Positions 1-64,000 of a DNA stretch of 64,000 nt are shown piece by piece. Every line of letters starts with the position of its first letter. Within the stretch, counting starts at the first letter, position 1. The notes below the pieces were generated by a model. That model was not told the DNA's origin, did no database searches, and saw only the letters and a program-made list of their open reading frames with translations. The position numbers were made by a program, and so were the translations under genes. The DNA is from Octopus vulgaris. Its lineage: Eukaryota. The stretch covers positions 99,572,001 to 99,636,000 of the forward strand of contig OX597824.1 of the NCBI GenBank assembly GCA_951406725.2. The letters are read 5' to 3'.

Positions 1-41
1 AAGAAAGAGAGAAGACTGAGGAAGAAATAATTATCTTATTA

Positions 42-143
42 ACTTCATTAGCTTACTGCTGTTTCTGCTATAAGATGCAGCAGTCTCGTAGTTGAGTGTC
101 TAACTAACACCTTCTAGCTTCATCAGAGCCGCAAATATGAAGT
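42..143 (-). ncRNA. Minimal type-I hammerhead ribozyme-like motif (Penelope pLTR type)
   Basis: Minus strand: acuucau...ggcu-CUGAUGA-agcua...uagca-GAAAC-agca-GUA-agcu.augaagu. Stems I and II can pair; homologous to 38842-38943. Confidence 0.55.
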
Positions 144-721
144 GGAATTTATTTGGGAAAGAATTACTTATGTGCCTATACAGGGAATGGCATTAACAAT
201 GAGAAGAGTCAATACAGTTGTATATATGAAAAGCATATGGCTAAAATGTAATTAGATATATTAGTGGAAATATATGTGTATACATATGCGTATGTATGCA
301 CTCTGAGGTACTTGCAGATACAGAAAGATGCACAGACACAAAAGCCCAACTCACAGACACACAGAAATATGCACTAGAATATACATGCACATGTGTGTAC
401 CCAGACGACCACACATGCATATATACACTCACACACATACAGGCAGACAGATACCACACACAAACACGCGTACACTCACATATATTGATGCAGAGGGACT
501 GGTTCTGTAGCAAGTTATTTGTCTTGCAATTGTCTAAGCAAAATAAATGCAGGATTTATATATATGTCAGGATTTTTGTCTTGCAAGTTACTTGGAGACC
601 CTGCCAGTGCTGAAGTCACATAAAGGGCATCCAGTTGTGTGTGTATGTACATATATATATATAAAATGATGATGATAATGCTTAACATACACACAGAGAA
701 ACACACACACACACACACACA

Positions 722-790
<69 letters not shown>

Positions 791-819
791 GTATGTATAT
801 GTACATACACATATACATA

Positions 820-1000
820 CATCATCATCATCGTCATCTGCTTTCTATGCTGACATGTGTGGGATGGCTTGACTAGGAACTGTAGTACTGCAGGGCTGTG
901 TTGCTTTCCAGTGCCATCTTTGACATGGCTGAGTGCCCTTCCTAATGCCAACCACTTTGTAGAGTGTACTGGGTGCTTTTTATATATAACCAACACTAAC
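820..1000 (-). mobile_element. Abundant RTE-tail/SINE repeat with (GAT)n tail; other copies near 1785-1990, 2690-2865, 41700-41880, 53955-54135
   Basis: Shared gcccttcctaatgccaaccactt core and catcatcatc tail. Confidence 0.7.
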
Positions 1001-2289
1001 GAGGTGGCCATAAATTTACAATACAGAAAGAATAGGAAAAGGAAAAAGCTCTTAGTAGTAAGAAGTATTTGGGAAGCAAGGTGAAGGCAGGTGGATGTGT
1101 TGCAGGTGTTGAAAGGCTAAAGTGTGATGGAGGGACGAGCATGAGGGAGGAAGTGATGGAGTGCTACAAGAAACTTTCAAGGAACAAGAAGCTGAGCATA
1201 AGAGATGACAGGATGGTGGGTGAGGGGAGAGGCTGAGAGAGTGTGAGAGGGTAGGAGTAAGAGGTTAATGTAGTGAGTGATGAATAAGGGTTGGGGTTGC
1301 AGTAGGTAAAGTTGGGAGGTGGGAGATAAAGGAATTGCTCAAGAAGGAGAATGGAACAGAATGTAGTAGAAAAATGTAAGGTTTTGGAACTGTGCCGAGG
1401 AAAAGCTGGGGATATTTAAGAGGCTGTGGTCAGTGGGTGACGATGGTAGATATGGGAGGGCATTGAGAATGGAAGCAGATAAGAGAGATGTCTAGAATGG
1501 TTTATGGCAGAACGGGGTAAGGGCTATAGCTGAAGGCTTGGAAAGGAGGTGATGGGTGCGTGGGAGGATGAGGAATGGAAGTAGTTTGGTGGTGGTGGTG
1601 GGTGAACCTTTTGGGAGGGGATGTCATGTAATATGTATGATTTTGCTCACAGGTGAGAACAGTAGCTGTGTAGTGTCAGAGGTGGGCAGGGGAAGAAATG
1701 ACTAGAAGAACCTAGACACACAAACTGATATGGAGAAGATTATGGAAACTTGAAGACCCTTCAAATGGTCAAATGGTCATATATCATCATTTAAAGTTTG
1801 TTTTCCATGCTAATATGAACTGCACTGTTTGAAAGGGGCTAGGCAAACTGGATAGCTGCACCAGGTTCCACTGCCTGCTTTGGCAAGTTTTCTGTGGCTG
1901 GATGCCCTTCCTAATGCCAACCACTTTACAAAGTGTACTGGGTGCTTTTTTCATGTAGCACCAGCACTGGTGATTTTTACATGGCACCAACACTAGTGTG
2001 GTAAGAAGCAACATAAAAAGCAACCCAGTACATAATGGCTGTCCACTTGTGACTAAAGAAGAGTAACACTGACCATTTGTGCACTCAGATTCATACTTTG
2101 CACTTGTGGCCCTGTGAGCCCAGCCCTTGACAGACATACAGGTTCACAGATATTGCAGACCAAGCTTCCCTCATCATCAGAAGTGTGGTTTTGAGCAGCT
2201 CACTTAAATTCTGCATGAAAAATGCATGTTATTTTGAAAAAACACCATTTTTCCTTTAATTGTTACATCTATTGGTAGTGATTACAAGC

Positions 2290-2382
<93 letters not shown>

Positions 2383-2899
2383 TATACATGCACATTACAT
2401 ATACATACATTTATATATCAATAACCATGCTAGCATGGAAAGCGGACGTTAAACGATGATGATGATGATGATGATATATATGTATACACACATACAAACA
2501 CACACACACACACATACACACTTACATATACACAGATTGATATATGTGTAGCCATGTAGCTCCTCAATAGAGAGAAATCTATTCTGCTAAGATCCTCACA
2601 GTTTCATCTTTCATCTCTGAGCATAAATTTGCTTTTCACATTGCACATAGTGTTGGAAGCAGCATGGCAGGTAGTGCTGGGGGCACAAAACAGGACCTTG
2701 TACATTCTGTAAAGTGGTTGGTTTTAGGAAGGGCATCCAGCCATAGAAATCATGCCAAAACATAGCAGAGCTTGGTGTACTCTCCTGACTTGCTTGTTTG
2801 TGTCAATCTTTCCAGCCCACACAAGTATGGAAAATGGATATTAAATAATGATGATGATGATGATATATAAAGCATCCAATCTACACTGAAAAGTGGTTG

Positions 2900-3405
2900 A
2901 CATCCATTTTCCATGCTAGCATGGGCTGGACGGTTCGACTGGGGTCTGGAAGCCAGGAGGCTGCACCAGGCCCCAGTCTGATCTGGCAGTGTTTCTACAG
3001 CTGGATGCCTTTTCTAATGCCAACCACTCTGTGAGTGTAGTGGGTGCTTTTTACGTGCCACCAGCACAGGTATCCAACTACAATTTCCATTTGATTTTTT
3101 TGATGTTGATGTACTTGACTCAATAGGTCTCCTCAAGCACAGCAGATCACCCCACGATCCAAGGTAAGCACTGCAGGCTGTCCTGCGATCCAAGGTACTT
3201 TGGATGGACTGGGGCTTCTATGTGAAGCTGGTGCAGGAAACAGCCATGAACTCAAATTATTTGTCGGGTCTTCACACTCACAGCATATCTCCAGAGGCCT
3301 CAGTCTTTCGTCATTGCCTCTGTGAGGCCCAATGTTTGAAGGTCATGCTTGACCACCTCATCCCATGTCTTCCTGGGTCTACCTCTAGCCCGGATTCCTT
3401 CAACT
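2900..3405 (-). mobile_element. 5'-truncated RTE-clade LINE: ORF end plus 3' UTR
   Basis: Minus translation RGRPRKTWDEVVKHDLQTLGLTEAMTKD..WRYAV, followed by the abundant ggttggcattagaaaaggcatccagc...catgctagcatggaaa repeat. Confidence 0.7.
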
Positions 3406-3416
3406 ATATATATATA

Positions 3417-3793
3417 CTAGCAGTATCGCCCGGCGTTGCTCGGGTTTGTAAGGGAAATAACTATATAAGCATTTTTAGAGATGTAAAGTATAATAGCTAT
3501 CTCAATATGGCTAACCACAAAGGGGGGGTGTTACTGTAGCTTTTTACGTTCTGAGATTTAATAAATTTTTAGAGTTACTTCCCTTATATATGCCAAAAAT
3601 GCATTAAAAATGGGAAAAATTGATGGTAAATTCTTTTAAAAATTGTAGACACATGCTAATACCCAGAAGGGCTCGATATGAATCACGACAATAAGATACC
3701 CGGTTTTGGTTAAACTGCATCGCAAAATGTGGGAGTAGTTAGGAATCTAAATCGTAGGAGACAGACACACAACTTGACTTTTATATATAAAGA
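3417..3793 (-). mobile_element. Non-autonomous Helitron
   Basis: Minus strand starts 5'-TC(TTTATATATAAAAG) and ends CTAG, inserted between A and T. GC-rich hairpin cccggcgttgctcggg (3429-3444) lies about 8 nt from the end. Confidence 0.8.
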
Positions 3794-5341
3794 TATATAT
3801 ATATCACCTGACAATTGTAAATGAGTGTCACAGTCATATAAGACATGTCTTTTCTTTCTAATCTTTTGTAAGAGCATGTCTAGTCATGGGGAAATATTAT
3901 CTTACTTATAATAAGTGATAGTGTTTAACAGGAGAGGGGATCAAGCCCCAGAAAAACTGCCTCTATAAATTCTATCCAACACATGCCAGCATGGAAGTGG
4001 ATACTAAAATGCTGCTGCTGCTGATGTTGTTGTTGTTGTTGTTAAGCAACAAGACGGGTAAGGGTGATTAGGTGATGGTCTAGGGCTTAGGGGCGGGAGA
4101 CCCCAGACCTTAGGGGAAAAAAAAAACTTTGGTCGTCTTGTTGTAGTCGAGGGCTCTTCGTTGACACCCGACACCACTGGGAGGTGGCCCTCGAAATCGC
4201 TGGAAATGGAGATCTCCAGGTCCAAATTCTTGAACGGCTGCTGCTGCTGCTGATGATGATGATATATGTATGAGTTTTTCTAAGTGTGTGTTTGTAAGTA
4301 TTTATGAAGAATTCCTGAAACAGTCCCAATATTTGAAGAAAGATTTTTCTTTAATTTAAAATAATTAATTATCTGAAGAACATCTTAAAAAAACCCTCAA
4401 ATCTTTGGGGAAGAAGTATTGAAAACATTCATGGCATTCTATTTTTTTTTTTAGATATTTTATAGAGTTAATCATTTTTTTAATTGAAGAAAATCTTTCT
4501 TTAAATATCATCATCATCATCATCATTATTTAACATCCAAATTCCATACTGGCACAGGTTGTGCTTCATGTATATATATATATATATATTTATGTACATA
4601 CACCCCATGCCAGCATGGAAGGCAGACATTAAACAATGATGATGATGACACCCACACACAGCCACACATATATTTGCATATGTACTCTTGTATATGTACG
4701 TGAGTCTGTGTGTGTGTGTGTGTGTGAGTGAGAGAGCATGTTGTAGACATTGTGTTCATCACTGATTGTAAGATAGTGCTTTGTTAAACAGTCTCATAAT
4801 ATAGTCTTTCTTTTCATGTCTTGCCCCGCCCACTCCACCCATTAAACCTGATCCCCGAGGACTAGTTCAATGAATGAACCCCACTACATCACTGGTATTT
4901 TATTTTGTCAACCTCTGTGGGAAAGATGGCCTTGGTGGGATTTGATCTCAGAATGTAGAGACAGAATGAATCGCACAAGGTATATTTTTATGATACTCCA
5001 CTAACTCTGTAGACCCACTTCCACGAGGAGGAGGAGGAGTGCCCTAAAATTTTCTATGTGGCAAGTGAAGTACATTGAGGGTCAATCCACTGGGTCCCTA
5101 TATGACTGTAGATAAACATGATGAGATTTTATAGGGGGAAGAAACGGAGAGGTGGAGAGAGAGAGAGTTTAAGATGTACTGGATTGGAATCTAATGTTAC
5201 GTAGCTAAATACATGGACATGCACATGCACACATACACAAATATATGCATATATGTGCATCATAAATGCGACAGTATGAACTCTGATGACAGCAAGCTGA
5301 AACTTTGAAGTTACTGTCAACCTTTTCCCTGAAAAAATTAA

Positions 5342-5374
<33 letters not shown>

Positions 5375-5384
5375 CATCTATCTA

Positions 5385-5424
<40 letters not shown>

Positions 5425-6664
5425 TCTATATCTATATGAAAGAGAGAGAATACTGTATACACACATACACACACATAGATAAATATATATATATATATAT
5501 GCATTTATACATACACCATACACGTAATATATGTGCATATATACATGTATGTGACACACATTTTTTTTCTCTCCTTTTTTTCTCTCCTTGTTTCTCTCCT
5601 TGTTTTTTCTAAGTACCTTTCTGTAGAAGAGCGTAGGCTTGAAACGTAAAAGACCTTTTTCTATTCTTGAGCGTTATACTAATACATCTGTTTGTTTTGT
5701 ACACCACCTGTCTTTGTCTTTCCCTATATATATCGGGCATGGCTGTGTGGTTAGGGAGCTTGCTTCCTAGCTATATGGTTTTGGGTTCAGTCCCACTGCG
5801 TGGCACTTTGGGTAGGTGTCTTTTACTATAGCCCCGAGCTGACCGGAGCTTTGTGATTGAATTCGGTAGGTGGAAGTTACTGCCGTGTGTGTATATGTGC
5901 GTGTAGGTGCTTGTGCCTCTCCGAAAGAGAGAGAGGGAATATATATATAGTTGAAATTTACAGAAAAAGAAAAGACGAAGATAGGTGTATAAACAACAAA
6001 CAGGTGTATTAGTTTAACACTCAGGAAGATGAGAAAATCTTTTATGTTTTGAATATATATATAATACCAAAACTTGAGTTCAGTGATGGATTCTGCACTC
6101 CACAAAAATATAGGATGTAAATATATATATGTATGTGTGAATGTATATATATATATGTATATGTGCCTGCATGTGTGTAGATGTGGGTGTGTACATCTGA
6201 ATATGAATGTATGTGTATATATTGATATGTATGTATACCAATGTACAAATATGTATATATATATGTGTGTATGTATGTATGTTTATGGTTTTATAAGCTT
6301 TTCTCCTCTCTTTCTCTCTCTTTCTCTATCTCCCTTTCTTTCTCTCTGGTGATACATATTTGGTTCTGAGAGCCACATGGCATTGTATGGACATCCTCCA
6401 TGTGATGCTTTGCCTGACACCTGTTATTCTTATGTGACTTGTAAGATTGTTAATGATTTGCATAATGGAGAAAAAATGTGTATATTTGGTGCTGTAAGAT
6501 CAACTGTTGTATTTATTGCAGGACACTGATAAGGTGAAGTGCATAATTGCATAATGTTTCTAGTACTGTTATGTAATTATTTTGGTATTTTGATGAAACA
6601 TGTGAGTGTCTTGCAAAGCATTGAATACCACACCTATTTCCTACTTATTATGATTTCTGTCTTA

Positions 6665-6880
6665 AGGCAGTGAGCTGAAAGAACCATTAGCATGTCAGAC
6701 AAAAGGCTTAGTGGCATTTTGTTCATCTTCACATTCTGACCTCAAATATTGCTGAGGTTGACTTTGTCTTTCATCCTTTCAGGGTTAATAAAATAAGTAC
6801 CAGCCAATACTGAAGTTGATGACTTTGCCCCACCCACACCAACTCGAAAATTGCTTGCCTGGTGCGAAAATTTGAAATCA
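6665..6880 (+). mobile_element. tRNA-derived SINE; related copies at 26315-26460 (+) and 4860-5020, 48570-48700, 59715-59900 (-)
   Basis: Shared gaggttgact...ctttcatcctttc.ggg...ataaa.taagtaccag motif. Confidence 0.65.
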
Positions 6881-6903
6881 TTATCATTTCTCTGTGTCTC
6901 TCT

Positions 6904-6938
<35 letters not shown>

Positions 6939-7448
6939 CACATAAATATTATATGATGGCTGTCAACTTGTAGATGGGTATGACCATCACTAACAAAGCA
7001 ATGCTTATGCAAAATCTTAGGTTCAATAAAGCTTGCATGACACCTCACAGACCCTCTCCACCCTATTGACACGATCCAGAGACAAGTGGAGGCAAGATAT
7101 CCTGTGTCAATATGGGCCGAAGGCTCAGGAATGTGGAAGTGCTATGATCTCAAGCACGAACAAAAGATCCCAAAAATGTCCAATGCCATTCCCTGCATAT
7201 CTGGTTTTAAATATCAGAGTGACCTTCTCCTAGAGACAGGCTTTAACAAAAGCTTGAGGCCACTGGAATTTCTGAGGGACTTTACTATTGTTGCACCTAC
7301 ACTGGGTTCATTCGTCCTTTTGTTATGTTTGTATGTATGTATGTATGTATGTATGTATGAGTGTGTGTCTATGCATACATACATATACATAATACATCCA
7401 TACACACGTATGTGTGTATATATGAATATATCATATGGATATTATATG

Positions 7449-7497
<49 letters not shown>

Positions 7498-7661
7498 ATG
7501 TCTATATCCATAGAGAGAAAGAAAGGGAGAGAAAGAGACAGCAGAGACAGACAGACAGACAGATAGACATACACACATGTATACAAAATAAATGTAGAAG
7601 GCCACAAATGCAAGGAGGATATTCAGACATTGGAAGAATTTAATCTCAGTATCTGACTGGT

Positions 7662-7663
7662 AC

Positions 7664-7716
<53 letters not shown>

Positions 7717-7717
7717 G

Positions 7718-7775
<58 letters not shown>

Positions 7776-7790
7776 TAATAATGATAATAA
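7662..7790. repeat. (TAC)n(TAA)n compound microsatellite
   Basis: Direct inspection. Confidence 0.95.
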
Positions 7791-7846
7791 AGAATTACAA
7801 AGTGATAGTGATTGTGATAATAATAAGAAGTATGTGATTTCCTCAC

Positions 7847-8015
7847 CGAATATGAAGATGAGTTTGGGGTCAGCTGCAATTAAAGAGACCTCCTTGCCAT
7901 AATGGATCTTCACTTTGCCTTTATCACGGCCTCCATGAATTACTGCACAGTCGTCCTCCACTGCAGCCGTTCTCCTCGACTTTGAGCGGCGTAAATTCGA
8001 CAGACCACATCCCAT
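7847..8015 (-). CDS. First coding exon of a probable adenylate kinase/NMP-kinase-like (AK5-like) protein; gene probably continues left of the window
   Basis: ATG in strong context (ccaacATGg) gives MGCGLSNLRRSKSRRTAAVEDDCAVIHGGRDKGKVKIHYGKEVSLIAADPKLIFIF+G, ending at a phase-1 donor G|GTGAGG. LIFIFG resembles the beta-strand entering the GGPGSGKG P-loop of NMP kinases. No following GGPG exon found in 1-7800. Confidence 0.6.
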
Positions 8016-8089
8016 GTTGGTAGCAGAGCTCTGGCATTGTAACCACAGTTCCACACCACTGAAGACTGCTGTTTCACACAAACTGCTAC

Positions 8090-8529
8090 AACGGCAGCAG
8101 TAACAGCAGCAGCAGCAGCAGCAGTAGCAGTAGTAGTAGCAGTAGCAGCACTAGTTGCAATATCGGCAGTAGTAGCAATAGCTGCTGCAATAGTAGCAGC
8201 AGCAGTAGTAGTAGTAGTAGTAGTAGCAACTGTAGTAATACTAGTAGAAGTAGTAGTAGCAGTGGTAGTCACAGTAGTAGTCACTGTTGGTTAACTCCCT
8301 CCTTCCTACATCAATGTATTGTTGTTACTCATGTTAGTGTTGATGATGTTTGTGGTGGTGGTGGTGGTGGTGGTGGTGGTGGTGGTGGTGGTGGTGGTGG
8401 TGGTGGTGGTGGTGGTGGTGGTGGTGGTGGTGGTGGTGGTGGTGGTGGTGGTGGTGGTGGTGATGGTGGTGATGGTGGTGGTGGTGGTGGTGGTGGTGGT
8501 GGTGGTGGTGGTGGTGGTGGTGGTGGTGG

Positions 8530-8560
<31 letters not shown>

Positions 8561-8770
8561 GGTGATGGTGGTGGTGGTGGTGGTGGTGGTGGTGGTGGTG
8601 ATGGTGGTGGTGGTGGTGGTGGTGGTGGTGGTGGTGGTGGTGGTGGTGGTGGTGGTGGTGATGGTGGTGATGGTGGTGGTGGTGGTGGTGGTGGTGGTGG
8701 TGGTGGTGGTGGTGGTGGTGGTGGTGGTGGTGGTGGTGGTGGGGGTGATGGTGACAGTGGCAGTGGTGAT
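8090..8770. repeat. Trinucleotide block: (GCA/GTA)n followed by about 390 bp of (GGT)n
   Basis: Direct inspection; explains the poly-T/A, poly-V and poly-P ORFs. Confidence 0.97.
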
Positions 8771-9875
8771 GCTAGATCTTGACTGTAGTGTTTGTTGTGA
8801 TGCTGATCGTTGCCAACAATGGCTGTTATTGTTATTGTTGTTTTACTGTTTTTGTTATGATAATGATAATGTTTAGCACTTGATCGACCCTGACTGAGCA
8901 GACAATCCATCTATGACCATCCTCTCATTTTATATAGGATTGTCTGCGTTTGGATTTGAGGGACATAGTTGCTATTTCTAACACTTAGAAGCATTATGGA
9001 TGATGATGATGATGATGATGATGGCAGTAATGGTTTTTGTTGACAGTAGTATTAGTATTATTAGTAGTATTAGTTGCTCTGGATGTGTTGTTTGTTGGTG
9101 TTTGTTGGTGTGTTCTCGATTGACATCAATGCAAAGCCGGAGTGCAGTGTTCCTGCACTCACCACCACAAAGCAGCAGCAGCAGCAGTATGGGTTGTGGT
9201 GGTGGTGGTGGTTCACATGAACAGATGTTACATGACAACAGATGACAAAGTGAATCAGATGTGGTGGTGGTGGTCATTTGTTGGATCAACCGAAATAGTT
9301 TTCCTCCATCACAGGTGCTGGGAACCTAACACCTCATGATCCAATGTATTTTTCTATAAGGCAGAGGATATCATTCAAAGGAGATTCAGCTGTTATTTCT
9401 ACCAGGTCATGCAATCATGTAAAGATACACACACATACTACACCATCAAACATAAAAGCACACACACATCCCATACATACACACAGACAAACATGCATAT
9501 ACGCAAAACATTCATAAACAGAAATGCATGAACACATACACATACATATACAGAAATGCACTCACATAGACACAAATACACAGACACACACACACACATA
9601 TACTCACACTCACACAGACACTTGCACACACACATATGCACAAGTACCCACACTCAGACACATGCAAATACCCTGCCCACAAACAAATACACCCTCTGCC
9701 AAACATATACACCCCCCACACATGCATACACACACAGAGAAAACCATAACCAATGTGTTTCCCATCAGTGTGTCACAATTGACTCTAAGGACAGGGATTA
9801 TTCAGAAACTGATCTTGGTGGAATATGATAACAATGATGGTTGCTCCTGTTAAGTTTGAGTGTTTGAGTGTTTGA

Positions 9876-10148
9876 AGGGGAGAAAAGAAAGAAAGAGAAA
9901 AGAAAGAGAAAAGAAAGAGAAACGAAAGAGAAAAGAAAGAGAAAAGAAAGAGAAAAGAAAGAAAAAGAAAGAGAAAAGAAAGAGAAAGAAAGAGAAAAGA
10001 AAGAGAAAAGAAAGAGAAAAAGAGAAAAGAAAGAGAAAAAAAGAGAAAAGAAAGAAAAAAGAAAGAGAAACGAAAGAGAAACGAAAGAGAAAAGAAAGAA
10101 AAAGAAAGAGAAAAGAAAGAGAAAAAGAAAGAGAAAGAAAGAGAAAAA
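9876..10148. repeat. Polypurine (GAAAA/GAAAGA)n tract
   Basis: About 270 bp almost purely G/A on the plus strand. Confidence 0.95.
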
Positions 10149-10389
10149 CAATAAGAATCTGCATCTATTTGCAATGGATGCATGAATGTAATTTGAGTCC
10201 AGGGATGGATTTTATTACAAAGTTGCAATAGGGACATTGATGATTTTGATTTTGGCTGGGATTGGGCAAGTGTGTCTGTTGATTGTGGGATAGAGTTCTT
10301 CTGTTGTTCTTTTTCTTCAACCGAAATTGTTTTGAATGAATCGTGACACATTTTATCCCATGCAGATCAATCTAGGCAACGACTTTCCC

Positions 10390-11085
10390 AAGATGTCAGT
10401 TTAAGCTGTAGAGATTTTAGGGATTGCTTCAACCTATCCTTATACCAAAGGAGAGGTCTTCCTTTGCCACAATATCCCTCCACTTGTTGGCCATACACAA
10501 GAATTTTTGGAATGCAGTCATTTGTCATTCAAACAACATGCCCCCCCCCCATCTGCATTGAATTCTCATCAGCATTCTTTGGATACGGGAGATATTGCAG
10601 TTTTCTAAAGTTTTGCATTGGATATCTTAGCTTGCCATTTTTATGCTGTACATGTTGCATAAACAGCACATGTGGAAGGCTTCAAGTTTCTTTACATGTC
10701 TGTCGTAGGGAGTCCATGCTTCTGTCCCATACAAAAGTGTGCACAAAAGTTAGGATTTATATGCAGTTATTTTAGTTTTCAGACTGACATTGTGTTCATC
10801 CCACAAACGAGAGGCAAATCTTCCAAAAGCATTTGTAACTGTAGCCATTCTAACGTTGATTTTGTCATCAAGAGGTACACTTAGAGTTTACTGTACTTCC
10901 AAGGTATTCAAAGGAGCTGACCCATTTGAGTGGATTGTTGTTGATCATCACATTTGTCCCAGGCTTTGGTTGGAATAAAACTTCAGTCTTCCCGATGCTA
11001 ATAGTCAGTCCAAATGCACAAGCTGCCACTGCAAACCTGTTGACCACTTCCTGAATTCCCTCAAATGTGTGAGAAACCAAAGCAT
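10390..11085 (-). mobile_element. RTE-clade LINE RT fragment
   Basis: YALVSHTFEGIQEVVNRFAVAACAFGLTISIGKTEVLFQP...FEYLGS; downstream frames degraded. Confidence 0.8.
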
Positions 11086-11089
11086 AGTG

Positions 11090-12625
11090 GGATTGGCTGA
11101 TGAAAGGGACCCTAAAAAAAGAGTCTGAGAGCACTATACTGGCAGTGCAAGACCAAACTTTGGCCACGAACTGGAAGATTAACCTTAGAAGTGAGCAAGT
11201 GTCTCTGCTGTGCCGCATCTGCAATAGAGTGGATGAAACCATTGCCCATATTACGAATGTATACCTTAGACTTGCCCAAAACTACTACAAGTTGTGGCGA
11301 CATAACCAGGCAGCAAAAGTGCTACATTGGAAACTGTGCAAAAAGTGAGGGCTAGAGAGAAGCAAGATGTGATATGTGCACAAACTGCAGAGAGTGGCGG
11401 AGTTGGAGACTAGAAAAATACTCTGGGATTTCCCAATCCAAACAGATCAGTTGCTAGAGCATAACAGACTGGAACTAGTGGTGGTGGACAAGATGCATCA
11501 CATGTTCTATACAGTTGATGTTGCATGCGCCTTTGACCCACGAATAGTCAAGAGGAAAAGTGAAAAGATAGATACAACCCTCCCAAATATGAAATAGCCT
11601 GGCTATGGAAAATGAAGAAAGTGAAGATAGTGCCAATTATTGTTGGGACCTTGGGAACAGTATCAGAAGGCATGAAGAGGAATATAAAGGAAATTGGAAT
11701 ACACTGGGAGTTGTGCAAAAAGTATGGGCTAGAATGTTCTAACAAGTGGTTTGAGCACCAACCTTTACCAGTAGCAGAAAGTGATTAGGTGAGGAGTCTT
11801 ACATGGGATGTGCCAATGTACACAGACAAAAAGCTGCAACATAACCAACCGGATATCACTCTTCTACAGAAGGAGTGTAAAGAATGGACCTTCACCAATG
11901 TAGCTCTACTTGCAGACCAGCATATTGTGAAGAGAGAGGATGAGAAAGTTGGGAAGCACCAAGACCTAGCATTGGAAGTGAAACCCATCCATAGAGCCTC
12001 AGAAGTGAGTGTGGTACTGATTGTGATTGGGGCACTTGGGACCATCTCAAAGAAAGCAATATTGTGACATCAAAAGCTGAAAATACCAAACTTCATAACA
12101 AGTAATAATCAGTTGGTAGCAACACTTGGCACAGCTCGTGTTTTGGGGAAAGTGTTCTGTCTCTAAGCTGCAGGATGGAGCAGAGATGAGATATCAGAAG
12201 TTAAGTGAATAAATTAATGATGATGATGATCATAATAATAATAACAATAATGATAATAATAATAATAATAATAATGATAATAATAATACCAGTGATCGTA
12301 GGAGCACTAGGAATGATCAAGAAGGGAACAGAAAATTATATGAGAATGATCCCTGGCTTACCATCCCTGCAAGAAGTGCAAAAGATTGTCTTAACTGGTA
12401 CATCACACGTATTGAGAAGAGCATTGTTGATGTGAGAACTGTTGCTGCTCATGTATTTTAATTTAACTTAAAAAAAAAAAAATGAACGAACTATTGAGTT
12501 TGGTTTAATGGCCTACCAATGTATACTATGAGTTTCTTTGCCCTAGGAGTTGGGAAGACACTCGGCAAGAAATGGAAGCAAATTTGAAAGAAGAAAAAAA
12601 AATAGTAACAATAATAATAATAATG
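11090..12625 (+). mobile_element. Cluster of three R4/Dong-like (RLE-endonuclease) LINE 3' fragments
   Basis: CRICNRVDETIAHI...RHNQAAKVLHWKLCKK...WDFPIQTD; WDVPMYTDKKLQHNQPDI...IVIGALGTI; IPVIVGALGMIKKG...QEVQKIVLTGTSHVLRRAL; (TAA)n before and after the third piece. Confidence 0.85.
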
Positions 12626-13049
12626 ATATTTTTTTATTGGTCACAAGGTATTGACAAAACAAAGATGTATTGTCCTCAGATTTATGCTTCCCCAGCTCCA
12701 CCAACACAACTGGGATTTACATTAAATAAATAAAAGCAACAAAAGCTAAATGTAAAAGAAGATTTCAATAAGAAAAGGAGAAAGAAAGCTGCAAGGATGT
12801 CTGGGTAAAGAAAATCGGTTCAAAACCATAAACTGACAAAGGAAATAATGTTGTAGCTGAGTCTTCGACAATGCAACAGTTGAAAATCTTTTAGTTACTC
12901 TGAAGGTAATGAAACCAGCTACAGAAGAAGAGCAGAAAGTATATTCCAAAGACCAGCTTTCCACCATTTAACAGAGTATTAAATTGATGTTAAGAGATCA
13001 ACATCAGGCTGGTGGTGGTGGTGGTGGTGGTTTTTGAGGGGGAGTACGA

Positions 13050-13852
13050 AGAAGTGACATTGCTGTGTTTACTTTGCAAGTTGTGAAATTTGTGTTTTTG
13101 GGATCACGTGTCTGATGTATTCTGTGACTTTTGTATGAACAGGAAACTGGATCAAAAATCCAATGTGGGATGTTGTGTTAAACTTGGGAAGTCTGCTACA
13201 GAGACATTGAGCATACTTTGGCAAGCTTATGGTAACGAGGCAATGGATCATATGCAATGTTTTGAGTGGCAGAGGCACTTCAAGAGCAGAGCAATGTCCC
13301 TGGAAGACAATGAGTGATCTGAAAGATTTGCCACAAGCGTCACCCCTGGAAATGTGGAGAAAGTTTATGAGTTTGTGTATGAGAATCATTGGAAGACAGT
13401 CAATGATGTTTTGAAGCTTTTGAAGAGAAGACATTTGATGAAAGTGACCGTATCTGCAGAGCATGAAGAATTGGATTCCTCATGACAACATGTACCTTGA
13501 CACTGAGCTCTCTTCACTCATGAGTTTCTCACCAAAAACAACAACATATTGCTTCCATACCTGCCCTATTCACCAGATTTTGCACCTGCAATTTTTCCAT
13601 CTCTTCCCCAAGATGAAAATGCAGCTCAAAGGTCACCGTTTTTGAGATCCAGAGTGAATTACAGAAGGTCCTCAACTCACTTACAGAAAATGATTTCCAG
13701 GCTGGATTCCAAAAGAGGCAGGAGTGCTGGGACTGGGGTATTGTTGTGCAAGGTGACTATCTCGCAGAAAATGATGTTTAAAACTTAGGTAAACAAGTTG
13801 TTTTTTTTTTATTAAACATAGCTAGTTTAGCGACTTTTTGGTTCTACCCTGT
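13050..13852 (+). mobile_element. Degenerate mariner transposon
   Basis: CVKLGKSATETLSILWQAYGNEAM...FEWQRHFK HTH and LPYSPDFAP (YSPDLAP) motif; stops and frameshifts. Confidence 0.85.
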
Positions 13853-14544
13853 ATTATAACTAATGAAATAATTTCTGTAAATAGAAAAAAAGAGGTAAAA
13901 ATTGTTTGGTATGTGTCACAATACCTTTTTTTCGTGTGTTTGTTTTCCCTAATTTTAGAACTTGGCTATGTCTCTGATCCCTACCTCACATTCACACTTT
14001 CTCTCTCCTCCTCCTCCTTGTCTGTCTATATCACTTCTACTTCTCCTCCACTCTAACCTCGTCTCTCCTACTCCTTCAATACCCCTGCTACATCTTCCCT
14101 CCTCCAATTCCTTTCTTCCCAGTACTTCATCCTATTGACAATCCAAGCATGCCCTCACATTCAGCTGCAATTGACTGAACAAGTTTACATCAATTTGGAG
14201 GACCTATAAAGGTCAGACTCTGTCTCCCACACAAGACATAAGGATAAACTGAACCTATGTATATATTTGTGGAGTTGAACTGTGTTAAGCACAGTCAGGA
14301 TGGACTACCAAGGTGTGAACCCTGGCCATAAGTTCTGTTGTCTGATAGACAACAGACTAAAGAAGGAGGAATTTAAAGCTACAGAATGTTTTTTTTATTG
14401 TTAACGTCACTCTCTATTAATGTAATATGGCTTTAGAATCACCAATAAATACAGACCCTACATTTGTAATGTCAAACACAAAAACAACGGTGGACTTCTG
14501 CAGATTAAATTAATATTTACTGGTACACTGGTACATTGGAGATT

Positions 14545-15640
14545 AAATAACATATTGGCACCCAACCCTCTGTGCAAATCGCGAATTATGAAAAATTTAT
14601 GAACAGTAAGATATCTGCATCATGTTCTGCGTGCATAAAGTAAAATATTAAAAATATATGACCAATCAAGCACACACATGGCTGTGCGGTAAGAAGCTTG
14701 CTTCTCAACCACACAGTTCCAGGTTCCGTCCCACTGTATAGCACCTTGGGCAAGTGTCTTCTATTATAGACTCAGTCCAATAAAAACCTTGTGAGTAGAT
14801 TTGGTAGACAGAAACTGAAGGAAGCATGTCATACATATATATGTATATATCTGTGTGTGTGTGTCTGTATGTCTGTGTTTGTCCCCACCAATCACTGCTT
14901 GACAGCCGGTGATGGTGTGTTTACATGTCCGTAACTTAGCGGCTTGGTAAAAGAGAGCAATAGAATAAGTACCAAGCTTTAAAAATAAGACCTGGGGTTG
15001 ATTTGTTCAACTAAAATCCTTGAAGGTGGTGCTCTAGCATGGCCACAGTCAAACAACTGAAACAAATAAGAGAATAAAAGAACAAAATATTTGGACCCTG
15101 TTCTGTGTGCACACACCAAAATTTTAAAAATATATGAATAAAAACATATTCACACCTTGTTCAGGGTAAACTATGGGAATTTCAAAAAATAGATGTCCCT
15201 TAACATATCTGCACCCTCATCTCTGTGTACCCAGTGAATAATGAAAAATATGATCAATAATATCTCTGTGCACTCTGTGAAATATTTAGATTATATGAAG
15301 AATAACAGGTATGCAGCCTGTTCATTATACACCGTGTGACTGATTAAAACCAGATGAACAGTAATGCACCTTGTTCAATATGCATGCTTTCCTCTATGCA
15401 TCCTGTAAATTATTAAAAATATATATTAACTCCCCCCCCCCCCCACATATCTGAACTCTGATCTGTGCACCTTGGGAAGCATTAAGTATATTTGAATGGT
15501 AATTGATCTGGACCCTATTCTCTGAGCACTCTGTGATGTATTAAAACTATGCATGAGTAATAAAATATCCATTCCTTGTTCTGTATGCTACCCGGGAATT
15601 ATAAATGTACATGAATAATAACATATATGCACCCAGATCT
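14545..15640. repeat. Degenerate minisatellite of about 60 bp, interrupted by a SINE
   Basis: Recurring atatctgcacc.tgttct.tgtgcac.ctgtgaa.tattaaaaatatatgaataataac units; orphan unit near 16108-16165. Confidence 0.7.
14675..15085 (+). mobile_element. tRNA-derived CORE-like SINE; partial copies at 5735-5885, 16343-16505, 32850-33010, 47180-47300
   Basis: A-box-like tggctgtgcggtaaga, B-box-like ggttccgtccca, core accttgggcaagtg, internal (TA/TG)n and 3' part ending actgaaacaaataaga. Confidence 0.75.
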
Positions 15641-16576
15641 GTCTGTCTGTCTATCTATCTTTTTTTAAACCATTAGACTTTAAAACTTTAAAACCTTAAA
15701 ACTTTGAAATTACATAACTTCATAACTCTAAAGATTTTTTAAAAATTTCTGTGACGTATAGAGAATTTTCTGAGAATTCTTGAATTTTATGAATGTTTTT
15801 GAATTCCTGAAACTTTTTGGTAATGTTTGCATTGTCCCAAAAACTTCTTCTTTGAGAACTTTTGAAGTTTATGTAATCTATTAAAATCTCACTCATTCAC
15901 ACTGACTCATCTTTTCATGTTTTCATTTTCTCAATTTTTACCTCTTCATTTTCTCCTGTCTTGTTCATAAGTGATTTTGACTTCTCTTAACTTAGAGTTC
16001 CCTGTTTTATTCAGATACAATACTTCACTCTCCTCTTTTACCTTCCAAACCTCTCCTACTAATGGCGTTACCTTGCTGTCTTTCTATACTAGAACATTGA
16101 CAATAACATATCGGCACCCTGTCCTCTCTGCACCTTGTGACTTATTCAAAGCAGATGAACATTAAGAAAATTGTATCAAAAAAACCACAACACAGAAAAT
16201 TCCTAGATTATAATTTGGTTTTGAAAATTATTGAGTTGGAATTTAAAATATTGAGTTTATTTGCGGCCTAAATTACTCAATGATATAAACGATTGATTGA
16301 AAAGATTCTAATTATAAGATTGTTTACTACTTTTAATGAGGAGTGGTCATGACATTTGGGTTAAAAGCTTGCTTGGTAACCAAATGGTTTTGGGTTCAGT
16401 CCCACTGTATGGTACTTTGGGTAAGTGTCTTCTACTATAGTTATGGGCCTACTATTGCTTTGTTATTGAATTTTGTAGATGGAAATACTTGGAAGCTAAT
16501 TATATATGTATGTGTAGCAATATTGCTATCCCCACTGTTTGGGAAACACTTCAGTGTTTGTTGGATGTAACTAAAC

Positions 16577-16667
16577 TCCACGACACTCACTCCTTTGAGA
16601 CATTGGTGATTTTTCATGCCATCCACGACACTCACTCCTTTGAGACATTGGTGATTTTTCATGCCAT
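16577..16667. repeat. Perfect 45-bp tandem duplication
   Basis: Unit beginning tccacgacactcactcctttgagacattggtga occurs twice, starting at 16577 and 16622. Confidence 0.95.
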
Positions 16668-17499
16668 GTCCAAGGAAAAGTATATTTTCTAGTTAGTTTG
16701 TTTACAGTTAATGCAACGCTACTTATTATGTTTCTTATTTGGAAATAGATAAAATTTTTGGCTTTTAAAGTAAGGATGTATATAATGATAAAACCGTCAC
16801 TTATAACTTACTTAAGTGTTATCATTATACACAAATCCGAACAACAGCTATATAAACGCCATAGAGAAATATACTTTCTGGAATGCTAATGAACATTAGC
16901 GAGAATGTATGTTGAATATATTTTTGTGTTCTTTTAACCGCTATAAGAAAATACAATTTAATAATTACAGAAATACATTTTATATATAGTTGAAGAATGT
17001 GAAGAAAGAGAAAACATTTTCTTAATTAATTTTTATTATATACATATAGCATATTTATATTATATACATTGTAAAGAAAAGTAAATTTTGTCGTAGAGAA
17101 TTACGACTATATTTTAACTATCTAATTTCTCATTCTAGCTAATATTAAATCTCAACATGTGTAAGACATGGACACGTGTAATAAGGATTCCCTTTAAAAT
17201 CCATGAATGGGGAATGCAGCAACAGAAACGGGGGCTTGTGGAAATGTGTGTTGCAATGCAGTATAGGATTTATGAATTTCCATTCAAAAGTTCTTGTTAT
17301 TACAACACACGCGTGCATGCATGCATGTTTGTGTGACCGTGTGTTAGTTGTTTGGCAAAAGAAATAGATATAAGAAGTACCAGATGGTGTTTAGTTGTCC
17401 TATTAAAACACTTCAAAAACAGTGTCCCAACATGGATGCAGTCCAATGATTGAAAAAAGTAAAATATAAATAATGATAAATAAATAAATAAAATTATTC

Positions 17500-20340
17500 T
17501 GATGATACAAGGACAAATTTCAAATAGATTTTCAGGACCTCAAAGTAAGGAAAGCTACAGGAACCTGGGCTGTTTTTCCCCCTTTTTATTTTAATTTTTC
17601 ACATCCACTGGCCAGCTGATTTCCACTATTATTATCCATAGTCTCTCTTCTCTGTCCCAAATCATTATGCTAAGTCTATTATGTTTACATTTTATTGAGG
17701 TTTACGTTAGGACATTCCAACAATACTCCTTATTACGAGTGGCTGTAGCTTCTATCATACTGCGGGTTCTTATTTCTTTGGCCTCAGGGTTATCTTCTGA
17801 TGGATCTCATTATCCAATGTCCCTGCTACAACATCATGTCTCATCGGTAGATAATACCACAATGACAGTTTTGGAAACTACTCATGATGCAGGTGATATC
17901 TTCGGTGTTAACTCCACAATGTCTGCATTAGTTATCACATTTTTGTGTTTTCCCTGTGTCTCTGTCCCTTTTATGCATCAGGTATTTGATTGATATTTTC
18001 TGTTCCTGGATTGCAAACACATACCCTTCAAAGTGGGAGGTAGTAATCCGGTTGTTGGTCCATGATAGACTGCTTTGATGATCAATGTTACTATCATCCC
18101 AGAGCCTTCTACTAACATATCCACACATGGTCTTCTATAATAATAATAATAATAATAATTGTGTACAGTGCTCAGGTGCACTACAACTCATCTAAAGTGT
18201 ATATATAATCAGGTGTAGTTTCGGCGGATTTCGGAAAGCATGAGGGCCTTAAAAGATGCAGTGTCATGGCAGTCAACAACTGACGCAGGCAGTTTATTCC
18301 ATGCTTCAGCAATTCTGAGCGTGAAAAAATGTTTCCGAAAGTCATGGGAGCTGTATTGTTTTCTGACTTTGTAGGCATGTCCACGTGTGTTAGACACATG
18401 GAGATCAAAAAGGTGTTCAGTGTTGTTGTTGGTGAGGTGGTTGATAACTTTGTGGGTGTTTACCAAGTCCGTCGCCAAACGCCGGAGCTTCAGTGAATCC
18501 ATGCCCAGGGAAACAAGGCGCTCAGAATATGGTAGGTGTCTGATGGAGGGTATGCGTTTGGTTGCACGTCTCTGGACAGATTCCAGGAGGTCAATGTTCT
18601 GTGCAAGATAGGGGTTCCAAACTGATGATGCGAATTCCAAGTGTGGTCGTACCATAGCTGTATACAGTTTTAAATAGATGGCTGATCATATATGCTCATC
18701 TTTCTGTCTGATGATATATTGTGGTAGAGTCGTGTGACTTCTTTGAGCCTGTTTTCAAGGTTATCAGACAAGGAATGCTACTCAGGGAGCTGCTTTCCAA
18801 GTCTCGTGGTGTTATCTGCCTCATGTATGCAAACTTGGTCAAGGGATGCACTTCAACATTTAGTGGTTAAGAGATGTTACTGAAGGGATATGACATTCAA
18901 AAGCAATCTAGATTGATGTTAAGCCTCTGCTCCGTTGCTTTCATTTTAGGCAGAGATGGTCTACATTGCTGTTGATGCAGAAATTATATGTGCTGGTTAG
19001 TATCTTCTTTGCTTTCACATCAGTAGCTCAGATCTAATCAAGTGTCCAACCAAGCAACACAAATATTGGTATGAGCACTGGTACTGCAAACATATTGTGG
19101 GTCACTGTTTTATTGAATGCACAGTGTTCCAATGTACATTTTTCTTTATCCGGCTATAATATTCTTTAGTGATATGTCTTGTTATGGGTGCCATTGTAAG
19201 ATATGTTTTCATCTACCCTTAGGTACCTGTAACATTCCTCATCAGATGCTGCTTGCCTGGTTTAAGGTCTTGACTCTTTTTCACAACCATATAGCAACAT
19301 TTATCCTGACCAGACTGAAACCCTATGTCCTTTGAGAGTGTTGCAACCAAGTCAAAGCTCTTTTTCATCTTATGCATATTATTGGCATATATTTTCAAGT
19401 CGTTTTGTGTAATTTTGGTTTAAGAGGTTTACAGAAAATATACACATCATCACAGAGAGGTTGACCCCTTGGAATATATCTCTGTGATACTATATTTTCT
19501 CAGTGGTGATACAATCATTCTTTGTATTTAACCTCAAGATGGTGGCCCATGATGAAGTCAGGTTAGTTATGGCTTTGACTATGCTCACTGGAACTTTAGC
19601 AAGTTGAAGGGCTTCTAACATTCATGTGTGGGGAACAAAGTCAAAGGCTTTCTTCTAGCATAGCCACATTGAAACTAAGTTTCCCACACCTCTGACACTA
19701 CAGTTTTGTTTATCAACAATTGCTCAACCCATCCCCAGACTCCCTTCTTCTCAGCTGCTTGTTCTGCTGTGATGATGTTATTACTTTCACAACGGTCTTG
19801 GAGGAAGACGTTTAAACATACTGTATATATTTTATGCCATAAGTTCTGGCATGCAATTGACTGGTAGTTTTTGGCCATGTGGGTGGTTCTACTTTTGTGG
19901 ATCAGCTTTGTCCCTACTAGAGCTAACCAGTCTGGTATGCTACTATTTCCACTGATAGCTTGCTTGTACAGGCTGATAAGATATGGTCAGTAGAAGGTTA
20001 GCTTCTTGAACCAATATCCAACAATCAAGTCTCTTTCAAGGGCTTTTCCATCCTGAAGTTTCTGGATTACAGTCATAAGGTTATCATCATCAATGTTGTA
20101 TGTCATGGGTGTAATGCAGCAACAATAGTTACTTTGAGCTTCTTCCAGCCACAGAGCATCTTAGTTAAACTCTCTCTCTTCACTCTAGATTTTTCTCCGG
20201 AAGGAGTCTATGTCTTCTCATGAAGGAGCTGCTATTATATTTACTGCTTCTCCTCTCATGTCCCTATACACTTCTGTTCAGTTTGAGTTAAAATTTTCGT
20301 TTATTACTTTTCTTTCAGTTATTCTCCTCTGATGTCAGAG
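17500..20340 (-). mobile_element. Degenerate R4/Dong-like LINE (RT to RLE), interrupted by a CR1-like insertion
   Basis: YQSIACQNLWHKIYT...EQAAEKKGVWGWVEQLLINK, KAFDFVPH, and FEGYVFAIQEQKI...CRHC motifs. Confidence 0.75.
18138..18685 (-). mobile_element. CR1-like LINE 3' end with (TTA)n tail
   Basis: Uninterrupted VRPHLEFASSVWNPY...LESVQRRATK...TRGH...FFTLRIAEAWNKLP; the same 3' tail recurs at about 33660-33716 (+). Confidence 0.9.
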
Positions 20341-20519
20341 TTTCTCATTTGCTCACTGATAGTGTTGAGTCCCTGATTGAGGGTGATCAGTCTGCAACTG
20401 TGTGGCCTCTTTTTACTATCGCCAAACATCACTTCTGTCTCCTTCATTTTTTTCTTGGTAAGATGTATAGTGATTTGCTTGTTTGCAAGGAATGTGTGTG
20501 CATGTGTGTGTATGCATGT

Positions 20520-20940
20520 ATGTATGCCATTATTCAGTTTTATTTCAAGATTTCTTGCCAATAGAGAAAGAGCCAGTTTCTGACATAGAATCAAGGCCCC
20601 TTCGTTGGAATTTCAACATCCACAGGGTATTTTTGTATTTATGTGCAGATTTGTATATGTTGTTTTATGAATGTATTCTTATACATATTGCTGCATATGT
20701 AGACATACTTGTATATACTTGAATGATCAACTTTTGGAAAGTTTTACAGATTTTTACAGTTCCAGTGATGGATTGGGTCTGTAATGTTCGAATTAGCTTT
20801 CTCCTGTCTGGTTTTGAGAAGCCTAATTTCTCAAGATTGGTACTTAGGCAGTGTGTTACATATCTCAGTGCCCCAATAATTATAGGTATAAACCTGAACT
20901 TGTAATCAGGTTAGAGTAACTGTAGATTCCTTAATAGTTC
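20520..20940 (-). mobile_element. RLE-type LINE 3' end plus 3' UTR; UTR copy also at 23925-24025
   Basis: ELLRNLQLL*PDYKFRFIPIIIGALRYV...TGTVKICKTF. Confidence 0.7.
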
Positions 20941-21037
20941 AATATATGTATGTATGTATGTATGTAATGATATGTATGTATGTATGTAATTTTTACAGTT
21001 TCAGTATGTAAGTATGTATGTAATGATATGTATTATG

Positions 21038-21600
21038 TCAGGTCACTTTCGAGTGCTACTGGTAACATGTAACCCAGTACAACCTGTTGCATGGTCGGGT
21101 CGTCGGCGGCTAAACCGGCAACCCCACCAAGCTTGCTTGGTGAGGAGGGTGTTTATTGGACACCCTGCAGGATGAAAAACAAAATCCGTCAAAGGGCGGA
21201 GGAACTCTTGAGAGTCAACGGCCATCCAATAAATGTCTTAAGGCTGTATCACGCATGGGGACATAGAAATAATCGGACTGAATATCCGATTGCGTGGTTA
21301 AACCATTGGGAGTGAAGGACTCCTAGCTTTTGTTAGGGCATCCTTCTAGGAGAAGGTAAGTCAGGTAACTGGGGTAACTCCGACATAAAACCTGCGGCTC
21401 AGTGGTTACCGATGATGTTGACTTGTTCTTCTTTTCGAATTATGGCTGCTGTTGCTTAGTGAGTGGGATTGACTCAGTGCACAGCCTTTCCTCACTTAAA
21501 AAAAAAATCTTGCACAGGCATTGCACGATAACAACATTAATTAAGCTTCGTGCAATGGCCATACTCGATAATGAGGGGGCAGCCACCATGTAATGATATG
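21038..21600 (+). mobile_element. Non-coding, CpG-rich retroelement, probably an RTE 5'/3' UTR bipartite non-autonomous element
   Basis: Contains ctaggagaaggt...actccga.ataaaacc (also at about 7205-7240, minus), a 3' hairpin, and the same TGTAATGATATGTATGTA repeat on both sides. Confidence 0.5.
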
Positions 21601-21602
21601 TA

Positions 21603-21642
<40 letters not shown>

Positions 21643-21704
21643 TATCTAATGATATGTATGTATGTATCTAATGATATGTATGTATGTAATGATATGTAAG
21701 TTTC

Positions 21705-22990
21705 TGTAAATAGAGGTGGGATTATACCAGAGCCTTTTAAGGTTAAATATGGTGTCAAACAAGGTGACTTTGTTGTTCCAACACTGTTCATGATCTTCCA
21801 CCCTCTGTGGTTCTCCTGCACACTTTCAGGGACTGCAATGAGGCTGTGTATGCACAATATTGAACACCAGGTTAGCTTTTCAACATTTGATGGAAGACTC
21901 TCCAGATTTTGGTGTACGATCTCTTGTATGCTGATGACTGTGACCTTGCACAGGCGATGCAAAACCTGATGGCTAGATATTCATACTCTTGCAAAGCCTT
22001 TGTCTTCATCATGAGCCTTGACAAAATTGCTGTAATGTACCAACCTGCACATGCATTGCTATATTTAGAGCCAACTCTCTATGTTGAAGGCCTCAAACTG
22101 ATAAGTTTACATACCTAGGTAGGACTATCAACTAATGTTGCTCTTTAGATGAGGTCACTACATGAATAAAACAGGTCACTGATGCTTTGCTACCTTGAAG
22201 GGTCATGCTTGGTCCCAAAGAGGCTTGAAAAATAACATCAAGTCAGCAATCTACAACACCAGTATACAGACATGCCAATTATTTTCTTGTGAAACATGGG
22301 TAGTTTACTACCATCACCCAAAAAACTGTTGAGTGTTTTCATCAGCAGTGTTTGAGAAACATGCTGGGCATCCTCTGGATAACTCATACCCCTGACACAC
22401 AGGTTTTAGAAAGAACCAATGCAGCAGCATCATATACATTGTGTTGGTCATATTGTACATCTTGATGACAGCAGAATTCCCAAGCAGATGTTGCATGGTG
22501 AACTGTCACAAGGCAGTTGATCACACCATAAGCCAAGAAAACAATTCAAGGTCAATTTTAAAAAGTCACTTGGAGTCTGTGAAAGGGAAGACATATGATG
22601 AGCTAGGAAAACCTCGAAGCAAAGTGTCTATGATGGAGTAGTACATTGCAGTGAAATGCAAACAAGTGGTCACACATATGAAGATCCACATGAAAAGAGA
22701 ATTTGGTTGACCCTACAGTTTCTCACCTTGTCTTAGAAGTCTGTGGCTACATATGTATGTCTTGCATAGGCTTTCTTGCTGGGGCCAGCCTCACATGTAC
22801 TGTCACCCAGAAAACGTATATAAATTGCTTGAGTTTATCTAGGCACATGAGGGTGCAGAGAGAAAATCATCAGAATCATCTGGAACAACCAAGAAATCAG
22901 AGGAATTTGTATGAATGTCAAACACTCAACAAGTTCTGTAAGTCGTTGGCAAACTTCAAGAGCTGTTGTTGTTCTCACAACATGTAATAA
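21705..22990 (+). mobile_element. Degenerate RTE-clade LINE (RT plus C-terminal Zn-finger relic)
   Basis: GVKQGDFVVPTLF, LLYADDCDL, ECQTLNKFCKSLANFKS. Confidence 0.8.
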
Positions 22991-23826
22991 GTCAACAGCC
23001 ATTATGTATATGCGTACAGGATGATCAAGGTAAATTTGACAGTTTGCATAAAAGGAAAAGAACACACGATATCAAAAAATTGAAGTATTTTATAGACATC
23101 AAAAATATATCAACTAGATTATGACTGAGAGATAACAGTTAGCTCAAAGTAGCTGCTCTCAGCTTCCACCAAAGTCTAAAGATGTCTCTGGAACCTGGCA
23201 TGTGCATTACTCACCATGTCACTAGGAAGATCAAATACCTCCTTGATCTTGGTCACCAAGTTGGCTGTAGTGTTGCAGAAAGAACTGCAGGTATCTCACC
23301 TATACCCTGCACACCGTAATCCATGGGGAATTAGTAGGCCAGAAATTGGGGCTGGTGAAATTGTAAAAATTCTCCAACAACCACTTCTGACTCTTTCTAG
23401 AGATCTGGCAAGAAAGCAAATCCTGCTGCCACGCATATGGCCTTCCAGCAGCAACCTTCTCCAGTCAGGGTTTGACCACAGTCTCCATAAGCCTCACATA
23501 GTATTCTGAATTGAGCCTAAGGTCCTGTTCAAAGATGTGGGGCAATATGAGATTACCATCATTGGAAACATACCCAAGGACTAGCACTTTTCTCCTGGCC
23601 ATGGCTTCATAGTCTCCATTGCAGCTGTCTCTCACAACTTACAACCTTCACATGTTCACAGGGCATTGAACAGCAATCATGATGTTGGCATTTTGATATC
23701 CAGCATGAATCATCATGATACAAAGATCTGTTAGTGGAATGAAGACAGCAAAAACAAATTTACATTTTTAACTTGAGAAAAGCCTCGCATATTTTTTTTT
23801 ATTGTTCCACTTAGAGATTGTATTTA

Positions 23827-23857
<31 letters not shown>

Positions 23858-24464
23858 ATATCTGTATGCATGCAGGTATGTATGTAGGTATGCATGTATA
23901 CATGTGTATATGTATGCATATCTATGTTTTTATTCAGGTTTGTTTCTAGATTTCTTGCCAATATTGAAAGTGCCAGTTTCTAATCTAGATCCAAGGCTCC
24001 TTCATTGGAAATTTAAATAAAATCAAGATATTTATGCATTTAGTGTGTATATGTTTAATATTTGGAGTCAGTGCATGTGTAGCTTTGTATGTTTGCTTTA
24101 TATATATTTATGTGTATAGTTGCATGTTCAGACATGCACACACATATATATGAGAGAGAGAGAGGATAATGATTATTTGCCAACATAACATTGGCAGCCC
24201 TGGTTAGGACAAATGTTACTGCTATTTAGTCTCAGGAAACATCGTCTTCAGCTGGCCATACAACACACTATCTGTGTCCTTACAGTTTTGAACAAGGGAG
24301 TTTAGCACCCTCACTCAGCACAAAGCAACATCTGTGCATCGAAACACAGATGTTGCTTTGTGCTGCCATGTTATGTTAGCAAATAATCTTTATTCTAGAG
24401 TACTGTTAATGAATGTCTCTTGTTGAGAGATTTACAAATAGTAATTTTCTATTTTATATATATA

Positions 24465-25102
24465 TATCATCATCATCGTTTAACGCCCGTTTTCCATGCT
24501 AGCATGGGTTGGACAGTTCGACCGGGGTCTGGGAATCCATGAGGCTGCGCCGGGCTCCAGTCTGATCTGGCAGTGTTTCTACAGCTGGATGCCCTTCCTA
24601 ATGCCAACCACTCTGTGAGTGTAGTAGGTGCTTTTTACGTGCCACCAGCACAGGGGCTAGGAAGCTGGCAAACAACCATGATTGTTTGGTGTTTTTTACA
24701 TGTCACTGACATGGACGCCAGTCGGGCAGCGCTGGTATCGGCCATGTTTGGATGGTGCCTTTTATGTGCCACGGGCACAGGTATCCAACTACAATTTCCA
24801 GTTGATTTTTGTTTTGATGTTGATGTACTTGACTCAATAGGTCTCCTCAAGCACAGCAGGCCATCCTGTGAGCCATGAACTCACTTCATTTGTCGGGTCT
24901 TCACAGTCACAGTATATCTCAGAGGTCACGATCTTTCGTCATTGCCTCTGTGAGGCCTAACATGCCACTGGCATGGGTATCACAACTACAATATCCATTT
25001 GATTTTTGTTTTGATGTTGACATACTTGACTCATTAGGTCTCCTCAAGCACAGCAGGTCTCCCTATGATCCAAGGTTAGCACAGCAGGCCATCCTGTGAG
25101 CC
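24465..25102 (-). mobile_element. Long copy of the RTE-tail repeat with an internal duplication of about 110 nt
   Basis: catcatcgtttaacgcccgttttccatgctagc...; block actacaat...cagcacagcagg-like sequence occurs at about 24770-24875 and 24963-25102. Confidence 0.75.
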
Positions 25103-25339
25103 ATATATACAGATAAGAAAAGAAATGGAGCAACAATTAACTGTTAGACGTTGATCATTGGTATTAAATGGTCATAGTTTAATTGTAGTTAAAATAACAT
25201 TTACAACTGTTTCAGTTTGTTATTTTTGAGGTAAATTGAGCTGTAAGTGTTATTTTAACTACAATTAAACAATGACCATTCAATACCAATGATCAACTTC
25301 TAATTGTTAATTGTTGCTCCATTTCTTTTCTGTATATAT
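25103..25339. repeat. Fold-back (about 100-nt inverted arms, about 30-nt spacer)
   Basis: aagaaatggagcaacaattaac...gttaattgttgctccatttctt; centre keeps GAAACAGTTGTAA (minus) and AGCTGTAAG (plus). Confidence 0.75.
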
Positions 25340-26509
25340 TAAACCACGGTTTACCATTTAAATTACCAACTATTCTTAACTTTATAGCAAGGCCTATACA
25401 TAGGTAATACACCTGCCTATGGATACATTTATCCCTTAGATGGTTGCATAACCTCTAACTCATAATTTATATATATATGCATGTATGTATGCATCAATGT
25501 ATGTATGATCTCTGTATGAGAGTTTGCATATATGTATGTAGTAGATATGTGTAGGTATGTATGTAGAAATGTTTGACTGTGTGTATGTGTATGTGTTTGT
25601 GTTTTAAAATAATCAAAACCACCAGTACAAGAATGTGAATAAAAGCACAAATAAAAAACAAATACCAGGTATTGATGATGCGTTAAATTATGATGATGAT
25701 GTTTTCTTTGATTTGCCACAGGTGTGGGAATTAATTTGTGTACCTGTTTACATAAAATCAGGTGAGAGAAAGAACAATGAAGAAAAAAAATATATACAAA
25801 ATCTATGAATACATGTTAGACGACATCCTCTTGATACTGGAGTGTCTCTGATTAGGGTAGTCAAGGAGACCAACAAATTGAGGATCAGCTTAACAGATAA
25901 TGGCAGGATCCCTTATCCAGCTTTTGTCCTCCTATCTATATAAGGGTATTTTTAAAGCAGTTCCACTGGCATTCGAAATAGGCCCCTAACCCCGATTTGC
26001 CACAAATGTTCAGGTTGGACATCTTTGTTACCAGTTTGGGAAAGCAGGAATAAATCCTAGATACTGCTTCTGTTCATCTCAGGAATTTATTAAAATGTCC
26101 TTTTCCTTAATTGGATTATAAACTTAGACCATGCAAGATATAAAAGCAGCCATATTACTTGAAAAGCTTTTAAAGTGATTTGTAATAGTGAGGACTGATT
26201 AAACAGTCTGGAAAAATTGACATCACCATCAAAAAGATACAAACATATTTCCGTTGAGAATGTAGCAAAATTATAGTGAAAAGTAAGAGGTCGAAGGGAA
26301 ATAACTTGGTGGGAGTTCAAATTCTGCTGAGGTTGACTGCCTTTCATCCTTTCGGGATCAATAAATTAAGTACCAGTAAAACACTGGGGATCTATGTAAT
26401 CGATTATCCCCCTCCCCCAAATTTCAGGCCTTGCACCTTTAGTAGAAAGGATTATCATTATCATTTATGGTTTCCTTTCATAACTTTATTTCAGCTGCCT
26501 TAGTACCAG

Positions 26510-26902
26510 GCATCCTCTGGAGGCCAAGAGTAGCAAGGGTACTTTTGTTTTGCTATGAATGCTAAAATTATCACCATATTTATTCCATTTTAGATGGAGA
26601 GTGCTTTCTGTTATTGTGGGTATCGTAGGTATGATAAAAAAAGGGATGTCAGAAACATCTAGATAAGATCCCAAGAGAGCCATATCTCAGAGAAATCCAA
26701 AAGATTGTGTTAGCAAGTATTGCCCACATCCTTAGAAAAACCCTATCCACTTGAATGTCTGTGTTGTATTACATGAAAATATTTGGCTACCTCCCCTCCC
26801 CAAGCTTTCAGTCATACTGTAATATCGCTTATCCTTCACTCACCCAAGGACACTGGGTGTATCTCAGTAAATGATTGTAATAGACATGCAGATTAAAAGT
26901 AA

Positions 26903-26949
<47 letters not shown>

Positions 26950-26950
26950 T
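26510..26950 (+). mobile_element. R4/Dong-like 3' end with (TAA)n tail
   Basis: VIVGIVGMIKKG...EIQKIVLASIAHILRKTL* then UTR and TAA run, homologous to 12286-12625. Confidence 0.75.
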
Positions 26951-27043
26951 CTAGCTTTTAAGAAGTGGATTACACCTAAAAATAAAGAAAATTTGTCCAA
27001 TTTTTTACCAAGTAGGCAGAGGCACAGCTGTAACCCTCTTGTC

Positions 27044-27049
27044 TTTATT
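27044..27049 (-). promoter_or_regulatory. Candidate polyadenylation signal of NDUFAF1
   Basis: AATAAA on the minus strand about 305 nt after the stop codon. Confidence 0.4.
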
Positions 27050-27354
27050 TCAGATAAAGTACTCTCCACACTACTACATAATTTAATGTACTCTTTTATA
27101 TGATGGTTTGAAAGAATTGGCAGGGTTTCTGTTTTTAGTAGATTGAATGATTATAGAGAGATTAACATGTTGAACTGGTTCTTGTTGCTAGACAGCCTTA
27201 ACGTTGTTGGTGGTAGAGAGCATCATTTAAGGGTCTCACTTAGCCTTGTTACTGGTGCATTAATCAAACTCTCTGATCTTTAGAGTAAACAAAATTCTTG
27301 AGAAATTTGATATTTTAATAACAAAAACAAAGACTTTAATGATTTCAATATAAT

Positions 27355-27579
27355 CTAGACATTGGTAGTATAAGGTTCTGTTTGGTACATTTCCCAGGCA
27401 AATTCTTCCGTATGATTCATATCATACATGGCAGCAATATAGTCAATCTCTAAACCAAATGGTCCTGAGTTTCCATCTCCAAGAGTTATTCCGAAGGCAG
27501 CAATACGGTCTAATGGTAAAGGATCTTGTCTATCCTGGATTCGACCCTTGTATGCTCTGTAAAACCGAGAAATTGGTAT
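27355..27579 (-). CDS. NDUFAF1: NDUFAF1 (CIA30, complex I assembly factor) last coding exon
   Basis: Acceptor ttttttctag| then IPISRFYRAYKGRIQDRQDPLPLDRIAAFGITLGDGNSGPFGLEIDYIAAMYDMNHTEEFAWEMYQTEPYTTNV*. Matches the CIA30 C-terminus (GPFxLEIDxI, HTEEFAxE). Absent from the ORF track. Confidence 0.95.
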   Translation of the reverse strand: MPISRFYRAYKGRIQDRQDPLPLDRIAAFGITLGDGNSGPFGLEIDYIAAMYDMNHTEEFAWEMYQTEPYTTNV

Positions 27580-28517
27580 CTAGAAAAAAACAAAAAACAA
27601 AGTTTAAATATCAGAGTGTGTGCACTTATGATCTCTATGAATGTGTAGCAAATAGAGCTACTAAAATGACTGGTATAAAAACGTGTGTGTATATACATAT
27701 ATATATGCATGTATGGTTTTCAAGCTAGTGGTGCCTACAAACAAACGGAACTGCAGTGCAATATATATTTTATTGCTGTTCATCTCACATAACAAAAGAT
27801 TAAATTCTTTCAACAATTATCTTTGTAGAAATAATTAGTGAGTTTACTTGAGACTTAGCATCTCATTTCTGTCATCTAGGAAAGTGGAGACAATGTTAGT
27901 GGACTGTGTTATCATAATAACCCTTAACTGGGAGCTTTGTCTGAATGTATGGAAGAGGGGAAATTCCAAAAACGGCATCGACAGGCCAGGGGATGATGGC
28001 AAACTGGATGACATGATATATCTCTTCCACTCAGAAAGAGACAAACACTCTGTGTCACATCAAATGAGACAACATTAGAGATAGATGGTGACCCAGAATC
28101 AAATGTATGCACAGACACAATGTGGAAAATATATATATTCTGCTCTACAAACATTTATACATAGCATGCACATTTACTTGTCACAATAAACTTAAAACAG
28201 GTAATAGTTTATTCTGGTCAAAATTGAAAGGCAAGTTACAGCTGGCCATGTCATGCTGATATGCCACTGAAAGAGTCAGTGGTTCATATTCTGCAAAGAT
28301 ACTATGAGGTGACCACAAGAGAACCATTTTTACACTCCTTGGTCAACAAATCTAACCGCCAGTAACGGTCGCTCAACAAACTCTAACCACCACAAACGGT
28401 CAGTGAACAAACTCTAACCATTGGTCGGTTGGTCTGATGAAAATGAAACTCTTTTAAGATGTGAAGTAAAGGAAAAGTGAAATAATGTTGACAACAGATG
28501 AAATAATCTCCCCTTAC

Positions 28518-28703
28518 CTTAGCTACCTGCCAGTAGGGACCACCTCTTGTATATAAAGCAAAGTTATAGACATCATCCCAATGGACATCATAGGTCATAT
28601 CCATCTGAAGGTTGAGCATATATGTCCGTCCATCACCACGAACCCGTATCACAAAGTGTGTGTACCAGGTCCAATCATAAGGAATAAACCGCTTGAATGA
28701 CTT
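28518..28703 (-). CDS. NDUFAF1: NDUFAF1 middle coding exon (186 nt, phase 0/0)
   Basis: ctgcag|[62 protein letters not shown]|gtaagg. RVRGDGR and TRGGPYWQ are hallmark CIA30 motifs. Confidence 0.97.
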
Positions 28704-29180
28704 CTGCAGTGAGAAAGACAAAAACATTTGAAAGTAGGCCCAAAGTTAATATTAGGCTGGTGGTAGTGGTGAGTGTGTGTGTGTTTCAATAATGATAGAC
28801 AAAATTCCAAACTGATTGATTGGGCTTAAGTCAACACCTCTGCAGCTACTATACACAGTGTGTGTGTGTGTGTGTAAATACATATACATATGCACTAATA
28901 CTGAACAGTAAGAATGAGTGCCCAATACTGCATTAGTGGATTAATATTCCTTCTTTGTGGGTTAATAAAGCAACCAATGGTTTCAGGTGAAGAAATCTTC
29001 ATAATTGTTCAACTGTGCCACGTGGAAGTGTAGGTACTTGTTTCCATCTTGGGATTCCCATCCAAAATAGAGACAAGTACCAATACTTTCATGTAACATG
29101 CATGAATAACTGAAAATCTCATCGTCTGAAACCATTGGTTGCCTTGTTAGCTCACAAATAAAGTAGATACACACACATAT

Positions 29181-29551
29181 ATATTAGACAAAAACAGATA
29201 ACAAAGCCAAGGCTGTGAGGAGTTTTCAGGACATTTATAAAGAAAGCTATAAAGTTTTACAGCTGTTTCTGGGATATTATGGACATTCCTTCATCAGGGA
29301 CAATGTGAGAAGGTTAAATAGAGGTAAATGTTTCATTCTCTTATTTCCCTCCATATTCCCTGTCTCCTCCATTCCCACAATAATTCCGTATTTCTAACTC
29401 GAACATTTACCTCTATTTAACCATCTCAAATCATCTCTGATGAAGGGATATCCATAATATCCCAGAAACAGTTGTTAGACTATATCTCTATCTCTTTCCT
29501 TATAAATGTCCTGAAAACTCCTCACAGCCTTGACTTTGTTATCTATTTTTG

Positions 29552-29559
<8 letters not shown>
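29181..29559. mobile_element. Fold-back element with a hammerhead-like core in each arm (NDUFAF1 intron)
   Basis: About 155-nt inverted arms in TA runs. Minus core CUGAUGA-aggaauguccauaauauccca-GAAAC-AGCU-GUA (29297-29258); plus core CUGAUGA-agggauauccauaauauccca-GAAAC-AGUU-GUU (29437-29476). Confidence 0.7.
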
Positions 29560-29594
<35 letters not shown>

Positions 29595-29777
29595 AGCATG
29601 CTAATACAAGACCCATATTAAACTCCTCACTCGTATCACTCTTGAACCAAGAGTTTAACTACGGTCTGTCCATAGCACTTACTTAGTGTCACTTGCCACT
29701 CTTTGGATCTTCTAAATACCAATACCTTTTATATATATATATATGCATACATGCTTACAGACACACATACACACACA

Positions 29778-29827
<50 letters not shown>

Positions 29828-29834
29828 TCACTAT

Positions 29835-30865
29835 TACAACTTGGCTCTGTCTAAAGCATGTTACAAAGTATTGCTTTTTCCTGTTGATAAAACTACTAAC
29901 ATTAAGCCTAGTGATTCTTTGGTTCTTAATAATAAGTTTTCTACTAGAATCTGATGGAATTTATGAAAAGAAATAAAAACCATTATAGGAAGAGTTCTAA
30001 TAATAATAATGATGATATTAACCCCATTAATGATCTTATGAAATGATATGAAGCAGAATTATGGTAATAATAATAATAATAATTTTTTTTTATGTGCTCT
30101 TTTCAAGCCTAGACACGCTCATGGGCCCATTTTCTGGGTTTCTATGGCGTATGTGTTCCCCCAGCTGGATGGGACGCCAGCCCATCACAGCATTACTCCA
30201 AAAACAGGAAGAAAGAGTGAGAGAAAGCTGGGGCAAAAGAGTACAACAGGGGTCGCCACCACCCCCTGCCGGAGCCTCGTGGAGCTTTAGGTGTTTCCGC
30301 TCAATAAACACACACAAGGCCCGGTCTGGGAATTGAAACCGCGAGTCCACTGCCCTAACCGCTGGGCCATTGCACCTCCACTAATAATAATAATAATAAT
30401 GATGTTAATTGTGGTAATAGAGTTAATAGTGACTCAAAGGGTTCACATAATTGTGTGAATTCTGCTAGAAATACTACGATTACTAACAGAAGTAAAGATC
30501 AACCAGGAACTCAAGGTTATCTTAACACCATTAATCATTGGTATACTCTGTCTACCAGGAATAAAAACCATGGAAATAAATACCATAATTCAAGGCATCG
30601 AAAGAGGTTACGTCATGATGATGTGATCTGGTATAATCCTCCTTGGAACTCTGCAATAGTTACTAGTATCACTAATAGGTTGTTCTGCATCTTAGATAAA
30701 AACTTCCCCACTTCTAGCAGATACCATCAAATATTCTGTAAAAGAAAAATTAGGGTTTCTTACTCTACACTTCCTAATTTAGGGACCACAATGGCAGGTT
30801 TAAATAAGCGTAATATAATGTCAGCCCAGCATAATAATCTAAATGCATTAAGTAAAAATTTTTAA
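29835..30865 (+). mobile_element. Penelope-like retroelement ORF remnant (RT-to-GIY-YIG linker), split by a SINE
   Basis: VIWYNPPWNSAIVTSITNRLFCILDKNFPTSSRYHQIFCKRKIRVSYSTLPNL matches the PLE linker pattern IIWFNPP...IDKHFP...LHKIF...KVSYSCMPN; upstream YNLALSKACYK resembles the preceding helix. Confidence 0.7.
30092..30382 (-). mobile_element. tRNA-derived SINE in a TAA run
   Basis: Minus head ggaggtgcaaTGGCCCAGCGGttaggg...GGTTTCAATTCCcagaccggg; flanked by (TAA)n. Confidence 0.75.
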
Positions 30866-30937
30866 AAATACAAATGTTTTGCAAACTACTCATGACTAAA
30901 ATTGCCTTAAAATGTCATGATAATAATACTAATAGGA

Positions 30938-31200
30938 ATCATCATCATCATCATTGTTTAATGTCCATTTTCCATGCTGGCATGGGTTGGATAGTTTGAG
31001 TGAGGTCTGGAGAATCAGCAGCTGCACCAGGGTCCAATCTGATCTGGTAATGTTTCTACAGCTGGATGCCCTTCCTAATGCCAACCACTCCAAGAGCGTA
31101 GTGGGTGCTTTTTACTTGCCACTAGTACAGGAGCCAGTCAGGCAGGCCTAGCATCAATCATGTTCAGACAGTACTTTTTACATGCCACTGGCATGGGAGC
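30938..31200 (-). mobile_element. RTE-tail/SINE repeat copy
   Basis: catcatcattgtttaatgtccattttccatgctggcatgggttgg...ctggatgcccttcctaatgccaacc. Confidence 0.75.
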
Positions 31201-31310
31201 TTGACTGAAACAAGGAAAAGAGTAAGACAAGACCACCTCTCCAGAGGTAGGGGGCAGTATTGAGGAAGGTGGCTCCATGCCAGATAAGATGGGTAGAAGT
31301 AGAGGGAACA

Positions 31311-31418
<108 letters not shown>

Positions 31419-31537
31419 GCCAATAGATATTAATCTGAGCTCAACAAGCTGTAATAAAGGAATGAAGGTGTGAGAAAAAGATTTAGAGTCCAGAATTTTT
31501 CTCCCAATCAAACAAGTTGAACTAAAATGTAACATAC

Positions 31538-32068
31538 CATATTCCTTGGGGATCGAATATTCACATAACCAGCATCCTTCACTATTCCATCTTTAGGAAT
31601 CTTGGTAGAAAGATTACCATGAAAGAAGCCATTCCCATTCTTGTTGATTTCAAATGTTGCTGTACTGCTGCCTTGCCTGTGGTCACTGTCACAGGTCACG
31701 ACCCACTGGTCAGTATCATTCTTGGAATTAAATCTCCATAAATACGAATGATCTAAATGCTCTCTGATTAAATAAGGATCATTTTCAAGTTTCACTTTCC
31801 ATTCATTCAAAAATAATTTAGTTTCGGGCTTCAGGTGTTTCAATCCTTCCCAGGCCATTTTCAGTTTTGAATGTTTTCCTACATTTTTGTCATAACCAGA
31901 CTTTCTGTCCATCTGATAGAATGTGACCCTTGTTGCACACGGCACTTTTATCAAGGCTAGATTAAGTGGTAACAACAAATGTCGGGTAAATATAGGATTT
32001 CCTGGGGTGTAACATTGCTGTAAAAATGTCACCCTGTTGCACAGTCTTATTTTAGTAATCAAAGCCAT
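31538..32068 (-). CDS. NDUFAF1: NDUFAF1 first coding exon (177 codons, N-terminal mitochondrial-targeting-like peptide)
   Basis: MALITKIRLCNR... is basic and lacks acidic residues, followed by WVVTCDSDHRQGSS, FFHGNLSTKIPKDG and AGYVNIRS. Donor ATG|gtatgt at 31537; acceptor(s) just upstream at 32077/32070. Confidence 0.95.
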
Positions 32069-33229
32069 TCCTGTGGGCTGGAGAAAAATGAAAATAAAAT
32101 TATTACAAATGAAATAACTTCAACTTCACAGGACCCAGGTGTCCTTTGTACATTTTATAACACACACACACCTGTTCTGCCTACATCCACAACACACAAT
32201 TGCCTACTATCTCTAAGCGGACGTTTGTCCCTTTATGTTCTATCTACATTGACAACCCCCTATTTTTTAATATTCTCTATTCTTATGGTCACAGTTCTAA
32301 GAGGTTGAGTAAATTTGCTGACAAGTGTTGATATTGCAGGGTGAAGTGGCTCAATGGTTAAAGGGGCATAGGGGTGAGGTTGGAGGATATGAAATTGAAC
32401 TCTAATATATTATTAATGATTATTAACCTATCCCCTCACAAATTAAACAATAATTCAACTCAAGGATGTGAAAATAAACAACATTCTGTAAAGAAGCCAG
32501 CTAAGTACTTTATTATTAGTGACAAGTGACTGGTCTTAAATTGCATTGAGATGCATTTTCATTCGGTGCAGACTCAATTTTAAAAAGCATTCAGGCAATC
32601 CAATGGTTTTCTGGTCAAATAAGTAAAAGGGTGATTTATTGAAAGTTTGTACATATGAGTTGATGGACAACGAGTGGCAGACTACACTAAAGAAAAGTGA
32701 GAGAGAGGTAAACAGGTGTTTAGAATTGGCATTGTGTCAAATGTATTTATTTTATTTTAGTTTTCTTAATTTGTAAACAAAAATGTAAGTATACAGAATG
32801 TGTGTGTGTGTGTGTGTGAGCATACGTGTACATGTCTATGTGCATCTTTGTGTTCGTGTTTGTTCCTCACCCCCGCTTGAAAACCCGTGCTGGTTGGTAC
32901 GTCTCCATACATTAGCGGTTCGGCAAGTGAGCGTTAGAACAGGTACCAGACTTTAAAAATAAGCACTGGGATCGATTTGGAGGGGCCCCAGTCTTATGAC
33001 TGAAACAAGTAAACGGTATATATATCGACAGCATTACACATATTTCAGTTTACTAATGCAGCAAAAAAAAAAAAAAGAAAAGAGTAAAATACATCCAACT
33101 CCTTCTCCTTTTGCCTTCCATCTTATATGTACTAAGTTGAAAAGATCCACCAAACACCCCCCTTGGGTCAAGCGGAGATTATTAGTTTTAGTGAAAGCTA
33201 ACAGCAATAACAGATGTACATGAAGACAG

Positions 33230-33416
33230 CAAGGTTACCATTAACAGCAATGATGTCCTCTTTAACCTTTAAATAAACAAACCAACACAATTTTAATAGG
33301 CTTCTAGTTTTTATGGACACAGTGCTTGTTTATAGCAGAGGACAATCGGGTTATTGTGATATTTATGAATTTGGAGAAACGAGTTTGAGAAGTAGGCGAA
33401 TTGCCGAAATGTGAGT
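33230..33416. promoter_or_regulatory. Candidate bidirectional promoter and flanking non-coding first exons of NDUFAF1 and CHP1
   Basis: Both ATG exons have splice acceptors upstream (32077 minus; tttgtag|34813 plus). Divergent donor-like sites lie about 170 nt apart: minus TG|GTAACC at 33239/33238 and plus AAT|GTGAGT at 33410/33411. Confidence 0.35.
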
Positions 33417-34149
33417 AAATAGAGATTAGGGCTTCTTTAATTTGGGCAGTTTATTTATTTCACTGAGGTTTTTTCAGATTAAACCAGCATAATATCTATT
33501 TTATTCTTCGTCGGGACAGAGAAAACATTTGACTTAAGAGACATTGGGCTGTGGCTTGGCGAGGATAAATAGTTTGGGGTCGACATGCCGATGTATGCAA
33601 CGTTTAGGTGTGTGTGTGTGTATATATATAAGTCCGCGATCAAGAATAAGAGGACTTTTGACAAGTTGTGGTGCACCTGAGCACTGTATGCAATAATTTC
33701 ATTTATTATTATTATAAATAAAGTTGCGGACCCAATGACGGTGCGAGTGCGGCTAAAAGCCGTCAATCAATTAAGTATCATTAGTGAAAAGGGTGAGAGA
33801 TAATCTCTTCGTACACAGACACCAGTCCATCACAGCTACTACACATATTAAGAAATAATAGATAAATAATTTAATACAAACCCGATAATAAAAGCAGTGT
33901 TTATCTAAATAGATCCATGAGAGAGAGTTGCTGGCAGGATCTAAGATCAAATCCTTCAGAAGTCACCAACACTCGTATAGGTTTCATGTAATGTTGTATA
34001 ATATTTTTACTTCATTTTAATTTAAGACAAATAAAAATCGTTTTTAAATTAATGTCATTAAAAAAGTTTATTCTAAAATATTGAAATATTTCGAATGTAT
34101 TAAGATGAATACGAAACTATGCAAAATTGAACAATAGCTCCAGTAAATG

Positions 34150-34716
34150 GTGTGGGGAGAAGGGGAGTAGATAAGGAGGCTGCGGGAGGAGGGAAGAGAG
34201 AAAAGAAAAGAAGAAAGTGAGATGAAAGGGGCGGAGTAGACTACAAGAGGAGGACGGGGAGAAGATATAAGGGAGGGGAATAGAAAGGAAGAGAGTAATA
34301 GTGATAAGTATGAAAGATAAAAAGAGGTGGTAGGGAATGAGAGAGAGAGGGGGGATGGGTTAGAAATATTTTATGTAAGTGGGGAGAAAGGAAAGTAATG
34401 TAAGAGAGAAAGTGGGGGGAAATAGACAAAGCATAATGGGTGAGAGTTGAAGAGGTGATAGATAGATATATATAGAAGAGGGGCGAGAGAGTGCGAGAGA
34501 AAGAGATGGAGTGAGAAGAAGGGTCAAATAATTACATAGTACAAGAGGAAGAGGGAGAGGCAGAGAAAGAGGAATAAAGAGAGAAAAGGAGAGAGGGTGA
34601 GAGGAAAGAAAGAAAAGAAAAGGAGAGAGGGTGAGAGGAAAGAAAGAAAAGAAAAGGAGAGAGGGTCAGAGGAAGAAAGAAAAGAAAAGGAGAGGGTGAG
34701 AGGAAAGAAAGGAAGA
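34150..34716. repeat. Purine-rich tract with about 34-bp tandem units upstream of the CHP1 ATG exon
   Basis: gaaaaggagagagggtgagaggaaagaaagaaaa x3-4 at about 34583-34710; GGGGCGGAG box at about 34228. Confidence 0.75.
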
Positions 34717-34968
34717 TTGAGTGTTTATAATCGTTGCAGGATTTCCTTGCTATCATTTCTAGATTCCAGTTGGCCACACTCAGTTATCAAGTCTCTCTCT
34801 GCCGTTTTGTAGGTTTTAAAACTGAACACTTAATACTGTCATTATTTCTAACACCTTTTTTGGTTGACTTGATTAATTAAAACTAACAGTTTTAATTAAT
34901 TGACTATCTCCAATAATTACTGTGAAGCCACCCCACAACACATCTCAATTAAACTAAATTTCCACAAC

Positions 34969-35035
34969 ATGGGAGCACGTACGTCGAGGTTACTTCAACA
35001 TGAAGAAATTGAAGAAATTTCATCAGAAACTGGTT
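34969..35035 (+). CDS. CHP1: CHP1 coding exon 1
   Basis: caacATGg; MGARTSRLLQHEEIEEISSETG+T with G2/S6 myristoylation pattern; donor T|gtaagt; 67 nt. Confidence 0.93.
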
Positions 35036-36009
35036 GTAAGTTCATCTTATTTTATTCGATTTTGTCACCCCGAATCCTTCCACATTATCTCGTGTCGCTT
35101 TATGTTTTGTCCCCCCTATTAAAGAAATTTAATTTAATTTGTCACATTTTCCAATGACTATGTTTTTACCTTTCGTTAATCCTTGTTCTTTTGTAAACAA
35201 ATGAATAGATTGTGACGCAAATATTTTTAACGAACCATATCCAGAATCCGGTTTCGATTCTTACTCGGAAATAGTTTCATCATTATGATCTTTGGTCAAG
35301 ATGGATGTCAAACTATCTTCTGACTTCAGTTTGTTTTAACGGGTCTATTAACTAGTTCCCTTCCATTTCAACTGGTTGTTGGGTAAGGCATTCTGGTCCT
35401 AACTTCACATTTCCTCTCGTTTACAAGGTTGATTGTAGTTTTAGAAAACCTTGTTCGAAATCATATGAGGTACGTTTTAACCTGGTTGTTTGTAGCTTAA
35501 TGTTAGCATATAGAAGCAATCTTGCGATCAGTGACATTTATCTATCTTGCACTTGTAAAAATTTACCTCTATCTATCTGATAAATAGATGTCCCTAGCAG
35601 TTAACTGATGCGCCAAAAACCGTGATTTCTTCTGACGTGTTTTGAACTCGTATATTATTCCTCAAAATAATGAGGATTTTTGCAACCTCCACCCTATCCT
35701 TACCTCTTTCCGTAATTTTTCAGTTTGACTTTCGGAATTCTCAGATTTTTTGTTACAAATATAAGGTTCTTCAAAAATATGCGTAACTATTTCTTAAACA
35801 TACATCTAAAAAATTTTCGAAAGTTCACACTGAAGTGGAGGCAGGGGAAGAAGGTGAGAGGATCTTCCCATCCCAATAGTCTTTGGGCAAAATTGCAATC
35901 TACAATATTTATAACACACACATATCCAAAAAAATCGCGGATTTTGGCTCACTAGATAATTTCCAACTCTATTCTACAGGAATGCATCATATATATATAT
36001 ATATATATA

Positions 36010-36227
36010 TGAGGTGTTGCTGAAAAAGTTTTTGGCTTTAAGTGTATTGCAAAAGGCCTGGTTTAAGGCCCAGCCTTCCAAGTTCTTTTACAGGGCTTAG
36101 AAAATCTGAAGGACCTCTGCAATAAGTGTGTGAATCTGAGAGGGGAATATGTTCAATAAAATCATAATTAACTGGTCCTCCTGTATTTTCTTTTACCTAA
36201 AGCCAGGAACTTTTCAGCACTCCTTCA
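36010..36227 (+). mobile_element. Mariner-derived MITE
   Basis: About 28-bp TIRs (gctgaaaa.gtt..tggcttt / aaagcca..aacttttcagc); interior GLENLKDLCNKCVNLRGEYVQ resembles a mariner C-terminus. Confidence 0.8.
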
Positions 36228-36269
36228 TGTGTGTGTGTGTATATATATATGCATAAGCATATAGATATA

Positions 36270-36393
36270 TCTCGTGTTAAGGTCCTCTCTACAGATTTTC
36301 TACAGAAATTATAACCAGCACTGATTTTGTTAGGAAAATCAGTGTTAGCTATAATTTCTCTAGAAAATATGTAGAGATGACCTTAACATGTGA
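36270..36393. repeat. Hairpin palindrome, about 58-nt arms with 6-nt loop
   Basis: gtgttaaggtc...cactgatttt-gttagg-aaaatcagtg...gaccttaacat. Confidence 0.8.
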
Positions 36394-36819
36394 TTTAAAT
36401 GCACTACTAACACAATAGTATTGACTTATATAAATGCTTAATATATTTTATAACATGTGGTTGCATAAAAAAATACTGTATGGCTACAAGTCATAGATAT
36501 TCCTATATTAACAGAGCGAACTTACAGAGTACAGCAGTTCCTGGGTATTTGGGATTACTTCATAATGTTGGCAGATCTTGTTTACAAACATATATGCAAC
36601 CAGTAGTGAAACTATATATGCATTGGGTAGATCTGGCCTCGGTCTTCAGGGCGGAGAGATAAATATCCATCATTTCAAATCAGAATGCAGTCTTTGCTTT
36701 CTCCCTATTTACATGTATGTATATTTTGTATATCTAACCCAAGCAGTTTTGTTTATTTGCATCATTATCTCCATATCTGCTCACCTGAATTCCTCTTACA
36801 GCCACTCTTTACCCTGTGG

Positions 36820-38660
36820 ACTTGGTCTGTTACAATGGCAAAGAGTGTCTGTAGACTCTCTCCAAGCAACACACATTTGTCCAGAAAAGAGATGGAAAAA
36901 TTGCTTCTGGTGATCAGTGAGAAGCAACTCATAGGGGATATGATTACGGAGACCATCATCTGTGAGAAAGCACAAGAGCTGTAGGGGGATCTCTTGATGC
37001 AGAACTCTGGAACATTGACAGAGGAGGAGACATTTAAGGCCAGTCACGCCTGTTTCAATAATTTCAAGAAGAGGACTAGTCTTCATAGCATCGTCATGTA
37101 TGGAGAAGCAGTGAGTTCTGACATGAAGGCGATTGAGGCTTTTGTGTGTGAATTCCTTCAGCTCATTGCAGCCAAGGGGTGCATTGCACAACTATTGATG
37201 AAACTGGCCTTTTTGGGGGGGGAAAAATGCGCTGAGGAACCTACATAACTGCAGAGGAGAAGAAAATGTCAGGCCACAAGTCTATGAAAGATAGGCTAAC
37301 TCTCATCCTTTGTGCCAATGTGAGTGGGGTCCTGAAGATTAAGCTGCTCTTTGCCTACCATTCTGAAAACCTATGAGTGTTCAAGTTGCACAAAATCCTG
37401 AAGGAGAAGCTGCAGGTCATGTGGAGAGCAAATGTTAAAGCCTGGTTCAGCAGGCAGTTCTTCAGCATGTGAGTCAACCTTATCTTCAGACCAGCAGTGA
37501 AGAAGCACCTACTGGAGAATATTCTTCTCTTCCTTGACAGTGCTCCTGCTCACCCTCCTAAATTTGAAGATGATATCCCGACTGAATTAAAATTCATTAA
37601 AGTTCTGTGTTTTCCATGCAACACCACTCCTGCCTTGCAGCCCGTGGACCAAAAAGTGGGTTTCTAATTTTAAGAAATTGTACACCAAACACCTGTTTCA
37701 TTGGTGCTTTGAAGTCATTGGAAATACAAATTTAACAATTTGTGAGTTTTGGAAGGAGCATTACAACATTGTAAATTGCCTGAAAATCATCAATATGGTC
37801 TGGCAGGGTGTAATGAGAATACTTACTTCTGCATAGAGGAAACTGTGGCCTGACTGCATATCCAAAAGAGACTTTGAGGGGTTTGAGTTGGAGACACCTT
37901 TAGTTGAAGAGATAGTGACTCTTGCCAAGTCCATGGGCCTCGAGGTTGAAGATGGGGACATTTAACAATCTCATTGAGGAACGCTCAGAGGGGCTGATGA
38001 CAGATGAACTCCTGCAGCTTCAGGAGCAGCAGCATTCGGATGTGGTGTAAGAGATTGGTTCTCAGCAGTGTAGCAGAGAAGGCAGTGTTGGCAAAGGGGT
38101 AGTATGTTTCTAAAAATATCATCCCAAGAAAGCATCTACAGGTTGTGCAGCAGCTTTATTTAACCACCCTGCTCTGGGGGCATTTTGGTAACATTTTGAA
38201 AGGCAGGAAAAAGCAGACATCTCTTGATATGTTTTCTAATGAAATGACTTGCAAGTGTGAAAAGTGAAGAAAGGGTGTCCAAAAAGCCTAAATTAAGCAA
38301 AGTGAGAGAGAAAATTCCAGAAATTGTTCTTCCTGAAGTTTTAATGGAAGAAGATTCTCCTTCCAAACAATAACCCTCCCCCTCTCTGCTCCATTGTCTT
38401 CATTGCACACACACCATCTCACCTTTAAGGTCCTTAAATTAATAAAACCAGTTTACATATTTCTTTTGCATTCTCTTTTATGTTTTATAATTGTCATTTT
38501 CCTTATAACTGCACCTTTTCTGTTTTAAAACCCATAAAAAATGATTTTTGGATGGTTTGTGGGGCTTAGAACGGATTATATTCTAATGAATTTCAATGAG
38601 GAAAATTGACTTGTAAAACAAGCTTGTTCGTGGAATGAATTATTCTGCGAGATATCACTA
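36820..38660 (+). mobile_element. Degenerate Tigger/pogo DNA transposon
   Basis: MEKLLLV...IICEKA, FKASHACFNNFKKR...GEAVSSD, DETGLF, KDRLTLILCAN, LDSAPAHP, LQPVDQ; many stops. Confidence 0.9.
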
Positions 38661-38817
38661 TATATATATACACACACACACATGTTATTATTATTATTAT
38701 TATTATTATTTAATTTAGGTATAGTGATGCTAATAATGTGGTGCTAGAACTCAATATATCTCTATGTGCTTCAGAACAAAGTCTCCGTCAAGTACAGAAC
38801 AGAAACAAGAAATTAAA

Positions 38818-39190
38818 GAGACAAGAAAATTTATGTCATAAACTTCATTAGCTTACAGCTGTTTCTGCTATAAAATGTAATGCACTCCTAGTTGCATACT
38901 TGTAAATCACCCTATAATTTCGTCAGAGCCTCAAACATGAAGTGTAATTCTCTTTGGAAAACCATTTGCATGTAAATACAAAAGAAGCATTACCGAAGAA
39001 GAAACAAACGTATGTAGGAATTGAATTCAGGAGTTTGAAGGGGTCCCAAATAATATTGCACTTCATGTTTGAAACTCCAATGAAGTTTTAGGGTGATCCA
39101 CAAGCATGCAGCTATGAGTGCATTGCATTTTACAGCAGAAACAGCTCTAAGCTTATGAAATTCATAACATTTTTTTGTCATTTTAATTTC
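38818..39190. mobile_element. Fold-back element made of two inverted pLTR-like arms
   Basis: 38818-38945 is an imperfect reverse complement of 39058-39190; the right arm has a degenerate core (CCAAUGA...GAAACAGCUCUA). Confidence 0.65.
38842..38943 (-). ncRNA. Minimal type-I hammerhead ribozyme-like motif, best-preserved copy
   Basis: CUGACGA (38926-38920), GAAAC-AGCU-GUA (38865-38854) with palindromic loop III; stem I GGCU/AGCU plus ACUUCAU/AUGAAGU. Confidence 0.62.
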
Positions 39191-42100
39191 TTACATATCC
39201 AGTCGGCCCCTCTGCTAAAGAATCTATTCCTTAACCTCATTCATTACTACATTGATACCATCATCTGAGAAATGGTGATATGTCCTTACAATGTCTGTAA
39301 GCTCACACAAGACAAAACCTCTTCATAATCTTTTTTATCAATATGTTTTTTTTTTTTCATTTTCATCCTCTTCTGTCTCACATCTCAGTCTTTATTGTGA
39401 GGATTCAAGTGGATCTCCTTTAGGTTGTCCTCTTCTTTCTCCTTGACAGCAACTCCATAGAATGAAAGCTCTTTTTGTCATATGGCACCATGTCCGTGGT
39501 CAGTACGTTGTCGTGTTAATTTGTAATTTACTTGTTAATCAAGGACTTTGTTAATTTTAAATGAAAAACTATCAGCACAACTAATCTACACATTTTAATG
39601 GTGAAGGTATCTAAGATATAAATTTTATCATTTACTGATTAGTGATATTAAAAGAAAAAAGAAATGATTTTAAAAAAATCTATTTTTATGTCTCTAGTCA
39701 GAAATATTATGAGACATGTGACTCGGTGTCACATTGTCCTGTTTGTGAGAATACACTGACACAATTTTCATTTAGTAGATTTAAAATATAAAAATAACTT
39801 AGTCATTAGATATTCTTTTGATAATCAACTCAACTCAGTACATTCGTATTAAACGATTGACAGTTAATTAATGTGTGACAAACTGGATGAGTGGGATGGG
39901 AGAAACTCTCACCTTTTCATTTTGTTTTGATGGAATGATGTAAATAGCAATGAAATCTTTCCTAAAACAATTGGTAATGAAAATATTTTCACATAGAAAT
40001 TTCTAAACTAGATGTGCATGTCATAAAGACATGTGTTGGAAATCATCTGAATTTTCTGACATATTTGAAGTTTTTTGTGTTTTTTTTAATCAAAGCAGGA
40101 CTTTACTTCAAATCATAGGATTCTCTTCATACTGAATAATTTCACCTTTTACCTCTGCAGACAAGAAACAAGTTTTGTTGGACTTTTGTCCTGTCACTAT
40201 CCACTGAAAGTTTAGTTAACTAAAGTTAATGAGGAACTTCTGGAGGTTATGATGTCTCTAATACAGACTTTCCTCATTGCTTACCGAACCTCTTCTCTGT
40301 CTAGCAGACTTTATAGGGTTACACTGTTTCTATAGGTGCACTCTTATTGGTTACTATCTGTTGGTGTACCATTTCCTTCTTGCTCCTTTTGGAGTTTATA
40401 TCCAAAAAGCAGAGGTAGGAGGAGGAGTGAACTGTGGCTGTTGATGAAAGAAGTTCTTTGGAAAGTGGAGAACAATGAGAAATGTCTGATATAATGGTTG
40501 TGTAACAATAACTTGTCTAAAACATAGGGGACAAGTGAGCTGAAATAGCGAGCAGGTATTAAAAGGCATCAATTAATCTCATCATTGTTTCACTGTTCTC
40601 TTTTCTAGGTTGCATGGGTTAGACAAAGTTTGTTGAGGCAGATTTTCTATAGACAGATGTGCTTTCTGTTGCCATGTATTTCAACCTGTTTCTAAGTAAG
40701 GTAATATTCCCCATGGCCAGACATGTTTTCATGGAAGACTGAACCAATGACACTGCTTGTATGATAGTGGCACTTGTTTACAACTATCCTGCAATCTCAA
40801 GACAAAGGGACACACTCATATATGCATACGTGAATGAGTGACTGGAGGCCAGTTGCATTAGTGTGCACATGTGAATGAGTCTCATTGACTGGCATCTGTT
40901 AATACTGGGAAGAAGATCAGGAATAAAATGGTTTGGCTTCACAAAATCAAGATGATGAAGCCTTCACTGATTCTTGCCAGTTTGGAGAAGTTCACATTGA
41001 AAACAATCACTGTGAGCAGTTATTTTATAGAAATGGAATATTTAGATTACACTTCATAAGGTCAATGGTTTTCTGAATAACTTTCAGCAGATAACTCTCC
41101 TCCTTGGTCAGGAAGCTGCTTTAATGTAACTTTGTAAGAAAATTTTTTTTATTTGTTTTGTAATATTAGGTAAAGCAAAATTCTTGATATAGTCTTGCTA
41201 AGTGTTTTGCTCAGTCTGTTAACAATTCTGCTTCTTAAAAAAAGTTCATTATCAAATTGTATTTAAACAACACTGTAAAGAAAGTCCAGCCATGATGTGA
41301 CTTTCAGAGAAACATTCAAACAATGGTCAATAAATAATGAAGGTTAAACTTAGATTGTTAAATCTGTTTTCTGCAACAGCCATAAAAGAAATTCCAGCAA
41401 TCCCCGTGGGGTGGGGGTGGGGGGGGGGGCAGGGACAATCAATAAAATTACAACCAGTTTCCCCCAATGTCAACTTTATACAAAATTACTAAACCACTCC
41501 TCTTTTACTTGTGAAATGTTATTGTTTCTAAAGAAATTTATTGCTGTCGTCATAGAAACAGGATTTCTGGTGTGAACCACTTTATGTCTTTCTATTGACC
41601 TCAACACTTTTCTAGGACTGACAACTTTGTGCTTTTCATTACAAACATACTTTCTTATCTTTATTTGACTTTTTCAATATTTCTTACATTCACAATATCA
41701 TCATCATCATCATTCCATGTTCTTTTTCCATGCTAGCATGGAGTGAATAGTTTAACAGGTTACAATGGGTCACATCTGCTCCAGTGCCTCATTTCTGATG
41801 GGGTTTCTATAACTGGGTTCCCTTCCTAACACCAACCACTTTACACTTTATGTGTTGGGTACATATTTTTGTGGTAGCAACACTGTTGGTAGTCCCGGCT
41901 TGCAACACACAAGATCCTCCTGCACCACCACCACCACCACCCCACTTCATGGATGGCAAAGATTGCAAGAGGATTGTAATGGAGAGACTAACAGAGATAA
42001 CTGTGTTGGAGGGGAATAGGGTGGGTTAAGATGGACTGGGACAGTCTGCTTGGCATCAGGGGTGATGTTGCATCCCCTCTAACAAAATGTCTGGCTGTGG

Positions 42101-44277
42101 TTTGTTGTACGAAAACCAAGAATAAAATGAACTAAAATTTAACGGTTGGCACCAGGAAGGATATCTTGTAGAGTGCTTCCTTAAAGTCTCGTCCCGTCTA
42201 CACCAGCATGGCAAAGATAACGATATGTGTGCATATATGTACACTCAGTGTTATCTGCTTGTATAGACACTTAATTATAACAATAGAGAGAAATAGGTCA
42301 TGAAAGGCAAACGGTATCGTCATTGTTTAAGTTGACCAAATCTGCCAGAAATCATTCTGCAGTTTTAAGAAAGCAAGGACACATTACGTAATAAAGTTAT
42401 TTCATAATGATAACAGCCTAACTCAGGCTCACCACCACCATATCTACAGTGGACACTCCTTATTATAAATAAGTTCAATTATATACTGCAAGTGTGTAAA
42501 TTCTATTCTTATTAGTAAAGAATGCCAATTACTGATGAAATGTTTAACTGACTTTAATTAAAAAATTCCTGGCTTCACCAATCTTTCTCAGACTTCAAGT
42601 ACACACTTTGTTTAAATACAATTATATACTTCTTTGGCTGAGAGAGGTGGAGTTCACACTCAATGAGATTAATGACATATTAAATATTCTGTCAAGAGTT
42701 TGCCTTGTACACGCAGTGTCAAGGTGCTCCATGTGTGCGTGTGTGTGTGTTCATACACACACACATGCTGTGAACACAAAAGCTGAGGCCTGACCAGTAT
42801 TTTTTTCTTAAAGTCTTTATCTTCAGTGATGTCTTAAGTAGAAGGGACCAGAAAGTTGAGTCTTGAGGGAATAAGAACAACTTCCAAGGCCCCTACCTCG
42901 CTGCAATTGTGTGTGTGTGTGTGTGTGTGCATGCTTAGCAAGGTCTACTTTTTAAAATTGTTCTCTTTCATGATAATTTATACCTCTTGCACTTTGATTT
43001 TATATTTGAGATTTAAAACATTTACTGTCTTCATTCTCACCACCACCACCATAAGATGTAACCAAAGACACAGTCTTCAGTAATATAACAGCTCTAGTAA
43101 GAAATAGATTTCATTTATGTAAAACTCTTCCCCTCTGCCTCCAAAATTTAGATTTCCTACATAGCATCATGATTACCATCTTTTTTACATCAATTTGCTA
43201 TGCTGACATGTTTTACATGGGTTGCCACAATCGGACTCAGCAGAAATATGAAAACTCTCCATGCTTAATTGGTTTGGAGGACCACATCTTGCTCATGTGT
43301 TTCAATTGTGATTCGGTTTCTCTGGCTGAAGGTCCTTCCCAACCACTTTGCACCTAAGTAAACTGGGTATATTTTTTCCTTGGTTCCAGCTCTAGAGCAG
43401 TAGTCTTGTTGACAAGACTAAAGGGTCCTCTTGATATCATGTCTTGTCTTGTCTTTACAGAGTGATAGAGGCATGGATGGTAGATGAATGATAAGAGAGA
43501 GAGAGAAGAGATAGCAGTACACACTATTCTGTGCTGTATTATCTACTTTGAAGATAATGTGACCCAGGAGGTAATAATGCTAGAGGATATGAAGCGGAAA
43601 GAAGCAAGAGTATATTGGTGAACACTGACTGTTTGATGGTGACTGTCAATATAGGAAAGGAGGGCAAAGATAGAATGGACTCGGTACAATAGGTCTGATG
43701 TGTTTTGTCCAGTTTTACATTTGTTTTTCCGATGATGATGATGATGATCTTGACATTGCTTAGGTCTGTCATGGGCTAGCTTCACCCTAGAGGTAATTTG
43801 TGATTCATACTACTTTCTGAATGGCAAACCAATTTTTTTTAGCAGTGAAGCCCACTTCTTGAAAAGGGTTACCCATATCTGGTTTAGATAAAAGTTGTTG
43901 GAGCTCATTTTCTATGGCCAGATGCTTTTCTTTGTAAGACCAACACACACACACGCGTGCAATGTTCATCCCACCTGCTAGAAGTAGCAGCCATACCAAA
44001 CAAGTTGCTCCTTTTCACACTGAAACCAATTTAAACAAGTTCAGACACAAAATATGAGGTGATTTGCCCAAATGACACCAACACAATCACTGACAGTCCT
44101 CTTGTGACAGATTTCTATAAAAGACACACACATACAGGCACACACATATTAGTTTACATACATCTATGCATACCTACACACACACACACACAAAGTGCTC
44201 CAGGCAAACCCAATCTGTCAAATGAGATTGTTGTTCTGTAATTTCATTTTCCTTGGGTTATTTATCTCTTTACTAAC

Positions 44278-44326
<49 letters not shown>

Positions 44327-45136
44327 TGTATACAGAAGTGTGACAAGCATATGTTCATGCTTCTGTGTTTGGAAGCTGTTATGAATGTAAAAATGTCAAA
44401 AAATAAAAACTAAACAAAAGAAAGCAAATAGAAAAAATGAAAAAGAAAATTTTAAAAAGTAAAACAAGAATTAAAATAACCTGAAGGATTGGCAGAACTG
44501 AGACGGTTTAAAGGGAAGGACATTGGAAGGATAATCTAGAAAAATGGCCTGGAACATAAAATGAAGTGGGAAGAAGAGAAAAAGGCAGATGGAACAAGTA
44601 CCTCCCACTCTATTTGTACATGGGGTATGCTACTTTACTGTTATGTTTTCGTTCAGCAGATGCCTCTAAGTATTTCCCCGGTTATATAAACATTGTTGAA
44701 TGAACAACCAGTCAAAACTGTCAGTAAAATATGAACTGAAAATTTCACCAAGATCAACTTTCCATTTCATTCTTCCAGATTTGGTAAAATTAAGGACATG
44801 TCAAACATTGATGGTATTTAAATTGATTCTTTCATCCCTCAAAAATTATGGTTCTGTGTCATTTAAAAATTATGTTTATATATAATTTTGGTTGACATAG
44901 TTTTTTTGTAAACTTCTGATCTTATCTATCTTCCTCTTCAAATCTTGTATATCCTCCTCCAATCTTATCTTTCCTTCTCTGTTTCCATACAGTCTACAAC
45001 ATCAGAGCTGCTATCTCTTCAACACTATCCACTCTACTCTCACCACAGTCCCTTGCTATAGCAGGGACAACAGTTTATAAAGGTCTATTTGATTGTATTC
45101 TCAATATAAAACTCTGTAAATATCTCTTTCAAACAA

Positions 45137-45330
45137 TCATCATTATCATCATCATCGTTTAATGTCCGTTTTCCATGCTAGCATGGGTTGGACGGTTCGA
45201 CTGGGGTCTGGGAAGCCAGAATGCTGCGCCAGGCTCCAGTCTGATCTGACTGTGTTTCTACAGCTGGATGCCCTTCCTAACGCCAACCACTCTGAGTGTA
45301 GTGGGTGCTTTTTACGTGCCACCGGCATGG
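45137..45330 (-). mobile_element. RTE-tail/SINE repeat copy
   Basis: catcatcgtttaatgtccgttttccatgctagcatgggttggacggttcgactgggg... Confidence 0.8.
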
Positions 45331-46164
45331 TCAGGTTCTATAGATTATATTTTTGTGATTCAAAGCTGTTGTCAGTGGTCAGATTTGATTTCTTTTTTTA
45401 AGAATGTCCAGTCAGAATTAATACCAGCTGAAAAAGTCTACATTTTTGGAATTAATGCCATTATTTATTGCAGAGGGTGGGGTTTAAAAGAGAGCAATGC
45501 ATGGTCGTTATTTTCTCTTGTAGATGTGTTCCTGAAGAATCTGTTTTCTTGAGTGGAATCTCTACTAGCAGATTCAAGGAATATGTTACAACTTTCACTG
45601 AGGTCATCTTCATTTGATCTAATAGCATGGAGAAAGAAATGAAAACCACACATTTTTCTCTATTAAAACCTTTGCACTTTGTGTTATTTAACATCGGGTC
45701 AACCATGAACGAGCAGACCTTGGATCAAGGTCTACAGTGTGTAAGTATTCCTTTACCAACACATATCACATACTGTGATTGGGGGATATTTGGCTGGAGT
45801 TTCTAGTGGGTTGAATTCCCCCATTAACTATTTTACCTATATAGCAAATTATTTTCCTCGTTAGCAAAATCAGTAAATTGGCAGACTTCTCTTTACTTCA
45901 GATACTTTATATCCACAGTTTGAATCAAGTACTAGTCATATACTGGGGTTGATCTTGTTGACTTTCTCTCACCACAAAATTTGAGGTTGTATGTCTGTTA
46001 GGAATAATCCTTGTCAGGTAACCAACTTCTGCTGCTATGGCCATGTTGTTGGAATATTTTTTAATGGACACAACACAAACATACCTGTACATTGGCATCT
46101 AAACTCACAAATAAATTTAAGTAAGTACACCTTCATATGAACAAGCATTTATGTATGTTTACAT

Positions 46165-46202
<38 letters not shown>

Positions 46203-46680
46203 TCACTGTAATCCACAGAGAAGAGAAATGAATCTCAGTGCTGATTGCTAGGCATTATTTGTGTCTGATTTGTAGATTTTGGTATTATTTTCTTAACTGA
46301 ATGTATTGATTGCAACTTAGTTGCTAATGGTTACCAGTTGTACAATCAATGTAAATTTCCAAGTTTGGCACAATTATCAATATTTTGACTAATAATGGTG
46401 TAGTAAGGGGAGTCAGGGTAGATCTGTGACTCCTTTTTAAGACCTTACACATAGGTGAGTGGAAGGGAGCAAATTCTTTTCATACCAAGGTTCATCATCA
46501 TTTAAAGTCCATTTTCTATGCTGGCATGGGTTGGACGGTTTGGGAAATGTTTGCAACCAAATGGACACTGCTTCCCCAGTGGGGGAAGATTTAAACCAGA
46601 GTGTGGGGACAGTTTAGGAACCTAAATGAACGACACCACTTTTACTGCATCAGCTTGACTCACTCTATTGTGTGTGTGTG

Positions 46681-46723
<43 letters not shown>

Positions 46724-46879
46724 ATCCAAATAATAAGATAACTGTATACTTTAACACACCTTTAATGATCAGGTACAATTGTTTCTGTACCATATATCGA
46801 CTCTCAAGAAGACTCATCCTCCACAGCTGCAGAAGTGTTAAGGTTGCATCCCCTGGTGAAGAGGATTGGCCTGCAAGAG

Positions 46880-47133
46880 TCCTGCGCCAGGGTCACGTAA
46901 AAAGCACTGATGCTGGCGCCATATAAAGAGCACTTGTACCCTTGTCACATTAGAAGCACCCGGCACTACACCCTGTAAAACGGTTGGCATCAGAAAGGGC
47001 GTCCAGCCGTAGAAAGCAAGCCAAATCAGACTGGAATCGGGTACAGTTTTCTGTCTTGCCAGCTCTGGTCAGACTGTCCAACCCATGCCAGTATGGAAAA
47101 CAGACGTTAAAGGATGATGATGATGATGATGAT
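46880..47133 (+). mobile_element. RTE-tail/SINE repeat copy, opposite orientation
   Basis: cggttggcatcagaaagggcgtccagccgtagaaa...cagacgttaaaggatgatgatgat. Confidence 0.75.
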
Positions 47134-50100
47134 ACATATATGTAGCTGTGTGTGCATGCACACATACACATGCATTATAGGTTTCCACACAATTTCCATT
47201 CATAAGTTAGTCTTAAGTGGAAAGAGACTTGCTCAAGGAACAGTAGAATGAATCAAGCCAGAACTCTTTGTGAAGCGAAATTCTTAACCACACAGCCATG
47301 TTTGTGCCAGTGATTTAGTCACAGACGATGGATGATAGCCTTTCAATTACAACTATTATTTCTCCACTCCATCAGTAACTGAGTCTGCCTCCACCTTGAT
47401 ATTACTCACTCCCACTCCACCCCAAAACCTAATACTGAGATATTTTCTCTCTCTTGGACATGTTGAAAGAATTCAGCTGCAAATCTTCAAAATTGGTTTG
47501 GAAACAATATTGGTGGCCTTTTTCTCTCAAATTTTCTAAAAGTAGATTATGTAACCTAATTTTATTTTTATTTGACATGCCCTATTATTTTAGTGTTCAG
47601 GGAAATAATTTTGTTGGCAACAGGAAAATAAATATGATGTTGATTCTGATTGATTTTAAAAATCTATCAACATTCGACCTTCCCCTCTGATTTTCTTGCA
47701 TATCTGCTGCAACACTGCGTACAGATTGTCTCTTTAGTATTACTCATTCATATCTCTATGTCTGCTATACTGATTGCAAGGTGGAATCCTTGTGCCCTCA
47801 TTTTAAATAATTTGAGCAAACACGTGATTAGAAAAAACATGCTAAAAGCTAGCTCTCCTCTAATAACACCTGCCATTTATTTGACTCTGAACAGTGAAAT
47901 AATAAAATAAATTCCTTTTGTTTTATTTAGGGAAAAAAAAAAAAACATTCTTTTATACTTGCATGACATTGAACCTTGTGACTGACATTCAAAGAACTCC
48001 TACACCATATAGAAATTTACTCAGACCGTTTATTTTGAATAAAAGGATTAATGATTGAAGGTCTTTTAAACTGGTTCAAGTTTAATCAAAGCCACGTGTC
48101 TTGTGAATGTCTGTTGCCCTCCTTTTTATAGGAGTGCAAGGATGTGATATTTTCTATGGGAAAATCCAATTCCAATTCAGTTTATTGTGTCTCTGAGGAA
48201 ATGTTTATTCAGGAGATTAGATTTCCACCAATAAATATCAAGACCTGTTTGAAATGTTAAGCTGTTTGTTATTTTAGAATTTCTAAAGATTTCCCACTCT
48301 TTATTGTTGACCTTCTCTCAGTATAATGACGTATTTCGTGATTCACAAGAATCTCTCTATTGTTTGTTTCATCGTGTTAATTAGTCATTAATTTAGTCAC
48401 TTTTAATTACTACTTCCACCTTGGAATACAATTAAATTCACATTGACTTGTGTATACTTGTCTAGTTTTCATCCTTCTCATTCTGATCAAGCTGAAGCAG
48501 CTTGCATTAACCTTTTCCTTTGTAGATTAAAGATCAACATTGATTTCTAACAATCCCACAAATTTAAAGGGAGGACGGTGTCTATATTAACCCCAGTATT
48601 TGACTGGTACTTTATCAATCCCACTGGGATTTGAATTCAGAACATAAAGATACCAAAATTAAACATTGCCAAGAATTTTATCACTCTACCAATTCACTGC
48701 CAGTTTGATTGCCACCCACCTTCACCACATTTCAACATGACTGAAAGATAAATATTCCAAAACTGACCACCACCACATGTCTTTGCTTACACATATGTCC
48801 TCACTACATCACGCAATATACAATCTAGGATCAAGACTTAACTGTTGTTCTATTATTTAGGGAACATGTGTGAATTATTTAATTTCTAAACCTATTTTCC
48901 TTTGTCAACCACTGTACAATATACTATATTATGTATTTTTGACTGTATCAGTAATATTTAGTGATACAAGCAACTGTTTGACTGATAAGGTCAGAATAAG
49001 ACCAGAACTTGTCTGGAGTTGTCTCCTATACTTGCTAAAAATAAAAACATTAGTAATTGATTAATGTATTGTCTTTTTTTTACCTCATCACATTATTTTT
49101 CTAAATTATCTTTTTTAAGGCTCCATTTATAAATTTGACATTAATTTTTTCGTCTCCCCATGTATTTCTAGTTAGCTTTGTTACTACTTGTATTAAACAC
49201 TGACGTATTTCTTTATTACTTTCTCTATCGTTCCCTCTCTCCCATTTATTTCTGTAACATTCTTTGCAGGGCTGGATATTAAAACAATTTTTTTGGTTGT
49301 GGATGACAAACTGTTTGTAGCTTAGGGTCTACAAAATCTTAATCTTATACTGTATCAAGTATTAATACTTAATTATCTCCTAATTGCCTCTAGTAATTAG
49401 ATTTGTTTGTTGCTATATTATTGTGTGTGTGTGTGTGTGCTCAGGTTGGTCAATAGAGTTTTGTCAGCTGGAGAATAGACGCATTGCAAAGAGAAATGCA
49501 TCAACAAGCAAAATCTATGAAATTTTGGTTCATACTTTCTACTAAAAGAAGAGTTCATTGCTTTGGCCAAGGTTAGGCGTCCAGACAAGTTTGCATCTGA
49601 TTTTGGTGTTTTGAGCTATTTTCATAAGTTTAAAATGCATGGCATATTGAAAATTCTAAAACTGTCAACTGCATTTGAGTTAGCTCTGTCTTCATGGTGG
49701 GATTGCCACCCTGAACAGTGACATGTATATGGCGACTGAATAACTACCTAACAGTATTTTAGCTCAAAGAGATTGTGGCTTCTCTGCATAATGATCGTCC
49801 AGACTACTGCTGAGATAAAACATCTTGAGAAGCATCCAGCTAGGCTGGAGCATGTGGATGCCATCCTCTTCTCAGGGGTTCTGACTCCTCACAAAGACAG
49901 AGGCTGTGCACACAAAACTATAAAAACACTGTGACAAAAAAGGAAAGAAAAATGAAGCCCAAATTTCGAGCTTGTGCATCAGTCCCTACAGAACAACAAA
50001 TCTTGTCTGAGTGTGTGAATTGTAGACCAACATCAGAATTGGTTAGACAATACTGCAGTTGCTGGGTGGTCAGTGTTGGTAACTGTAGACATATTTGATG

Positions 50101-50235
50101 ATATTACAGTTAAAATGAGTATAATGACCATAATTAGCCATTGGTCAACCTGTGCAGCCATATTCTGTTTTGTCACCCCTGCCCCACTACTTATCTCCAT
50201 CACCGATGATGTCATGTGCTTCTATCTCTTTCCAG

Positions 50236-50308
50236 TTTCAGCCAATCAGATCGCAAGGTTATACAGCAGATTTACCAACCTTGACAAAAACAACAATGGT
50301 GTTCTTTG
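50236..50308 (+). CDS. CHP1: CHP1 coding exon 2
   Basis: tttccag| (F)SANQIARLYSRFTNLDKNNNGVL +TG|gtgagt; 73 nt. Confidence 0.95.
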
Positions 50309-52089
50309 GTGAGTATCATTCCTGACTTCTCTGCAGAACAATTTCTTTCAATCAGTGAGCTTGGCACTTTTAATAAATGCGTGTGTGAGTGATAAATAAA
50401 CAACAGGCCATTTTTCTTTTGGATGTTAATTTGAGTTAGTATATTGAATCAAGACAGGCTAAGTGGTTATTGTCATTATTTTTTCAATTGGTCTTTTCTG
50501 ATTGAAGGAACTGCATGTATAGCATTTGCAAGTCCACTGAAACGCCTGTGACTGATGTCGGTAAGTTTTCTCTTGAAAAGCTGAAAGTTGATGGCTGCAG
50601 GAAAAACCTGAAATTTGAGAGGAGGACTGAAAATATTGGATAGTGTATTGTTAGTTGTGGTGGTTTGTTGGATGAATAGGGGGTGAGATGAGAGTGTTTG
50701 GGGTGACCAAAGAATGGTGAGCTTCAAGAAGCAGAGATCACTGTAACAGCAGTGGAATAAATAATAGATTGGATTGTTGCAATGTGCAGCTAAGTAGCTC
50801 CATTAGTATGTTTGGTAGGCTGGTGGCCTGTGTTTAACTACAACACTGTCTCAGTGTTGGTGGGTCTGAGGTTTGTAGAGAATTACCATTTTCTGGTTTG
50901 TGAGAAATAAAATCAGTCATTGTGAAACCGTATTTGCTCTGTTGAAGATTTACCATCGCCTGGAGAAAAACTCAGTAAAACGAGGCCCAGTGATTGTGTG
51001 TAGTAACATTGAAGGTTTCTGGTTGTATAGTGTTTAAGTGATAGTGTCTGCTTTGTGTTACTGCTCTTGAAGGGAACGAGTAGCAAGATCCCATTGGAAA
51101 ATATGTAGTCTCTGCTCAATGAGGAGTGGGGTGTGTGGTAGATGGAAGAGTTTCTATTCTATATTCCAGTCATCAACACAAGCACCAGTTTTAACAAGAT
51201 GGCTGATTCCCTTTCAGCATTTTATTCTGTGAATCACTGGTCTTTTGTCATCTCCTTCAGATTAGGTTTCAGTGATTATGGTTCAAATTTTCATCTCTTC
51301 TTTTCCTAGGTCTCCTTCTTCCAAAAATTCCATCCATTTGAAGTGCCCCACAATTCTTTATGCAACTGACATCCTTTATATTAATTACATGTTCACACCT
51401 GGGCAGTCTTCTCTCTCACTCCTTGTATCCAATTCCTCTTAATAGTCGGCCTCTTTTGTCTCGACCCATTTATGCTCCATTGTTTAGGGACACTAATGTT
51501 ACAGATTAACATTATGGAATCTAGTGATGGCATAGGATGACATATCTAATTTAATCTTCATTTAGTTTAAGGATCAAGCTAGACTGGCACTATGAGTAAG
51601 TGTTTAAAATAAAGTCTGGCTGCAAAAATAATACAAAATTGCATTCTCCTTCGATGGAGGTTTTTTAAACTCTTTCCTGCAGCCACTGTCTGCAATCCTT
51701 TCTTTAAGTATATGGTTTATATGTGTATATAAATCTATAGTTTTTGTGTGTATAGAACAGATATCCTTACCAGACTCTTGTCCCCATTCAAAGCGCTACA
51801 AAAAGAACTGAATCAAATTAAGTCAATAATAGAAACACGAACCAGTTAACAAAACCACAACTTTGTAAATACAACATACAGTAAAAAGCAAACAGACCAC
51901 CCAAGTAGGTAAATAAATACACAAGTGTGTATAAAGATATACACACACACACACACACACACACTGTGAACCAAATGCTGTAGTATGAATAGTTTATAAA
52001 CACTATAGATTATACTCAGCTGTTGGCTAACACTTAATAATGATAATAATGGCTTCTTTATTATCCACCAGGGCTCCTACAAAATTGAG

Positions 52090-53060
52090 ATAAAGGACAG
52101 TTATAAAACTAGGAGATTTTGCATGTAAACAAAAACAGCATAGAAAACAAATTTCTCAGTAGAAAGAGAAACTTCCAATTTCCTGGAGAACTGACAAAAG
52201 TACAGTCGTCCTGACCAGTAAAGCAATTCCTCCCTCTCAGCTGTCTTCCCCCAGTCTAAAAGCACATCCACAGAGCCAGCCTGCTCACCATTCTCATCCA
52301 CCTTTCAACAAATCTGCAAGAAGGCAATTTTTCCCTCTTTACAAGTGAAACTTGAAAAAGTTAAGAGCTTAGCCAAATAGGAAAGTGTCTGTGTTCAGCG
52401 CTTTTAATTTTGTCCAGCACAGAACCTCTTTTGCCGGAGCAATCAGACAATAATTACTGCTTGTCCTTCTCTGCTAAAGCAATGCAGTGAGGTAATCTTT
52501 ACAATGGACTTCATTGATAGCCACGTCCATCCTATACATGACCGACAGCAGTTGTTCGACATAACTCCATCAGTCAGCAAGTACGTGCAGATCACTTTCA
52601 TTGCTCCACATACATTAGGGTCAGGCCTGGCCAACAGCACTTCTGTGCCTGTAGAATTTACTCCAAACTGGCTATGCCTACCTGTAGCACTGCCAGGCCA
52701 AGAGTTTTCTTGAAATTGTCAATAGGTTCCAGGCTGAGAGTTCTCCAGAACAGACCATCCAGTTGATTTTCATTTATGCCAAGAGTTTTCTCAAGAGTAT
52801 TGTTGCTTTTGCCTGCAGTTAATCTTTTATAGACTATAAGTGTGGAATTTCTGCCAACTGCATTACTTGACTGGTAAAGGGCTGTGAGCACTTGATGATA
52901 TTCCAGATACCAAGCACCTGTCTTTAATCTTTTCTTGGCCTAGCACTGCAGCTCCATCAAAGAGAAGAGGTGGAGGTTTTCATGGGTAGCTCCTATTTGT
53001 GCATTACTGACCAGAACTGACCAACAAGTATCAACCATTTTGCTGACACCTTGGCCAAAA
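52090..53060 (-). mobile_element. Degenerate non-LTR element 3' region (Tx1/L1-like, tentative)
   Basis: Fragmentary Cys/His motif and FFKFHL...KWMRM C-terminal pattern. Confidence 0.4.
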
Positions 53061-53681
53061 TCTGCACAATGTTTCTGGTTATAAGTAAAATACAAGATGG
53101 ATCATGGACCTGCTAGACTATGACCTTGGGTTAAACAATTTCTAGATATACAGTAGTTGCCCTAATTAACCCAGCACAACTCCTTCCCTTTTCCATATAC
53201 TCACACCACTACCTCTATTGACCAGAGACAGAAAAAAGTGAGAAGAGGTCAGTATGTCATTGACCACCATTGTTTTACAGAATAATTGATGATTGGGGAG
53301 GGTATCTTCTCCACTTCTCTCTACACCCTATCTACAATCTCCATGACTACCACCACAAACACTAATATAAATGTTGTGGATTCAATAATCTAATCTATTG
53401 ATGCTGTGTGGTGGTTGAGGGGTGGGGTGATGATGATGGTAATAGTTACAGTGGTATTGGTGGTGGTGGTGGTGGTGGTGCAGTGGTGCAGTGGTAGACA
53501 CTGTGTCCTGATTTCTTCAGTGAAAGTCTCCCCTGGTTGTCCTCCCCAACCTAAGCCATATACAGAATCAGGCTTCTTACAGAGACAAGAAATATAGTTG
53601 TCATGGTTACATACGGAATTATGATTGTTGTCTTGTTGTTGTTACCATTATCATTTTTTTTTTTTGTCTTTTATTCTTCAG

Positions 53682-53762
53682 CCGTGAAGATTTTCTTCGG
53701 ATCCCTGAACTTGCCATAAACCCTCTTGGAGACAGGATCGTGCACTCGTTCTTTCAGGAAAG
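53682..53762 (+). CDS. CHP1: CHP1 coding exon 3
   Basis: ttcttcag| (C)REDFLRIPELAINPLGDRIVHSFFQE +AG|gtaagg; 81 nt; IPELAINPLGDRI is a CHP hallmark. Confidence 0.97.
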
Positions 53763-55399
53763 GTAAGGACTTGTCTATGGGCCTGGGTTGGATTCAGAGT
53801 GAAGACATTCATATAAATATATGCACATGTATATAATTTTGTGTGTGTGAAAGTGAGCTGACTCATTATGGGCTGACTCATTACTGAGAACAGAATTGAA
53901 TTGTAAAGCTCATGTTGATTGGAACTTCAGTTTCAATCAGTGGCTTATTCAACCATCATTTTATGTCTGATTTTTATTCTTGCATGGGTTAGATGGCTTG
54001 TTGCTCTGACATGAATTGGGGAACTACATTTTGCCTTGGGATTTATTTTTGGTTGGGTTCTATGGTTGGATGTACTTGCTAACCCTAACCACTTCACAGA
54101 GTGCACTGGGGGTGTATTGTCATGGTACCAGCATCAGGGAGATTGCCTCACCATCACCAAGACTAATGAAGTATGTGTTACTGTGGCACCAGCAGTGAGA
54201 AATAATCTTTGACTAAGTGCTGAACAACTTTTGTATGATGGAAGAAAACCGGACAGGAAGCTGATAGAAATATGGCCCCTTGGTCATGTGATCATAGGGT
54301 TGTGTGTGTAATGACTTTTCTACTGGTTTAGACAATGTATGGTATATTGAGTGAATATTTTCTACCATAACCTTGGGTTAACCAATGTGTTGTGAATGGA
54401 AACTGTGCAGAAGCTTATCAGTGACTGATGGCACAGAGAGGAGATGATTGATGGAAACAGGGAACAAGGAAGATAAAAAAAAAATGGAAGGTTTTTTTTT
54501 TTTTGGTGGAACTATTCTGCTCTCAGGTAATTACAATAGCCGAGTAATACCATAGATAGAGAAATAATGAGTGACTGGTGGGGTGGGGTGAGATGTAGAG
54601 GAAATGGTTGATGGAAAGAAAGGGTGTGGGGTAGAATCTTGCACATACAAGCATTTCTAAGGTGGATTTAGGATATCAGTTCTTCTGTGATGGACTGGTC
54701 TTCTTGAGTACAGCGAAACACCAGTCATATACGTATACACACACACACAGTGGCACCAGTGCTAGAGTGTTGTGCCATCAGCAACCCTAAACAGTCCTCT
54801 CACCTCTCTGCTGTGTTTCTGCTTGATTCACCAACCATTTTCCAAAGAGTGCCAAATGTCATTTCTCCTTTCCCCAGCTCTTGTGAGATCACCTTGCATT
54901 CGGTAAGAGTAAAGAGTTTCGGCTCAGACTGAAAGAGAAGAGAATGATGACAAATGCAGAGGCATTTTAGGAGGAAGATGTGAAATTATGATGGCTGGAA
55001 TAGAATTCATTAGTGAGAGAGAGAGTTACAGTAGAAAGAATGCAGGAGAGTAGCGGGGGGTGGGGGCAGAGAAAGGCAGTAGTGTTAAGAGGGTGAGTGA
55101 ATGATGAATAACCATAGTGATGGGTAATGGGAGGAGAGAGAGAGAGAGATTTATAGCCATCATAAATGACCTGCAAGAAGGAATGGTGGCTGACAGAAGT
55201 GTGGTGAAGCAAAAGACAATCTCAGTCTTTTTACAAAGAAAGCGAGTGAGTGAGATGAGAGTGAATAAGGAGAGATTCCCTCCCGTCACCTTTCTATGAG
55301 ATGCTGGAGCTGTATGATAGAGAGAAATCTGAAAAGGTATTGAGGAGCCATGCGAGTCCAGAAAGACAGCTTGAAAGATGTGATTCAGGTGGAGAGTGA

Positions 55400-55920
55400 G
55401 GAGCCAAGGATGAGCAAGGGAATCCCCTCCATCACTGCCCTCCACCAATCGCATTTTAGGGTTCTCTTTGCTTACATCTTCTCGAGCACTGTATGTCTCT
55501 AATCCTTCCATTCTTCCATCGTTTCTTTCCTGAAACTCAGCATCTTCATAGCTTTCACCACTTTGTTCCATGTTCTTTTTAGTGATCTTCTTTCTCTGGT
55601 TCCATCCACTTGCAGTGTATGGTGCTTTTTTTTTATAGACCCCTCTCATCAGCCATACACACCACATCCTCACAGGTACAGCTTTCTTGTACACTAATCA
55701 AATTCCTCTTTGATTTATCTCTCTGTTCATCCTGTGCTCCATCATTCATCTACATCAACCACATCACTTCTCTTTGTTTGCAAATTCTTCACATTCAAGG
55801 CCCACATTTCACTGCCATGCTGTATCATGCTTTGTACATGTCATAAAATTTGCCTTTTGCTCTGAGGAAGAAGCCCTTTGTTTAAAGCAAACGTAACGAC
55901 TCCTTAAATTTTTTTTCCAA
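55400..55920 (-). mobile_element. Degenerate RTE-clade LINE 3' fragment
   Basis: LRAKGKFYD... region and a degraded RTE-type C-terminus. Confidence 0.55.
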
Positions 55921-56489
55921 TTTGTTTTAACTCAGAAAAACTATATTTATGAAACCTCCACTTCCCCGCTCTCCTTGCAAATCAGGTCAGCTTCTTGAGA
56001 AGCATCTGGACATTTGAAAGAATCTGTTGTGAATTCTCTTCTTGCTTAAGACCTCTCTCTACTTACCGCTTATGGAGATTCTCTTTTAGCCTGCTTTTGC
56101 TGCCACAGTACCTCTCACTCCTTTTCTACTAATGAAACAAAACCATTTCCATAATGGCAGCAAAGAATTGTCTTACAAACACTTTAGTCTTTGCTAAGTT
56201 TTCTGTAAGGCTCTTTTAATTCCAGATTTTGCTTCTGTGTCTGAAATTTCTTCAAATTTTCTAGATGTAAATATTTGTGTGTGTGTGTGAGACCTACCGG
56301 TGTATACTTGTCTAAAATTGGATTTTGCTTTTTTGTCCAAGAGTAACTTAAAAGTTTTCTAAAGTAAATTCTGAATTGAAAAAAAATGTACTGACTAAAA
56401 AAACCATTATTGCTTGTGCCCCAGCTTGGCCATAGTATAATCACCTAAATCCATGTAATCTAATATACTTACTATCTTTCTGTTTGTAG

Positions 56490-56602
56490 TAATGAAGAGA
56501 CGGTGAACTTTCGACAGTTTATGCGTGTTTTGGCCCGATTCCGACCAACAAAGACAAAACTGGAGAGAAACAAACTCAACTCCAGAGAAGAAAAGTTAAG
56601 AT
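56490..56602 (+). CDS. CHP1: CHP1 coding exon 4
   Basis: tttgtag| (S)NEETVNFRQFMRVLARFRPTKTKLERNKLNSREEKLR +T|gtgagt; 113 nt. Confidence 0.96.
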
Positions 56603-56857
56603 GTGAGTTTTTCTTTTGTGTCTGTATTCTAAGATGGAGATAATGAGCATTTGGTGTGTTCACTCGACTCTGAAACCAGTTTATAGTCATCCTGGGTTTA
56701 TTGTTTGCTTCATTCTTTTCTATAAATTGATTTCAGCTAAGAATACTAATGTAGCATGTGTGTTAATAGTGAACTGGGATTGAGTTCACCTGATGGGAAT
56801 ATAATATATTGCTTGAGAACTTTTGTTTACATGATAATGTTGTGATTGATACATAGT

Positions 56858-57184
56858 CGTGGCACTCTGTCGGTTACGACAACAAGTGTTCCAGTTGATC
56901 TAATCGACGGAACAGCCTGCTCGTGAAATTAACATGCAAGTGGCTGAGATTCAGTGTGACACAGTGTGTGACAAGGCTGGCCCTTTGAAATACAGGTACA
57001 ACAGAAACAGGAAGAAAGAGTGAGAGAAAGTTGTGGTGAAAGAGTACAACAGGGTTTGCCACTACCCCCTACTGGAGCCTTGTAGAGCTTTAGGTGTTTT
57101 CACTCAATAAACACTCACAACGCCCGGTCTGTGAATCGAAACTGCGAGTCCTCTGTCCTAATCACTGGGACATTGCATCTCTAC
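56858..57184 (-). mobile_element. tRNA-derived SINE with the same head as 30201-30381 but a different tail
   Basis: 57004-57184 aligns by eye with 30201-30381; 56858-57003 does not match 30092-30200. Confidence 0.75.
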
Positions 57185-57562
57185 AATACATAGTAGCGTG
57201 GTATGTGATATAGTGTTATGAGCATTACATAGGTATGTGCTAGTGTTTGTACAGTGTCTCAGCTACAGTGTGTGCTCCAGTGTTGTACCTCTTCTATAAT
57301 TGTATGGTGACCTGTTGTAGTGTCTTGATTGATATGCTGCAGTGTTCAGGCTGCTGTCATGTAGTGACATAGAAGGACTTGTTAGCTGGCCAGCTATTGT
57401 CACTGATATCTATTGATGTCTGCAAGAAGAACCTAACAGGAGAGAGTACTTCATATAGCAACCATGTGAACTCTGATCTGGCATAGTAAATACATCCAAG
57501 GACCAGATAGTGGTGTTCAACCAGGATGATGTTTGTCCTCTTTGGAGTTATTCAGTTTATAA

Positions 57563-58400
57563 TTGGACTTTGCCAAAGCTTTTGACTCGGTAGACCACCG
57601 CCTATTACTTGTCAAGCTTCAAGCATATAGTTTCTATCCGGATATTGTACGATGGGTTGGTGCCTTCCTCTCAGATCGCTCCTTCCAAGTCCAAGTTAAT
57701 GGTTCGCTGTCCGACGTCTCCAGTGCGAGCAGTGGCGTGCCTCAAGGTTCAGTGCTTGGGCCCTTATCGTTCTTAGTCTTCATAAATGACTTGCCCGACG
57801 ACCTCACGCAACACACCCTTCTGACACACCGATGATGTCAAACTGGTCGCTCCTCGCGGTGATATAGATGATCTTCGTCGATGCCTCCACCAAATTTGGA
57901 GATGGTCTAAAGAATGGAACCTATGTCTGAACGTGTCAAAGTGCTGTCATCTGCCTGTTGGCTCTTCTCCTACAACTCAACTTGATTTCGAGCTGGGTCG
58001 TCTGCTGCTGGAGAGGACCGACCAGGTAAAGGATCTGGGTATCTTGGTGGATTCTTCCTTTTCACCTTCGGCCCAGTGCGTCCATGCTGCCAACAAAGCA
58101 CGCAGAGTTCTGTTTTTGATTCAACGGTCATTCGGTATGCTCACAGCAGCCATATTCCTACCGCTCTATGTCACGCTGGTGAGACCCATATTGGAGTACG
58201 GGATTCAAGCCTCTTCTCCTTATCTCCTCAAAGACATACATCATCCTGGTGAGACCCATATTGGAGTACGGGATTCAAGCCTCTTCTCCTTATCTCCTCA
58301 AAGACATACATCACCCTGTACATAACTCCATGTCCCCCTACATGGCCTTGCTTTTTGCTTTTTGAGCCCAAAAATTAACTTAATTTAACTTAACTAATAA
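57563..58400 (+). mobile_element. CR1-like LINE RT fragment with internal 68-bp duplication and (TTAAC)n tail
   Basis: DFAKAFDSVDH, SGVPQGSVLGP, INDLP, KDLGILVD, LVRPILEYG; ends about 80 nt before CHP1 exon 5. Confidence 0.9.
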
Positions 58401-58480
58401 TGATGTTTTTTGATTTTTCTGTAGCCATTGTTTTGTCTCCAAAAATTACAGAAATATTTTATGCATTATTTCTCTTTTAG

Positions 58481-58584
58481 TTGCATTCAAAATGTATGAT
58501 TTGGATGGTGACAGCAAAATTTCACGAGAAGAACTTTTGGCAGTGTTGCATATGATGGTAGGAACTAACATTTCAGAAGATCAG
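58481..58584 (+). CDS. CHP1: CHP1 coding exon 5 (EF-hand 3)
   Basis: ctcttttag| (F)AFKMYDLDGDSKISREELLAVLHMMVGTNISEDQ|gtaaga; 104 nt. Confidence 0.97.
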
Positions 58585-60121
58585 GTAAGATTTACATAAT
58601 TATCAAACTGTTATCAGCCTGCGGATCTACAGGTCATAGGTTCCCTCCCTTGTCATATCACAACAGTTGTTAGGATCGTAGTTGCAGCTACTTCTGCTTG
58701 TGTATAATGATTTGTAGCTCAATTTTTGGTTGACTTTTAATGCAGAAGACACTCAGCCTTGGTTTTGTGTAATGATAATATAATGAGGTGTCTCCATTCT
58801 TCTAAATTTCTTTGGATTGATTATTTCTCAATGTAAAGATAAAATACCAGAAAAAAACCCCCAACTTTAATGAAACCATGGCAAGGGCAATCCATTGAGG
58901 TAAATGGCAGAGAATATTATTTAGTCATGTCCTCAATATATGTCACTCAGGACACTACCTCATGACGGTCATTTCCCCTACAACTGTGTGCTGTCGTCGG
59001 TTGACATGCTACAGAACTAGTCTGGGAAGCTTTTAATACCACCTCATAATAATAAATATAATGTTAATAATTTCTTTAATAACCATGAAGGTTCCGAGAA
59101 TATAAAGACGGGTAAAAACAATGGAGGTGAGTGCCACATATGGAAAGGGAGAATAAAAACGAGTAACAAGAACATTCTAACAAACAAGATAACCCAGTAA
59201 GGTCAATTAAGAAAACCCCACAAAGCCTCGATCATGACCATCAAAGGCAACTATCCTCTCCAACATCCTATTTCCCAACCTATGCTTCATGCTCAGAGTA
59301 TGTCTTTACCATTTTGCTACTCACATTTGCCTTTCAAAGAATTTGTTGAGCATGAGTGGGCTGTACTGTTCCCGCTAAGTGAAGTTTGGGTTAAGTTGAT
59401 GATGGTGTTGCCAGACTCTCTGCCTTCTTCAGTGTTTTGAATCTCATCTAACACAACTTCTTTTGTCCTCACCATCAGACAGAAGAAAACTGTCTGCTTT
59501 TCTGGGCCATAGGAAGGTAATGGGGAGTGAGGAACTCTGTGGATGGCTTAGACTTTGAATGTGTACAAAACTTTATCATTCTGCACACATTTCAGACATG
59601 GCACTTCTCTGCCATTTCTCCAGAAGCTCTGTCAGGTCAGGGATGTCTGCAAATTGTCCATAGCTTCTTAGACTAAAAGCTGTCCATAACAATTACTTCT
59701 GATATTAATGCAAGGTCTGAAATTTTGTGGGAGAATAAGGATTAGTCAGTTAAATCAACCTGGACTTGGTGTTTTATTTTATTAACCCCACAGGAATGAA
59801 AAGCTAAGTTGACCTTCGCCAGATTTGAACTCAGAATGTAAAAATCCATTATTAAATTCCATAAGACATTTTGCTTGATACTTTAACAATTGTGCCATCC
59901 ATCCACCATTCCCAATAATAATAATTTGATTATTAACTACAAGGGAGACATAATGAGAAAGTATTAAAAGTGGCAGTGGGGGGGGCTGTCAAGTAATGGG
60001 ATGAAAGCTAGGATTATGGTTTAATAAATTGTTGTGTAGGAAAAGACAAGTCTCCAATGAAGACATGTACAGTGATGATGATGATGATGATGATTTGTTT
60101 TACCTCCTCTTCTTCTTTTAG

Positions 60122-60202
60122 CTGGAAAGTATTGCTGACCGAACAATTGCTGAGGCTGACACTGATGGAGACAGACACATCTCTTTTCCAGAATTTCAAA
60201 CC
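60122..60202 (+). CDS. CHP1: CHP1 coding exon 6 (EF-hand 4)
   Basis: ttcttttag|LESIADRTIAEADTDGDRHISFPEFQT|gtaagt; 81 nt. Confidence 0.96.
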
Positions 60203-61077
60203 GTAAGTTCCATTATTGTTTCTATGTGTGGGACGCTAAATGATGATGATGATGATGTGTGTGTGTGAGCTGATGATGCAGCAGGTGATGGGGATGTGCA
60301 TAAAAGACGGATGGATGCCACCTGTAATCACTCATCTCTCTTGCAGATTCACATGCAGTCATTTTATCATGTTTCATTCCAGCCTGTCTCTGCCATAAAG
60401 TTGGCATTTAAGCTGTTTCACGAGAGGGCCATGTTCTGGGTCTAATGTTAGTGCAGAGTTCAGCAAGTGTGAGGCTGTTGGATAAAAGTCTGATGAGAAG
60501 AGATGGGAAGGGGGGGAGGGCATAAGACAAATCAACTCCAAGGAACAGAAGAGAGAGGAGACAGGCACACTCCAGCCTTTCTTTGGTTCACAGATGTCTT
60601 TTGAGGAACAGAAGCCGTTTAATAGCAGTAGATGAGAGAGAGAAGACGGTGCATCTAAAGTGTGTCTTTGAGGGACAGAGGCCATTTAACAGTGGTAGAC
60701 AAGAGAGAAGACAGTATGTCTGTGGACGAGAGGCTGGAATGTGTCTTTAAATGACTTTATCAGTTGATTAACCTTGCTCAGGATGTGCTTTAGAATGTTC
60801 CATCCCAAATGTGAAAGAAGTTCTTCATTTTGGTCTCCACCTGAACTTTGTTGGCAGATGGAAGTATCTTCTGGCCTCAAAAGGAAGACTCAGTTATTGG
60901 GATGTGATCCTATGTTAAAAATGTACTTTCACTAGGAGAGATTCTGGCTGAAACAGGGACTCAACACAGTGACTCTCAGGACTCTGGTTGAGTGTTGTTC
61001 ATGTGAGAGGGATACAATGATGTTACCTTGATATGAGTAGTGCTTCTGTTTACACACACACACACACACACATAATT

Positions 61078-61445
61078 ATCATCATCATTATCATTTAACG
61101 TCTGCTTTCCATGCTGGCATGGGTTGGACGGTTTGACTGAGGATTGGCAAGCTAGATGTCTGCACCAGGCTCCAATCCAATCTGGCAATGTTTCTACGGC
61201 TGGATATCCTTCCTAACACCAACCACTTCGAGAGTGTAGTGGGTGATTTTTTTTTACATGCCACTGGCATGAGGGTCACTCAGGTGGTACTGGCATCGGC
61301 CACATTTGAATGGTGCTTTCTATGTGCCAGGCAGACAGCATTGGCATTGACTACGCTCGAATGGTGCTTTTTACGTGCCACTGGCACAGGAGCCAGTCAG
61401 GTGGCACTGGCAACAATCACCCTCAAATGGTGCTTTTTACTTGTA
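61078..61445 (-). mobile_element. RTE-tail/SINE repeat copy with internal tandem subunits (about 60 nt)
   Basis: Same core plus three tggtgcttttt..gtgcca units. Confidence 0.75.
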
Positions 61446-61589
61446 TAATGTACATAATGTATATACTCCTTCTCCTTGCCATCACCACTGTTACCTTCAA
61501 CAAGTATATCCACTCACCACCGTCTTATCATTGCCTTCATTTCTTTCTACTCGCTGCAATATCTCCAGTGTATATGTATATCCCAAAAG

Positions 61590-62650
61590 TAAAGCAAAAG
61601 TGGGCATCACTTTCTTTGAAGTGACATAGGTTGTTCAGATTGTACAGATTGGTGAGGGTCACTCTTTCACCAGTCCAAGTTATTAGACAACCTAATCTCC
61701 ATTGTTGCAAATTCCATCGTTTGTGCCATCATTGAACCCAACCCTCAAATTTTCTTGAAAATATCCAGATGTGCACTGGTACATCCACTTCTTCGCAGCT
61801 ACTTTCACTTTATCTATGAGATCAAATCATTGTCCCAAAGAGTGTCCTTCATTGGACTAAACAGGTGAAAGTTGGAGGACACCAGATCCAGCCTGTACTA
61901 CAGTAGATGGAGGTGGGGTGGGGGGCACCACTGACCAACCCAATTTGCTGATCTTCTGATTTCTTGCCAAAGATATTGTCATGGTGAATGCAGAGCCTTT
62001 AAGTTATTTCAGTTCCTCAATGTATCATTCACTGTTCACAGTACAATCATGTTCAAGCGAATGAAAAATGGTTCCACTGTACACCATGCAGGTTTTCATG
62101 CCATTCCATGGACTGATCCACCATTTCTGGCTCATAAAGATACGCCTATGTTTCATCCGCTGTCACCAGATCAGAAGGAAAAAGTCTTCTCTGGCTTCAG
62201 ATGCTTCCTGCAGATTAGAGCAGACTTCTGCTCTTCTCTCCTTCAAATCAAGAGTCAACTGTCAACGTACCCTCTTTACACACGTACACTTTCTGGTACC
62301 CAAAGTCTTCCATCATCTTCTGTAATGCAGGATGTCCACTGTGCAGTGGTGCTGCCATCTTGTGGTTTGTGACTCAATTCGTCCAATGACTGACAAGTCA
62401 TGTCAACGGTCACAGATGATGCTCTCCCATTTGTCTTCAAGTCTGGTTTCCTCTTCTTTAAACTTTTTATCCATTGATGCATATTACTCTTGTCAATGGT
62501 GTCGTCTCTATAGCCTTCTCTGGATGTTGGACAGCATGTGATCCTTTGGGAACTTGATGATGGCGCATTGCTTCTGCTTGGAACCATTATTTGCCTTCAA
62601 TAAAGAATAATAGGAAGAAGGGTTACTCTACCAATACGTGCAAGTTGAAT
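61590..62650 (-). mobile_element. Degenerate mariner transposon
   Basis: WVP motif, degraded TGDET-like and YSPDLAPSDFHLF-like segments across frameshifts. Confidence 0.65.
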
Positions 62651-62854
62651 GACCTGTGGTCTGTGAATATAAAAAGTTCTAACCACTTTTGTATTATTTT
62701 CAGGACAAGATTTGTATGTGCGCTCGTGTGTGTGTATACATACATCGCCCCCCCCCCCCACTATCATCTTATCATTCCTCTCATGTTTGTCTGTTCCCCT
62801 TCCCTATCCTCACTCTCCAGATTATTTATTTCTTTTTTCCTCTTTCTTCCACAG

Positions 62855-62908
62855 GTGATGGAATTAGTTGATGTTGAACAGAAGATGAGTATCCGATTCC
62901 TGCACTGA
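62855..62908 (+). CDS. CHP1: CHP1 last coding exon
   Basis: ttccacag|VMELVDVEQKMSIRFLH*; the DVEQKMSIRFLH end is typical of CHP1. Exons total 573 nt = 190 aa + stop. Confidence 0.97.
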   Translation: MMELVDVEQKMSIRFLH

Positions 62909-64000
62909 CCAAAGCCATGAAATCTCTTTCACTGTTGTCAGCGCCATCTTCTGGTCTACGTTATAGTTAATTGTTCAGCTTCTGGTGATGGGTGTTGTAG
63001 AGTAGACATCACTTCATCAATTCACATGACTGTCTTTTCAGTAAGGCATCATTGTCACCAAATCCTCCCCTCCATCAGCTTCAGGGTTTGTTGTGTCTTT
63101 GTCAGAAAGCATTGTTGTTGTTGTTAGTGTGTTAGAGTGGCAAACAGTTTCATCCTGCTATTCTGATTTCAATTCTTGCTCGTTTATTTGACATTTTCTG
63201 TCTCTGAGAGGCAATAAGTACCAATAATATACTGAGCTCAGTTTCATTAACTACAATTCTCACCTGTAAATTTCTCGCCTTACACCTGTGGAAGAAATTA
63301 CAACAACTACTACTACTACTATGATGCACAGTATGGATATAAAAATCCTGCAAGCCATATCATGTGTTCTTAGCTCCTATTCTTAGAACTCTACTTCTTG
63401 CCTGTTTCAAAAAAGCAGATTTTTGGGCTGTTCACATGTCTCTCTTTACGTCCAACCATTCCAAGTAGTATGACTGTCTGCGTGGGGGATTGAACCTTAC
63501 ACTATTTTCTAATGGCTCTTTACATTATTGGTTCACATCCTGCCAGGGTCAACTTTGGTTCTTTGTTTCATCAACCCCAAAAGACAGGCAAGAAGCAGTA
63601 TTGGTGCCATTTAATTAACTTCTCTACAAAATAGCTCACCTTCTGCCGAAATTAGCAACATTTTTTTTCATTATGATTCTTATTATTTGGTAGTTGGCAG
63701 AATTGGTAAAGAAGCAGATCAAAATGCCAGACAATAAATTGGTGACATCCTGATTTTAAATCTGACTTGATTCAAGACTTCATTCATCCTTCTCAGGTTG
63801 TTAAAAGAAGCCCCAGGATTGTCCACTCTGAAATACGCAGCCTGTGTAATATATTAAAGTCATCCTATAATTATAGTCTAACTGTACTTGAGAGTAAATT
63901 ACAGAATCCCAAGCAAACTAATTTCAAAACCTCATCTTCTTTTATTTGATTCACTTTCATTTCTGATAAACTTTAGTCTTTTTGCCAATCTCATTACTTC

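What the first reader, a model, noticed from the sequence alone, without database searches (positions are those of the whole stretch)
29181..29559. Second fold-back subfamily with hammerhead cores in both arms, inside NDUFAF1
Seen: the arms differ in sequence from 38818-39190, yet the architecture is the same (outward-facing CUGAUGA / short stem II gggauau-ccaua-auauccc / GAAAC-AGCU-GUA, in TA runs). The minus-strand core (29297-29258) is sense to NDUFAF1 and keeps the palindromic loop and GUA site, but its stem I is poor. Inference: unrelated flanks around a shared catalytic core argue that the ribozyme fold is what is conserved. The 155-bp hairpin would also mask the ribozyme in the pre-mRNA.
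Basis: partly seen in the sequence, partly recalled or inferred. Interest (0 to 1): 0.7.

Follow-up and report, generated by a model that had tools for sequence, protein, structure and literature searches.

The report
Fold-back stub of Hydra-clade Penelope retroelement
The hairpin and its two hammerhead-ribozyme motifs are real, but they are two head-to-head, cut-short copies of the end of a common jumping gene of a known kind, lying in an intron; the copy facing the host gene has a broken stem and is predicted not to cut, so this is likely ordinary transposon debris.

Summary
The fold-back is real: arms of 149 and 155 nt, 132 matches, fold z -26, a type I hammerhead core in each arm, inside an NDUFAF1 intron. 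It is neither a stand-alone fold-back element nor a MITE. The arms are the 3' end (pLTR) of a dispersed family with a fixed 3' end in (TA)n and variable 5' ends; 47 of 71 loci have no inverted arm. Longer copies lead to a reverse transcriptase and C-terminal GIY-YIG endonuclease with the Hydra-clade motifs. The unit extends to about 29730: a one-sided ~140-nt tail that is the element's 5' UTR. Inverted pLTRs, one-sided tails and minimal hammerheads on opposite strands are all published for Penelope-like elements. 5' ends do not pile up at the cut site (1 of 73). Cleavage is untested. This scan reported the same kind of stub on other DNA of this genome.

The parts
29185..29333 (-). Inverted, 5'-truncated copy of the family's 3' end (last 155 positions of the pLTR, with a 6-nt gap); no tail
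29258..29297 (-). Minimal type I hammerhead core, sense to NDUFAF1; AGCU loop and GUA kept, stem I 2 of 4 pairs (inner two lost), stem II 6 of 7
29331..29333 (.). Head-to-head junction; 3-nt TTT shared by both arms (microhomology)
   Evidence: window against six family copies
29331..29555 (+). Second 5'-truncated copy: last 225 nt of the pLTR, up to the fixed 3' end
29437..29476 (+). Minimal type I hammerhead core, antisense to NDUFAF1; stem I 3 of 4, stem II 7 of 7, loop AGUU, triplet GUU
29556..29592 (.). (TA)n run between the pLTR end and the tail; short in full-length copies, expanded here
29593..29730 (+). One-sided tail, equal to the 5' UTR segment between the 5' pLTR and about 40 nt before the ORF start of full-length copies
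29177..29184 (.). Left (TA)n target remnant, preceded by (CA)n
29731..29744 (.). Right (TA)n target remnant after the tail
28704..31537 (-). Host intron of NDUFAF1 (CIA30), GT-AG

Best explanation
This is a head-to-head pair of 5'-truncated 3' ends (pLTRs) of a Hydra-type Penelope-like retrotransposon with a one-sided tail, likely made in one insertion into a (TA)n tract and likely inert now. [quoted passage not shown] Inferred mechanism: the endonuclease nicks both strands of the palindromic TA tract; one nick primes reverse transcription at the far end of the tail and the other at the pLTR end, on uncut RNA; both cDNAs stop early (after about 365 and 155 nt) and are joined head to head at a 3-nt microhomology. 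The ribozyme is a passenger that in the parent would work as a dimer through the palindromic 8-bp helix III. In the NDUFAF1 pre-mRNA it would not cut: stem I is broken and the 150-bp hairpin outcompetes it.
For: Fixed 3' end, spread 5' ends, (TA)n next to 52 of 73 ends by an automatic test. Walk from the end through a 1.5-kb 3' UTR to EN and RT; single loci that hold coding body, family end and inverted arm: L046, L047, L142, L144. Motifs in this family: RRMRWK, SDKT, YRDD, CxCx5C, CxxC..E..N..CxH, as listed for Hydra in PMC8557442 section 11. Tail directly before the ORF start in 5 of 25 loci, 6 with one interrupted copy. Tail on one arm only: 15 of 24 inverted loci, on both in 0; inversion linked to tail, Fisher p 0.0013. 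An intact young Hydra family in the same genome shows inverted arm, 5' pLTR and tail equal to its 5' UTR. 59 of 73 arms run 5' through the predicted cut site. An intact copy cofolds as a dimer with the 8-bp helix III; the minus-strand window core forms no stem I. In vitro precedent for both-strand nicking, two start sites bounding the tail, and uncut template: PMC11167929.
Against: No phylogeny was made; clade assignment rests on motifs and a by-eye comparison with the supplement's alignment text. Pfam support is weak: GIY-YIG E 0.004, below the curated cut-off, for one family piece (1 of 6 pieces scanned), none for the intact relative. The loci that link RT to the end are 70-87% identical to the window arm, so they are subfamilies, not this copy's parent. 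9 of 24 inverted loci have no detectable tail, which the two-start-site model explains only by loss or by priming twice at the pLTR end. The tail (about 140 nt) and unit length (about 4.5 kb, estimated) exceed published values (30-40 nt; generally under 3 kb). The ORF link was not shown for the 38818-39190 family.
Confidence: 0.9

Rival explanations
1. Same element, but the inverted arm arose by snap-back: one cDNA (or an antisense template) folded on itself at a palindrome or microhomology and copied itself up to the pLTR end.
For: Symmetric junctions sit at internal palindromes: the ACAGCUGU helix III site, stem II, and the TATA-rich stretch. Self-priming was proposed in PMC3846280 (passages). 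At this locus the tailed arm is the longer one, as snap-back needs.
Against: Snap-back of a tail-started cDNA requires the tailed arm to be the longer or equal one; it is clearly shorter at several loci (L232, L233, L243, L246, L160, L271). Junctions at palindromes also follow from two complementary cDNA ends annealing.
Confidence: 0.2
2. The copy is a host-retained intronic ribozyme or double-stranded RNA element that regulates NDUFAF1, by cleavage or as an editing or silencing substrate.
For: Intronic position and a very stable predicted hairpin; the sense core keeps CUGAUGA, GAAAC, AGCU and GUA.
Against: Inner stem I pairs lost; the motif does not fold better than shuffles (z 0.16); both arms are 8-14% off the family majority, no better than other copies (median 7.4%); minimal hammerheads showed no monomer activity in PMC4209133 and needed protein in PMC11167929; 24 of 71 loci have the same layout.
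Confidence: 0.05
3. A MITE whose terminal inverted repeats insert at TA and happen to contain hammerhead-like words.
For: Inverted arms, TA flanks, high copy number (2609 first-look candidates, 40 scored).
Against: 47 of 71 loci have one arm only; arm lengths range from about 60 to over 750 nt; junctions differ; the tail is one-sided; the arms continue into an RT-EN coding region.
Confidence: 0.02

Closest known systems
Hydra clade of C-terminal EN+ Penelope-like elements (Craig et al. 2021, PMC8557442; section 11, passages, supplement parts 1-2 and search hits seen), e.g. Penelope-13_HM and Hydra-1_Obim
   Same: RWK and DKT motifs, CxCx5C linker, CxxC and CxH around the conserved E and N, (TA)n targets, hammerhead near the 3' end. 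Penelope-13_HM is listed with a 5'-truncated inverted copy and the hammerhead on both strands; Hydra-1_Obim is from an octopus.
   Different: A different family from Hydra-1_Obim (hammerhead stems and N-terminal protein text differ by eye). Longer unit (1.5-kb 3' UTR, Asn-rich stretch before EN) and a ~140-nt tail against the 30-40 bp stated.
Minimal hammerheads of metazoan PLEs (Cervera and de la Pena 2014, PMC4209133; parts 1-2 of 4 read)
   Same: Type I, helix II of 7 bp, helix I of 4 bp, extra nucleotide between A9 and G10.1, G10.1-C11.1, palindromic helix III; that paper also notes pairs 100-700 bp apart on opposite strands.
   Different: An extra A also lies before GAAA; helix III would be 8 bp in the dimer, nearer to the variants with a small palindromic helix III.
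Penelope insertion units with inverted pLTR and one-sided tail (Arkhipova et al. 2013, PMC3846280, passages; Frangieh et al. 2024, PMC11167929, parts 1-2 of 4)
   Same: Head-to-head inverted pLTR, tail on one arm that continues towards the ORF, palindromes or microhomology at the junction.
   Different: Here no coding body was inserted; the tail lies wholly in the 5' UTR and is about four times longer.
Metazoan non-LTR retrozymes (bioRxiv 10.64898/2026.07.22.740005, part 1 of 5 read)
   Same: Non-coding type I hammerhead units related to pLTRs.
   Different: Retrozymes are head-to-tail tandem units; this is a head-to-head stub of a coding family.

Membership tests
EN+ Penelope-like elements | Single ORF with RT and C-terminal GIY-YIG endonuclease | tested here: met
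   Broken ORF pieces in the order RT then EN in L103, L134, L142; 30-50% identical to an intact 981-aa frame in the same genome; GIY-YIG E 0.004, below cut-off, in L061 and above cut-off in homologue P0015
EN+ Penelope-like elements | pLTR: the 3' end repeated upstream of the ORF | tested here: met
   Family end, then tail, then ORF start in L181, L193, L196
EN+ Penelope-like elements | 5' truncation, inverted 5'-truncated copy, optional one-sided tail | tested here: met
   24 of 71 loci inverted; tail on both arms in 0
EN+ Penelope-like elements | Hammerhead in the pLTR | tested here: met
   Majority of 71 arms: 4 of 4 stem I pairs, 7 of 7 stem II pairs, full core
Hydra clade | RWK motif and DKG changed to DKT | tested here: met
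   RRMRWK in L185, L191, L196; SDKT in L183, L189, L194, L196 and others
Hydra clade | CxCx5C linker; CxxC and CxH around conserved E and N; no CCHH in EN | tested here: met
   CNCRPGSIC, CKLC-KE, LLN, CNH in L061, L107, L108; absence of CCHH judged by reading these pieces only
Hydra clade | Insertion into (TA)n | tested here: met
   52 of 73 ends followed by a TA repeat by automatic test
Hydra clade | Placement in the clade by RT phylogeny | not tested
   Named reference proteins were seen only as supplement text; compared by eye
Active hammerhead ribozyme | Self-cleavage after the NUH triplet | not testable with these tools
   Needs a bench assay; only contigs were available
Active hammerhead ribozyme (this copy, strand sense to NDUFAF1) | Stem I paired next to the core | tested here: not met
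   Two inner pairs are C-A mismatches
MITE | Both terminal inverted repeats in all copies, uniform size | tested here: not met
   47 of 71 loci single-armed; 5' ends from -61 to beyond -750

The most novel reading that the evidence does not exclude
Penelope-like elements insert as a two-RNA, two-enzyme unit: both nicks in (TA)n prime at the two start sites that bound the tail, and the hammerhead's palindromic helix III serves less as a cutter than as the clasp that holds the two template RNAs together, which would explain head-to-head pairs, one-sided tails, uncut templates and junctions at that palindrome.
Probability: 0.12. Interest if true: 0.6.

Novelty: new member of a known kind. Interest (0 to 1): 0.17.

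Why it matters
As a locus it matters little: a decayed stub. It does show that hammerhead-bearing hairpins in this genome should be annotated as ends of Penelope-like elements, not as MITEs or intronic switches. The family-level link between inversion and the one-sided tail (15 of 25 tailed loci inverted against 9 of 46 without) is a genomic footprint of how inverted Penelope insertions form, which PMC8557442 names as unresolved; the intact young Hydra family in the same genome would allow a direct in vitro test. Hundreds of such intronic hairpins could also be RNA-editing substrates (inference, untested).

Tried and rejected
Rfam scan: no hammerhead match at E<=1, only microsatellite hits. 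Pfam: no family for two RT pieces, three of four EN-side pieces, or the intact 981-aa relative. Pile-up of 5' ends at the predicted cut: a first sample suggested several ends near it, but among all 73 exact-motif arms only 1 ends within 1 nt; rejected. Some of the 14 shortest calls there are alignment stops at indels, and the motif selects well-preserved copies. Snap-back as the sole mechanism: rejected because the tailed arm is often the shorter one. RNA evidence: no RNA holder listed on record; 8 of 24 listed runs were laid, all as contigs, which confirm the spliced exon but cannot show ends, strand or editing, and other copies of the repeat map onto the arms. Empty site: no contig spanned the element. 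ORF link for the 38818-39190 family: RT or EN pieces lay near it in L140, L141, L366 and L370 but were not contiguous with it. Literature: three searches; none listed a description of this family or a count linking inversion to the tail. Repeat libraries were not available, so the family may already be catalogued; 57 of 59 supplement parts of PMC8557442 were seen only through search hits.

Full report
Observation. The window holds an inverted repeat with arms at 29185-29333 and 29401-29555 (132 matches, 17 mismatches, one 6-nt gap) that folds at -209.6 kcal/mol, z -26. Each arm carries an outward-facing type I hammerhead core, at 29297-29258 (minus) and 29437-29476 (plus); the strict pattern matched three places in 64 kb. 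Three CIA30 exons on the minus strand, a spliced contig and GT-AG ends place it in an NDUFAF1 intron, 31537-28704.

The family. A search of the own genome (2.8 Gb) gave 2609 first-look candidates, 40 scored. In the 30 loci fetched the 3' end is fixed and mostly followed by (TA)n, while most loci show one arm only. For an unbiased view I took all 73 exact matches of a 33-nt motif that lies 3' of the ribozyme (0 for the reversed control) and mapped them (71 loci after merging two pairs): 5' ends range from -61 to beyond -750; 24 loci have an inverted arm and 47 do not. This refutes a MITE. In a DNA-like run the summed contig depth over the arms is about a thousand times that of the unique flank (not a copy number).

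What lies upstream. Long copies share about 1.5 kb of non-coding sequence, then an endonuclease region with CxCx5C, VIYKC..YIG, CxxC..E..N..CxH, then reverse transcriptase pieces with FDITMGS and YRDD, and at the N terminus RRMRWK and SDKT. These are the features listed for the Hydra clade in PMC8557442 section 11, and the pieces match that paper's alignment text by eye. L046 and L047 and L142 and L144 each hold coding body, family end and an inverted arm. A protein search found young relatives with open frames of about 980 aa, 30-50% identical to this family's pieces. Pfam support is weak. The nearest named homologues of the intact relative are from Argonauta and Octopus, so the host is likely an octopus (inference).

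The tail. The 140 nt after the right (TA)n run are a repeat too (1545 candidates); 19 of 30 fetched tail loci have the family end just upstream on the same strand. In 5 of 25 loci chosen for the ORF's 5' part, the tail lies about 40 nt before the ORF start (a sixth is interrupted), and in three of them the pLTR end precedes it. So the tail is the 5' UTR, and the inserted unit is 29185 to about 29730. The intact young family shows the same design: in L145 an inverted 300-nt arm without tail, a 5' pLTR, and a 3' copy extended by its 5' UTR segment. In one search the tail was on one arm at 15 of 24 inverted loci, on none at 9, on both at 0, and at 10 of 47 single-armed loci (Fisher p 0.0013). A partly overlapping, partly tail-selected sample gave 28 of 29 on one arm and 0 on both.

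The ribozyme. An intact natural copy cofolds as a dimer with an 8-bp helix III; the minus-strand window core does not form stem I. Only 17 of 71 arms are fully intact; median divergence from the majority is 7.4%. The 12 core columns vary less than base-matched outside columns (4.1% against 6.7%, 0.8% of 5000 resamples; 70 arms after dropping one duplicate); this fits selection among parent elements and does not show selection on inserted copies. 59 of 73 arms run through the predicted cut site and 1 ends within a base of it, so the template was mostly uncut, as in PMC11167929.

Mechanism. Shown: anatomy, family link, tail identity, 3-nt TTT microhomology at 29331-29333. Inferred: both strands of the TA tract were nicked and primed, one cDNA from the tail end and one from the pLTR end, then joined. 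The in vitro work on an anole element found both-strand cleavage and extension, two start sites bounding the tail, and a predicted protein dimer. Snap-back, proposed in PMC3846280, fits this locus but not the loci where the tailed arm is shorter. I put identity at 0.9; within it, two-site priming is about three times as likely as snap-back. A host role is unlikely (0.05), and no RNA data could test it.

The neighbour. 38818-39190 belongs to another repeat (1134 candidates) with the same core words, a much longer stem II, a fixed 3' end and an optional tail on one arm. It shares no alignable flank with this family. Its ORF link was not shown. A third fold-back at 25105-25340 belongs to a family with the same AGCU-GUA core and Hydra-like ORF pieces in 3 of 20 loci. 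A shared core amid unrelated flanks is thus the mark of several diverged Penelope-like families.

Novelty. Inverted pLTRs, one-sided tails, (TA)n targets and hammerheads on opposite strands are published; Penelope-13_HM has the same layout. What differs is the long tail, the long unit and the counted link between tail and inversion, which three searches did not list. Earlier notes of this scan reached the same reading on other DNA of this genome; they are unchecked and not counted as support. Verdict: new member of a known kind, interest 0.17.

Noticed in passing
window 29331-29555 and L003 (G000:C11:99402491-99402714): The right arm is 97.3% identical to an arm about 199 kb away on the same contig, the highest pair among the arms compared (median 86.8%), sharing 16 of its 18 non-majority bases including the AGUU and GUU changes, while flanks and partner arms differ. 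Suggests local gene conversion, or recombination between the two stubs.
   Followed up: partly
L145-L149 (e.g. L145:3676-6618 minus): A young Hydra-type family with intact frames of about 980 aa, copies 95-99% identical, Asn-rich stretch before the endonuclease, long 3' UTR, and a hammerhead with a very long stem II region; probably recently active.
   Followed up: partly
window 25105-25340: Third fold-back family (512 candidates); the window copy is joined just 5' of the GAAAC-AGCU-GUA half, so it holds only half of each hammerhead, and appears to have a one-sided tail.
   Followed up: partly
   Followed up: partly
window 30620-30787 (+): Fragment of another Hydra-type ORF in the same intron, 52% identical to the intact relative over 56 aa.
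   Followed up: no
window 28951-29161: A weak palindrome (72% over 214 nt) directly left of the element, with raised depth in DNA-like runs, so likely another repeat.
   Followed up: no
L046:47-497 and L051:189-801: Endonuclease pieces of a different Penelope-like type (CxxxRCxTC linker, internal cysteines) lie just outside this family's inverted arms.
   Followed up: no
L163, L170, L260, L258, L272, L249, L274: Near-perfect palindromic insertions centred on the helix III palindrome, on stem II, or at the base after the predicted cut (L274, both arms).
   Followed up: partly
window 5283-5312 (+): An isolated match to the hammerhead core pattern without an obvious stem I.
   Followed up: no
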